Positions 1 to 64,000 of a stretch of 64,000 nt of DNA are shown here, one piece after another. Both the position numbers and the translations under genes were made by a program. The DNA is from Eutreptiella sp. 'Long Island Sound 2002' (Eukaryota; Protista; Euglenida). The stretch is from the NCBI GenBank assembly GCA_964036045.1, contig OZ038379.1:26536001-26600000 (forward strand), in the 5' to 3' direction. Below the pieces are notes generated by a model that was given only the letters and a program-made list of their open reading frames with translations, searched no databases and was not told the DNA's origin. How positions within the stretch are numbered: position 1 is the first letter of the stretch; each line of letters begins with the position of its first letter.

Positions 1-1740
1 TCTAATCCCCAGTCTTCAAAGAAAGTACCACAGGTAAAACAGTGCTCAGCAATTTCAAGCATTGCTGGCGAGAAAATAGCAGCGAATTTCTTGTATATTT
101 TGGCCCCTACTCCGTCGCCCCTTGGCGAGTCATCATTATGCAGCTTATCTAATTTCTCATCCACCAAACGTTGTGTCAATGGCCTGAACAATGCTCGCGC
201 CATTGTTTTAAAATTCGCCGCGAGAGGCAGTGATTGCTGTAAAAATGGAGGGTCCCTAAACAGACATAAAAACCTTCCTTTGACACCCCCTCGGAGTGCT
301 CCTTCAATGCCGTGGCTATCTTAAGCGGTTGGCTGAGTTGTGCGCCCCTTTTGTCCCTAACCGCTCCAAGCCGCCGTCGGCAATGTAGCTCCGACATGCG
401 TTTGGTTATCCGTTCCTGCCTGTCTGGCCTTGACCGCGAGTTCAAATCCTCTCCTCCTAAAATTCCTTTTAGCTTGCCTAACAAAATGGTGCACCTCTTG
501 TCATTGCGGTCCTTTTCCGGCAGGGCCACAAGCAGTGAATACACGGCAGATTCCAAATGCGGATTGTACCCTTTGGTTTTGACGTACGCCCACGCTTGTG
601 GGCACACCCCGTGCTTGGTAGACGTTAGGACCAAGCCCAGGATATGGAGGCCCTGGGGCGGGGGAGGGGGGGGGGGGGGCACTTCCCGATGATACTTGAT
701 TGCTTCATTACAATTGATATGGACAGCGATGTCCCACCAATCTTTTGGTGCGGCCTCAATGGAGGAAATCACACTCATCACGCGGGCCACACACTCATTA
801 TCATTCAAAAATTCTTCATAACGCCTGAACCTGGGCAATAAGTCATCCAACACATGTGGGTTGTAGGCAACATGTAGCGCTTTATGGTCGGCCCTTGCCA
901 CGAAGGCCGTATATGCAGAGGACAGGCAGTCTCGGAGGCCGGTGTGACATGTATGCGATATATTCTATACAGGTTCATGGGAGCAATGGGCCGCTCATAA
1001 TCCTCATCCTCCGTTTCGGACAGGTCCTCATCCCTCACCCCAAATCCGAAGGTATAGCCCTCTTGGGGGTCCTGCATGTCAGGGCAGTCTGAATGCACGT
1101 GTATGTATGCATCGTCCAATTGTAGTTTCTGCATAATTTGTGTCTCGGCCTCTCTAGCATCCAAGATTGTCCTGTTTGTATTCTCAAATATTGGGCAAGA
1201 GCCCCTCGATGGGACTATAAGCGAATTATGATCCGCCATCAGGATCTTATGCTCGCGGAAGACATATGTAAGGAGGTTCGGAAGTTTCCTCCATTGAACC
1301 CCTCTTTTTCAAGGCCTATGTGAGAAGTCCGCAGACGTCACACAAAGACCCTCAGGGTTCAGCATCACGCCTACCAAGACGAGTGGACCTGAGGACCACG
1401 CTCGTTGCAACTACAAGCTATTTTTTCCCCCATAGCAGCGACCCTTCCTCTCCCTTCCCCTGGGAAATTCAACATCAGTTCATAGCCAATATTAGAGAAG
1501 AAGATGTTCACCTCATAGTATTGACCCTGTTTGTTGGGGTGGGCATTGAAGTTAGGCTCCAAAATAACCGCGAAATTAACATTCTTGGCGACAAGATGTC
1601 GCCCCAATTCTCGATACTTCAGGACCATTTTGTTTCCCTTTTTTACCTTTCTTAGCGGCCCATTGATGTCAAGGGACATCAATGAGAGTGCACCGAACAG
1701 TGGCGGTGCTTCAAGCACAACACTTATTGTTGACATTGTT
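1..1740 (-). mobile_element. Degenerate non-LTR retrotransposon ORF2 (AP endonuclease, linker, start of RT), frameshifted, running off the window edge
   Basis: APE N-terminal motifs in 1371-1736 (SLDINGPLRK...NFAVILEPNF...GRGRVA). APE C-terminal SDH-like ADHNSLIV at about 1239. Linker SELHCRRRLGAVRDKRGAQLSQPLKIATALKEH matches QEMQCRRRLSSPRDKQGGLLTDPVKVALALQKNW, which precedes the RT at about 17.3 kb. RT-start motif DSPRGDGVGAKIYKK lies near 90-140. Confidence 0.8.
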
Positions 1741-3900
1741 CTGGGAATCGCCTCCCTTTACTACATTGACATAGGTGGACTTCCACCTTTTCCCGGTGCC
1801 CAATTGCGGGGAGTTCAGGTTCCTCTTGCCACACCACTTGGTGTGTTGTCCTGTTCTCACCGTATGATATTGTTGTAGAGACATAATAAATATCGGAGAC
1901 TTGCGTTTGGGATCCCGCACTAGTGCTCCATTCAGATCTTTCAGGTCAGGTCCGGTCAGTTTCCAGGCAGACAAACTGATATCTCGTGGGGTCCAGGAGA
2001 GACGACATGCAGAATGGACTCTTCTGCCTTTGGCACACAACGTTGAGATTACATGAGGCTCTTCAAGCATGGGCAACAAGTCATAGAACACAGCCTGATC
2101 TTTCTTTCTAATTCGTGGTTCGCGAGACTCCACAAATGCTGTGCATCGTGACGACGAAGACCCATCTTAGTCTGAGCCGTCCAGGAAGTTAGAGATTTGT
2201 TCTCTTGTTGGTTCATTTTTTGTGTTGAAGCCAAGGGTCTCCGGCTCATACTTGACTTGAGTAAGCCAGGTGTGGGTTGAGGGTGTATATTTAATGCCTA
2301 CACGGATGTTCATTCTACGTGCCAACTGTACTAAAAAGAAACCCTTCTCATGCACGTGCTCGTGCAAGGAGCTATACACTGTGTGCCACATGTCGGGACC
2401 TGATGCCCGTTTTACACTCTGTTTCGGGTACATTTGCAGTTCCACTGGCCATTCGCTCAATTCCTCACCGAGGAACTCTGCCTCAGGCATGACAGCGAAG
2501 AAGGGGCAGTCTGTGTAGGCTTCATATCTCTTGTTTCACTGCCTATTAGGGGGTGCCATACCAATCCGGCCCCCTCCACAGTGCGATGCGGATGAGACAC
2601 ACATCGAAACCCTTTGCGATCCATTCCAACAAGTATGGCGGGTATCGTGCGGTCTTCCGCCACCTCGACAAATGTTGGGCGCTCACGATCAGGCACAACC
2701 AGCTCAATATGTAGCGCCCACGTGCCAGGGACTAGGAGTTTTTTGATCTGGTATTCAACGGCAAGGCAATTTTTTCTACCTTGTCGTGAGGACGTAACAA
2801 CAAAACTATGCAAAATCATGGACGGTAGGGCCTCCCATGGTTTGTGGGGGGCGATTTAGCTTGTGGAGGTTAGTGATGCGCCAGGGCACCACTTTTGCAA
2901 TCTAGAGCACCGCATTAGGGAACAGGGCCGTGTGTTCATCCATTAAAATCCCCAAATCAAGCCTTTCTACCCTCGCCACCTGCAGTAAGTGCTTTGACAC
3001 TTCTTTCAACAATCCTAGGTCAAGAAAGTTGACCACCATTATAACGCAGATGTCATCATCTTGTAGGGCTTTTATGACCGCGTCATCAGCCATAGCTTTT
3101 GGCTTTGTCCACCACAAGGGCTTCTTTTCATGACGTGTGAGGCATGTCTCCTCTTGGAGGATTATCGCCATGTCCTCCCACTTATACAAAAAGCAAAGCA
3201 TTTCTTGTTCTCTGTCCGTGAGGGACAATGTTGCTGCAGGCTCTGGCGCCCTTTCCACTTGCTTCCTTGCTTGCATAACATTATTGATGATGTGTTTTGA
3301 GAAAGCCGCCCCCTTTCCCTTGGGGGGGGGGGTTGCACATCCCCTGCTTCACTAGTTTTCTCATGTGCCTGAGGAGGGCAAGGACGTGGGGGGGGGGGGT
3401 CCTTCCCCTTCATGGTCTCTTGTGATGTGTTTCAATGGCCTCCTTATTAGAGAGGAGTTCTCATTGTTGCTGAATAATCGTCGTCTTCTGCTCGTCCAAG
3501 ATCGCTTGCAGCCGAGGCCCTGGATTGGCCATGACTTGCAGCACTATGTCTTGAGCATGCAGAACTTGCTGGGACACCAGCATTTTCTTAGAGCGCAATG
3601 TTTCCAAAAGCGCATTTGTTGCATCACTAGCGACTAAATCCTTCGGTTGAGCAATCACTTTTAGCCGTTCTTCAAATCAGGCTACATTCCCACGTGCCTG
3701 GCGGAGCGGTTGCTCTTCGGCAATGGCTATCACTTCAGTGAGTTTGTTAGCGGCATGCAAAATGTTTTCAAAGTAGTCGCTTCCTCTCGATAGGCTCGTT
3801 GTCGCTCATCATTGGTCACAGTTTGCATGTGCTTCAACCGGTCACGAGACCGCTGAAATTGCTCCGCGAGCACCGTTGGATGGTTGTTAGTAGCAAAATC
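1711..3900 (-). mobile_element. Probable ORF1 region of the same LINE, broken into a chain of short ORFs
   Basis: Head-to-tail minus-strand ORFs (1711-2133, 2167-2490, 2457-2819, 2902-3276, 3461-3658) directly 5' of the APE. No recognisable domain; assigned by position. Confidence 0.45.
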
Positions 3901-5154
3901 GAGAATCATTTTTCATTATCACTAGCATTGAATGAAAATTGTACCGACAGCAAGAGGTCTTGCGTCGATGGTTAGCTCATTGTTATAGAAGAGCGGGAGA
4001 ACACACAATCTGGTTAGAGGCGGGCTACCTCGCCCGTGAAGACCAAGAATTCCCCTGAGTTTAGACCAACAGTCTACCTAGAGTGTAGAAGATGATGCAA
4101 AAGTCAGAATCTAGAGGCATTCCGCTCAGGGCAACAAGAAGAAAAACCGGCTTCCAGTAATCCAAGACTAATCGTGACGCATCGGGGCGCTGCTCCCTGC
4201 TGCGAGTTCCCTGCCGGAAAATGCGTATCTCCGTTTTGAAGCGCTCGTAGGGACGCAGTTGCGCCTGTGGTGCAAGAACAGGATCCGTGCAGTGTGTAGG
4301 GGCTCTGTATGCTGTGGGGCGGCTCTCACGAGCGAGCACTCCCTAGGTGCCAGGCCTCCAACGCCAGGCGCACGCGGCCCACCCACGCTGAAAGGGCTTG
4401 CAGTCCCTCCCACCGCGCTTGCAGCGACAGGACCTGCAATCATGGCCCCCATCGTAGTTGGATCAGGGGGCACATGGCCTCCACAGCGCTGCAGCCCCCT
4501 GAAAGAGACGCCCGCCCAGCGGGAGAAGTGAACGCCACCGGTCAATGGGCGCCCCTCGCAATAGTTGGTGCGCCGCCATGTGCCGCCGCACCGCTTGTCG
4601 TAGCACTTGGGTCCACTCCCGTAGCCGGAGGCACGTTCCCAGCACCTTGTGGGATTAGGACATGGGGATTGCTCAGCCCATGAAGGCCTTGTAATCCAAG
4701 GCAAGCACGGCCCACGATATGTCGTTTAGGCCCTATTGACATGTGAGGGCCCCTGCCCAGCGGACCAAATCATGGGCGAAAGGTGGTTCCTAGCCTAGCC
4801 ACCTAGGCGGCAGGCTAGCCCGCAGGCGAAGCGGGGGCACCCACGGTACACGTGGCAAGGGGCCATACGGGTCGGCTCAAGGGTATCGCCCACGCTCCCC
4901 TAGCTACAGCGCCCGCCAGAAGAGTGCACACCCCAAGTCATTGCGCTCGTCGTGGCCCGCAGCAATGCGCTCCGCCAAAACCGCGAGATACTTGCCGCAA
5001 GCGGTTGCAGAAAGTATGCGCCAAAGTCTTATCTATGCCCTCTAACAAGTGGGAGGGCAAGAGCCCTACCCGGCGGAGACACACACGCGAGTGCTCAAGA
5101 GGGCCAAGCCGGGGTAGGGCTACTAAAGCGGCGAGCAGCCACAGGTCTAGGCAG

Positions 5155-5475
5155 GGCGGTCCTTAACAAGAAAAAAAAGGTGCTCCGTTACACAGTTTTC
5201 CTAAAAAAGCGTGCGGGCACTCCATGTGTTCAAGCATGGTCGGTGGCGGTTGGCGGCTGGCAATTGGCGGCGATTGGCGGTAGGCACTTGGCAACCAGAG
5301 GTTGGTGGTGGTCGGTGATTGGTCGCCGCTGGCAGTTGGCGGTGGTTGGTAGCGGTTGGCGGTTGGTGGTGGGTGGCGGTTGGCGGTTGGTGGCGGTTGG
5401 CGCTTCGTGGTCCCTTGGGGCGGTCCTTAAGGGGGGCTCTTAACAAAAAAAATATATGGTTCCTCAAGGACCGCC
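5155..5475. mobile_element. MITE-like element with 10-bp terminal inverted repeats and a GGCGGTTG-type internal array
   Basis: GGCGGTCCTT at 5155-5164 and AAGGACCGCC at 5466-5475. Interior has degenerate (GGCGGTTG/GGTGG)n at about 5230-5400 and a second GGGCGGTCCTTAA at about 5418. No clear TSD. Confidence 0.55.
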
Positions 5476-6500
5476 TTGGGTCCAGGTGTCCCGCGCACCG
5501 TACCACTGCAAGCAGTCCCATAGGACATGCGCCTTATACTCATGGGTGGACCCACAGAACGGACAAGTCAAGGTCCATAGGGCCCTTGACAAGAGCCCAC
5601 GGAGCAACGAGGCCTCTTTCTTGTTGGAGGCCACCCGGATCACCGCGCGGCACATCATCACCTAGCCCCTCGAAGGTTGCCGTGTGGCATGCCTCCAGTT
5701 GACGTGCCGCATGGCACCGGAGCGCCTCCTGCACGCGGTGATGGACGGCCCGCATGGGCTCCTACACCATGTGTAGGGGCTCCGGCTGCCCCGGCACATC
5801 CCGACACCACTAGCCGTCCATAGGGTACTAGCCAAGAAGGTGGAGCATGCGGAGGGCACGGCCCACCGGGCTGTCCGCCAGGGGCGACGTCCCGCACTCC
5901 CAGATCGCCTGCACAAAGATGCTCGGTCACGCCCGGGCATCGTGCCACCCATACAAGATGATGCGCGCATGGCGTACGTGCATCACCGGAGAGATTGTGT
6001 GGCCCGGCAGTAGGACATAGAACACGATCTCCTTGGCCGGGGAAAGCCGGGTGGCCCCCCACATAAAGCTGAGGACGAGGGTCTCGAGCCTGGCGAGGTC
6101 ACTATCATGGCGAGGTCACTATCAGAGACGGGTGCCTCGGCCACGCCATGCAACGCCGGGGGGGTCACCACGGAGCTGACCGCCCGCACCTGGCAGTCCT
6201 CCGTGGCCGGCGTCATGTCCTGGAGCTCCACCGCTCCCAGGGCTACCGCTTGGGTGTCATCGGCGGGTGTCATCGGCGTAACCTGGCGACCCGGGCACCG
6301 CATATCCCGCACTTTGGTCAGCCAGTGGCGGCGGTGCTGCAGGGGCCGCTCGTACCCAGAGTCGACGTGCTCCTGGGCCAGGAGCAGTGCGGCCTTGGCC
6401 ACACAGACCTGGAGGCAGAGGGAGTCGACCTCCCACTTCCAGATCGTAGTAAGGACATTCACCGAGATCACTGACAGCGGGCACCCCTGCAAGATCCCGT
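5476..6500 (-). mobile_element. Degenerate LINE RT C-terminal half plus zinc finger (5'-truncated)
   Basis: LQGCPLSVISVNVLTTIW (RT QGxPLSP motif, about 6490), YADDT (about 6270, frameshifted) and C-terminal CPFCGSTHEYKAHVLWDC (about 5510-5565). Confidence 0.75.
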
Positions 6501-7119
6501 TGGTGGCCCTCCACCACGCCCCACAGCATCACAGTGAGAGCAAGGAGCGGTAGTGACCCATTGGCTCGCTGCAGAGGAGCTAACCCATCGCCAGGTGCTT
6601 TTCCACTGGTGGGCCTAGGCTTTGGGTTGGTGTTAGGATCAGGGTTGAGGTTGAGGTTGTGTTGGGGTGCAAATGGACAAAACTTTCCTTCAGGCGCCTT
6701 TGGTGCCCATGGACCGTCCTGCACCTTCTGCGCCCATGGACTCCATAGGCCAGTACCTTTAGGAATTAATTGTTGGCCGGAGGCCCCCTTGGGGGTGGGG
6801 GGTCTGCATCCTGGGGACCTGCAGAGCCGGCACCCCAGGGCCCAGCCCGGCTGTGACACTGACACAGCCAGGCTATTCCGGCCTTTGGGACAGTCAATCC
6901 ATGTACTGGGGGGGTGTACTTGTTGGTTGTGAGAAACTCTGAGACCAACCTCCAAAGCAAACTGGCAAAAACCCCACAGCTCGCCAGTCCCCTTATCCAC
7001 CTGCCTGACATATGTATGTTGCACAACTCTCCTGGCCACGCTCTGCATGGTGTGCAATACCCTGCCTGTTTCTGCAAGCTGTCCGTTGGGCACTTTGCCC
7101 TGTACCTGCTTGCCGAACA

Positions 7120-7190
7120 TTTCCACACACAAACACACACACCCACACACAAATACACACACACAAATACACAAACACACACACAATGTA
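7120..7190. repeat. Degenerate (CA)n microsatellite inside the SLC52 intron
   Basis: acacacaaacacacacacccacacacaaatacacacacacaaatac... Confidence 0.85.
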
Positions 7191-7228
7191 ACAGTTTGCA
7201 CCCACGAAGTCTAAAGCAGGAGACACAC

Positions 7229-7399
7229 CTGGATGGCAGCGCTAAGGTATGCCCCTATGGCCCAGCCCTCAGGCTGCTGGCGGGCGAAGATGGGCAGCTC
7301 CTGGAACACACCGTTGATGGCGATCCATGCGCTGACACCGAGGACAGCAAAGAGGCCATAGAGAATATACTGGCCCTTGGACTGCAGGGCCATGGCCAT
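7229..7399 (-). CDS. SLC52A: First coding exon of an SLC52/GPR172-family riboflavin transporter; remaining exons not found in the window
   Basis: MAMALQSKGQYILYGLFAVLGVSAWIAINGVFQELPIFARQQPEGWAIGAYLSAAIQ matches the SLC52 N-terminal signature (LFGxGSWxAVNGIWxELPxxVxxLPEGWxLPSY). Phase-0 donor CAG|GTGTGT at 7229/7228. Pyrimidine-rich upstream leader. Confidence 0.8.
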
Positions 7400-10300
7400 G
7401 CGCCGCCGAACGGAGAAGCGCCCAGACAAAAATGAGACAGATGGTAGGTGCCCGGACAGCAGCTTGAGTGAACTGAATGGAGAGACGCAGGGCTGTTGCG
7501 TATATTCAGTGCATGCTCAATGTCATGCTGAAGCCCGACGCTTCATAGCAGGGTCCCTGGAACACTCACCATCACTAACTAAATCTGCATGTACAAATGC
7601 AGCCCATTACCCAGTGCCTGTGCCGCCCTGTTCTGTTGTTCTGTCCAGTCGCCAGTCATCCCCTTCTCCTCTTCGCCACTCGTCATGTCCAGGCATTTGT
7701 ACAAATGGGGCATTGGGCTCCCTATGCTGGATCGTCCCACCCCTGTGTCCTGAACACAACCTACCATTCAAAATTACCAGACACACGCTTCCGGGCTGCA
7801 GTGCCCAGTGCATGTGCTGCCCAGTGCCCAGTCCTCAGTGCTCTTTCAGCTCATTGCCCAGCACCAGTGCTGCCCAATGCCGAATGCATGTGCTGATCCT
7901 TACTACGCACTGCCATTCCTCCCCAAAGTGTCTGACTTAATCTACAGAAAATGGGGGATTTGACTTCCGTAATCCTAAGCATGCGTACTTCATGGGATCC
8001 AGCAGTGTCACATAGTGCCCACTGAGTGGTTGAGAGCCTCGTGCATATGTCTATAGCATATGACCTGCACATTATCTTATCTGCCTTCACATCCCTCTGC
8101 ATCGAATCATGGCCCATTTGGAAAATGATGAAGTCCAGCAAATGTCTCTCTTTGTTTCAGTCAGATCTTTGAACAAGGACTTTGCAAAGGGTGTCTGTCC
8201 TGCCGCTGTTGCTATCCTCACCTTCTACGTCTTCTTGTGATTCTTCTTCTTCTTGTGATGTGTATTGGAGGCCTCTAACAATTGCCTCATCTTTTGCAGT
8301 GTGCATTGTGTGGTGCATCCACTGTTGCACCCTCTCCCATTCCTGGTCTTACATTTTGCCTGCCATCCTTTTCCTGAGTGTTGTTTCTGCACATGAAAGT
8401 AGCAGGTGGCGAGGGAATGCATTGATGCATTGATGCATTGATGATTTTGTCCGACAATAATCAACCACTCCTAGGAAACTGGGCATTGGGAGAACTGGCC
8501 CAGCGGGGGGAGGGTGGTGACGGTGTACTGGGGAACTGGCAGGGGCGTGATATCTACCGGCACCTGCTGCCTAGCCTGTGGACTCCATGCAGATTGTTCA
8601 TCTGTGGCTGTAAAGAGAACCTTCTGTCTTGTGTAGGATTGCCTCCATGCTGTTGCATGTGACGCCCAATCTTTTGAAGCAAATTGTAACGTTCACCAAC
8701 ATGCATCACCACTCTTGGGCTCTGTTTGCACCGCACCAATGTTTGGGTTCATCCTCGGCGCCTACGAGCCTTTCCTCCCTCTCAGCACAACAATGAAAAC
8801 TATGTACATAATATGCGGCCCTTCTGCACTCTGCATCCCAGGCATGCCATGCCGCAACCCCTGTGCGAGAGCCCATGGAGGGGCAAGCCTGTAAGAGCAC
8901 ATGGAAGTGGATGACCTACGCGGTGCTGAGTGCTGAGGTCGCTCTAGGGACTGTGGAACCTGCACTGCCCTAGCTAGCTGTGTGGCTAGCCCTCTATGAA
9001 TCCGTTAGCAAGCTCCCCTGACTGGCCTACACCCCACCTCTTCTGGCGAAGATGACCCTTAAGGCTGTACTGGCTATTTCTGTATCTGTGGGTGAACCTG
9101 TGTCCACCGATTGGTGTGTGCTTGCTGACAGCCCATCACTGTCCATCTGCCACCCCTCTGGTCTTGAGGAGGGTTCTGATCTCCAGACTGTCCACACCCA
9201 ACACGTCCCTCACTTCCACTCCTACTGACGTCGGCATCAATGACCTTACACCTGAGTACAGGGATCACTGCGGCATCAGAGACACGACACCAGAATACAA
9301 TGACAAAACCAGCGTAAGTGTCAGGGCTATAGGTTAGACAGGAGAGGGTTGCACCGACGTCCTCACCTGTGGCGAGGGCACAGCGCTTTCATCTGGCCCT
9401 GCATTTTGATCTTCGGCTGTCACTTGCCCTACAAGGCACCCACACACTCTGGACATCATCTGAATACTAAGCTCCAACAAGTATCTGTGCTCCTCCACGT
9501 GCAGCGGAATCCCTGGTGCTCCCGGAGGCTTCCCGGTCACTGCCTGGGTCCTGGCCCACCAGAGCCCTTGATTATGCACATGGCCCAATGACATGGACAC
9601 AGCATGCTACACTGGTAGCTGCCGCAACGCCCTGGCGCCCTCTGCAGAAGCACAACATACTGTATTGGCACGTCCCTTGGAGTTTGTTGGAGCGCCATTA
9701 TGGTCGCACTTTGTTCCGCATAATGCGATGTGAGTACATTATCGGGGTGTTGTGCACCAAAAGAATTACCATATGCCAATGACCCTCGCCAACCTGCACC
9801 GCCAGCCAAGCCTTCAGCTCGTCAGACTGCCCCAAACTGACCGCTGCAACGCCATGCCTGGCCCCTGGCCCTGGCCTTTCCATTACTTACGTGGTTGGGT
9901 AAAAGGGATCAGCTGATATCCTTGCGCCCTGCCCTCCTGACTGAGAACAATCTGGACAGCACTGGTAGTGGGAATTGAGCCCTAAAATCTTTGCCCAGCA
10001 CACCCCAAGCATAGCAATCCCCAACAGCCAAGAAGATGAACTAATAACTTCACAAAGTGGTTCATTGTTGAATACCTCGCCAAGGCGAGGGAGGGCCGCA
10101 GCTCATTTTTGAAGTACCATCAGCGTTCTTGTGTGCCTTACCATACCTCGCAAGGCAGTAGGGGAGGGAGGGAGGGGAGGATCTGACATGAGACCTGGGA
10201 CCATGCATGTTGATGCATCTTCATTCAGTGTGCTTCTCATCTATTCCTCAGCATCCCAAACCTCAACTAAGCAAGTCTGCGGTCAAAACAAGAAGAAACA

Positions 10301-11217
10301 CCAAAAAAGAACACACACATCAACAAGAAGATGCGCATGTTCTTTTACTGGGGAGGGGTTTACACAGACATTCCGAATCTCTATTACAAAGCCACTGAGG
10401 GACAAATGTATATTGAGGGGCAACGAAACCACAATCACATGAATCAGAGTAGCCTGTGCGCCTTCCATATCCATTTTTTATGCTCCTTTGCAATCTTTCG
10501 CGATTTTTCATGTCACCATCTGTGTAAGGTGAGGGAATGCTGCCAAAGGCCTGTCCCACACAACTGGTATCTTAGTACCATGAGTATGCGTCTTGTAATC
10601 CATATACAAGGGGAGTCCATACTGGATTCTCAGCCACCATACTTAACCTATCACAAACATGCTCACACAGTGGGCGGAGGCATCAGAAGGAAGAGGGTGG
10701 TAATGCAGGAGATTGCCCAACTTGGCATGCATGATCCCGTTGGTTGGTTGGGGGGCATCGGTGGTCAGGTTGCAGTGTCCGCATTAGGCTCCAGCTGCGC
10801 CTGCCCCACAGCTTTCATCACCTTCTGTCCATCGTGGTGCCTCCAGCGCATTCAGTCTCACCGGCATGTTCAGCGTGCTCCCTCCCCGAATGGTTGGGGT
10901 TGCGACCTTCAGGACTCTATTGAGTTAGGCGTGCATCCTGGTCAGTGGTCACTCCTTCACCAGGTGCTAGTGCTAGCTGGCTCCCATTTGGCCCTCCCCG
11001 GTTCCGGCTGGCTGTCGGTCCTTAGGTTGAAAACCCCAGTGGGTACAGGGTGTCGGTTAGGGTCGGTTAGGGGTCAATGCAATACATACAACATACAGCA
11101 AGGGATGGGGTTGGCCTCTGCACATGGCGCCTAGTATAGGAAAAAGCATAGATGTTACCTGGATATTCATCGATCATATCGATCATATCACCAAACCTAC
11201 GAATTTCGTGCCCCCCC

Positions 11218-11285
11218 CCCCCGGTATCGAACCTGGCATCTCCGGCCAGCGCTCGATCTCTTTAGCCACTATGCTATACCGACGA
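11218..11285 (-). other. tRNA-derived (SINE-head-like) sequence, unit 1
   Basis: Minus strand reads TAGCATAGTGG (A box) ... GGTTCGATACC (B box). Anticodon arm not canonical. Ends in a poly-G run. Confidence 0.6.
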
Positions 11286-11348
11286 GGTCTGATTTCCTGC
11301 CCCACAGGCAGAACAGGCGGGGCTGTCCCGCAGCATAGTGCATCCCAA

Positions 11349-11416
11349 CCCTCCCCGGGGTTCGAACCACCGCCTACGGAATGCGAGACCCGCCGCATAC
11401 CATTCATCTACAGGGA
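11349..11416 (-). other. tRNA-derived (SINE-head-like) sequence, unit 2
   Basis: TCCCTGTAGATGAATGG...GGGTCTCGCATTCCG...GGTTCGAACCCCGGGGA: partial acceptor stem, A and B boxes, imperfect anticodon loop. Confidence 0.6.
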
Positions 11417-11899
11417 CGATACCGACCGACGACATTCTGGGGGGCCGGGGGGGGGTGGGGGGGGGGGGGTGGAGCTGTGAAAAACCCAGTGGGTTCAGGC
11501 TGTAGGCTCGGACGTCAAGGCACACAACCGTTTCCACGGCTGGCAGGGGAGCTGGCAACACCAATCACGCCGGTAGCAGTGACTACGCCCTATTTTGTGG
11601 GAACCCGAAACACTTTCCAACCACCTGGGGGGCGTCGCCACTGACCCCCCCGGGTATCTATGCGGTTATTAGAATCCCTCAACCTGGCCCTCATGGACGA
11701 TGCAGAGGACCACAGCAGTGGTCCGACGACTCCCAGGTCAGAGGAATCCCATGAGTCTGCGGCCAGGACAGTGACCTGCAGCACAGAGGGTTCCAGATGT
11801 GCCACCCCGTGATCTGCAGATGATGGCAATGGAGGAGTTCCCCCGGTTTACCAACCGCCCCGACCAACCTCCCAACAAAACAGATCACGCCCCCCCTGC

Positions 11900-14216
11900 T
11901 GTATGTTGTGCACCGGTCCTTTGGCCATCATCTAGCCGTGGCGGCGCCATTTTTGCGCCCACCCCACCATACCATTGACAATCAGGAGGCAGTCTGGGCA
12001 GACCAACATGTACTCCTCTGGTCTGTTGCCCTCAAGGGCTTGGAGGGATGCTCTGAGTTCCCCCCTCATGTTTGTTTATTCTTCGTTCAGCGGGATGTGG
12101 GTGGCCGTATCAGGGGCATCCCCAAAAAACACCCCATATCCTCCCACCCTCTCCACCACCAGGTGATTTTCAGATGACCCATCCTGGTAGACAACTGTCC
12201 AGCCTTGTCGCTTATATTCTTTAGTCACCCGTGCATGTTCCGCCCTGAGCCCCTCTGCCTGATCGAACTTCTTCCGTTTCTTGGGCGGGCACCACAGTCG
12301 GAGGGGGGTTCAGGAGTTTGATACCGTGAGTCTTTGCAACACTGATATTCGTGGCATGGAGGTGAGGGCCTGAATGAACAGGGTGATTTGTGCTGCAGGC
12401 AACGTGCCCTCTGGCAGGTTTTCCCATTGCTGCAGGACCTTAATCCACATTGCCACGAAAAAATCCCATGACGGGTCCAGTGCTGCGTGCTATTTTTGGC
12501 CGCACACCTGACACCCTGACCGCCGTCCACAGTGCCAGGCCCAGGGGGGTGGTAAGGGACAGCTCTGGTTGGTTCCATAAGAGAGTTTTAATGTCCGTTG
12601 ACTGGCCATCCGGCGTGGTCGCCGGTCCCATGCATTGTGTAGCAATGTGTGCCGCCACCGGGATATACCTGCATGAGCACAGCGCGTGTTCGCTGGTTTC
12701 CTGCTGGCCATCCAACGGGCATTGGGCTGCCAGTTCGCCAGTCGGGTGCCCACTGTGAGCTTTTTCCACAACGCCTTTTGCATGAAAAGTTTGTCCTCTG
12801 GGGGGATGACCAGTTTGTCCCATGCTTTCCACACCTGCATTCCTTGCCGCGGTGGCTCGGGGGTCAGGGACGACAAAAACCTCAACTTGTGCCTGGTGTT
12901 CCATTCCATCTAGAAAATGGGGCTGGCTTCCTTTGGTCTCATTCGAGGTTTTCAAACACTCCCCTCAGCCCCTCAAAGCTGGGATTGTAGCCACTGCAGC
13001 GCTCACAAGGTTCTTGGAGTTCAGTATGTACAGTCAGAGGTGCATAATTGTTGGCTCTGTGGTGGCCTGCTCTGCCTGTGGTCTAATCCGTCCTGCTGCT
13101 CCCCCTACTTGTCCCCCTGTACCCTTGCTAAACCTAAGGTCAAAACAAGAGACAGGGCCCTAGAAGGCAGGGCCCTAAACAGCATATTCCCTCATCATGC
13201 TCTCATCTTCCTGATAAACATGTATATCCACCCTGGGCGACAAGACACCCTAGGCTGCGCCCGTGGCAAGACACGTGGCTCTTTTCCACTTGGATTGCCT
13301 GACGGAGGGGAGTGTCAGCAACAACGTGTAGAAAAAGTGTGTCGCATCCCCTGAAATGGGGTCACATGCATGGAATAATGTCTGCTGAAAGTGCCTCAGC
13401 ACTTCTGGCATCCCTGCAAACCAGATGTGTTAATAATCCCCATAGCCACATTTTAGTATATCTGACAAAATCTGCCCTGGGCGTCAGGACACCCTGGGCT
13501 GCGCCCGTGACAAGACGCGTGCTTCCTTTGGGGGCGGTGTGGCTGGCCGCTCTGCCGGCTGTGTCATTGCCAGCAACCCCAAAGAGTATATGTGCGTCCC
13601 CCGTCCATGTGCGCGGCAGGCAATCTTTCTGTGATATGGCCTGCGGCAGTTGACTGATGCTGTTGAGCCCCCCCCCCCCCCCCTGATAAGGGAGGGGTTG
13701 TAGTCCGTGTTTTTATGCGTATCTCTAAAGAGCGATGAGTGCCACGCCGGCATTTGGGGGAGGACTCATGCGGCGGCACCGGCACCACCGCTGGTCGCTT
13801 CATGAGGGAGAACGCTTTGCGTGACTAAAAAGTGATACGTTTTCCATGGGATCAGGCCGAGTTGCAGCCAGGGCAGGGGCGTGGGATTGTGTTTACTCCG
13901 TGCGATGCTGACCACGCCCTCATGTGTGCTCGGGACAAGCTGGGCACCGCGTTTGGTTCGTGTAAAAACTTCACAAATGCCGTTGTGTGCTGCCACATGA
14001 GGAAGGTGCGGGGCTGGGGTAGGTTGTTCCCTCCCTGCGCCGGCGTGTGGGCCAGGATGGGGAGGGTCAGGCCCCAGCTGTTGAGGCGTAGTGCCACCTT
14101 ATACACATTGGCCAATTTCGCCACTACACTGTCGGTGGGAAAATATGCCCGTGCCGGGAAAATAAGCAAAGGCAGTACCCACTCCTGAAATAGGGCTATG
14201 CGTTCGTCGTGTGTAA
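11900..14216 (-). mobile_element. 3' part of a LINE ORF2 (post-RT thumb, zf-RVT-like region, C-terminal RNase H), split from its 5' part by an insertion
   Basis: LTHDERIALFQEWVLPLLIFPARAYFP...GGNNLP (13.9-14.2 kb), WDKLVIPPEDKLFMQKALWKKLTVGTRL and CPLDGQQETSEHALCSC (12.65-12.85 kb), RNase H at 11.9-12.2 kb. Reading frame joins 16171+ after removing 14217-16170 and one TAA. Confidence 0.85.
11905..12195 (-). pseudogene. RNase H1-type domain at the LINE C-terminus (two in-frame stops)
   Basis: VVYQDGSS...GGYGVFFG...EE*TNMRGELRASLQAL...LVCPDCLLIVNGMVGWAQKWRRHG*MMAKGPVHN matches the RNase H1 pattern VYTDGS..GxGVxFG..QTNNRAEL..TDS..W..WKKxGW..G.PV.N. Confidence 0.85.
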
Positions 14217-15169
14217 GGGAGAGTCTTTGCACTGCACGCGCACTGCGCGCTACTTTTAGACTATGTTCTCCCCGAAGAGCCCCCAAGCACACCCCTTGGA
14301 AATGCCCTTAGAATTAAGTGACCCAAACTGCCCCAGCTCAAGAAAGTTGCAATTGATTTTATAATGAAAACTGGCATCAGTCTGGCCTCAAGGATAGTCC
14401 CAAGCACTTCATGTGCACACTTTGACATGCAATGGAGTTGGTTAGGAATCCGGGGCAAGTAGGTTGGGCCAGACACAGGATATGGCTTGGCCAGCATGGC
14501 CAAGCAACTGAATTCAGAATCAGTTAAAAGGTAGGCCCACAAAAAGTAGGTAAAACAATTGAGTATAGGGGTCCTGAGGTGGGAGACCACTAGGCTTAAC
14601 CTACAAGGCCCAAGGCCCACCCCTGCATTCTCGGGGGTCCCCAACAAAGGGAACAAAATCAGAAGTCAAAGTCTACGCTAGGGGTCACCATGATGCCCCT
14701 AGGGGGCCCTAGTATCTCAAAGTATGGGTCTCTAGTACGGCCAGACGCCCAAATAGTTGCACTGCGCGCGCACTGCGCCCCCAGAAGTGGCTCCCCCATC
14801 CCTACTACGTAACCCCTGCGTTCTCGGGGGTCCCCATCAAAGGGGACAAAATTGAAAGTGGCTACCTCCCCCCTGCCTTCTCGGGGGCCCACCAGTGGGC
14901 GGAAGTGCGACGTAACCCATGTGTTCTCAGGGGTCCCCATCAAAGGGGACAAAATCAGAAGTGGCTACATCAACCCTGCCTTCTCACGGGCCTATGAGTG
15001 GGCGGAGGTGCTATGTAACCCCGGCGTTCTCGGGGGTCCCCATAAAAGGGCACAAAATCAGAAAAGGCTACCTCACCCCTGCCTTCTCGGGGGGCCACAT
15101 GAGGGCGGAAGTGCTGTGTAGCCCCTGCGTTCTCGGGGTCCCCATCAAAGGGGACAAGAATGGCCAGAG

Positions 15170-15430
15170 TCGGGCCAATGGTAAAATGCCGTGCTGGGGG
15201 GGGACTCAAGAGGGCCAGAAAGCTCGGTCACGCCCTCCACATCATCACCGGGCACTTGAACGACCCGCACAGCACGATCAGCATTAACAATGCTGAGCAC
15301 ATAGTCCACAAAACCGGCACCCATTGGGACGAGGGGCACATCGGAAAAAGTACTCCGGTGCTCCACCACCAGCTTCACGATGTTCAAGCTTTGAAAACCA
15401 CAACACCGACCGTCCGTTTGGAATCCCAAA
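15170..15430 (-). pseudogene. Ulp1/C48-like protease C-terminal fragment carried inside the Harbinger composite
   Basis: LGFQTDGRCCGFQSLNIVKLVVEHRSTFSDVPLVPMG is near-identical to the Ulp1-like region at 21.5-21.75 kb (QTDSWSCGFQSLNIAKLVVEH). Confidence 0.65.
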
Positions 15431-15789
15431 GCGCGGTGCTTTCTGCTTCAATGAGTGTGCGCTCTAATGTTCAACAGTCAATGGTTTCTATCTCTGGGCG
15501 GGAAGAAAATTGCTCTGCGGGGGGGGGGGGGTGACACGGAAGCCCATTTTCCCAACCACCCCCCTCCTTGGCCGCCGTGACGGGGGGGGGGGTTCAGGGC
15601 GGGGGTGCCCGACCTGCCGTGCCGGGGGGGGGGGTCAAACCAACAGCTATGGGGGAATCTTTGCACTGCACGCGCACTGCGCGCTACTTTTACACTATGT
15701 TCCCCCCGAAGAGCCCCCAAGCACACCCCTTGGAAACGCCCTTAGAATTAGGTGACCCAAACTGCCCCAGGTCAAGAAAGTTGCAAACT

Positions 15790-15990
15790 GGGGTACACAG
15801 TACCACTCTCGCTCCTTTAAGGGCGATCTTGGTCAACACCTTAGCAAGTTGGGAGAATGGGGAGTTAGCATAGCAGAACCCCATCGATCTCCAGTAGAAG
15901 CGATAGGCGTTATTGAGGTATCGCGAACAGTAGAGCTGCATCATATGCTGCTCCTTACTTGCGAACAACTCCACCTGAACTTCATTCAGG
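15790..15990 (-). pseudogene. Dam-type (NPPF) N6-adenine DNA methyltransferase fragment of the kind carried by DIRS-like retroelements
   Basis: EVQVELFASKEQH...LYCSRYLNNAYRFYW...CYANSPFSQLAKVLTKIALKGARVVLCTP fits the retroelement MTase pattern DLFAS..YCS..DAF..W..YAxPPFxLIxxVLxKI..LxxP. NPPF is degraded to NSPF. Confidence 0.7.
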
Positions 15991-16170
15991 TCTACCACCC
16001 CTGCATTCTCGGGGGTCCCCAACAAAGGGGGACAAAATAAGAAGTCAAAACGTTCGCTAGGGGTCACCATGATGCCCCTAGGGCCCCTTAGTATCTCAAA
16101 GAGTGGGTCTCTAGAACGGCCAGACGCCCAAATAGTTGCACTGCGCGCGCACTGCGCTTAAGGCTCCCCC

Positions 16171-17480
16171 TAAGCGGGAGGGTGCACATGTAGTGTGCCC
16201 GGTGCAGCGCGCGCGCAATGAGCGGTGCATATGCCTCTTCGCTGGACACGTGTCCCACCAGCACTCCCAGGTACTTCACCTTTTGTTTGACTTGTATGCC
16301 AAACGTCCGCAACGCGTCCAGGTGTCGCTGCTCCCACATACCTTTGACCAAGAACGCCGATATGCCTAGATTCAGCCTCAGGCCCACAAACACCCCGTAT
16401 ATCCTCATGTGCTCGAAGATTTGCGGGAGTAGGGCGCACACCGCGCTGGGGGGCAGGGGGTTACAGAGAAATAAGTCATCCGCATAGAAAAGCACGTGTA
16501 TACTAGGCGATATTTCTAATGATGGGCACCAGCACAGAACAGGCCATTACAAATATCGCAGGGGAGAGCGGGTCCCCCTGCTTGATGCCCGATGCTGGTG
16601 TCACTGAAACCTCCTTCACCACCCCCCTCCCTACCGCAAAGACAAATGGGGCCTTGAAGATGAACATGAGCAATGCGATGAGTGGGATCGGTAGGGCGAG
16701 GTGTAGGAAGAACACTGCCATGTAATTGTGGTGGATTGAGTCGTATGCTTTTGCAAAATCTATACTGATGACCAACCCCTGGCGCATTGCCTCCCACGCT
16801 CCCCTCACGTTCCATATATGATCGAAGATAAACCTGCCCTTGATGAACGCCTTTTGTTCCAGAGGGGTCACAAATGCCACTAAGTCCTCCATCATGAGGT
16901 ACACTGTGGCTGTTACCCATTTGAACAGCACATTTTGCAGGCAGAGCGCGCGCAATGCGTTGATGGACCCTGACCCGTGATCCTTTGGGATTGGTGCTAG
17001 TAGGCCCTCTGCCCATGCCACCGGCATCGTGCCTGTTTGGACGAAGCTGGCGATGGCATCCGTCATGCGGGGTACCATGGTTTCGCTCAGCGCCTTGTAA
17101 ACTTCCGCCGGTATCCAATCCAGCCCAGGGGAGGATCCCGGCTTCATATTTTCAAGTGCAGTCAGAACTAGTTCCTGCGACAGTGGCTTGAGCAACATTG
17201 GGGCTGCCTGTTTGATGTTTGCAGATAACGGGAGCGACTGGATGTATTCAAGGCATTCCGGTACCGTCTTGGACCCTGCTGCCATTATTCCTGCCCAGTT
17301 TTTTTGTAGTGCTAGGGCCACTTTTACAGGATCGGTCAGCAGGCCCCCCTGTTTATCGCGGGGTGAGGAAAGGCGCCGTCTGCACTGCATTTCTTGGACC
17401 AATCTTGCAATCTGTTGTGTCGTGGCCTGTTTACTGGCCTGTTTACTGTGCTGGGAGTCAGGGGGAGTCAGGGGACTGGT
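16171..17480 (-). mobile_element. 5' part of the same LINE: reverse transcriptase domains, one frameshift near 16500
   Basis: MKPGSSPGLDWIPAEVYK, ALCLQNVLFKWV, EQKAFIKGRFIFDHI, LVISIDFAKAYDSIHH, GIKQGDPLSPAIF, FYADDL, KVKYLGVLVG. Confidence 0.95.
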
Positions 17481-18122
17481 TGGGGGGGGGGGGGGTGCAG
17501 ACACCTTGTGCCACTGGCAGCGCTCAAGGTACCCAGAATCAGACAAGCTCGTGTGAAAATCAGACACTATCTAGTGGCCGTTTACATTCACAACGACTAA
17601 AGATTCGCCCAGCAGCATCTTCGTGCAAGCGGGGACCTTGGCATTTTGCTTTTGGGGGCAGAGGTTGATAAATCGCCCATCTTAGAACATTGGACGGGAA
17701 TGCAGGCTTTGCATTCCCCTTGTGTCCCTCTTTTGCTTGATTGCCTCCTCGAGTCAACCGAAGCACCCCAATTTCCCATGTTTGCATTGACGAAGGGCTT
17801 GGCTCTCAGCGATTATTCTGAAGAGCAACGAAGGATGGGTTCAAGTGATTGGCTGCAGTCACTGTGCTTCGGCACTTCTTTTCTCGATTTCTCGGCTGAC
17901 GGTGAGGCACACTGGGAAACAGTGGGAGTAGCGATGGACATAGGGGATACAACCAGTGCAGTCGGGGTACGGAATCAAGTGCACAATTTGTGAAAGAAAG
18001 AGGCCCCACAAAGAAAATGTAGCAATAAAATAGGAGGCAAAGTGATTTTTGGGGAGTAAACCGTATGTAGAAAATGTTTTTGTGTATGTATGCGGCACAA
18101 TTCTGCTTGTATTCTGGGATAG

Positions 18123-18779
18123 TTACCCAAAGTGCGCGTCACAGGGCGCGCCGCAGGCACCACAAGGGAAGCGTCCCCTCTGGCGGTTCGCCAGCCCTGA
18201 TTGCACCACAACATCCAGGATTTGAGAAGCGCATGGAGCAGCCGTGGGTCCGGCGTTCTTCACCAGCATTGCCCATGCGTCAACTGTTTCTTTGCTGCTC
18301 TTGTTAACAATCTGTATCAGTAGTATCCAGATCCCTTGGGTCACAAGTGATTCTGATCCCGGCTGTAGCACCAAACCTGACTCCGTAGAGACTGTACGGC
18401 CCGTGTCTGCCTGATGATGACTGCCCCACCCTGCGATCGGAGCAGCATCTACACGCAGGGCATTGACTGCTCAATATCATTCCACATGAGCTTCGCCGGT
18501 GATAATCTTTGCAATCAGGACCAAGACACCCTAAGAATCCTGGATCAAAGCGTCCGGTACCATATCCCACGCGACATTTAGAAGACGAGTGCGCTGAAAG
18601 GGGGGGAGGGGAATTGCAGCGCCACCATGGGTCTGGGGTGGTCCAGATATTTGTACAAATGGCACGTCTCCTTGATGCAGAGATATGAGCTCCACAATTT
18701 GAAGCACAAGATGGCGGTATGGTCACGGCAAGGGGATGACAACCCATTTGATTCGGGACTTGGTGTTGATTTTGATCAA
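18123..18779 (-). pseudogene. Possible last exon of the capping-enzyme/ligase gene; decayed frame, no domain recognised
   Basis: Acceptor ttgttacAG at 18781-18780. One frame reads LIKINTKSRIKWVVIPLP*PYRHLVLQIVELISLHQGDVPF... to a stop at 18123, with several internal stops. It could join donor GTGAGT at 19155. Confidence 0.3.
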
Positions 18780-18994
18780 CTGTAACAAACAGCAATCTCA
18801 GACTTGACTATGCCCGGGACTTTGTCTGCACAAGGAAAAGCCTTTGATGACCACCGCTGTTGTTTTTTTGTCATGAAAATTGGTGTTCATCATGAAGAAT
18901 TATAGATTTATGCAAAAGAAGTCCGATCGTGGGGTGACCTGCCTGGCAAATTGGTACAGAGCTCTATCAGACTGCAAGCACATCAAGGCAAAGG

Positions 18995-19085
18995 CAGACA
19001 GACAGACAGAGACAGAGAGAGCGAGAGAGAGAGAGAGGGGGAGGGGGGGGGGAGAGAGCGACAGAGAGAGAGAAAGAGAGAGATG
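18995..19085. repeat. (GA)n/(GACA)n microsatellite
   Basis: cagacagacagacagagacagagagagcgagagagagagagaggggg...gagagagagaaagagagagatgg. Confidence 0.9.
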
Positions 19086-19155
19086 GAGCGGCTTGTGTAG
19101 AATTATATGAACCATACGAGCTGTGAAGAAAAGCAATAGGCCGGTGTGAACTCAC

Positions 19156-20204
19156 TTGTACTTGGGGATGAACGGCTGCGGGCGATATATATCACATGGT
19201 GACATCGGAAGTGGATAACAGCAAAGCAGATAAGCGGAATCATATCGCTTAGCGTTCGAGGAGCTCTCGGAACGCATCCGCTCTTGAGGTGCAATACAAC
19301 GTCTAGCCCACAAAATAAACATGGCAAAATGGCACACAGCATTTTCTTCACGACTATGGGGGACAATGGGGCACGATAAGCAGCTGCTACGCCATTAGGA
19401 ATGCCCGAAAACGTTATTGAAATCAACCCTGACATCTTTCTGTGATGATGCACATATTGACACAGCCCGTCAGTTAGAGAAATAACCATCATCACCGTCA
19501 GCATCAGGCAGACCCAAATTGGGCAACCGCCAAACGTCATCCCAACGGTGGTAATCATGATGATATCGCCACCACATATTCTCCACCCAAAACTTCTCAA
19601 ACCGGGATCTCGCATGCTTTAGTCCCCCCTTGAACTCTGCAAACTCCAGCTCAGATTCAAACACAAAATGCTCCCAGGTGAACTCACTCCACGCTTCAGC
19701 AACCAAGCGCATTTTGGCCTTCGCCTTCAGAGGAAGGTACGACAAAATGAGCAGCACGACGTCACCGGGGACATCCCGTAACAGGTGTGCACTAACAGGA
19801 ACTTGCCATCCTTTGGCAATTGTGTTTCTTTTGAACGCAGGAGGGTTGTATCCAGGAATGGCGGCTGATGTGGGCCGTGATGGTAGGCTGCCAGCTTCTG
19901 CTCCTCAGCAGGTGTGAGCAAAACGGGACAACCACGCAGGGTTTTGAGGGTCGCCCCTCCGGTGCACGACAACCCCTGCCCTCAAGTTGTTCACTTCGTT
20001 CTCCATGGCAGCCATCATCAACTTCCACTCTTTCGCATGGGCCGACGGCAACTGCTTGATGCTATGCGCCGGATGACCCATGACACTGTTGCGGCACGGA
20101 GACCGGAAACCCATGACGTATCCCAAATGCCGCCACACCTGCAGCGGGGACAGCTGACGGACCGCCAGCAGTATCAGCGCGTCAAAGGGGTACGTCATGA
20201 CTAC
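19156..20204 (-). pseudogene. Exon encoding the C-terminal part of the Rnl1-type ligase followed by an F-box (in-frame stops at 19905-7 and 19470-2)
   Basis: Acceptor tcAG|GTA at 20205/20204. VVMTYPFDALILLAV continues YADNK of the previous exon (Rnl1 pattern YPENRIVVxY..LVLL). Same frame gives LLRDVPGDVVLLILSYLPLKAKAKMRLVAEAWSE (F-box, 19784-19680). Candidate donor GTGAGT at 19155. Confidence 0.7.
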
Positions 20205-20278
20205 CTGATTGACACGGTGGGCAACAGCATATTGCAAAGCCCCGCCTGATCAGACCATTGCAAACGAATACGGCCTTC

Positions 20279-20310
<32 letters not shown>
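20279..20310. repeat. (GT)n microsatellite just upstream of the 20204 acceptor
   Basis: gtgtgtgtgtgtgtgtgtgtgtgtgtgtgtg. Confidence 0.95.
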
Positions 20311-20312
<2 letters not shown>

Positions 20313-20519
20313 ACACTTGTGGACACTTGCGCACACTTGCTGACATGCCCATGGGTACCCTGCGAATATGATGGGCTGCATATTCTGCATGCTTCCAGAC
20401 GACAGCATGTCCTGAGGTGGGGCAGGCCACAGAGGTTGCATGCACATGTCATGGGTCATCCTGTGGTGGGCGATACATGCGGTACGGACGAGGAAGGCGA
20501 GGGCAGTGCACCTGATTGG

Positions 20520-20720
20520 TGAAAAATGTAAGTCGTGTACAAAAAAATCGTCCAGTCGTGTAATTTTTTTGAGGTAAATGCGTGTGATTTTTTCTTGCGG
20601 TAAGTCGTGTAAATTAAAAAAAAACTTGAATTTTTTTTTACGGTAAGTGCGTGTAATTCTTTTTCAGTAAGTGCGTGTAAATCATTAAAAAAATTGAAAA
20701 ATTGAAAGAAATGCAACTTT
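20520..20720. repeat. GTAAGTCGTGTAA/T-tract repeat element, short copy
   Basis: Repeated gtaagt(c/g)gtgtaa flanked by T and A runs; same family as 23430-23790. Confidence 0.7.
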
Positions 20721-21149
20721 TGCAATACATGCGGAATATGTACAGCTGCTGGTTCCGTACGGCACCCCATAGCGACCTTAACGATGAGACACCGAGTCCA
20801 CAAAGCACATAGTTCTCTGCGCGGCCACCAATCAGTTGGGACTTGGCCAATATAACATAGTTTCACATAGTGTCATTGGCACTAGACACAAAATCAGGCC
20901 CAAGAAAGAGTCTCGACAGGGCCATGGCCAACATCCAGTGTGCAAGCACTGGGAACAAAATCAAGCTCAAGAAAAAGAGTCGTGACAGGGCCATGGCCAA
21001 CGCTAGTGCCACCATTATAGGCCACCAAGGCACTCGTATGGGGCCAATATAACAGCAATCTTATACGCTTGGTACACCAAACGGGCGGAGGAAAATACAG
21101 CCCACAAAACATGCACCCGCTACAAGTAGTTGCAGAATGCATGCTTGTA

Positions 21150-23100
21150 GATCAAGTCCGTTTTTGTGTCGCTGGACTTGGGCTTTGCACCAGGATTGGG
21201 GTTAAGCTGACAAGCGGCGTGCAACTCCACTACTAGCTGCTTGGCCAGGTCATTGATGAAAAGCTGGTCACGCGCTCCATCTAGCCAGATGCATCTCCTG
21301 GGTAGCCATCCGGTACCTTGCGCCACTCTCCACGGATGAGGACCTTGGGACGGGTGTCCTCCTCTGTGGGAGTGGCCATGGAAGGTTGCAGCCTGGCCTC
21401 CGGGCTTTCCACGCTCTACTCGGTAGAGGCCTCCTTGCCTTCGAGTGGGGTGGGGGTGGCCTAAACACTCTCCTTGATCGCCGAAAGTGCACCTTCAACT
21501 TGGGTGCTTGGGGGGGGCTCAGGAGGGCAAGGAAGCTCGGTCACACCCTCCACATCATCACCGACCCATACTGCACGATCAACATTAACAATGCTGAGCA
21601 CATAGTGCACAAAAACGGCACCCATTGGGACGAGGGGCACATTGGAAAGGGAACCTCAATGCTCCACCACCAGCTTCGCGATGTTCAAGCTTTGAAAACC
21701 ACAAGACCAACTGTCCGTTTGGAATCCCAAGGCGCGGTGCTTGGTGGTTAGCGAAAGCTTCTTCATGGCCATCAAGAAAGGATGGATCAAATGAGTGGAG
21801 CTTAGGGGTTCCCAAACCCAAATAGTGAAAAGCTCCAACCAGACACGACAATCGAAGGCACACGCAAACCACTGCAACCCTTCCATGTCATTGGAATTAA
21901 GCACAAAAATGTGGGGACGGTTCATTGATTTCCATGTGGCGGACCTCTTGGTTCAACCAACACAAGATATCCTTGCCCGTCAACCAATCTCCCACCCCCA
22001 AGGGGTTGTTTCGCTCAGGATGGTGCTTCATGTACACCTTTGGGAAGTGGGAGGGTCGACAGGGGGTGCAATTGGCAAGGCCTTCTTTCCCTTCAACTTC
22101 GGGGGGGTGCTTGGCAAGGCTTTCTTTCCCTTCACCTTCCGGGGGGCACTTGGCAAGGCCTTCTTTCCCTTCACCTTCTTCTTTGGCACAGGGGCTGTAG
22201 GGGGAGGCGCAAAGAGGTCCGCCTCCGAATCAGATGACTGAACCTCTTTTTTCTTCACCTCCTTACCTGGGGGAGAGGCCAAAAGAGGATGAGAAAAGAT
22301 GTCCAACTCGTCGTCACTGGACACGGCTTCGTTAGGGAGGGTGGCGGTCAAAACCTCCTCAACGTCTACCTCCTGACACCACTTTTTAAAGAGCCACTTG
22401 TCCGTGTTAGGGTGGGCCCTTCCACGAACTGGACACTCCAAAGTGTGTGGGCAAAAGCCACACCTCTCACAATGCATGCACCACAAGTACACAGTCTTGT
22501 GACATTGGCCAGACACATATGGTGGCCAAAAGAGATTAAGGAAATGCTATATCCTCCGATGCACCTCCATGGGTGAAGCAATAGTAATAGACTTAGACTC
22601 ACCATCGCTGGGTGGGTTCAGAGCAAGCGGAGAGACATTAGCGTCACTATTGGTATCGCTACCGGCCACCACCTTCCTGCGGCTTTTTGCAAGTGCCCTT
22701 TTCTGGGGGACTGCAAGTTTTTGTGAGTGGTGGGTACGAACCTTTCTTGATGGATCCGCACGTGCAGTCACCTTGCATTCAATACGGCCCAACTTAAAGA
22801 GGCGTTGGGCGACAATCTCCCAAGAGTATTGAGAGGGTACCTTAAAATTCGGTTCTTTACGAGAAGCCATAGCAACACACCCTCACACATCGCGAACGTG
22901 CAATAGTTTGCACAAGTACAACCATCCGCTGTCACACGGTGGATGCGGAGAAAGGCTACAAATACCTCCCACGTACTTGAGGTCCCTTCCTCAATCTTAC
23001 ACAACGTGGCTTTCCATGCGGCCACGGCAGCACCATCAATGGGCCGATACTCCTTAATGGGTTGTCCGTTGAAGCCTCATTTTTTTTAGGAATCCCCTTG
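21150..23100 (-). mobile_element. Decayed Mutator-like (MULE) transposase C-terminal region: SWIM finger, low-complexity KGKKALP repeats, Ulp1-like protease
   Basis: ADGCTCANYCTFAMCEGVLLW (SWIM-like CxC..C, about 22880-22925), Cys-rich QCHKTVYLWCMHCERCGFCPH, three 30-bp KGKKALP repeats (22070-22170), then EGLQWFACAFDCR...WEPL...FQTDSWSCG (His/Asp/Gln-Cys order of C48 peptidases, His mutated to Gln). Confidence 0.65.
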
Positions 23101-23429
23101 GTCAAAAAACAGGGCATCGCCATCATTGAAAAATGCATGTGCCATATGCAACGCTTGGCTCTCCTGCCACATCCACGGCTCGGGTTGAGGGGCATGTCCA
23201 GAGGTCGGAAATGCTATGTCACCCCTGCATTCTCGGGGGTCCCCAAACAAAGGGGGACAAAATCAGAAGTGGCTGCCTCACCCCTGCCTTCTCGGGGGCC
23301 AAGAAGAGGGCGGAAGTGCTACGTCACCTCTGCATTCTTGGGGGTCCCCAACGCCAAGCGCGGGAACAAAATCAGAAGTGGCCCACATGTGGGCACATCG
23401 CCTAAAGGCATGCATTTTCAGTCAAATTG

Positions 23430-23790
23430 GTAATTGTTTCTTTGCAGTAACGTCGTGCAATTGTTTTTTTTTTGCGGTAAACGCGTGTAACAAAAAAACG
23501 TCACATCGTGTAATTTTTGTTTGCGGTAAGTCGTGTAATTTTTTTTGCGGTAAATGTGTGTAACAAAAAAAATCGTCACGTCGTGCAATTTTTTTGCGGT
23601 AAACGCGTGTACAAAAAAATCATCAAGTTGTGTAACTTTTTTTTGCAGTAAACGTGTGTGCAAAAAAATCATCAATACGTGCAATTTCTTTTTTGCGGTA
23701 ATGCGCGTGACGGGCTTACACGACTTACCGCAAAAAAAAATTACACGACTAGACGATTTTTTTGTTACAGGCATCTACGGCAAAAAAAAA
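23430..23790. repeat. Imperfect tandem/inverted array of TTTTGCGGTAAACGCGTGTA-AAAAAAA units (MITE-like)
   Basis: About 8 forward units, then an inverted unit ttacacgacttaccgcaaaaaaaa at about 23715-23740. Confidence 0.75.
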
Positions 23791-23815
23791 ATTTCAGGAA
23801 TTACAACATACACAC

Positions 23816-24607
23816 CTTATTGTCGGCATACATAGCCTCTAACACGTACGTGTGGCCCTCCAAAAGCCGCGCCCCGGCCGCCTGCAGCCACGCCCTGGCC
23901 CACTTCGCCTGCACAGAGTCGTGCCACCGCCGGGTGTTGGTGCACAGGCGTCCCTGCCACACGTTTGCAACGATCATGCTGCCGTCCGTCTTCACGGTGC
24001 AGGAGTATAGCTCAGGGCCCTCGACCAGTGGGCTTGCCGAGCTGCGAACACGCTGGTCGCGCCGGTCGCGTGCATGCCGGTCCAGGCTCTGAGATTGAGA
24101 GCTTAACGATCCCGTTTGGCGGGAATCCATAGCCGCGAAACATGCAAAGGGGGTTGCAACAACTTGTCCGCTGGGCGGGTGGAGCATGAGGCCGCAGGCA
24201 ATGTTGTGCGGATCGTCCTCCGGGTTGTCCGAGGGGCAACTGAACACCTCAACACCGGATGCAGCATTGCAGCTCCGCTGCACTCTGAGAATGAACGTGA
24301 GGTACGCGTAGAGCTTTGGGAAAAGGATGCGCTTCGCGCAATGCACGCAACCCGGCGCGTTGCTGGCGAGGCTCGAGGCGGGGCCCGCGCCGAGCGTAGG
24401 AGGCGGCTGCAAGAGATAATCGAGTTTGATCGGTTGCAAACAGCTGCTGAGCTGCGCCTTGATGGTCTCAAAGGCGTCGGGCTTGAGCTTGTTGTAGCGC
24501 ATGCGTTGGAACCGCAGGACAAATCGCTTGCACGCGAACTCTTTGCACAAAAACATGCAAACCGCGAGGCCTCCATGAGAGAAATCCATGCACTCGGCAT
24601 ACTCCAC
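23816..24607 (-). CDS. Open 264-codon exon: capping-enzyme OB-fold C-terminal domain fused to T4 Rnl1-type RNA ligase N-terminal half
   Basis: Long pyrimidine tract + cAG|GTG acceptor (24608/24607) and AAG|GTGTGT donor (23816/23815), both phase 0. aa 1-66 VEYAEC...RFQRMRYNKLKPDAFETIKAQLSSCLQPIKLDYLL resembles the capping C-domain (VEC..W.F.R.R.DK..PN..T...SI..P). Then IACGLMLHPPSGQVVATPFACF, motif I KTDGS (Lys codon 23992-23990), TRRWHDSVQAKWARAWL and TYVLEAMYADNK, all Rnl1-like. Confidence 0.85.
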
Positions 24608-26067
24608 CTGCGGGAAGGAGGGGATAGGGGAGCGGGATGAGGGACGATGGGAGGGAGAGGCGCCGGACGGGGGAGGGGGTTAACGACCGAAAAACTATTT
24701 TTGCTTGGTGACAGTGGGACAGTTGTCCTGCTACCTACAGCCTCTGCTCCTTGGTGTCCCTGCCATGCCAGCGCCGGCAGGCTACACACAGAGCCTTCCC
24801 AAGACAGAGGAGTCTGGAGGGTGCTCACTACCACTGATGTGACACGGGGGGTGGGGGGACTGAATTGCCAAGAAGCAGACCGAGAAATGCTCTTCCAGGC
24901 ATACTGCGCTTGCTTTCGGCAGTTGCAGTGAAGCGCAAGCTGCAAACTCACGGCTCAGGCAAACCAAGCTATGTTCCTGCGCCGCATGGGAAGCCCCAAA
25001 GCACCTCAGCAAAGAAAGGCACTGGCCATCCCAGTAGTGTGGCAGCAGTAGAATTGCTGCATGCCACGGAGGGTGATAAGTGCGCTCAAAACGTCACCCC
25101 AATGAATCGACATATGTGACTGAGGAGGGGGTAGGGGTGCGGAGAGGATGTGTGCCCGGGAGGGGGATACAAAGGCGTTTGGGGGAAGGGGGGGTCTAAT
25201 CCCGTCTCCATCTGGTTGCTGCGGGTCCTATCAGGCTGTGAAACTCCGAGAAATTCACAGTGTCTGTGGTCGTTGCGCTATGCCCTGGGGCGACAATTTG
25301 GCCCACAGTTTGGGGGTTCATGGCGTGGAATGCGGCACGCAGAATCGCACATACCCGTACAGAGCTGCGGGTACTGAGTGTATTCAAGTGTGCGTGCCCC
25401 GCCTGTCCAGCCGCACCCAGTCATACCCGGGGGCCCGGGCTTCGGAGAGTACAACAGTGCCCTTCCCAATCAGTTGTAGGATGGCAGCCCCCTATGAACC
25501 TGCACAACAACAACCACAGGTCTGCCGCGTCTCTACTCGTCTGTTTCTCTGACTCAGTGTACACAACTGCACGCAGCTGCCATGGTCCACCGTACGCAAC
25601 TGTGCGCAGCCAGAAAATCCAACGGTGCGCACCCGTACAACCACACGTCTGGTCTGCACGCTTTGAAGGACCGCACAGAAAAGCGTTGTCGCCTCCGCAC
25701 CACATCCCCAACCCTCAAAACACAAACCCAAATCCAAACCCATGCCCCCCAACAACTCTTTTGTGTTGGAGGGGTGGAAAAGAGACACTTTTGGTCAGAA
25801 TGTTTACCAGTGCACTACCAAAGTTCCCCCAAAGTAAGATAGTCATATCTTCGGTCTATGGTTCAGTTTTAGGTTGGTTCTTTTTGCATCTAAAAACCCT
25901 TTTCCTTGCTCAACAAAGTGTCCAACCCAAAGCTGTGTCGTGGGTGCTAGACACTACCTACTAAATCCGGACCCCGAGCCCCGGAACCCAAGCCCACAAA
26001 CTCACACCAAATCCCAGAGGCCGCGATGCTCTGGGCCCAACACACACACCACACGTCTCGGGCAGAC

Positions 26068-26724
26068 CTGCAGCGTAAATCCAAAGCTCAACCGAAAATT
26101 GCGCAGGGTCTCGGCGTCGAGATCGAACGTGACCTCCTGGGGGCTCTGGAGCTTGAATACTGGAAGGGCCGCATCGAACGCGTGGTACGAGTCCGGCGTC
26201 GAGACAAAGTCAGCTGCGAAGCCGGCGTCCTCTGCGCGTGGGAGGGCGCGGGCGTGGCGGAGTGGGACGTGCTGCTTGATGCGCAGCATCGGCGGGAGCG
26301 CAGCCACAATGCACTGGCGTGTCGTCAGCGTGCGCCGCCACACAGGCTCGCCGCGCAGTGCCAGCACATCAAAGACCAGGAAGGCGCCATCAGGCATCAG
26401 CTCAGCATCCAACACGGTCTGGGAGGGCAAAGCACAGGAGCACGCACACACCACCCCGTCGCGCGTCATCGTGTAGCAATTGTTGCTGCCTCTGAGGCTA
26501 ATGATCCAAACGCACGTCCTGTCGGCCTTGAGGCTGACAAAGTAGCGGTTGAGCTGCACAAACGTCACGTCACCGGGTTGAAGAGGAATGGGCATAACAA
26601 ACCGCGGGTCATGGACCTGCAGTAGACGCTGCAAGCTCTTCTAAATGATGCGACCCTTAGATGGCCCCAATGGCCACGCCGGGGATAAAGAATTGGCGAA
26701 CATCTCCTGGATGACCTCCACCAC
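26068..26724 (-). pseudogene. Exon encoding an mRNA-capping guanylyltransferase nucleotidyltransferase domain (TAG at 26643-26641; motif I KADR)
   Basis: PRFVMPIPL..YFVSLKADRT (motif I, Lys 26529-26527), TVLDAELM (III), FLVFDVLALRGEPV (IIIa), AADFVSTPDSY (IV-like), VFKLQSPQEVTFDL (V). Acceptor tgcAG|GTG at 26725/26724 and donor CAG|GTC at 26068/26067, both phase 0. Confidence 0.8.
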
Positions 26725-26780
26725 CTGCACAGAATGAGAAGGCAGACAGGGGCCTTGGGTGCTGAGGGGCAGCACACAAC

Positions 26781-26849
26781 TTCTCCTTTTCGCTCGTTCG
26801 CGGTCAGCGTGATAAACTGAACGTCCCGCCGACAGACACTTTCAGCCAT
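26781..26849 (-). CDS. Possible small upstream exon (MAESVCRRDVQFITLTANERKGE) of the capping/ligase gene
   Basis: ATG at 26849. GAA|GT donor at 26781/26780 gives a 56-nt phase-0 GT-AG intron into the 26724 exon. No homology support. Confidence 0.35.
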
Positions 26850-27049
26850 TAGTTCTCAGGTCCAGTGGGGGAATGTTTGCCCAGCGCGCACCCGGCGCGC
26901 TACTTTTCTATGAACTATGCCGACTTCAGCCCCAGATGTACCCTCTCATGGAAAAGCCCCCCAAATAAACGTTGCACTGCACACCTTCCCTACAAAGCAC
27001 ATTGCATAATAAAGCAATATCTGTGAATGCAGTAACTCCAACTGTCATC

Positions 27050-27320
27050 TGTATTGTATCTAACAAACAACATTGGTCCCACAAGTGTGGGTGTCAATAC
27101 ATTCAGTACAATAGTGCTCCTGACACTCATCACAAACTGCAACGGTGGAGCGCTTCTGGCAACACAACATACACACTTCTGCCGCGTCCTCTGCCTCATC
27201 TTGCGTGGCGGCCGAGTTGCTTTGGTCAATCCAAACATGAGGCGGGACATGCTCCCATGGTCCGTAGGGGGGGTGACAGACTTGCCTCCAAATGCAAAAT
27301 TGTGTAAAATGCAACAAAAT
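27050..27320 (-). mobile_element. C-terminal tail of a Harbinger transposase with a B-box-like zinc finger
   Basis: LHFTQFCIWRQVCHPPYGPWEHVP is homologous to LHLQQFLIRRQVRYPPYGPWGHVP, which follows the DDE core at 36.3 kb. Ends VCMLCCQKRSTVAVCDECQEHYCTECIDTHTC. Confidence 0.7.
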
Positions 27321-27344
27321 TCGGACTGACTCGAGGGGCTATGC

Positions 27345-27645
27345 AAAAAAGCGTGGATTGTGAGTCCCTAACCCCAACTCGAGGGCCACGCAAAAAAGCG
27401 TGGATTGCGAGTCCCTAACCCCAACTCAAGAGGCCACGCAACAAAGTGTGGATTGTGAGTCCCTAACCCCAAATCGAGGGGCCACGCAACAAAGCGTGGA
27501 TTGCAAGTCCCTAACCCCAACTCAAGAGGCCACGCAACAAAGTGTGGATTGTGAGTCTCTAACCCCAATTCGAGGGGCCACGCAACAAAGTGTGGATTGT
27601 GAGTCCCTAACCCCAACTCAAGAGGCCACGCAACAAAGCGTGGAT
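27345..27645 (+). repeat. 48-bp tandem repeat, about 6 copies
   Basis: Unit aaagcgtggattgtgagtccctaaccccaactcgaggggccacgcaac (16-aa period in the ORF track); same unit at 36600-36725. Confidence 0.95.
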
Positions 27646-28364
27646 TCAGAGATTGTCCCGGTTTCCTCAATAGCACCGGAAGGTTGGGCCCCAAAAGAGG
27701 GCAGAAATGCTTCGTCACCCCACGGGGGGGGGCGTAGCAACGGGCCATACGCCGACTCCCTCCCACTCTCGGACCACTTTCAGGGCGGGGGGGGGGGGGG
27801 GCTGGGTCTAGGGGGGGGAAGGGGGGCTGCCAAGAAGGGGGGGGGGGGGGCTGGGTCTGGGGGGGGGGAAGGGGGGCTGCCAAGAAGGGGGGGGGTTTAG
27901 GTTTAGGTTTAGCGTGGCCGTGCGATATTGGCTCACCCATGGGGTGGCCTCACGCCTGGACGGTAGGAGAGCGGCCGCCGTCAATCACTAGAGGAGGTCT
28001 GGCACCCGCAGACCCCTCCACGCGATGTGGGTTTTGGGCAGCCGCTCGCGTGCTCCGCGTCGCTGTCGCATCGTTGCCGTGTGGCCCGCGCTAGGGCTGG
28101 GCCCTGGGGTTGGGTGTCTCCTTGTGGGGGAACCCCACGCCGGATCCCTCGTGGCGGGTCCGCATGGAGGACGCCCTCCTGCTGGTGTCCCAGCCGCGGC
28201 CACCCCGTCCCCAGGCCACTGGTGGGGTTTCGGCGGATGCCCTCCTTCTCCCACCGCCGTATGCCATAGCCTTGGTGCTGCGGCCACCCCACTGTAGGCC
28301 GCTTTTAGCGGCTTGCATGCAGCACTCCCCGCGCTGCAGTCTGTTGTGTGCAGTCTGCACTCTA

Positions 28365-28930
28365 CTGCTCACTGCAGCAGTACCCCAGTCCCGTTACCAA
28401 TCTAGGGACTATTGAGGCTCTACAGCCAAAGTGCAGCAGCCTCATGGCTGCACTATTCATGCTGCAGCCGCTGCTGCACTCACTGCAGCAGTACCCCAGT
28501 CCCGTTACCAATCTAGGGACTATTGGGGCTCTACAGCCAAAGTGCAGCAGCCTCATGGCTGCACTATTCATGCTGCAGCCGCTGCTGCACTCACTGCAGC
28601 AGTACCCCAGTCCCGTTACCAATCAGGGACTACTGGGGCTCTGCAGCCAAAGTGCAGCAGCATCGTGGCTGCACTGTTCATGCCGCAGGTGGTGCTGCAC
28701 TCACTGCACTGGTGCGGCAGCACTTGGGCAGTCTCTGCTCTACTGCTTGCCCCTGTCCCGTTACCAATCTAGGGACTATGGGGGCCTTGCAGCCGGCGTG
28801 GTGCTGCCCTCTGGCTGCAGTCCGTGCAGTGCAGCATGTGGGCAGTAACTGCACTAGTGCAGCGGCACATGGGCAGTCACTTGCATGCCCCCGTCCCGTT
28901 ACCAATCGAGGGACTATGGGGGCCCTGCTG
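28365..28930 (+). repeat. 117-bp tandem repeat, about 3 conserved and 2 decayed copies
   Basis: Anchor ccccagtcccgttaccaatctagggact recurs at about 28383, 28496, 28607, 28755 and 28893; 39-aa period in ORF 28348-28848. Confidence 0.9.
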
Positions 28931-29449
28931 CAAACGTTCGTTTAGCGCACTGCGTTGGGCTCGTGTGTGGCGCGCTCTGCGTGGGGCTCTTGTCGCATGC
29001 GTGTGGTCTGCTTCATGTGTCGCGTCGCGCTTGGGTGTACACTTCAGCGGCTCCGAAGACGCCTTCCTTGCACGGTGAGCGCTGGCTCAGCACTGGACGC
29101 CCAGCACTTTTGGCTCTACGTACCCACCATGTTGGCATGGTGCCGCCCGCCGTGGGGGTTGGGACCACTCGCTGGGCAGGGTGCCACTTGTGTGGTTCGC
29201 GTGGCTGCTTTTTTTGTTTTGTCTTTTGTGATTGTGGCCTCCCGGGTCCTGTTTTGGTAGGACTCTTGAGCGGGCCCTTGTGCACACAGACGCCTGTGTG
29301 CTCGGTTTCCTCGCTCCGGGAGGGCGACGGACGCCCGTCTCATCCCCGAGGCTGAGCCTGCTCGGGGGAGGGTGCCTCCCGTTAGCCGTGCGGACGCCCG
29401 CTGGGAGGGTGACACCGGGGGAAGGGGGGGGGGGGGAGGCTTCATCGTG

Positions 29450-29790
29450 GCGCACAGATGCGAGTCACAAAGTGTCTGCATGGCGTTCAAATGCGAGTCC
29501 CAGAGCGCCCGCATAGCGCGCAGATGCCAGTCATAGAGCGCCTGCAGGGCACACCGCTGCAAGTCACAGAGCGCGTGCAGATGCCAGTCACAGAGCGCCT
29601 ACAGGGCGCACAGATACACTTCACAGAGCGCTTGTATGGCACACCGCTGCAAGTCACAGAGCGCGTGCATGGCGCAAAGAAGCGGGTCACAGGGTGCCTG
29701 CATAGCGCACAGATGCGAGCGACAGAGCGCCTGCATGGCGTTCAAATGCGCCTCCCGGAGTGCCTGCATGGCACACGCATGCCCTGACAA
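29450..29790 (+). repeat. About 30-bp minisatellite, about 11 decayed copies
   Basis: Unit gtcacagagcgcctgcatggcgcacagatgc; 10-aa period (VTERLHGAQM-like) in ORF 29458-29787. Confidence 0.85.
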
Positions 29791-29977
29791 ATATGGCATA
29801 AGAATTGGATGCCTAACCCCTGCCTTCTGGGAGGCCCACAAGTGGGCGGAAATGCTACATCACCCTTGCTTTCTCGGGGATCCCCAACAAAGGGGACACA
29901 GTCAAAGCAAAATGAACAGAAACAAAAATTTTCCCATGGCATCCCTAGCCCTGCGTGCAGTCCTACAGATTGCCTCC

Positions 29978-30045
29978 AGTGGAGGTTTGAACCCAGGATA
30001 CCGCAATCGCAGGGGCACTGCTTTACCCACTAGGGTATGGCCCAT
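29978..30045 (-). other. tRNA-derived (SINE-head-like) sequence
   Basis: Minus strand TACCCTAGTGG (A-box-like) ... CCTGGGTTCAAACC (B box). No canonical anticodon arm. Confidence 0.5.
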
Positions 30046-31208
30046 CTCTGATATACCTCTACACAGGGGTGGTATTGATATTTGGTCCAATTTGGTTTTC
30101 ATCCACCATTGGGTTCTCCTAAAAAAACTGAGTAGTTTGAGTATAGACACATGGGGTGAAAACCCATTTTTTCACTCTACTAAGTCAAGCAAAAATTCCT
30201 TAGGGCGCCTTTGGCGCCCATGGTCCAGCACTTCCGGGCCAAAACCCAGCAGGGAGGGGGAGGGGGGGGAGTCGGCGTAAAGGGTCCGGTCCCAGCGCCC
30301 CCCCCCCGTGCGTCACCCCTGCATTCTCGGGGGTCCCCAACAAAGGGGACAAAATCAGAAGTCAAAACCTCCGCTAGGGGTCACCATGATGCTCCTAGTA
30401 TCTCAAAGTATGGGTCTCTAGTACAGCCAGACGCCCAAACAGCTGCACTGCGCTAAGTGCGCCCCCTTAGTGCACCCCCTAGAAGGCCACCGGTGGGGCA
30501 CGGGTGACAAAAGATGCCCGGCGCGCGCCCGGCGCACTAACGTTCCCCCAGTGGTGTGTGCGCTTGATACAAACTGCTTCACTTCTGCGGCATATGAAGA
30601 ATGGGATTGCGTCTGCAAGCAGCCAAAGTTGTTGATTTGGTTTAACGACAGCTCTCATACACACTGCTTGTGTCCGACCACTACTGGCTGCACCGTGATG
30701 AAGCCACATCAGTAGACACTACTTCGGCCATAGTTTATCCGAGGCTTCTTTTTCTCCGGTGGGAGCAGGTCCAGGTCCAGGGAAGCCCTCTTACCAGGTG
30801 GTACTGGAGAAAACTTTTGGAATCAAGGATCAGAGTTGTCCGATGCGACCACTGTCCCACAAAGCAATGTGGTAGCGGACGTAACACGCAGTGAGGAAGG
30901 GATAAATCTGATTCCAGCAAAAGCAGTGGGAACAGCCACACCCGTAGGCATCCCAGTGTGCTGTAGGCAAAGCTGGCCTAATCAACGATCCAATGTGTAT
31001 TAGGTCATACATATTACATCTAATGCGTGTATTATCCGCCTTGTCAACACTGTGCACAGTTTGGAGACACTGTGCACATACCCGTCTACTGGTGCGCAGC
31101 CTGTAGACACTGTGCACACCTGGAGTATAACACGCACATGTCGTAGACGCTGCACACATGTCATAGACGCAAACAAGTAATATTACGGAGAGGGCGCGAA
31201 GCGAAGCC

Positions 31209-31950
31209 CCCGGGGGGGGGGGGGGGATTGCGGTTACCCAAGCCTGAAAAAATTGTGGTAAAATTGCGGTAAATTGTGGTAAATTGCGGTAAAATTGCAG
31301 TAAAAATTGCGGTACATTTCTTTTCGGTCCCCAGACTCTATGCCAGCCATGAGCAGCAGTGGAGCACAGGACTTTTTGCAAAAAGGTTTTTTTGACCAAT
31401 TATGCACCCAATTGGTAGGATAGTGAGGCTTTCAGCACATAGCATGCACACTGCACCAAAGCTTTCAGCACAAGCAGCTAATCCAACCATCCTTCCACGT
31501 CACCATTATAATGGGCCATGAAAGCCACACAATGGGCATTGTCGCTCATTGAATACCTCTGATCCGTGTCAGTATATTTGCAAAACGAAACGAACCGCTC
31601 CACAGAGCCAGTTCCCACACCATGCAAACGCGAAATCTGTGTGGCATAGCGTGCCTTTTGGCCACCCTGTCCTTTGCCAGGTTTCACTGGCCTTTTACCA
31701 TTGCCGGAATCACTGTCCCCAGAGTGGATGACATTTTGGGAACACAAAAACAGAAGGGCGTCCCGCCACACAAATGACATGCAGGACAGATGAGAACACA
31801 TACACGTACAGTGCGCCTAGTAACAGCGAAGGTAGGGAAAGAATTTTCCTCAGGGGAAAAATGAAATTTTTGAATAGAGGCATCACTGAAAAATTGCAGT
31901 AAAATTGCGGTCAATTGCGGTCAATTGCGGACCGCAATCCCCCCCCCAGG
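31209..31950. mobile_element. TIR-bounded non-autonomous element carrying a hAT-like dimerisation-domain remnant
   Basis: CC(C/T)G(n)ATTGCGGT at about 31209-31233 and ACCGCAATC(n)AGG at 31931-31950. Subterminal AAATTGCGGT repeats at both ends. Minus-strand interior GSVERFVSFCKYTDTDQRYSMSDNAHCVAFMAHYN resembles hAT C-terminal SxERxFS...R.S...A.M..YN. No 8-bp TSD seen. Confidence 0.55.
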
Positions 31951-33328
31951 AAGCAAAAAGGGTGGAATAGGTCCGTTTACCTGTTGAGTAAGCGTATTAA
32001 ATGTAATACGTATTCGGTGACACGTATTAGATCGTGTAGTAGGCCAGCCCTGGCTGAGGGCACCAGAAAGACCGAAGGCGGAGAAAAAACAGCCACGTGC
32101 GATGCACAGCGAAAAAGCTCAGTTTAGTATGGCGACCACCGTGGGGTTGGTAACGCTGAGGATGGCCAACCCTGCTTGCCCCCAGGCGAGGGGCCTGACA
32201 GGAGGCACGTGCGGTGCGACCGCGATCCGCAGTCCGTGCATTTCGTTCGCGAGAGGACCACGGGATGGCGCACAGGCAGTGGTCAGGCCCAGCAGGACGG
32301 TCATGCATGGTCGGGACGGAGAGGACGGCAGGAAATCATGCTGCTTCAGTCGTCGTGAGATGCGCGAAGCAACGACAGCCCTGGACAAATCAGCCCCGTG
32401 CCAAGCCGGTCTCACAGCGCGCGGCGCAGGGGGGGGGGGGGTTGGCACAAGGCCTTGGTGGTTGGCTCTGTTAGCCTGTGGCGGCGCCTATCGGCCTCTC
32501 GCCCTTGAACCTTCTGCCATGACAAGCAGGCATCCGTACTACTGCGGGCATCCGCACTGCTGCGGGCATCCACCGGCATGGGTGGGAATCCAGAATGCAA
32601 CTTCTGCCCATGGCGTCCTCCCCTGACGGCCTGATCAGTGCCCGGTATGCGGTCATCACGAAGACCCCAGGCTGGGAGGTGCTCACCACAGCCAGCAACG
32701 TGAATGTCACACTAGGCCATGGGTGCTAGCTCACCAATGTGTGCCTTGCTGGTAGTGCGTTGCAGTATATCTTCTGCGCTCTGCGCCATTCATGGCGAGC
32801 GCGTTGCAGAAATATCTTCACTAAGAGTATTCGCACTCTGTGCACAGCGGAGTATCTTCTTTGCTGGCGGTAGTGAGCAGCCCCGCCCACCAACACGCCC
32901 CACAAGGGGCGGGGTTTGGCACAAGGCCTTGGTGGTTGGCTCTGTTACACAACGGGGGGGGGGGGGGACCATTCCGCCAACCGCTTCTGTCCGACGTGAA
33001 CGGCTCACTAATATTTTTGCTGCAACCGGATCTTGCCCACCGACCCCTTTCAGCGACCGGTTTGGCAACCACTTTTGCATCGCCCCCCCCCCCCCTGCCT
33101 GCTGCCCTCTCAAGGACATCCCCAATCGGACGTCTGCGCTCACCTACAGTCGAGCCGCACCCACCCCCTTTCCCCTCTCCACCAACAAGATGATAATGGA
33201 ATAGAATATGGAATGCAATGCACCAGAGAATGGAGCGCTGTTTGATGCACCACAACTGCAAGCAAGTCACCAGGGACCAAAGCCTCCTTCCGGTGATGCA
33301 CGCAGTGTGAGGACGAACAGGCAGTCAC

Positions 33329-33883
33329 CTGATCCACTGACAAGGAAGACGAGATGTGCCGCCCTCCGACAACGTGCATGACGTGGTCCATCTCCGGAGA
33401 TCCGGAACGTCTCCGCCAGGCATCAATCCGTCTATCGAGATCACCATCAGTCCGGCAGCGCTTGCGCATCCTCTGCTGAATGTCTTCAAGGGACCCTGCA
33501 AGAATCTGAAGGAGGATCACCCGCGGAAGAGCCTCATAAAGTCGTAACACGAATTGAGGCGTGAAATTGCCAGCAATGGTCACGAACTGATGGCCCGACT
33601 CCGCTTTGAGCGCCTGGACTACGAAGTCCTTGGATTCGAGAACGCGACCAGTGCGACGCATTTGGTCGCCGAAAGACGCGTGTGAGAACTTGTTTGGATA
33701 ATCTGCAGCGAGTGCCTGTCCCAGGGTTGTCTTTCCAGAGTCCGGAGAGCCCAGGATCAGAACGAGACATGGTAGGCACTCGGTGTCCGTGAGGGATAAG
33801 TCTGCAAAGTCACGCGTCAAAGATGACAGCCCTTCGTCTGCTGGTCCGCCGAGATAAACGCTATGCGCAACGCTCTGGGCCAT
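33329..33883 (-). CDS. Divergent adenylate/UMP-CMP kinase-like P-loop protein, first exon
   Basis: LVLILGSPDSGKTTLGQALAADYPNKFSHASFGDQMRR follows the NMP-kinase pattern ILGxPGSGKGT...F.HLSxGDLLR. Later IQQRMRKR..RTDGDLDRRI. ATG at 33883 behind an acceptor-like ctattttcAG (about 33909). Phase-0 donor CAG|GTGACT at 33329/33328; a possible 73-nt intron leads to LWCIKQRSIL. Confidence 0.7.
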
Positions 33884-35309
33884 TGTGGCACATGACAATG
33901 TAACTCCCTGAAAATAGTGAGCACATGATTCCAGGGAGCGAATGCTTTACTGCTCTATTGCTTATACTGCTTTTGTTCCGGCACAGTCACCCCAATGACG
34001 GGCGATCTGCATGTGCTGTGCGCAAACTTCCCCCAGCATCATCATTAGATTCCAGACCAAATAGTTGTTTGAGCATGGCCCTTCGGAAGGTAACCCTTGC
34101 CCAACACATCCAATCAAGAGAGGGTGTCCTTTTTCTTCGCAAAAGACAAAGCTTATCTATGGCTCACCGTAACTGCTGGCCTGTATTGCCAGCTTTTCTG
34201 TTTCCTTGGTGCCTACCTGCTTGCTACAGGACCATAGGCACTTGCCAAGAGCGGCCTTGCAAATTGGAGCCCTCGGTCTGTCATAATCTCGACAGATGGT
34301 GCATACAGGAGTCCATAAATATATTGGCATATGCACTTTCTCGTGAAAAAAATGCTACCATCCTTTTTTGTAGAGCGATGAATAGGGATAGCAACAATAT
34401 AGCCATATACACAGAACTGGACTACTTGTTGTCCTTCAGTTTCTCCTTGCAACACCTCTGCAAAAAGGACAGAGTGTCCATTTGTTTACCCTGGCCCATC
34501 AACAGCCAACAGCAGCACTTGGAAACACATTGATCTTGTTGACGATATTCTGTAGTCCAGTCACAGGTTAAAACAAGCATCCTGCAATGCAGAATAAATG
34601 TCAATACTAAAATGAACAGATTTTCTTGCTACAAATATCAAAATTTGTCGTGCGTCCGTCGCTGATCTCAGATCTATTGCCTCCCCTCACAAGCTCAAGC
34701 ATGGGCTCCCAGGACCCATAGAGGCACCAAGCCCCTTGCTTGGGTTGACAGGAAAATGGATAGGTCTTAGTGCTTGACATAGAAAAAAATAGATAATAAT
34801 TAAAAATAATAAAATGCCTAAAAAAATAGACATTCAGAAAGTGTGCTTCAGGGTTGGGGAAACTGCTTTGGGCTATAGAAAATCCCATTCCTTTAAACAC
34901 ATTTCAGGGGGTGTTGCAAATACTCCCCTCCCAGAATTGTGCCTAGGGGTCCAAACTGCAAAGCAATTTAAAACCCCATTTTCAAAAACAACAAGGTTGG
35001 AAACCCTGACAAAAATTGCCCAGCCTACACTAAAAAGGTAGGTGAATTTCTGCATTAATATTTGTACCCTAGAGACCCACGTTAAATCCAATATGTTAAA
35101 TTTTCAATTTTAATTTTTGAAAGGTGTTAAATGTTAAACCAATAAATTTTAACGTGTTAAACGAGAACACCTAGTATTTTCTAGATTTTAAACTATTTAG
35201 GCTGTTAATTGCATGCGTATGCTAGGGTCTTGAGGCGGTTTAATGTGGTAGAATGTTGCCCAATGGGTTTGTAGAGATGTTGAATTGCCTAAGGGTTGGG
35301 TGTCCAACC

Positions 35310-35760
35310 CTTAGTCCTCTTCTTTGTGCCCACCGCCAACCCCACTCCGTACCCCCTTTTCTCTTGTGTAGCACTTGTTATGCCTTTCCCCCGAGACACT
35401 ATTCTCTATTCTCGAGCTTAGCATGACGCTTGTGCGTTTGAGTGGAGCCTTGCGGGACCCTTTGGTCTCCCAACTCCTTGGTGAGTGGGTGGCTTCATCT
35501 CCCTTGGCCCGGGCCCGATGGTCCGAGGCCACGGACGTTGGCTACCCCTCCCTTATTCGTACTAAGCAAGTGGAGGCGGTGAAACAATAAACCTCCTTCC
35601 TTTTTCCCACGCCGGATTTTATTGGGCTCCTCATGGACCTCAATGTCACAAAGACGGGGTTCTGCCACCTCTCCGAGTTCATGACCTGGCGAGGAATTGA
35701 CTATACGCCGCTACAGGCCACACTTTCCCGCGACCGATCCCAACACGGCAAGCCTTCTTG
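35310..35760 (+). repeat. Decayed ORF-bearing interspersed repeat, paralogous to 41005-41530
   Basis: Shared text ttggtctc(c/a)caactccttgg(t/c)gagtgggtgg and shared peptide LIRxxQ(V/I)E(A/V)V...LLMDL...K.GF.H..E. Both copies follow AT-rich blocks. Confidence 0.6.
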
Positions 35761-35777
35761 GACACATGGAAGGATAT

Positions 35778-36600
35778 GGGGGAATCCTTGCACTGCGCGC
35801 GCACTGCGCGCTACTTTTAGACTATGTTCCCCCGGAAGAGCCCCCAAGCACACCCCTTGGAAACGCCCTTAGAATTAGGTGACCCAAACTGCCCCAGCTC
35901 AAGAAAGTTGCAAACCACCTTCCCTTCACATAACACACATCATGCACATCCGGAAAGGCCATGAACAGCGCATTGGTCGCCACCCTCAAGAATACACAAC
36001 TGTCTTTCTGGTCCAATGTCAACTAAGTACACATTGAGAATACGCAACTTGTGTGCACAACATGACACAGTTGCAGAATCAAAGAAATGTCACACTGTCA
36101 CATGTGTGCGTGTCAATGCAATCCGTACAATATTGCAATTCACACTTGTCACACATGGACATCTTTTCATTTCAGGGTCAAACTTGGTGCAACAAAGGGC
36201 ACAAACATCCCCATCATCACCCACAAAATCCTCATCATCATTGTCCTCCTGTGTAGGTGCGGTCCATACATGTGCAGGTACGTGCCCCCATGGACCATAT
36301 GGAGGGTACCGTACCTGTCTTCGAATCAAAAATTGCTGCAAATGCAAGAGTACATGCACGTACTCATGCAACTCCGTACCGGATCCCCTCCATATGTTCC
36401 TTACGATGCCCTAGTGCCACATGCGTGCAAACAAGTGCTCAATGCGTGCCCTATAGAAACCATGAACATCGTTGTACTCCTTTTGCCGCTCGGTCAACGT
36501 CTTTCGACCGATAAATGGCCATGCCACATGGAGGCGCCCCTCGTATGCACCATCCATGGAGCCAATCTCATAATCAATATAATGCCCCTTGCTCCTAACC
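35778..36600 (-). mobile_element. Internally deleted PIF/Harbinger element retaining the transposase C-terminal DDE region
   Basis: Left end GGGGGAATCCTTGCACTGCG at 35778 matches the ends at 14217 and 15651. Minus strand reads SMDGAYEG..HVAWPFIG..LTERQKEYNDVHGFYRARIEHLFARMWH*GIVRNIW (DDE_Tnp_4-type D..Y, LT..Q..YN..H...R..IE), in frame through one TAG. Confidence 0.85.
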
Positions 36601-36725
36601 CCAAACCCCAACTCGAGGGGCCACGCCGAAGCGTGGATTGTGAGTCCCTAACCCCAACTCGAGGGGCCACACCGAAGCGTGGATTGTGAGTCCCTAACCC
36701 CAACTCGAGGGGCCACGCCGAAGCG
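36600..36725 (+). repeat. 48-bp tandem repeat, about 3 copies
   Basis: Same unit as 27345-27645. Confidence 0.9.
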
Positions 36726-37905
36726 TGGATTCAAAGATTGTCCCGGTTTCCTCCATAGCACCGGAAGGTTGGGGCCCAAAAGAGGGCGGAAATGCTACGT
36801 CACCCCTGCATTCTCGGGGGTCCCCAAAAGAAGGGGAACAAAATCAGAAGTCAAAACCTAGGCCAAGGGTCACCATGATGCACCACGCAACAAAGCGTGG
36901 ATTCAAAGATTGTCCCGGTTTCCTCAATAGCACCGGAAGGTTGGGGCCCAAAAGAGGGCGGAAATGCTACGTCACCCCTGCATTCTCAGGGGTCCCCAAA
37001 AGAAGGGGAACAAAATCAGAAGTCAAAACCTAGGCCAAGGGTAACCATCATGCACCACGCAACAAAGCGTGGATTCAAAGATTGTCCCGGTTTCCTCAAT
37101 AGCACCGGAAGGTTGGGGCCCAAAAGAGGGCGGAAATGCTACGTCACCCCTGCATTCTCGGGGGTCCCCAAAAGAAGGGGAACAAAATCAGAAGTCAAAA
37201 CCTAGGCCAAGGGTCACCATGATGCACCACGCAACAAAGCGTGGATTCAAAGATTGTCCCGGTTTCCTCAATAGCACCGGAAGGTTGGGGCCCAAAAGAG
37301 GGCGGAAATGCTACGTCACCCCTGCATTCTCAGGGGTCCCCAAAAGAAGGGGAACAAAATCAGAAGTCAAAACCTAGGCCAAGGGTCACCATCATGCACC
37401 ACGCAACAAAGCGTGGATTCAAAGATTGTCCCGGTTTCCTCAATAGCACCGGAAGGTTGGGGCCCAAAAGAGGGCGGAAATGCTACGTCACCCCTGCATT
37501 CTCGGGGGTCCCCAAAAGAAGGGGAACAAAATCAGAAGTCAAAACCTAGGCCAAGGGTCACCATCATGCACCACGCAACAAAGCGTGGATTCAAAGATTG
37601 TCCCGGTTTCCTCAATAGCACCGGAAGGTTGGGGCCCAAAAGAGGGCGGAAATGCTACGTCACCCCTGCATTCTCGGGGGTCCCCAAAAGAAGGGGAACA
37701 AAATCAGAAGTCAAAACCTAGGCCAAGGGTCACCATGATGCACCACGCAACAAAGCGTGGATTCAAAGATTGTCCCGGTTTCCTCAATAGCACCGGAAGG
37801 TTGGGGCCCAAAAGAGGGCGGAAATGCTACGTCACCCCTGCATTCTCGGGGGTCCCCAAAAGAAGGGGAACAAAATCAGAAGTCAAATCCTACGCTAGGG
37901 GTCAC
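36721..37905 (+). repeat. 172-bp tandem array, 7 copies (last partial)
   Basis: Units start at 36721, 36893, 37065, 37237, 37409, 37581 and 37753; near-identical ORFs recur at 172-bp multiples in the ORF track. Confidence 0.97.
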
Positions 37906-38074
37906 CGGGGATGCGTGCCCGTGTGCCGGTGGGAGTTGGACCCAATTGTCTATTGGGCTCCTCAACCACGGCAAACGGGGCCGCACACCCGCCTACTTGT
38001 GGGTCATCGGGATGGCTGTGTGCGGCGACAAAGACATGGCCGCTTTGGCCACTATTTGGGCCGAGAACCCTCAG
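37906..38074 (+). mobile_element. Upstream exon remnant of a RAG1/Transib-like transposase
   Basis: SWTQLSIGLLNHGKRGRTPAYLWVIGMAVCGDKDMAALATIWAENPQ ends at a phase-0 donor CAG|GTACTT (38074/38075). The 162-nt AT-richer intron ends ttttgtAG at 38236. Confidence 0.55.
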
Positions 38075-38236
38075 GTACTTGGCGCTTTTGTGTTGCATTG
38101 AATTCGGGCTCGCTTCGGTTCAAAGTTCCTCGTTTAAAAGCGAAAAATTGCTTAAAATTTAAGCCGAACGAAATTTGATGCTAAAATTTAAGCAAAAAAG
38201 TGATGCCCGGATATCAATGCACACACTCTTTTGTAG

Positions 38237-38962
38237 GTGTTGCAGTCGATTCACGACTGCAAAAGTTTCTGTTGGGCATCCACTTGGGTGCCTGCTGCGC
38301 TGGTCCTTGGGGGTGACCAGCCGTTTATTTGCCGCCTCATTGGGGTCTCCACATCACCCCAAGTGGGGTCTATTTACAATATGGGGGTGTGGGGCAAGGC
38401 GGCGGCGGCGTGGTTGCGGGTGGACGTGCGCCGGACTTTGGACAACGAGGCGGCCGCCCGTCACCAATATCAGGTAACGGGTCGGAGCTTGGATAATGAG
38501 GGGTGCATAGCGGAACCTCACATCGTGGTTGACCGGTGTTGGGTTTTCCTATGCATCCTCCAATGTTGCATGGCCATTGGCCGGCTGCAAGTCGCTTTTG
38601 TTGAGGCGCGCCTAGAGTCACTCCCGAAGGAGAATGCGGAGGCCGTGCAACGGTTGTTGTACCGGGCACGCACGGGGGTGAAGCTGGGTGCCACCGCCGC
38701 ACCCGATGGGGAGGAGGCCAGGGCCCTCTTTCTTGCATGGGAGGAGATGGGCCCACTATTGGCCTACGCGCCGGAGGACCCCGAATGGCAAGCCGTTGTT
38801 GCCATGAGGGATCTACGTCGGGACTTGTACTGCGACACGCCCCCTCTCAATGACCTGGGGGCATCTGCTGTTGCGCAGCAGTACTGTGCACATTGCTACA
38901 AAGCCGCCTGCCAGTCCAACTACCTCCTCTACCTGGAGGAGGATGTGACCACGGCGGTCTAA
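38237..38962 (+). mobile_element. RAG1/Transib/Chapaev-like DDE transposase core, 3'-truncated
   Basis: In order: VLGGDQPFICRLIG, DVRRT, EGCIAEPHI, LCILQCCMAIGRL, APDGEEARALF, QSNYLLYLEEDV. These parallel RAG1 GTGYDEKLVREVEG, SITRS, KGVSAKPFI, DALHCDIGN, MNGNFARKLM, TNYFHKTLAHV and Transib NDGNTARRFF. The final catalytic Glu region is absent. Confidence 0.65.
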
Positions 38963-40117
38963 TATTAAGGTTAATTTTTGAATCGTTGTTAATGTTAACG
39001 AGTTGTGACGTATTAACCTATGAGTATTAAATGCAAATATTGACCAATGATGAAACACCCAAATGCATCCCCACACACAATAAACCTCGGGGGCCGCCTC
39101 CAATCAATGGTGTCCACTAGTGCGGTATGTGAGTGAGCCAACAATAGAAGTGGTCAATGAAAGGGCCATACAACGCGAAATAACAAACCTTCCGACTTCA
39201 TCACCTCCTGCTGCTTGTTGATTTTCTTTACCTGCTGAGTTGTCTCCTCGAACCACTTATCCGGTGCCCCAATAGCAATGGGTGTCAAGCAAACACCATT
39301 GGCAAGGAGGGGAAGCTCTCCTTCAAAATCAACAGGCAATGCCATCTGCTAGGCAGCATACCGTCGGAGACTCTTGGGAGGGAGACTAGTGCAACCCCAA
39401 AGACAGATGGTCTACCATGCACAATACGCAAGCAACGAAGCCGGCATACGCAAGCAGTGAAGCTGGCATTAGCAGATTGGGCTGGACAAGCCAACAAGAA
39501 GCAGGGAAAACCATCAACATGAGGTTGGCAGAGTTAGTAGGCACACTCGTGGAACGCACAAGCAGTTTGTACTAGCAGCGGACATGCTTATGCGTTAGGG
39601 GTAGCTCACCACCATACAAGGCGGATGCTAGAATATGCCGGGCTACAAAAGCACCACATGCACAATGTAGCAAGTGTACGGATTCGCTCCTCCTTCAGGA
39701 ACAATTCTTCCTCACCGCTGTAGTGTAGCGCAATCTTGCTCTTCTCCCATGTCCCCAACACATGTTGCTGCTCCTTTAGCGAGGTTGCTTGCAACCTGGA
39801 ATTCGTCTTATAAATGATGCAAGGAGTGCCATCAACCACTAGCTTACCACCCAAAACAATAGGGATCACATCCTCATGACCATCATTCCCCATTTCAATG
39901 CAATGTGATTGTTTCCACCTTGTCCTTACACAAGTGCGCCATCCAGTTCTTGTCGTGCACAAGTAGCTCCAACACCCCGACGAGCAGCTACGCGCCAAGA
40001 GGCAAGGACGACCTTCGGCCCGGGCGATGATGGCCCACCCACGCCCACCCCCAGGAAGACCGATGGCACCAATGCAGCCCCAAGCCCCAGATGATGGCAA
40101 CCGGAGCGGGCACCCTC

Positions 40118-40320
40118 TGCTTCAACTGTGGGGGTCGAGGGCACATCGCGCGCTTATGCCCATGGAAGTCGCCTGGGGGACACGTTCAGCAAATGGGGCC
40201 CCACCCTCTGGGTGAACCACAACCAAGCCTATGACATGAACGCACCACCGCCGGCCCCTTATAACAAATGTGGGCAGATGCATTGGGCCCAGTTCCCATG
40301 TCCCCAACCAGAGTCGGGAG
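40118..40320 (+). mobile_element. Gag-like CCHC zinc knuckle remnant (LTR retrotransposon)
   Basis: CFNCGGRGHIARLC (40118-40159) is an exact CX2CX4HX4C. A second decayed knuckle PYNKCGQMHWAQFPC follows at about 40255-40300. Confidence 0.75.
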
Positions 40321-41004
40321 CAGTCACTAACTCCAACACACACCAGCCTGCGAGCACGAGCGCACTGGGGGCTGATTGGAGTGCAACGTTGTCCTAGGTT
40401 GCCACCCAAGACAACGAGCCTCCCCATGTCATGTCCAATAATAGGCTCTTCCGCAAATTCACATGCATTAGGAGGGTCCCGAACTTGGCCTTCTGCAGTT
40501 GTTCCATCATTGGCTATAGTTGTTCCCTCCATGCCACTACAACTATGCCCTTTTGGTCCCAGGTCCACCAGTGGTCGTCAAGTGCCATCACACGTTTGAC
40601 ACTACTCTCTGTGCCTGTAGACGAGAATCATGTTCTGACCATTGGTGCACACACATTCAACTAGAGAACACTATTGAAAGCTGCCATGCATGGGGGTAGG
40701 AGGACTCGTGAACTAACTCTAAACTGCCACATTGCATCATATGGATCGTGTTCCACAAGGTCCGCGGCTAGCAGTAGAGAGGGTTGCAAACCAATGGTTC
40801 CCCGTCAATGCAAGCATCAGACATACTGTAGAGGACCGGATTAAAAGTAAAATGGTTGATTTTACTTTTTAATGTATCAAAAGGTTCATTTATCAAAGAT
40901 CGAAAAATTAACAAGTTAACCCCATTTGGGGTTATTTGCAACCCTTTGGTCATGTGCATATTGTGGCCGCCATGGGTTTCTAGTTGTTGAGTTGGGTATG
41001 TAGG

Positions 41005-41530
41005 TCCTCACCCCCCTCTCCGGGCCCACCACCCACCCCACTCTGCACCACCCTTTTCCATTGTGTAGCTCATGCTATGCCTTTCCCGCAGGAGAGCTAA
41101 GTATGACATGTTTGAGTGGTTCCAAGAGTTTGCGCGACGCTTTGGTCTCACAACTCCTTGGCGAGTGGGTGGTTTCATCCCCTTTGGCCAAGGCCTGATG
41201 GGCCGAAGCCTGACGAACTCCCCCTCATTCGCAATCAACAAATAGAGGTGGTGAGGCATTGTGCCTCTCTTCTCTTTCCGGTGCCTCACTTCATCACGCT
41301 CCTCATGGACTTGGGCGCCCACAAGGGCGGCTTCCAACACGTGCCAGAGTACAAGACCCACTAGGGTGCCAGCAACACCGCCGCAACGGGCCTCCCATCC
41401 CCCCCGGCCTCTCCTCACTCGGCAACAATTCATGGCCACTTACAAGGAGTTGGCGGAGCCCCTTGAGTTGGAGCTAGTGTCCATTGCCGACCTCCCTACG
41501 AGTTGCTGCAATTGGCCACTACAACTTGGG
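41005..41530 (+). repeat. Second copy of the decayed ORF-bearing repeat seen at 35310-35760
   Basis: LPLIRNQQIEVVRHCASLLFPVPHFITLLMDLGAHKGGFQHVPEYKTH; DNA similarity to 35310-35760. Confidence 0.6.
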
Positions 41531-41844
41531 GTGTACCGGGGGGGGGGGGGGGTTTAATCTAAGAGGTTTTTTTTTCGGATGACCAAAATTAAGGGGGGGG
41601 GGAATTGTTATTGCTCCTTAGAAATGAAGGAAAATTTTGGTATGAGGCCCCTTGCTGCTGCTTCCTAGTGGATGTTCATTGTGGATTCCGGGTGGGCTCT
41701 AGATGGTTGCTGTTATTTCCTGGTGGGCTCTGGATGGTTACTGATATTTCCTGGTGGGCTCGTAGCATCCATGTCCTGGGGGTGCATGCACATGCAAACA
41801 TGCAGACATAAAAAAGACCAAAAAAGCGAAGCTAAAAAAAATGC

Positions 41845-41918
41845 AGACACCAGGGTTTTGAACCCAGGACCCTTGGAATTAGAACCTAGTACAACTACCA
41901 ACTAAGCTATATCGGATC
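41845..41918 (-). other. tRNA-derived sequence, possibly from tRNA-Arg(TCT)
   Basis: TAGCTTAGTTGGTAG (A box) ... GGTTCTAATTCC ... CCTGGGTTCAAAACC (B box). Stems imperfect, so not a functional tRNA. Confidence 0.55.
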
Positions 41919-44879
41919 TGCCGGAATTTGAACATCAGATTGTGAATGTCATAGGGGAAAAAAAAGGGTGAGTGTCCTTATGGCACCCCCTGACACAATA
42001 TGGCACAACGAATCCGTAAAATTGAAGGAAATATTTGGTACGAGGGAGGGCTTCGAAATTTGTCCAAATCAATTTTTTCACCGCCTAATTAAAGCCCCCC
42101 CCCCCCCCGGTACTGACTTGGCAAAGAATACCACCTTTGTTGTGCTTGGTCCTTGCATGCAAATTGCCTGCAAATACTTGTACGGTTGTCACTCCTTCAC
42201 CCATGTGCTAGCCGTGTTTGCCACATTTTGGTACCCCATTTGTAGTGAAATGTGTTTGGCAGCACGTGGTGGTTTATTTCTAAGCCCAAGCTCCAAAAAT
42301 GGATTTCGTTGTTGAAACCATGTGGCACAAACCAGCCTCATTATTTTGGCCTCTTGGCCTATTCTTTATTTTTTTGGCTCAGACCAAGATGAGCTGGCGT
42401 AGCTTGCTCACTTCACAGTACTCGAGGTAACCCCTCGGAATCAAGGTTCAGAGCTGTCCAGTGCTACAATGATCCCACAAATGACTGTGGTAGCGGATCT
42501 GACACGTAGTGAGGATTTGCTGAGTTTGAAACCAGGTTATGCAGTGGGAGACTGCCACGCCCGTAGGCTTCCCAGTGTGCATGAGGCACAATGACCGTAG
42601 GCTGAAGAAAACAGCGGTGTGAAGACTGAAGGCCGAGATGAATCAGCAGGTTGCATGTCATACGCTATCAGAGAGGTAGGGGGAAGGCAATTCAGGCACA
42701 ACTGGTCACTATGTGCGTGGGGCAGGGAGTACTGCTGTGGTGGTCGGTGCCACGCAAGAGAGGACTAAGAAGGTAGGAAAAACACAAGCAGGGTTACGGC
42801 GCGCTGAGGAGTGGCATTCCACACATTATTTTGGCCTCTTGGCCTATTCTCTCTTGTTGGTGGTATTTCACACTCACAAAGCGGCAACAAGATACCGCTC
42901 TGGCGGTAATGTTGAATGCCCAAGATTCTGTTGCACACAGGTTCCCACATGTTCAACAAGGTTTTTGTACATGGTATCCTAGATTTCGAACATGCGTTTT
43001 GGCAATGTTCTAGTGACACGTTCTAGTCTTGTCTAGTGAGCAAAGCGACCACACGTGTCACTCACCAAAAGAACAGTAGAACACTTGACTAGAGTGCCAG
43101 AAGAAAATTTTGAATTTTGTAATACCATCTTTCCATGTTTGTGTCACTATTTTCTTTGAACAAACTTTTGATCATGTGACCCCTTGTATGTGAATAGAAC
43201 TTGTTGAAAATTTGTGTTGATTTGTTTGATTCACCATGCACGCCCTTCGCTCATCTTTTAAGCGGTCCCCGCAGCACAACCGGCGGCGGGAGCTTCAGGT
43301 TCAGGCTCGGGGGAAGTTGCTGCTGATATGGGCTGTATGCCAGCGGACAGGCTGCTTGGGCTGTTGCAGTCCCAGCAGGAGGCAATAAACAACTCCGAGC
43401 GTGGATGGAGGCCATGGCGGTGGCAGAGTGCTGGGCGGTCCAGCACTTGACAGCTGCAGTGGTTGAGCAGTTCTTGGGTGGGGACAAGGTGGCCAATTGG
43501 ATGCGGCAATCCGGAGAAGCGCTTTGGGATTATTTGCACTCCTCCGATTCCGCGCCCCGTCCGGCTGTCTGATGTGCTGGGCAAAGCGCTGCAGTGCCCC
43601 AGAGGGTCCAAGCTTGCCTAGCGCGTCTTGGGTGTGATTTTGGACTTGCAGTCCGCCTACAACCAACGCTGTCATGCTGCAGTCACATGGATGCAGATGC
43701 ATGCAGAGCATGCATCTGCCACAGAGGAGGACAGGGACACATCTGCTGGCCACAATCCCAAGCAGAACTGGCTGAGGGCCCAAAAGGCGAATTTTGGAGG
43801 GGTCAACCCTGATGTAAAGAGTAAACTGGGCATGGAAAGGCATACCACGGGTAGGTCAGCCCACACACTGCAAAAGACCATGGGCCCTGTGTAGACAGGG
43901 GCAGACACCCCCATGTAAATATCAATGCAATCTTGTCCATCACAATTATGGCTACCATCACATGCCGCCGCATCTCAAGGCAGGGAGATTCGCTATTTGT
44001 GCTCAGCATACGATTGCACCTGGTGCAATTGGGCTGCAGACCGCAACAAAGACAAAGAATACACCAAGAAACAGGGGTCACATGGGGAGGGTCGGTGCAG
44101 AAAAAGATAAGGAAACAAGTGATCCGCAAACCAGCATACTGGGCAAAGCCTGCTCGGTGGGGAGGGTCGGGCAGAGACTGGTTCGAAGGATGTCAGGGAG
44201 GGGGCGGGACTGCTCCACCCAGGCTGTTGGGTATCGTGTGATACAACGGGTGCCCAGCGCAATGTCTCTGGTGCGAGCTGCTTTTGGTGATCGAGGTTAT
44301 TTTTGGGTGGGTGGGTGGGTTGCAGTTGAGTCAGTGAGAGTGGAATGGCCATCCCACTCTCCACCATTGCCGCATACTGCCCCTGTGGCGTCCACTCCCC
44401 TCCCAGCTGGCAGGCGGTCATTCCCCATCCAGTTTGGAGGGTACTGCTGATCCCTGATGACGGGGGTAGGGTCTGAAGTCAGGCCGCGGATTCCCATAAA
44501 TGATGATGGGCCCTGAATGGTCAGATGTCATCGCACAGAGCTGGGGCCAGACATAGCAGGGACCAACGCGTACTCTCCCTGGGCCCCAGAGCAGTCGTGT
44601 TTTCCTGTGTCTTCCCTGGCGTACTGCCCCCTACACTAAAACTCTCCAAGGTACCATCTGAGCACGGCCCAAACAGTGTACTGACTGCCGGTGAATACAA
44701 GGCTTCGGGCATACTCTGCGTGTGGAGAGGGAGGGTTGATAAAAGATGGGGGTCCAGCAGGGGGAAGGGATGGAGGTTGGCCGAAAAATCAAACCTCTCG
44801 CTGTACCTCAAAATCGTGAATTTTTGGAATCCTGTTGAAAATATTGTCAGATCACGGCAGGCACAAGAAACCATCAGCT

Positions 44880-45375
44880 GTTGAGCGAATAACTTTCCCT
44901 GAGATTTTGGGATTTTGAGCAGCAATTTTTTCTGCTGGGCCCCAAGACCCTGGTGCCGAATGGAGGCTCCACAAGAGACATCTGCAGTTCGTGGTCGGTT
45001 TAAGCTGAAACGTCTGAAAAATCGCGAGTTCATCGCCCTCGGCACACTTTCAGCGAATTGCTTTGCAGTACCAATTGTTTAGAGTGGATAAATGCGCATC
45101 CAATGAGGTGGCAAGGCTTTGTGGATGCGCGAGCAAAGCAACCAAGAGTGGACTTAAAGGACCCGCATATTGTGATGCACATTGCAACTGCGTTGTCAAC
45201 GGTCAAGGGTCAACGAGCTCACGAGATCCTGTTCGGAAAGGCAGCAACAGAAAGTTGGCCGACATGGTTCAACACCAGTGGATGGGCAGACCCAGCTCGG
45301 CTCGTGGGAGCAAGCCTGGCCGAAAATTTGCGGAGGAAATTTAGATGCGGAACGCACCATTTCTTCTGCAAGCAG
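44880..45375 (+). pseudogene. Protein-like decayed frame of unknown family ending at a splice donor
   Basis: LCSTNCLEWINAHPMRWQGFVDARAK...LRRKFRCGTHHFFCKQ ends at phase-0 CAG|GTACTG (45375/45376). One upstream in-frame stop. Confidence 0.35.
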
Positions 45376-45533
45376 GTACTGTATACAGGTGGGCTATGCA
45401 CAGGGGTACTGCACACAGGGGGATTGCACACGTGGGGCTGTTCACATTGGGACTGCACGCGTTGGGACAGGACACAGCGGAGTGCACAGGGGGACTGCAC
45501 ACGTTGGAAGACACGTAGAGTCCGCTTCCGTGT

Positions 45534-46808
45534 TCACGCTTTGCTATATGCCCCTGGAACCCAAGGTATGAACAGCCCATGCTTGGGACGGCACGCGAAA
45601 TATTGCACGCCCTTCACGGTGCCGTCGTTCTTTCCCCCCGGTGTCGCCAATTCAATCCCGAGCCACGTGCCCTCCGCAAAATGCACGTCCCCCACAAACC
45701 GCACGACCACCTCCATATTCTTGTACCAAATGCTTCTTCCCACGTGTGGTACTGTTTGAAGCTTGGCCCCTCCACCCTTATCTTCGCTGGGCCCATCCTT
45801 TGCAGCCGGGGAGCTGCGTGAACGCGATTTCTTGGAATCTTCTGAGCCTCTTCGAACGCCAACTTGTGATTGGTCATCTTGAGTCGCCAGCTTCTCTGGC
45901 GCGGCAGATTCATCTACTTGTTCCACACCTGCCACTCCATTCTCGACCAGCAGCGTTTGCAGGGTTTGGATGCGCTGCTTGCGGCGATTGTCCCGGTCCT
46001 TGGCCTTCTCCACGATTTGGGCGATCTTTGTCTTCAGCTCCAAATTCTTTTGAATCTTGTCCTTGACCCGCTGCCGTTCATGGTTCAAATCCACCTCCAC
46101 TTGGGCAAGTTCCTTGTCCAAGAGCTCCAACTTCGCCGTGAGGCCATCCGACTGAAACTTGCGTCCTGAGTCCAACTCTTTGCGAATGGCAGCGTTTTCC
46201 TTCTCGAGCTTCTTAGACTTGGCTTTGTACCGGCGGTCTTTCGCCTCTGCGTCTTCCTCCCACTTCACATCCACCACGGTCCACTTTTCCGCCGTGTGAG
46301 GCTTCTTCGGCGGGGGCGCGTCTACACGTGGTGCCTCTCGTTGACCTTCGCACGCGGCCTTTTCGAGCTCCTCTTCGAGTTGCGTGCACTTCAATTCAAA
46401 CACCTTTTGATCCCGTTTGAGGGCGTTCACTGCACTGCGTAGATAGAAATCTATTGCTTCCTCTGGGCTCATGGTGTATTCCTTCGGGGTTGGTGGTGGT
46501 TGGCCTCGACCCCCCAACTCAAAAGAGAGTTGAAGAACCGTGTCTTCCAAGCGGCGTTCGCGTTGGTGCATCGTGACTAGGTTGCGGTTCAACAAATTTA
46601 TTTGCTTGCGGTTTTTGTCCGCCGCCTCACGGGCTTGGTCTTTCTTTTGTTTTAAAGTGCATACTTCGTCCACAAGCTGGTCCTTGGTATACTCTCTGTA
46701 TTGCTTTTGAACGGTGCTCGGGCTATGAACTTCGAAGGATGAGCCAAGGGAAGTGAAAGACGTGCCGAACGACGTGCCCAGTGACGCACCCAAGTCTGCA
46801 TTCCACAT
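45534..46808 (-). CDS. 424-aa coiled-coil protein with C-terminal CAP-Gly domain (single uninterrupted ORF)
   Basis: ATG start, no stops, long K/E/L heptad-rich region, C-terminal [45 protein letters not shown] with the GKNDG motif intact. Confidence 0.9.
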
Positions 46809-47429
46809 CGCTCACAAGCCGTGCATGACCGATCTTGGTGGTCGCAAAGCATATACGGAAAGGCTAAAGGTAGAATCAACACTTGGCACGAGGTAGGACT
46901 AGAAATCAAAGCATGACGCAACCCTTCATTTAGGTGTGGCGAGTTTGGGTGCATGGCACGTACTTACCCAGGTACGATTAGAAAATTTTAAGAAAATCTC
47001 GGGGGTTTTTTTGCAAAAATTTCTTCTAGAATTTGTGTAAGTCGATCGGTCAAAACCCAAGTTTAACTGAGTACGAAGATAAAGTACGACATGTTGCACT
47101 TTCACTTTCTTTTTGTCCAGTGGGAAAATTGCTCTTTGGACCACAAAATACATCCCAACCACCTGCACCCACCCGCGATCACAAGCTCCCCCCATGGAAG
47201 ACGAGAGGTCATGTGTTTACCAAATGCCAAACGTGATCAAGAGCATGTAAGGTGTAGGTCCGGGGGAACGCCTTCGGTAATAGTGCCGTGTGGGTGCAAG
47301 CCTCTCACCAGCCTCCTTAGTAACAACAACTTGCCAAGTTGCAACGATGTGTGGCACATGCAAAGTGGCATTCGTGGTTGTTTCGACGTCGTTTACTCCC
47401 TAGCATTGATTGTAGTCGTCGAGTTTATC

Positions 47430-48360
47430 AGTGGGGGTCCAACGTTGGGTCAACGCAGGGATCGCGTGGGAGCTAACCGGGCGTCACGAGCCCTATGCGC
47501 CTGTAAATACCATTTTGCACTTGTTGCCGATGCATTATGCCCCAACCGAATGTGGTTCCCAATGTAATCCAATATCACAAGCTTCTCAGCCCCCACTTGT
47601 TTTCTTTTCTGTATCATATGGTTGTGTGCACACCGAGGTGGGATGAACTCCGCCCCCCAACTCATCAGGGAATTCAATATTGCAAGGGATTCGCATGGGC
47701 GGAAGTGGGACAAATTAAGGGCAGACACAGGGACATTCAACTCGAGTTGACCGCTGACACATGAGGTTTGCGACGAACTAGTCAGAAGAATGCCAAATGG
47801 TGATTAGACGGATCTTGTTGGCGAAGTTTCCTACCCACAAATTAGCCTATTGGACACGAGATTCATTGCCATGGAATGTCGTCGTTTTCACCTTTCGTCT
47901 TATTGCTTGCCTCGGGCATTCGCATTTTAAGTACCGTAAATTTCTCCTTGCTTGTTCCACGCGATAAAAATGCCATGCGAATGTTTCCTTCATAATGCTT
48001 TCCAAAAATGTGGCCAATGTCATTGAGGATCCTACCCTGAAGTGCATGACCCGTGTGAGCACACGCCTTGCCTCCAAGGAATGTAGGTACATGATGTGTT
48101 GTAGGCCGCAGTTGGAGCACCTTCTAGAGGAGAATGGTAGGAAGTTGGCAGTGGCGAAGAGCAAGGAAAGGGATGGTCGCTTGTTGAATGCCTCTTTGGT
48201 CCCTAAGGACACGTCTTCTATGACGGTTGATGTTCTTAAGGGTGCCACCAAGCTGCGCCGTAGACAGCGTGAGGTGGCTGATTTCTTGAGGTTGAATGTC
48301 AACCGGGACCAATTGTTGGCACAATTGGAGGAGTGGGTGGAGGATGCGGTTGTCATGTGA
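47430..48360 (+). pseudogene. Protein-like decayed frame of unknown family (possibly a DNA-transposon ORF)
   Basis: One frame carries RWVNAGIAWELTGRHEPYAPVNTILHLLPMH ... RILLAKFPTHKLAYWTRDSLPW ... ANVIEDPTLKC ... QLLAQLEEWVEDAVVM* with scattered stops. Confidence 0.3.
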
Positions 48361-49189
48361 GGACCCCATGCTTTTGTTGTGCTTTTATGCCTTTTGCAAG
48401 GGTGGTGGTGGTGGGTCTGCAGGACTCGCACCTGCTATGGTATGGGCTGGACTTGGCTCGGACTTGTTTACCACCGTTTGGTCGTGGGGGATGAAAATGG
48501 GCACAGGTTTTCCTTGCTAGAAAACCTGTGGTTTTCGGCACGTGGGTGGCCAGGGTGACGGACGTCGCTCCGGTTAGTGTACATGCTCCGGGGGTCTTAA
48601 TTCCGTCTGCCGTTGCACTATCCCGGAGTGTCTCGTCCGCCGACGGGTGCCCAATGCCCCTCCGTGTGTCGGGTACGTGTCCCCCGTGTGCAATTGACTT
48701 GTGTCATCGGGTCTCGCGCACGTGCTACGGGTGTCTTCCTGAGGTGCACTTCTTAGTGTCCACTATGCAGGCAGAAGCATAGCACGCACGACAGCAACAG
48801 CACAAGTACCACCGCAGGCCCATGTCAACTGGACGACATACGTAATCGCAAGTCGGTGTAGTGCGAATGCACTGCATGTCCACCACTCCGGAGGTAAAAG
48901 CGCCACGCGCACCACCACTGTCGAACATGTGCCGGCGAAGGTGCATCTTGGCAAGTGTACCCGGCAAGGAAACGATGAGTACCTGTGCCATACCGCAATA
49001 CGAACCAGCGATGGCAATTGCTCGGCTCCCTAGCTGCTTCCGCGCTAGGGAGGTCCACCACGTAACAGGTCACGGGCCGTCGCAGCACGAAACGTGGCCA
49101 CTGAGTTCGCTCAGATAGACGGGGCCTCGAGTGAAACCATTACAACACATCACCTGACCCCTGTTGCGCTATCCCCGGGTACACGCTAG

Positions 49190-51365
49190 AACACCCAATT
49201 TCATTCTAGGCTAGAACGCTTCGCAAGAACGTTCTAGCCTAGAACGGTCCTAGCCTAGAACACAAATTGTTCTAGCCTGGATTGGTACAATAGGTAGAAC
49301 ATAAAAACACAAATTAACACAGTGGGTTGGGGGGTGCATGACACACAAACTCAAGGCAACCAACACACTTGACGCAGGCATACACATATGTGCCCCCCCC
49401 CCCCAAGCATACACACAGTTTTGCGGGAGCATATTCACAACACAACACACAACATACGATATCAAGGGTGGGGAGGGTGGGTAAGAGGCCAAACACAAGC
49501 ACCGCACAAACACCCCCTGAGTGTCGAGCTATCAGCCCCCCCCCCCCTTTCCATTTTGTGGTCTGGGTTGTGGGCCTACTCTGTTTGTTGTGCTTAAGGT
49601 TAGGGAGGGTATCCATTACCTTTTTGCAAGTGTGCTTTTGTTTTTTGAATTGGTTGAAGAAGTGCGTACACAGTGACACCAAGAGATAGGTGTGTCACTC
49701 CTTCCCTCCTCCCTGCCGTGTGTGTATGTGGTGTGGGGTTGTCTTGTGTACAGGTCGCCCCTTCCCACCATCCCTCCTCCCTTGCTCCCCCCGACCCCCC
49801 CAGCTAGGTTATGCACTGTGCTACGTGGGTCAGTGGTATGCTTTGTCCCCCCTCCTCCCGGGTTATGTAATCCCCCCCCTTGTGTGCACTGGTACCTGGC
49901 TTGTTGGTTGGTTGGCTGTTGGTTTTCGGGTTGCTTGGTTGGTTCTTGGGTTGGTTGGTTCGTTGTTGGTTGATTGGTTCTTGGACAGCTGAGGTAGGCT
50001 GGTTGGTTGGTTGGTTGGTTGGTTGGTTGGTTGGTTGGTTGGTTGCGTGGTTGGTTGGTTGTTGGCTAGCTGCGGGGGTGTATGTGTGTGTGTTGCCTGG
50101 ACACCTGCTGTGTGGTGTTGTTGCACAATGTGTCTTTGTGTAAGCCTGCCTGTGCAGCCATTGCAAGGGTCTTTGGGGGGGTTGTGCACATTTTATTTCG
50201 GCGATCTAGCGGCGTTCTAGCGAGGTGTTCTAGCGACGTTCTAGCGAGCGAAGCGGCGCCGCTAGAACGGCCGCTTCGCTCGCTAGAACGTCGCTAGAAC
50301 ACCTCGCTAGAACGCCGCTAGATCGCCAAAATGAAATGTGCACAACCCCCCCGAGGACCTTTGCAATGGCTGCACATACATGCTTACACACAGACACACT
50401 GTGAAACAACACCAGACAGCACGTGTCCAAGCAACACAACCACATACACTCCACCCAACAGCAAATACAATGCTACAGCACCTGTGCACACACACACACA
50501 CACATACACCCCAGCAACTAGCCAACAACCAACCAACCAACCAACCAACCAACCAACCAACCAACCAACCAACCAACCGACCGACCGACCGACCAGCCTG
50601 CCAAACTCAGCTGTCCAAGAACCAATCAACCAACAACCAACCAACCAACCCAACAACCAACCAACCAACCCGAAAACCAACAGCCAACCAACGAACAAGC
50701 CAGGTACCAGTGCACACAGAGGGGGGGGGGGGTCCCATAACCTGGGAGGAGGGGGGACAAAGCATACCACTGACCCACACAGCACAGCTCCTAACGCTCC
50801 TGACAGCAGTACACTAGACAACCCGACACCAAAGACACACATGGCGGGAAGTAGGGCAGGAGTAACACACCTATCTCTTGGTGTCACTGTGTACGCACTT
50901 CTTCCACCCAAATCAAAAAACAAAAGCACACCTGCAAAAAGGTAAGGGATATTACCCTCCCCAACCTTAAGCAGAACAAGCAGAGTAGGCCCACAACCTA
51001 GACCACACCATGGAAAGGGGGGAGGGATTGATAGCTCGACACTCAGGGGGTGTTTGTGCGGTGCTTGTGATCGGCCTCTTAGCCCACCCTCCCCACCCTT
51101 GACATCTTATGTTGTGTGTTGTGTTGTGCATATGGCTATGCCAAACTGTGTGTCTATGGGGGGGGGGGGGGCACATATGCCTATGCATGCGTCAAGTCTA
51201 GTAGTTTTATGAGTGTGTGTGTTTTACCCCCCACCCCACCCCCACTTTGGTGTCCCTTAGATGCAACACATGCATGAATGTTTTTGTTCTAGTTGTGTTC
51301 TAGTCTAGAACGTTCTAGCGACGTTCTAGCGAACAAGCTAGAACGGCGCTAGAACGTCGCTACAC
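49190..51365. repeat. About 2.2-kb foldback palindrome: two diverged copies of a roughly 1.07-kb element head-to-head, with a perfect 58-bp central hairpin
   Basis: 50200-50257 is the exact reverse complement of 50270-50327 (12-nt loop). Outer arms pair imperfectly, e.g. gtacacagtgacaccaagagatagg (49667) with cctatctcttggtgtcactgtgtac (50870), and (TTGG)n with (CCAA)n. CTAGAAC-rich blocks at both ends and the centre. Confidence 0.92.
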
Positions 51366-51719
51366 CACTTTTTTTGTCTTCGTTTTCGGGGTCACAAATG
51401 TGTGTGTTTTTTTAAAATGATATTTGGACCCCAGGAATGGTCCCGGGGGCCCAAGTTGCACCCCTTGGTACCTGTATGAAAGGTAGTTTTGTACATCTTA
51501 AATTGTTTTATGAAATATGAACGCATTTTGCTCTTGCTAGGGTACCCATGGGCCATTATTGTTCAAAACTTGGGGGGCTGGGTCAACACCCTCGAGGAGA
51601 GTTTTTTTTGTGGACCGGGGGTTTTTTGTAACAATTGCCATTTTTGCCAGTTTATGCAAAACATGAAAACATCCTCCCCTGTTCATATTTCCATTCATAA
51701 TTCCATTCATAATTCAGAA

Positions 51720-53530
51720 CTCGTTTTATGAACGGGTTTTTTGTTTTGTGAACGCGTTTTTTGAACGCGTTTTATGAACACATGCACAGGCACACAACAC
51801 TTGCTCAATTTTTAATATGTTCTGTCCACTTCACTGCTTTTCCTTGTCCCTTGTCCTTGCTTGTTCTTGCCACCCTAAACCCCAGGGCTGGGCCCTGTCG
51901 GGTCCTCCCAAAGGGGGCTGTGGCCTTGGTCTCGCCCCCATCCGGGGCCTCGGCATGGGTTTGGGCAGGGGGTTGGGCTGGGGGTTTGGCCGAGGGTTGC
52001 GCCGGGGCATCCACCTCCATGGGGGCGGCCTCGTGGGCAGCTTTGGGCTGGGGCTCAGGGGCCTGCTCAGCCTCAGGCTTGGGATCAGGCTTTGCGGGCT
52101 TGGGGCGCGGCTCAGCCGACGGGTCAGCGTCCGGTTTGGGGTTAGGCTTCTTTTTGGCATTGGCGGCCTTCTTCGCTGCACCTAGAGCCTTGTGCTGCTC
52201 CCAATGGTTCAGTGCTGAAGCATGAGAGGCATACAACAGATGCCTCTCAACCCGAAACATCTCCTTTTCCCCTGGGTGTTCCACCCACACTCTCCCCCCC
52301 CCCCCACAACCGAGGTCACAACCCCCGGGTAGACACCTTCGGTGTAGGGCACAAAAACCTGTGCACCAAGCAAGGGGTAAGGTGACTCGTCCCCCTCCAA
52401 AGAGGGCGGTTCCTCGCTCTGCTTTTGCTGATGAGGCTGCTTCCCGTTCGCCTCCTTCCCATGTCCACGGGGGAGTGCCTGGTCCGACGATGAGCTGGTG
52501 CTCAATTTGAAGGACTTGCGCTTGTGCGTGGGGGGCTTTTTGGGTTCGGTGGGTTTGCGGGGGGGGGGGGGGGGCAAGGCGGGGGGTTTGGGTTTGTCGG
52601 CGGGCCATGAGGCAACGGAAACTGGGCTCACATACGCCCCCGTGTCACAGGCGCATGGTCATAAGCACATTGTTCGGTGTTTTGCTTGCTGCACTGCAGC
52701 GTAGACCACTTCTGTACCACACCAGGTGGCTGCTGGCTGTGCATTGGCACTGTTCCTCTGGACATTGAGGTCAGCTCGCACCCACCACCCACCCACAGTG
52801 CCGGTTAGTCTCTAACCCTTGCCCTGCAGGTCGTGACCTTGTCATGCACTTGTTCTCTGGCTCGTGAGGTCGTGTCAAACTCCATCCTCAGGGGCGCAAT
52901 GGCGCCTGGGTTGGCGCAAAGGCGTCTCAGCATTTCAGCATGTGCTCCGTCTGTCAGGCAACTCTACAAATCATTGCTGTTTTGCGTGTGGCGCATACCA
53001 CTTCTGCCCCCCACCATGCATGCGCATGCCGCCCACACATTCATTCATGCCTACTTGCTTTCGTCATCCTCACATGGGCCGCACTCTCGCTGCCCCAGTC
53101 TTGCTTCGGCTGTGCAACACGTGATACACGTCGGCGGGGCGGGGGGGGCTTTGATGGGAGGGGCTGCGGGGGGTGGGGGGGCTCAACCCAGGACTGGACA
53201 ACAGGATCTCCTCATCAGCACAGCCCTCCCACCCCAACTCAGCCGGGCTAGCCCAGCACGGCGTAGTCGCCGCCCAAGTGTCCGTTAGGCGGCGGGACCG
53301 TTCCCACTCCCGCAACCCGGACATGATAGAGCACCCCCGTTGCGGGTTGAGGAGGAGCAGCTGGTGCAGGGCGGACAGGGCAATGCTGAACTCGGCGGTC
53401 CCCCACCGGTAGCGGATGCGAACCCCCACAACGTCCACCAGGTTCACTTCCACGTCCATGATCTGTGACAGTGCCGTTCATAAAATGTGTTTATAAAACG
53501 GGTTCATAAAACGCGTTCATGGTTCACAAA
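51720..53530 (-). mobile_element. Element bounded by inverted ATGAAC/GTTCAT subterminal repeats, carrying a decayed ORF with a Tudor/PWWP-like segment and a P/K/A-rich tail
   Basis: ttttatgaac/ttgaacgcg repeats at 51724-51780 versus gttcataaaa repeats at 53477-53530. Interior LGAQVFVPYTEGVYPGVVTSVV[poly-G shift]RVWVEHPGEKEMFRVERHLLYAS. Confidence 0.5.
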
Positions 53531-53599
53531 CGGGCAGTGCAGCATCGCTGAGTGATGAACGGCCGGTTATTGATGAATTACGAACGAATTCTTAACGCA

Positions 53600-55110
53600 G
53601 ATACCTCGAAATCCGGCTCTGGTCCAACGTTGCCCATGGCGCCGAGGGCGGTCCAAAAATGCGCAGCTGCACTAGGAGGGGTGCCCTAGGGGGCGCCCGT
53701 AGGGGCCGTGGTGCTGCTTGTGGCCGGGGCTACCCGGCCAAGGAGCTTGATGGGGCGGGTGATGGTGAGGCCCTCAACGGCCCCCTCGTACGAAGCCTCC
53801 TGCCCAGGGTCATACACCCCTCCCAAAATGGATTCCCACTGGGGGATGCACTCCAACTAGCGCCCCGAGCGCTGCAGTTTCACCCACCCCTTTTCGTCCG
53901 AGTGGAAGAAGCACGGTTCGCAATGGGACCCCTGCATCAAGGCACCGGGCGGGCCCGTAAAAACTTTGGCTTGCGTCAAATCCCCGGCACCAATTGGTTC
54001 GGGGATGGGGGACAGGAGTTTTCCCGGCTAGGGTTTCCATGTCCATCCCCCCCCCCCCCTTGTGTGCCGCCAGGCCCCCCCCCCCCCCCCCCCCGCACCC
54101 TTGTTGCGGATGCGTTGCCGCAAAAGGCGGCGAAATGCCTAGCGCAGGTTGACGTATGCCACGTGGGGCGCCAAAAAAAGGGGGGCATCGGGGGAGTACC
54201 CACTGTCCAGCGCTGCCTGCACCCAGGGGAGGGTTAGCACATTGCGCTGGTTGCCGTGGATCAGGTCCCATGTATGGCCGGCCTCTACCCTGAAACACGG
54301 GGTCACAACCAAAACCCCCCACCCCTTGCGTCCTCCACTGCCACCTCCTCCGTCTCGGCCTTCACCTCCTCGATGTCTTCCCATGGTTCGTCCTCTTTCA
54401 CCCCCCTCCCCCCCGCTGCCTCCTTCTTCTTCCTCTTTTCCTCCTTCTTCTTCTCCTTCTTCCTCCTCTTCTCCTTCTTCTTCTCCTTCCTCCTCCTCTT
54501 CCTCACCTGCTCCAACGAGTCCGACGACTCCTCACTAGAGGAGTCGCCGGCGGGCGGCCATGAGGCAACGGATACTGAGCTCGCATACGCCCGCGTGTCA
54601 CAGGCGCATGGTCATCACCACATAGTTCAGTGTGTTTTCCCTGCTGCACTGCAGCGCAGACCAGTTCCGTATCACTCCACGTGGCTGCTGACTGCGCTTT
54701 GGCCTTGGCCATCTGTACATTGGGGTCAGCTCGCACCCACCACCCTCCCACAGTGCCGGTTAGTCTCTAACCCTTGCTCTGCGGGTCTCGCTCTTGCTGC
54801 CCCTGTCGTGCTCATGCTCTCTGGCACGTAAAGACGTTTCATGTTCGAGCTTTGGGGGCGCAAAGGCGTCCCAATGTTTCCCGGCGGGTGGGGAGGCGGG
54901 GTGAGCGGCGGGGGGTCGCCCGGAGGAGTGGGCTTGAGGGGGAGGAGGAGCTTGAGGTGGAGGTGGGGGTGGAGCTTGACCTTGAGCTTGAGCCGGAGCT
55001 GGATCTTGGGTTGCCAGCCGCTGCTCCTGTGGACATGGGGCAAGCTGTTCATAAATCGTTCATCAAACCAGTTCATATTTCATCGGTTGATAAATCGGTT
55101 CATAAATCGC
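53600..55110 (-). mobile_element. Second, paralogous GTTCAT-repeat element with a shared central domain and a different C-terminal region
   Basis: 54555-54870 aligns with 52600-52930 (RLTGTVGGWWVRAD.NVQ...AATW.(G/D)TE.V.AAVQQ.K...VSVASWP). GTTCAT repeats at 55045-55105. K/E-rich run at 54420-54505. Confidence 0.5.
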
Positions 55111-55299
55111 CGGTCGCGCGGTAAATCGTGCCCTTTGGGTCTTTGGGAGGATAGTAAGGATCGGAGGCCGGGCCACTCGTGGCCTCTTGGGCCTGCGTTG
55201 TGCGTTGTGTGTGGGCGACGCCAGTGGACGTTGGTGGGACCCTGCGCGGCGTCGCAAAACGTGACGTGTCTTGCCGTGGGGGGCGTACGGTCACGGTAC

Positions 55300-57900
55300 C
55301 CCCTTCCTATCGGTCCTGCCGCTTGCTAGTGTCGCTGTAGTGCGGTGGAGGCATGTGGGGGCCTTCTTGGCGTGCCTGAGGTGGTGGGGGTCCGCGGGCT
55401 GCCTCGCTGCTGGGGGAATGGCCTAAGTGCGCTGCCTTGCGGGCTATATGGCGATCTTGTGTGCGGCGGTACCCCGCGGTATTGCTGTGGTGGGGTATGT
55501 CGCGTCGCTTGTCGTGGTGGCTTCGGAGTGTGGGACGCTTGGGAACGCGGGCGTTGGTGTCAGGTGCTCCTGCCGTGACCACTTTGCCGCCGGGGGTTGG
55601 GGGACCGGAGTTCCAAGTTCCCGTGTCGGCGCATGGCGTCCCGGATGCGGAGAGTCGCCCAGCGGTGCCATTGCCACTGCAAAAGGTTTGCTTCGGCCGC
55701 AATGCGGACCTTCATGTGCGCCATAAGGCGTGTGGCCACGTAGTGCCAGTGGTTGGGGTGGGCCATGGTGCTGGGGGGGGGGGGGGGTTGGGCGCTTCGC
55801 GGTGTCGGAAGATGACGTTGGCATGGTGCGGTCTCCCTTAGCGATGTGCGCGTCCCGCTGGAGTATCCATTGAATGACAGCTGCCATGGGGAGCTGTTCA
55901 TTGTCTGTCATCTGACCGATCCACAAATCCAGGTCCAGAGCGGCTGTGCGCTCTGCTTCCACGCTGGGGTGGCGGGCTGCTCCTTCGGACGGCGAATAGT
56001 CCAGGTGACCTAACCGGGGCGTATCTCGTTCAGGGGGCGTGTGCCTTGCGGGTTAGCTGGTCGCGCTGTCGCTAGCCGGCGCACGGGGTCTGTGTCCTCT
56101 CGTCGGGGGCTGGGGGTGTGTTTGCCAGGCGTGCTCCTCCGTCGGGTGTGCCGTCGCTCGTTGCCTGGCCCCAACAGGTTCACCTGTCGTGTCGTGCCGG
56201 CGGACAACTTCAGAGCCTAGGACGGCGTAGTCCCTTCGGAAGTGTGCCATACGTGCCACCGAGGTGGGGTCGGCCGGGGGGGCGTCCGCGTCTCCGGGGT
56301 TGGGGTGTGGGTGTTGGCGTATGCTCGGGCGTGGGCGTTGGAGGTGCTGGCCGGCCACCTGTTGGGTCCCCTTCGTGGCAGGATGGCATGAAGTCGGAGA
56401 AAGACTCATTGTCGTGGTGATGTGTGGTTGTGGGCCGGTCTTGCCCTGTGTCGAAGACCTGTGTCAGATTGATGGAGGTCTGCTTGTCGACCTGTAAATG
56501 GGATTGGCACGCCCTCGGAGTGTCGTGCAGTTTGCCGTCCGTAGCCTCCCCTCGGTTCGCCGGGTCCCCGGCGGCCTCGTGACCTTCCTCCCCGGTGGTC
56601 CGTACTCCCGGTAGTACTCCCGGGGCGTGCGGTGGGGATTGTTGGCGGCCGGGTCGTGTGGGTACGGCCCACCGATGGTGCCATCAGTCGGTCAGGAATC
56701 TTCACGCGGCGTGGCTTGGTTGCTTCCAGTGTCCGCTGTTGTCTCAGGTCTTGTAATTGTGTCCGTTTCCGCATGTGGTGCCGCGATGGTCAACAGTGTG
56801 GGCAGTTGTGGATGCGGGTCATCGGCCGAACTGTCAGTGTTGCCCTCCTGACCTCCCGTAGTCCCCGGACCCGCGTCCGCGGTGGGTGGTGTTCCTGGGG
56901 TAGCCGATGCAGGCTGTCGGTGGCACGTGGATGACAGTTCACAGGTGGTGCCTTCAGTTGGCTATGGTCCTCCAGACGTCGCACCTTGGCTGGCTCCCGA
57001 GCCCACCGTTGCGGGCCGCGCGTGGCCTGTGGTACTTGTCACCGTGTCTATTCCCCCATGTGGTGTTACGGAGGTCGCCGCCGCGGCCGGCTTTGGGCGC
57101 GAGGGGCGCGGTTTGGCCAGGGTTTCGGGCGCCGTCAGTCCTTGTGTCGGCCTCGTTGCCGCCGTGGGCCAAGCTGCAGGGCGGCCTGGGTGCTCCGTAG
57201 GCGCGGTGTGCTCCGCGGTTGTGTTCCGTGCCTGGAATTGAGGGCGGTTGCCTTGGGTGCTGCTTGGCTGGGCGCGGCTGCGCTCCGGAGTTGTGCTGTT
57301 CGGTGACAGTCCTGTGGTCCTTGTTGGGGTTGGTCGCTGGCCGGGCCCACCCGACCGTGGCGTGTGGTCGCGGGGCGGGCCCCGTGTTGTTTTCGGGGCT
57401 CGTGAGCCTCGGCTTGTGCGGTGCAGCAGTGGGTTGACGGTATGGGCGGGGGCCGCCGCGGTTGGATGGGGTGTGGTTCTGGGTGCTATGGCCCGTCCGC
57501 TGGTGGTGGGTGCCATAGTGGCCTTCTCCTGGTGCCGCACGTCTCAGATGATGGTGGCGGTTGTTTGGCCGTCGTGGCGGCCCATTGTGTTCCTCCCATG
57601 TGGTGGTGCCTCGGCAGTAGCTTGTCGGGGGTGGTGGTGGTGGCGTTGGTTGTTGTCCCGCGGCACGCTTAGGTGCCCGGTGCTGTCATGGGTCTACTCC
57701 GGTGGCGGCCCGCGATGGTGCCAGGGTCCCCGTGGCGTGGCCAATGCTGGAGGAGGAGGCCCATGATGGGACCGCGGTGTAAGCTCTAGAGTCGGAGGAG
57801 GAGGAGGGGCTCCGGCCCGTACGACCTTCACGTTGTGTCACTGCCGCGTTGCCGTATGTGCATGGCGGTGGCGGGGAAACAGGCGGGTGGCCGGTTTGTT
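55300..57900 (-). mobile_element. GC-rich, P/T/R low-complexity decayed region, probably the linker/body of the RING-APE LINE
   Basis: Strong strand bias (minus strand C/A-rich). Continuous with the APE fragment at 57940-58330. No intact RT motifs found. Confidence 0.35.
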
Positions 57901-57939
57901 CAAGTAGGGGCCACAGACGGGGTGGGATAGGGAATCCCG

Positions 57940-58620
57940 GCCATCATAGCCACCATGCCATAAGGCGGTCGGCACTATCGGGGGTCAGGGTGCCATTGCG
58001 GTGGAGAATGCCTCCCCACTCGTGGCCTCCCAAAACCAACCCTATGGCCCAATCGGTGTCGCCCACAAACCAGCCTAAGAAGTGGGGGAGGTTGGTCATG
58101 AGAGAGACCACGACCGTACGATATTGTTCTAGGTTCCTCCCGTTGATGTCCCAACTAGCGGGTAGGTCGCCCATGTGTGCGAGTCTGTCTCGGGTCGCTA
58201 TCCCATGGAACTCCCGGTCCGGGGCGTACATGAGCTGCTTTTCCTGCAGCGTTGTCCGCCATTGTGGCGCCTGCCAGAGGGTGCGGGCCGGCGGTTCCTC
58301 CCGCTGCTCTTACAGCCACTGCATGTCATTGTCGTTGTCACTGTCGCCTGGTTGGATGCCCCGAGTGAGCTGCTATGCTAGCTGCTTGCCTCCCCGCACC
58401 GAGAGGTCCTCGTCTTGTGTCTCTCCGAGCAGGGGCGCCCGTGCAGAAGGCATTCGGTCGTCGTCGGAGGGGGCAAGCGTGCATTTTGGCGAGGCATGCA
58501 GAGCAAAACCAGTGCTTGTCCTCGGCTGTGCTGCAGCCGAGGACATCATCTAGTTGGCCTGTCTTGAAGCACAAGGGGCATGCCGCTAGGCACCCGGCTG
58601 GATGGAGTTGCGGGGGCGGG
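57940..58620 (-). mobile_element. LINE fragment: RING-finger-like domain upstream of an AP-endonuclease remnant
   Basis: CPLCFKTGQLDDVLGCSTAEDKHWFCSACLAKMHACPLRR (58580-58460; last Cys changed to Arg). Then, in another frame, MYAPDR...AHMGDLPASWD (APE YAP and GDxNA motifs, 58231-58150). Confidence 0.55.
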
Positions 58621-58849
58621 GGCATCCTGAGGAGAGACAGAGTGGTGTTGGTACATGGGTGGGTGCGCACAATGGGCGCGCTTGTTGCAGGTTGGTCAAG
58701 CGTGGCGCATAAGGTGGCCTAGCAGGAGGGCAGTGTGTCTGGTGTGGCGCAGCCCTGTCCGGGGGTCCCCGTGTCGCTTTGTTTGTGTTTAGTCCTTGGG
58801 TTGTACCCTTTGGTAGTGTATGATGATGTTGTAGTATGTTCCGTGGTCC

Positions 58850-60330
58850 CATGTGGCGTGTTGTGCTAATTGGGTGTACAGCTGGGTGCGGTGTTGGGGT
58901 TGCGTGTCCGCTCGCTTGATGGCTGTGAGTTGCATGTGGCTTGCCGTTGAGTTTGGTTCCGGGGCGTGGTCTCTAAAAACTTGGTAAAGCCGCATCGGCA
59001 CTGCACCTCGTAATACTGCTTCTTTGATCTCCGGTTGTCCCAGCAGGTGTTGTACCTCGTTGCCCGCAAGTGCCCTCGAGTTCCAACCAGCATGTTGTAT
59101 GATAGTTTTCTCTGGTCGCCATGTGGCCAGGTGGGTTCCCTCTTAGGCTTTCACATGTCTCTGGTTGTCGTTGGTGGCAAGGGCAGATGGTGTACTCAAG
59201 GGGTATGTCAGTGTCGCTCCTCTCATACCATCGTGCCGTTCTTTGCAAAAGGAAGAGCTGTTCTAGCAGGAGTTGTGCCCGCCGCGTTTGCAGCGGTACT
59301 GGTAGCAGGGCTGGGTCGAGGGCGGAGAAGCATAGTGCAGTTTGTAGCTCGTGTTGGAGTCGGTTCATGAGGGCGTTGTTGGCGCGACCGCCTTGGATGT
59401 ACGCCATTGTCCTGAGGGGTGGGGGGTAGTGGTACACATGTGCCGTGCTATTGTATATGATGCCCATGTGTACCCAGGGCGGCGGTTTCTTGGGGTTGGA
59501 GACCGGTGGCAAGTGTTGTAGGTGTGTGTGCATATGGTCGCGTAAGGGGGGCAGGTCAGGGTCGGGTGCGTGCTCCGCGAGCTGGTTGTGGGCGTGCAGG
59601 TCAATGTGCCCATTGCCAAGCTATAACGGTGGGTTTCTTGTTTGACCCGGTGTAATACAATGTGTTTGGCGTTTCCTGAGTGCTGCCCACAGCTCTGCCG
59701 ATGCCCCAATAGTTGTCCCACATAGGACACGAAATGAGTGCCTGCTTGCTGCCCTTTGCACTGCGTTCATAGCAGGAGCGCACTCTTCATAGCAGAGAAG
59801 ACTCAATATCCGAGTCCCTTTATTCCAAAGCTGCATATCGTACGTGGGGGGCCACGGGCTCCAAGCCCGTTGACGAACAGATAGGAAGCCCTCAACTTAT
59901 TGCGCTAGCTAGTCTCAAGCTACATGGCGTGCATGCCAAGCATAATGTTGAAGAGCCTCAAGTACCTAAGGCTGTAGCTCTAGAATGTAACGCCGGCTGC
60001 ACTGCTTGTCTCGTTCAAAAGCATTCAAGGTGTGCAGCGCATGAGACGGCACGTGATCAACACTCCCAAGGTACCACGGAACAAGACAAAGCTGATGCAC
60101 AACAGATCTGCATTGTTGAGCATGTGATGAGTGCCCCAACTCAAAGTATATGTTCAAAATGGCTGCCCTTGATACATTTTTTGGCGCTGTGTAGAGGCCG
60201 AACTACCCCTAGTTTAAAAACAGGACCATGGCTAGCAAGGTTATGCTCCACACTCATCACTGATCCGCCTCACGACGGTGGCCTACGTGGGGACCAGACT
60301 ACTCAAAACATTGTGCCTTGTTAGCAAATA
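58850..60330 (-). mobile_element. 3' part of a decayed LINE (post-RT region, RNase H-like end, C-terminal zinc finger)
   Basis: IVLHRVK..HR..LGNGHIDLHAHNQL (RNase H C-terminal WVKxH..GNxxAD pattern, about 59560-59670) and YTICPCHQRQPET (zinc finger, about 59150-59190), spread over several frames. Confidence 0.55.
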
Positions 60331-60899
60331 TGTCAAGGACGTGAATGTCCCGTTGCTGTCGCGGTAGGGTGTAAGAGGGGCAGCACAGCAATACTACAAC
60401 ATCATAGAAAGGTGTGTTTTTGTGTCAACAATCGAATGCGGCGGCATGATCCGTTTTGTAATCATCTGTGTGGTATTCCACTAACACTTTTAGTCTACTT
60501 CTGTCCCCCAAAACTATTGAACACAATCCTGATGTTTGTCATGTAGCATGAAAATGACCTCAAAGTCAAGCTCTAGCAAGCCGAATCGAATTCAATCGTG
60601 ATCTCCCATGTATCAAAACCAGATCATACCGTAAATAATCTAGTGCCATAATTGACAATCTTTTCCAAAACGAAATAAGCATAAACCACAATGCGCAATT
60701 ACTATTCAGCGCGCATGCGCTAATGCATCTTTGCACCACAGGGGCACTGTGGCCCATCACAAGAAGCGCGAATGGCGGCTAGGGGTCGGTGATTAACGGT
60801 TAAATGTGCAAATGGGGCATGATTCCTACTCTGTTCCTTTAATCGACTCTATCCTACAAATCCATGCCTAAAAGCGCATCTTCACGGTGTTAGACCTAA

Positions 60900-62520
60900 G
60901 TAATGGTTATCACTACATGTCGCTGCATGAAGACTCCACGGCGTGTAAGCCAATGAGTACGCCACTGCGCCCCATGCAATACAAAATGATGTCGGTTGCG
61001 TACACCTTGCAATTCCGATTTAACACTGCATAGTAACCCGGTTGGGACCCAAAACTTCGACTTCAAATCCTTCAGCAATTTAGCTCGTCCCGGGTACATG
61101 CACTGAATGTTCTGCCGGTGGTCAATCACGCTCTTCACCCGGTTTTTGAGAATCAAAAGCTGGTGTTTGTGACAGAGCTTGTCCTCGTCTTCCGTCAGTG
61201 CCTCTGGCCAGTCGTCATTTGATGGTGGACCTACAGCATTCCAATTTTGAGTGCGTGGCCGGAGTTGGCATCATCATAATCAGACCAATCCTGCATAAAA
61301 AGTGATTGCACACCTTCGATGGTTCGTATCATATCTTTGTCCTTCATTTGTGCCCCCATGGGTTGCAGCTTGGCACTTGGGGCTTAGGCTAGCTCCGCGC
61401 CGGAAATCATCACCACAAAGCATTGGGCTTCTCCTTCTTCAAAGAGACGCTCCGACTAGATGATGCGCTTGGCCTCTGCTGTCTCCTCGGCGTCACCATG
61501 CAGCCAGATGACCATACATGCTTTTCCGGCTCCGTAGGCCCAACAACTTAGGCAATCGGCCACAGTGTTGTCCTTCCCGGGCACATACAGCACGCTCAAG
61601 TCAAACTTGGCGAGCGTCTTGTGCCACCGAGCGCATTGGGCTGCCGGACCCGAGGGCGTGTTGAAGTGCTCCTTGTTTCAGCTCCGGAGGCTTGGCTGGT
61701 CGGTGCACAAGACAATGGTTTGCAATGCAATATGCCTAGACCACTTGTGCAAACCACAAACCATGGCTTACGTCCTCGTATCCCTTGCAATTCAAGTGCG
61801 GTGTTGTTGCTCAACTAAACGTCTACTGGTTAAGTTAAAGCCATTGAGACAAGGCCATTGAGACACGGGAACCATCCCCTCGGACCCGCGCTAGGACTGC
61901 CCCCACAGCGTAATCCGATGCATCCGTGGGGAGCGCAAATATCTTGTCTGGATCGCTAACGAATGATCCCAAGTTTTCCAACAGAAGTCTCTTGAGTGTC
62001 TCAAACGCTTCTTCCGCCTCCTGTGTCCAAGTCAGTTTTTTCTTGCTCCCCTTGCGCCCATCGAGGTTAGGAACCTGCGGCATCTTGTGCAATGGTCCCG
62101 AAAGTCTAGCATAGATTTGCACGCAAACCAAATAAGAATGGTAGAATCCCATGAGGGATCGGATCTTGCTGATTGTCGTGTGTTGCTCTTAATGCGTTAA
62201 GGCGCACAATTTGCCCGGCATGGGCCTGCCTTGCCCATGACGAACCACTTGTCCCGTGAATTACACCTCTTCCAAAAATAGGGATGCCTTCGTCTTCTTG
62301 CATACCATTCGGTTGCGATCTAAGACGTCACGCACCCTTTTGAGTCTTTTTCATGGGCCTTGATCAATTCATCTTCCCTCACGACCTCCTTGCCGGACGC
62401 GATAATGATGTCATCCACAAACAAGTGGGTGCAATGGGGCACCGGTTTCCACGGAACCTCCATCATGCATTGGAATGCCGCGTTGCAAATTTTGGCTCTC
62501 ATCATGGCAACCAAACCTCC
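60900..62520 (-). mobile_element. Decayed Ty3/gypsy-type pol: RT, RNase H, integrase zinc-binding domain
   Basis: HLFVDDIII (RT), LTWTQEAEEAFETLK and TDASDYAVGAVL (RT-RH junction), ARWHKTLAKFDLSVLYVPGKDNTVADCLS (RH end, about 61550-61640), YPGRAKLLKDLKSKFW (integrase H2C2 region). RT-RH-IN order is the gypsy order. Confidence 0.88.
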
Positions 62521-64000
62521 GACCGGTCGACTACTGGAAACCCCATTTATACAGCCATTCGAGAGAACTCCCTGGGGTCGATTTCAAGCGATGTATTTGC
62601 AATGTCGGCAGTCACTATGGAAGGCAATGTCGTTGATTGTGCATTCTAGTAGGCAATCGCCATAGCGGTTCCGGACAAAAATCCAAGAAGCGGGACAATG
62701 GGAACAAGCAGGCAGTAGGGCTGCAAGCCAAGACCGTGGCGCGAGCAATGATCTCGCATTGGTTGATGGTATTGGATGTGCAAGCCATGATATGCAGTGA
62801 CAAACGTACATAGTTTGTTGGTGTGTGGTTTCGTACGATGTACAAATACATGGGCGGGAACATGCCAAAATGGCGGCGTAGCACGGCTGTCCAAAGGCTA
62901 AAGCGGATGTGGTGGGCAGGCAATTGTTCAAAAATTTTTGTTAGCTGCATATTGAGGAGCCGGGCAAAAATTGGTATCATTCTCTGAGGACACTTCTGCA
63001 AGCAAACCACGATTTTCCCGGACCCTCTAGTTTGTTCCCCCATCGTATCTCCTTTTTACACCAATGAGTTTCGCGTACTCCCCCATGGATGAACCGGTAA
63101 CATGGCGAAAGAGGCCAATGCCATGATGTCCAAAGCCGACAACATGGCAAAGACACTGTGTGATGCCATGGTGCTGGAACATGCGAAAAGGGTCGAATAC
63201 TTTCACTGTCTTAGGCCACGCAAACTGCCCACCTTCACAGAAGCATGGGTGGCAGACCAGCATCTGCGTCCGGTGCTGGTGCCAGCACCACATGGGGGGG
63301 TCTGTGGGCTCATTTTGATGGTGTCTTATTGTAGGCACAAAAACAGGGCCTTTTTGGGGGGTCTCAAACACGTTTCTTTCATTTTCATATGTTGAACCCA
63401 GTTCCCATTTCCTGGATTGAAGGTGTGATATCGGAGGAAAAGCACATGTAGGGCTTATTGCACCACGTAAACAGGAAGCTGTAAAATCACGCTGTTCTGG
63501 ACCCCCCCTCAACTGTGGACACGAACAAGCACGCTGGCACAGTGTCTCTATTTCCAAATTGGAAACTTGGAATCGTATGCTTTGTAATACAGTAGTACAA
63601 TCACATGCACATACACAACCATACTTAGGAGTCACCGCTGCGAAGTATATGCAAAATTCACCTGTAAATTGTTGTACCTGAAAGAGAGGGCTGTTTACAT
63701 GAAAATCCAGCTGAGCAGCTGGGGCCAGCACCAACACCTGGAAAAATGGTAATGAAGACAAGCAATTGGGCAAAGAGTAGCTGGTGCCAGCACTTCCTGA
63801 GGAAAACAAAGAAATAGTAGGTGCAAACCAAGCAGAGGTATTGTGAGTGCTGTGTAACAACAAAACCAATGGACAAGTGCATGACTGTGCAAGACGAACA
63901 CTGACAGCGCTGTAGTGCAAAGCACTGGACCGGTCTTTATGGGATCAAGAAACATGATTACTTCTTTGCTGCAGCAGCCCTGTTGATCCGGGCAGTCCAA

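Follow-up and report, generated by a model that had tools for sequence, protein, structure and literature searches.

The locus raises two questions: whether the window (the whole 64-kb stretch of DNA that was analysed) holds a gene in which an mRNA-capping guanylyltransferase (GTase) is fused to an Rnl1-type RNA ligase and an F-box, as originally predicted, and whether its product could work as an enzyme. A six-frame scan with family HMMs revealed four modules of one gene family, all on the minus strand and collinear: kinase (KIN, E 5e-11), GTase nucleotidyltransferase (NT, E 3e-27), OB fold with ligase (OB+LIG, E 1e-36) and C-terminal module (CT, E 3e-11). Judged by these matches, the fusion of GTase, ligase and F-box-like module is real. 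The open frames comprise 212, 292 and 114+144 codons, and a clear frameshift is absent.

The most upstream module, overlooked in the original prediction, is a P-loop kinase exon (adenylate-kinase-like / AAA_33) at 33143..33883 of the minus strand, with a provisional 3' boundary. It displays a candidate start ATG (MAQSV..) and the Walker A motif GSPDSGKT. It was matched by tblastn with the N-termini of P0007/9/10/14/16, aligned over its full length with the kinases of the relatives P0086 and L001, and matched the NCBIfam adenylate kinase with E 2e-4. A repeat-rich gap with repetitive ORFs (26644..33142) separates it from the GTase exon; this gap presumably contains at least one long intron, and the six-frame HMM scan found no additional family module in it. 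That the locus is a single intron-split minus-strand gene of ~14.4 kb, from 33883 to 19470, we consider an even chance. The window modules share strand and collinear order, a single ORF of P0086, P0039 and P0124 fuses the kinase directly to the GTase, and in L001 the two are likewise split but lie only a short way apart. Alternatively, the kinase ORF at 33.9-33.1 kb could be a separate gene or a remnant, the transcription unit then covering only GTase, ligase and F-box. The ~6.5 kb of repeats between kinase ORF and GTase exon speak for this, as do a kinase-to-GTase splice that is only presumed and a GTase exon whose 5' boundary is provisional; in view of the relatives we nevertheless regard it as rather unlikely.

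The capping-enzyme nucleotidyltransferase exon, with motifs I to V, was found at 26068..26640 (minus strand). A start at 26724, as first modelled, is impossible, since a TAG lies in frame at 26641..26643 and the open frame begins at 26640; this TAG may be just the acceptor AG for an exon beginning there. Intron 1 (24608..26067, GT..AG) is single copy apart from a repeat at ~24650-24850. Exon 2 (23816..24607) encodes the capping OB fold, which includes motif VI, and continues into the N-terminal half of an Rnl1-type ligase (NTOB HMM positions 227-300 and LIG HMM positions 5-139, E 1e-36). Its first part is a capping OB fold, and the junction between OB fold (motif VI, 24505-24476) and ligase lies inside one open exon, both as originally claimed. 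Intron 2 (20205..23815, GT..AG) carries a DNA-transposon-like, high-copy insertion of ~3.3 kb, which has subterminal inverted repeats (20539-20570 / 23734-23765, 97% complementary) and a DNA read depth of 1e3 to 1e6, against 22-41 in the exons. The first part of exon 3 (19908..20204) contains the ligase motif IIIa region (VVMTYPFDALILLAV), directly followed by a post-ligase helical region (RQLSPLQVW..). Exon 3 had been placed from 20204 onward; it is interrupted by an in-frame TGA (19905..19907), which falls within a poorly conserved linker. The C-terminal module (19470..19904) then shows a conserved P..GY.PP.F..T.AKGW motif, an F-box-like helix pair and the C-terminal tail, and ends with a stop codon at 19472-19470.

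Within these frames the predicted motifs were all located where they had been placed, namely KADR (26529-26518), LDAEL, FLVFD, FKLQ, ACGL..VVATPF, KTDGS (23992-23978), TYVLEAMYADNK and VVMTY..LLAV, and the F-box-like LLILSYLP..RLV is present at ~19772-19668. The proposed splice sites are consensus and in phase 0: CAG/GTCTGC (26068/26067), CCGCAG/GTG (24608/24607), AAG/GTGTGT (23816/23815) and ATCAG/GTA (20205/20204). Across the exon 1/2 junction the spliced model runs unbroken against the family GTase+OB profile (positions 3-300, E 5e-34), and a paralogue ORF of the same assembly (L085) is contiguous through this point. The exon 2/3 join is gapless against the relatives' ..DNQIVMEY...

The identity of each module was evaluated next to known enzymes. 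The family GTase profile matched Cgt1, Ceg1, human, Pce1 and PBCV-1 capping enzymes through motif VI (E 2e-28 to 1e-19) and DNA ligases only with E 4e-3 or worse; at family level the module belongs with the capping enzymes and not with the DNA ligases. The best Foldseek matches were also capping enzymes, and the nearest atlas clusters of the GTase exon were PF01331/snurportin (score 0.95). For exon 2, 98 homologues were found and the atlas gave PF09511 (score 0.96). The ligase is of the Rnl1 type as predicted: the family matched T4 Rnl1 with E 3.5e-24 (residues 34-267), and PF09511 was detected in 20 of 32 members. Likewise, the family C-terminal tail is an F-box, since of 23 members 17 matched PF12937 and 13 matched PF00646, while all of the best PDB matches were F-box proteins. 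When the window pieces were searched alone, PF01331 gave a weak match below the cut-off (E 1.3e-3), while the ligase and F-box pieces gave no Pfam match; the family CT module nevertheless matched the C-terminal piece with E 3e-11. The domain assignments of the window pieces rest on family profiles.

The layout had been put forward as unfamiliar. It is not unique to this genome but common in public protein sets, where its bearers are called only "hypothetical" or carry automatic names. About 100 representative proteins with this layout were collected from volvocine green algae, Haematococcus, a pelagophyte, a cryptophyte entry and metagenome contigs, and in many of them kinase, GTase, Rnl1 and F-box follow in that order. 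The HMM census counted KIN in 26 proteins, NT in 60, LIG in 107 and CT in 58, many of them collinear; at least 25 proteins combine a P-loop with two KxDG motifs, and the full-length single-ORF members include P0039 and P0124/L004. No literature on a kinase-GTase-Rnl1-F-box layout was found. By profile and order of modules, this architecture is conserved, widespread and uncharacterised, and the window locus is a member of the algal family that carries it.

Comparison of the window copy with its relatives revealed lesions in both nucleotidyltransferases. GTase motif I reads K-A-D-R-T-C (KADRTC, 26529-26512): the Lys is kept, Gly is changed to R and Arg to C, where all relatives have KxDGxR. The KADR that had been read as motif I is accordingly a degenerate form, not a variant of that motif. 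Motif IV has lost its DG (AD-FVSTP vs TDGLVFTP), and motif VI is RMRYNKLKPD (24505-24476), with D to N and N to D, compared with R[FY]DK..PN in relatives and RYDKVKPN in a paralogue fragment of the same assembly (RYNKLKPD in the window). In P0092 numbering the GTase lesions are G255R, R257C, G384 deleted, F387S and D437N; motifs III and IIIa are retained. In the ligase, the spliced model matched only positions 5-155 of the 241 of the LIG HMM (E 3e-46), and the HMM scan of all 64 kb gave no match to profile positions 157-241, which hold motifs IV and V. The deletion took out about 87 residues, among them motifs IV (EGWV) and V (K), and its junction lies at ~20160/20159. The ligase lesions in the same numbering are R525C, R582W and E676/G677/W678/K689 deleted. 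The N-terminal invariant Arg is lost (ACGL for CRGL; TNTRRW also in exon 2), and the motif I lysine (KTDGS) and motif III glutamate (TYVLEA) are kept. The comparison covered P0002, P0003, P0004, P0086 and 22 further members, which retain the same positions; the residues lost in the window are kept by all close relatives and, for GTase motif VI, by the same-assembly paralogue fragment. The F-box and C-terminal tail after the TGA remain family-like, with GYFSN for the family's GYGS-x at the C-terminal tail. The TGA itself (19907-19905) was confirmed with 0 differences in the independent DNA runs X1, X3 and X8. From this pattern the window copy is probably catalytically disabled, either a young pseudogene, which is favoured, or a non-catalytic derivative.

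The proposal that the product caps and ligates RNA as an active bifunctional enzyme would require that KADR and a shortened ligase be tolerated. Both motif I lysines (KADR, KTDGS), an intact P-loop, the kept motif III of both domains and motif IIIa of the GTase fit such an enzyme, but the changes in GTase motif I Gly/Arg, motif IV DG and motif VI Asp, the missing ligase motifs IV and V and the stop within the product weigh so heavily that it appears very improbable. Little or no variation occurs at the changed positions among 22 to 32 family members and the close relatives; mutational work from the Shuman laboratory reportedly showed that those nucleotidyltransferase motif residues are required for nucleotidyl transfer.

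The remaining choice is between decay and a non-catalytic role. That the window copy is a decaying duplicate, a young pseudogene that would have lost its expression, we hold to be about evenly poised between right and wrong; it is suggested by the mutations in GTase motifs I, IV and VI and in two invariant arginines of the ligase, the deletion of ligase motifs IV and V and the TGA before the F-box, and introns swollen with high-copy repeats were counted in its support. All six disabling point changes are compatible with CpG transitions, in a CpG-depleted genome, and the context TGC TGA is compatible with CGA to TGA; the disabling changes thus belong to the commonest mutational class, which argues against an expressed pseudoenzyme. 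The latter is a possibility of lower standing, yet a serious one: a spliced transcript from which a short intron removes the TGA would give a non-catalytic protein acting as SCF substrate adaptor or regulator. Such a protein might, with the same reserve, keep the kinase-like domain and a functional F-box, along with a remnant of the ligase and a dead capping fold that serves only to bind the cap or RNA 5' ends. Selection for a non-catalytic role would fit the long frames, the two deletions, both in frame, the retained family-like F-box and tail, and the conservation at positions shared by three close relatives (81% matched in the window, 79-86% in the relatives themselves). It would also fit an exon GC above the surroundings and a CpG o/e that is ~1.0 for exons 1 and 2 but 0.6-0.7 for introns and the whole window. 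NCBI annotates the gene of the pelagophyte relative with a short in-frame intron that removes its own in-frame stop, so the window TGA could be hidden likewise; around it, however, 130 in-frame GT/GC-AG intron candidates were found, none outstanding, and no convincing GT-AG intron was among them. The loss of ~87 residues from the ligase nucleotidyltransferase core also stands against this protein, as the remaining domain should not fold. The locus was found in no transcript-derived protein or RNA run, which was also counted for the pseudogene; the only RNA-labelled runs listed for the organism are very small (~4 M letters each, 0.00 of sampled words).

Snurportin-1 has the capping-enzyme nucleotidyltransferase fold without catalysis and binds the m3G cap. 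Its m3G-cap-binding clusters are among the atlas neighbours of exon 1 and it is among the PDB matches of the family profile, with a weak profile-level likeness (E about 1e-2). It offers a model for a remaining use of a dead capping fold; cap binding by the window product is hypothetical.

Known systems share parts of the algal architecture. Cgt1, Ceg1, human RNGTT and PBCV-1 A103R share the nucleotidyltransferase domain plus OB fold and the motif order I, III, IIIa, IV, V, VI; the algal family differs in lacking a triphosphatase or methyltransferase partner and in a motif V of K-W-Q, not K-x-K. T4 Rnl1 with T4 Pnkp and the baculovirus and bacterial kinase-phosphatase-ligase fusions likewise join an Rnl1-type ligase to a P-loop kinase in a heal-and-seal logic, whereas the algal proteins have no phosphatase or CPDase, place the capping enzyme between kinase and ligase and add the F-box after it. 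Only stand-alone Rnl1 relatives were found in the IMG/VR viral contigs searched. Trl1, the fungal and plant tRNA ligase (ligase-kinase-CPDase), likewise unites an Rnl1-family adenylyltransferase and a P-loop kinase in one multi-domain protein of eukaryotes, and its ligase domains were among the structural matches; in the algal family the order is reversed (kinase first), CPDase is absent, and GTase and F-box are added.

The cytoplasmic recapping enzyme TbCe1 of Trypanosoma brucei consists of an N-terminal RNA kinase and a guanylyltransferase (PMC11417388). Here too a P-loop kinase lies immediately N-terminal to the capping GTase; TbCe1 differs from the family in having neither Rnl1 ligase nor F-box, and from the window copy in that the catalytic motifs are lost in the latter. 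A possible homology of the two kinase domains is suggested by a language-model neighbour, not by an alignment, and a kinase profile search was dominated by P-loop words: the nearest ESM-atlas cluster of P0086, a kinase plus GTase relative, is a Euglenozoan 'RNA guanylyltransferase' with AAA_17 and PF01331 (score 0.94).

The predicted role in RNA recapping and end-joining is not supported for the window locus, where active-site residues and half of the ligase core are lost, and this copy should not be presented as a working recapping or ligation enzyme. For intact members the role is a fair proposal, which the N-terminal kinase strengthens by comparison with TbCe1 (PMC11417388). Beyond the membership, module order and lesions documented here, biochemical roles for the family can be suggested by analogy with TbCe1, T4 Pnkp/Rnl1 and Trl1. 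In intact members the kinase would phosphorylate the 5' end of broken or decapped RNA, which could then be capped by the GTase through Lys-GMP transfer to ppRNA or sealed to a 3'-OH by the ligase through the Lys-AMP pathway, and the F-box would connect these proteins to an SCF ubiquitin ligase.

The window was searched with the family profiles, and all four were found collinear on its minus strand, which probably places an upstream P-loop kinase in the same gene as the mRNA-capping guanylyltransferase (GTase), the Rnl1-type ligase and the C-terminal F-box module. The kinase matched at 33946-33143 (E 5e-11) and the GTase nucleotidyltransferase (NTase) domain at 26640-26005, an open frame of 212 codons holding exon 1 (E 3e-27). 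The OB fold and the N-terminal half of the ligase were found at 24679-23804, in the 292-codon frame of exon 2 (E 1e-36). Exon 3 gave a short ligase piece at 20249-19908 (114 codons, E about 3e-4 to 1e-3), ended by a single TGA, and the C-terminal module at 19904-19473 (144 codons, E 3e-11), which follows that codon.

Every motif listed in the original prediction was located where it had been placed, and the four phase-0 GT-AG boundaries of the predicted splicing conform to consensus. These are the donor after 26068 (CAG/GTCTGC) and the acceptor before 24607 (CCGCAG/GTG) for intron 1, and the donor after 23816 (AAG/GTGTGT) and the acceptor before 20204 (ATCAG/GTA) for intron 2. Two details had to be revised: exon 1 cannot start at 26724 because of an in-frame TAG at 26643-26641, and exon 3, taken as an open frame, contains an in-frame TGA at 19907-19905. 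The spliced model matched positions 3-300 of the GTase + OB profile (E 5e-34), with the exon 1/2 junction inside the match, and joining exons 2 and 3 restored the ..DNQIVMEY.. of the relatives without a gap.

Single exons gave almost no signal in Pfam, NCBIfam and PDB sequence searches, and the domains were resolved by the family profiles alone. PF01331 hit exon 1 under the cut-off (E 1.3e-3), Pfam gave no match on the remaining window pieces, and the PDB sequence search gave none with the window pieces. A language-model search led from exon 1 to capping-enzyme/snurportin clusters and from exon 2 to PF09511 Rnl1 clusters. With exon 2 as the query, exhaustive HMMER searching retrieved 98 representatives, which define a family; a word-indexed homologue search with the same exon returned the window's own ORF as its sole match. 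Two fragment matches (P0012 and P0017) came from other samples, not from the window's genome. Four profiles were built and counted among the exon 2 matches and their cluster mates, giving 26 proteins with the kinase, 60 with the GTase NTase, 107 with the ligase and 58 with the C-terminal module.

At family level the domain assignments of the original prediction were borne out. The GTase + OB profile matched the capping enzymes Candida Cgt1, yeast Ceg1, human, S. pombe Pce1 and PBCV-1 (E 2e-28 to 1e-19), with alignments that took in the OB fold and motif VI, and DNA ligases appeared at E 4e-3 or worse, in favor of a capping enzyme over a DNA ligase. The ligase matched T4 Rnl1 over residues 34-267 (E 3.5e-24), and PF09511 was detected in 20 of 32 members. 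As to the F-box, PF12937 was found in 17/23 members and PF00646 in 13/23, and the PDB matches were all F-box proteins. The N-terminal module was identified by family profile comparison as an adenylate-kinase-like/AAA_33 kinase. When P0092, a 962-residue member, was modelled with AlphaFold (pLDDT 77, pTM 0.78) and the model was used in a structure search, capping enzymes ranked at the top, followed by T4 Rnl1, Trl1 ligase domains and adenylate kinase. The P-loop and the catalytic motifs of both nucleotidyltransferases were invariant or nearly so in 22 full-length members; on this conservation, the family enzymes are probably active.

All four modules, in the order kinase, GTase, ligase and C-terminal module, occur in many family proteins, and on many metagenome contigs the whole protein is a single ORF of 1100-1300 residues. 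The family is conserved, with every catalytic motif preserved, in volvocine algae, Haematococcus, a pelagophyte and a large number of metagenome contigs. Intact members include Gonium KXZ47387, Edaphochlamys KAG2488438 and the intron-less metagenomic P0039 and P0092. Named members are Volvox XP_002959528, Gonium KXZ47387, Tetrabaena PNH03221, several Edaphochlamys proteins, Haematococcus and Pleodorina proteins, a Rhodomonas EukProt entry, MMETSP transcripts, and a protein of Pelagophyceae sp. CCMP2097 with kinase and GTase only. Their source labels include "hypothetical protein", "adenylate kinase family enzyme", "F-box domain-containing protein" and "mRNA capping enzyme adenylation domain-containing protein". 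Two arrangements occur in relatives: a single ORF joins the kinase to the GTase (P0086), or the kinase lies a short way upstream of it (L001).

The source organism is a photosynthetic protist, and the closest named relative of the window GTase exon comes from a pelagophyte. The locus of Pelagophyceae sp. CCMP2097 (L003:8001-9431, MU657171.1) carries kinase and GTase/OB only, a layout like that of the trypanosome kinase-GTase recapping enzyme TbCe1, and neither a ligase nor an F-box lies within 8 kb of it; in its NCBI model an in-frame stop is spliced out by a short intron. An 88-kb JGI metagenome contig (L004:10001-13552) encodes a complete four-module protein of 1183 aa in one ORF. Its neighbors are tightly packed genes without Pfam matches, including one for a 4226-aa protein, and the contig could stem from a giant virus or from a protist with a compact genome. 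In IMG/VR, where the only relatives are stand-alone Rnl1 proteins, there was no support for the four-module gene being of viral origin. Family C-termini (alignment A3) share a conserved G-Y-G-S-x tail after an acidic stretch, and the window copy ends in ..DDGYFSN (19490-19473). We know of no function for this tail.

The window copy was compared with its nearest relatives (P0002, P0003, P0004 and P0086) and 22 further members, using P0092 numbering, and it alone departed at catalytic positions. In the GTase, motif I (KxDGxR) reads KADRTC (G255R, R257C), motif IV has lost its DG (G384 deleted, F387S) and motif VI (RxDK..N) reads RYNK..D (D437N). In the ligase, Cys stands in place of the CRGL arginine (R525C) and Trp in place of the last Arg of TRRR (R582W), and E676, G677, W678 and K689 are absent. 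Only positions 5-155 of the 241 in the ligase profile were matched. Since the remainder was missing from all 64 kb of the window and the residues flanking it (..LLAV/RQLSP..) are adjacent in the DNA, the gap corresponds to an in-frame genomic deletion of ~87 codons. The six disabling point changes, TGA included, are all compatible with CpG transitions. Judged from its sequence, the window copy represents the four-module architecture in a broken form.

Contigs from four public sequencing runs were compared with window positions 19450-25449. Runs X1 and X3 (two samples of the same organism) and the low-coverage X8 showed no differences over 19450-20270 and 23758-25449; being identical in independent runs, the TGA at 19907-19905 is not an assembly error. 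X1 to X3 are DNA runs, as the intron is covered as fully as the exon, and X4 and X8 are likewise DNA, at low coverage and with a sequence that is essentially the same. The RNA-labelled runs for the organism are X5 to X7 only (~4 M letters each), where a fraction of 0.00 of the sampled words matched. A scan for GT/GC-AG introns able to splice out the TGA returned 130 in-frame candidates, none distinguishable as better. A compensating frameshift pair around it, considered for a frame-2 stretch resembling ..ILTAYH.. of P0002, was dropped when BLAST gave no support.

A second family fragment was detected on another contig of the window's assembly (L085:7929-8348; ENA ERZ25074135, ctg8978). Its single ORF spans GTase motif V to the OB fold, keeps a canonical motif VI (RYDKVKPN) and has no intron at the intron 1 site, directly joining what the window splits. 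No further family modules were found within 8 kb on either side, which leaves two readings of the fragment, a further relic or a gene whose introns are very long. Intron 2 holds, at 20450-23850, a ~3.3-kb very high-copy repeat insertion, with a depth of 1e3 to 1e6 against 22-41 in exons. Its subterminal inverted repeats (20539-20570 and 23734-23765) are 97% complementary and made of T-rich units of ~25 nt; the element looks like a DNA transposon inserted in a pre-existing intron near the donor site. An Ulp1-like protease in this intron was unsupported, and Pfam on its ORFs was empty. The 6.5 kb separating the kinase and GTase exons is repeat-rich. Tandem arrays at 27371-27949, 28365-28622, 29100-29860 and 36880-37780, inside and beyond this presumed long intron, form long repetitive minus-strand ORFs, e.g. 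of ..PLELGLGTHNPHFVAW.. units. The CpG o/e ratio was 0.67 for the window, 0.59-0.68 in introns and ~1.0 in exons 1 and 2; the genome looks CpG-depleted, possibly by methylation, with coding exons spared.

The window copy may well be a young pseudogene, a reading in which we place about even confidence. It is favored by the in-frame stop codon, the deletion removing the core of the ligase fold, the CpG-transition-compatible mutation spectrum, the introns swollen by repeats and the lack in databases of a transcript-derived protein of the locus. Simple decay, however, fits poorly with the long frames free of frameshifts, with two deletions that both keep the frame, and with the 81% of positions kept where three relatives agree, which is on par with the relatives themselves. 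It also sits uneasily with the CpG o/e of ~1.0 in exons 1 and 2, where their surroundings show 0.6-0.7, and with the well-preserved F-box and C-terminal tail downstream of the TGA, and a relative has an annotated short intron masking an in-frame stop. These features leave a non-catalytic but expressed derivative as a possible, less probable explanation; that the copy, with its catalytic lesions, is an active enzyme is very improbable.

A more elaborate proposal, which we consider unlikely, would make the family a three-enzyme RNA 5'-end repair machine wired to SCF. The kinase would yield pRNA or ppRNA, the GTase would recap this product, the ligase would perform the sealing step and the F-box would couple these enzymes to SCF ubiquitin ligases. 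The window copy would then be a selected, expressed pseudoenzyme whose dead capping fold is kept as a cap or 5'-end reader, delivering RNA-bound targets to SCF.

The pairing of kinase and GTase follows the same logic as TbCe1, which converts pRNA to GpppRNA (PMC11417388). The atlas neighbor of the pelagophyte protein is a Euglenozoan cluster of like layout, a lead and not an alignment, and matches in a profile search for TbCe1-like relatives were dominated by P-loop words. The combination of kinase and Rnl1 is common to Pnkp/Rnl1, Trl1 and the family, but the family has no phosphatase or CPDase. Kinase + ligase (Pnkp/Rnl1, Trl1) and kinase + capping enzyme (TbCe1) are known pairs, and no description of kinase-GTase-Rnl1-F-box in one polypeptide was found in the literature searched, which did not cover the survey likeliest to list it. 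On these grounds the four-module layout is a variant on known RNA-repair and recapping enzymes, frequent in sequence databases and uncharacterised.

The value of the window locus itself is smaller: it illustrates gene decay or conversion to a non-enzyme and amends the gene model with a kinase exon and long repeat-filled introns. If the pseudoenzyme proposal were true, its product would be an RNA-end-sensing F-box adaptor of repair-enzyme descent. Through the family, the recapping and repair of mRNA in the algal cytoplasm would become directly accessible, as would a possible connection of RNA-end repair to ubiquitin signalling.
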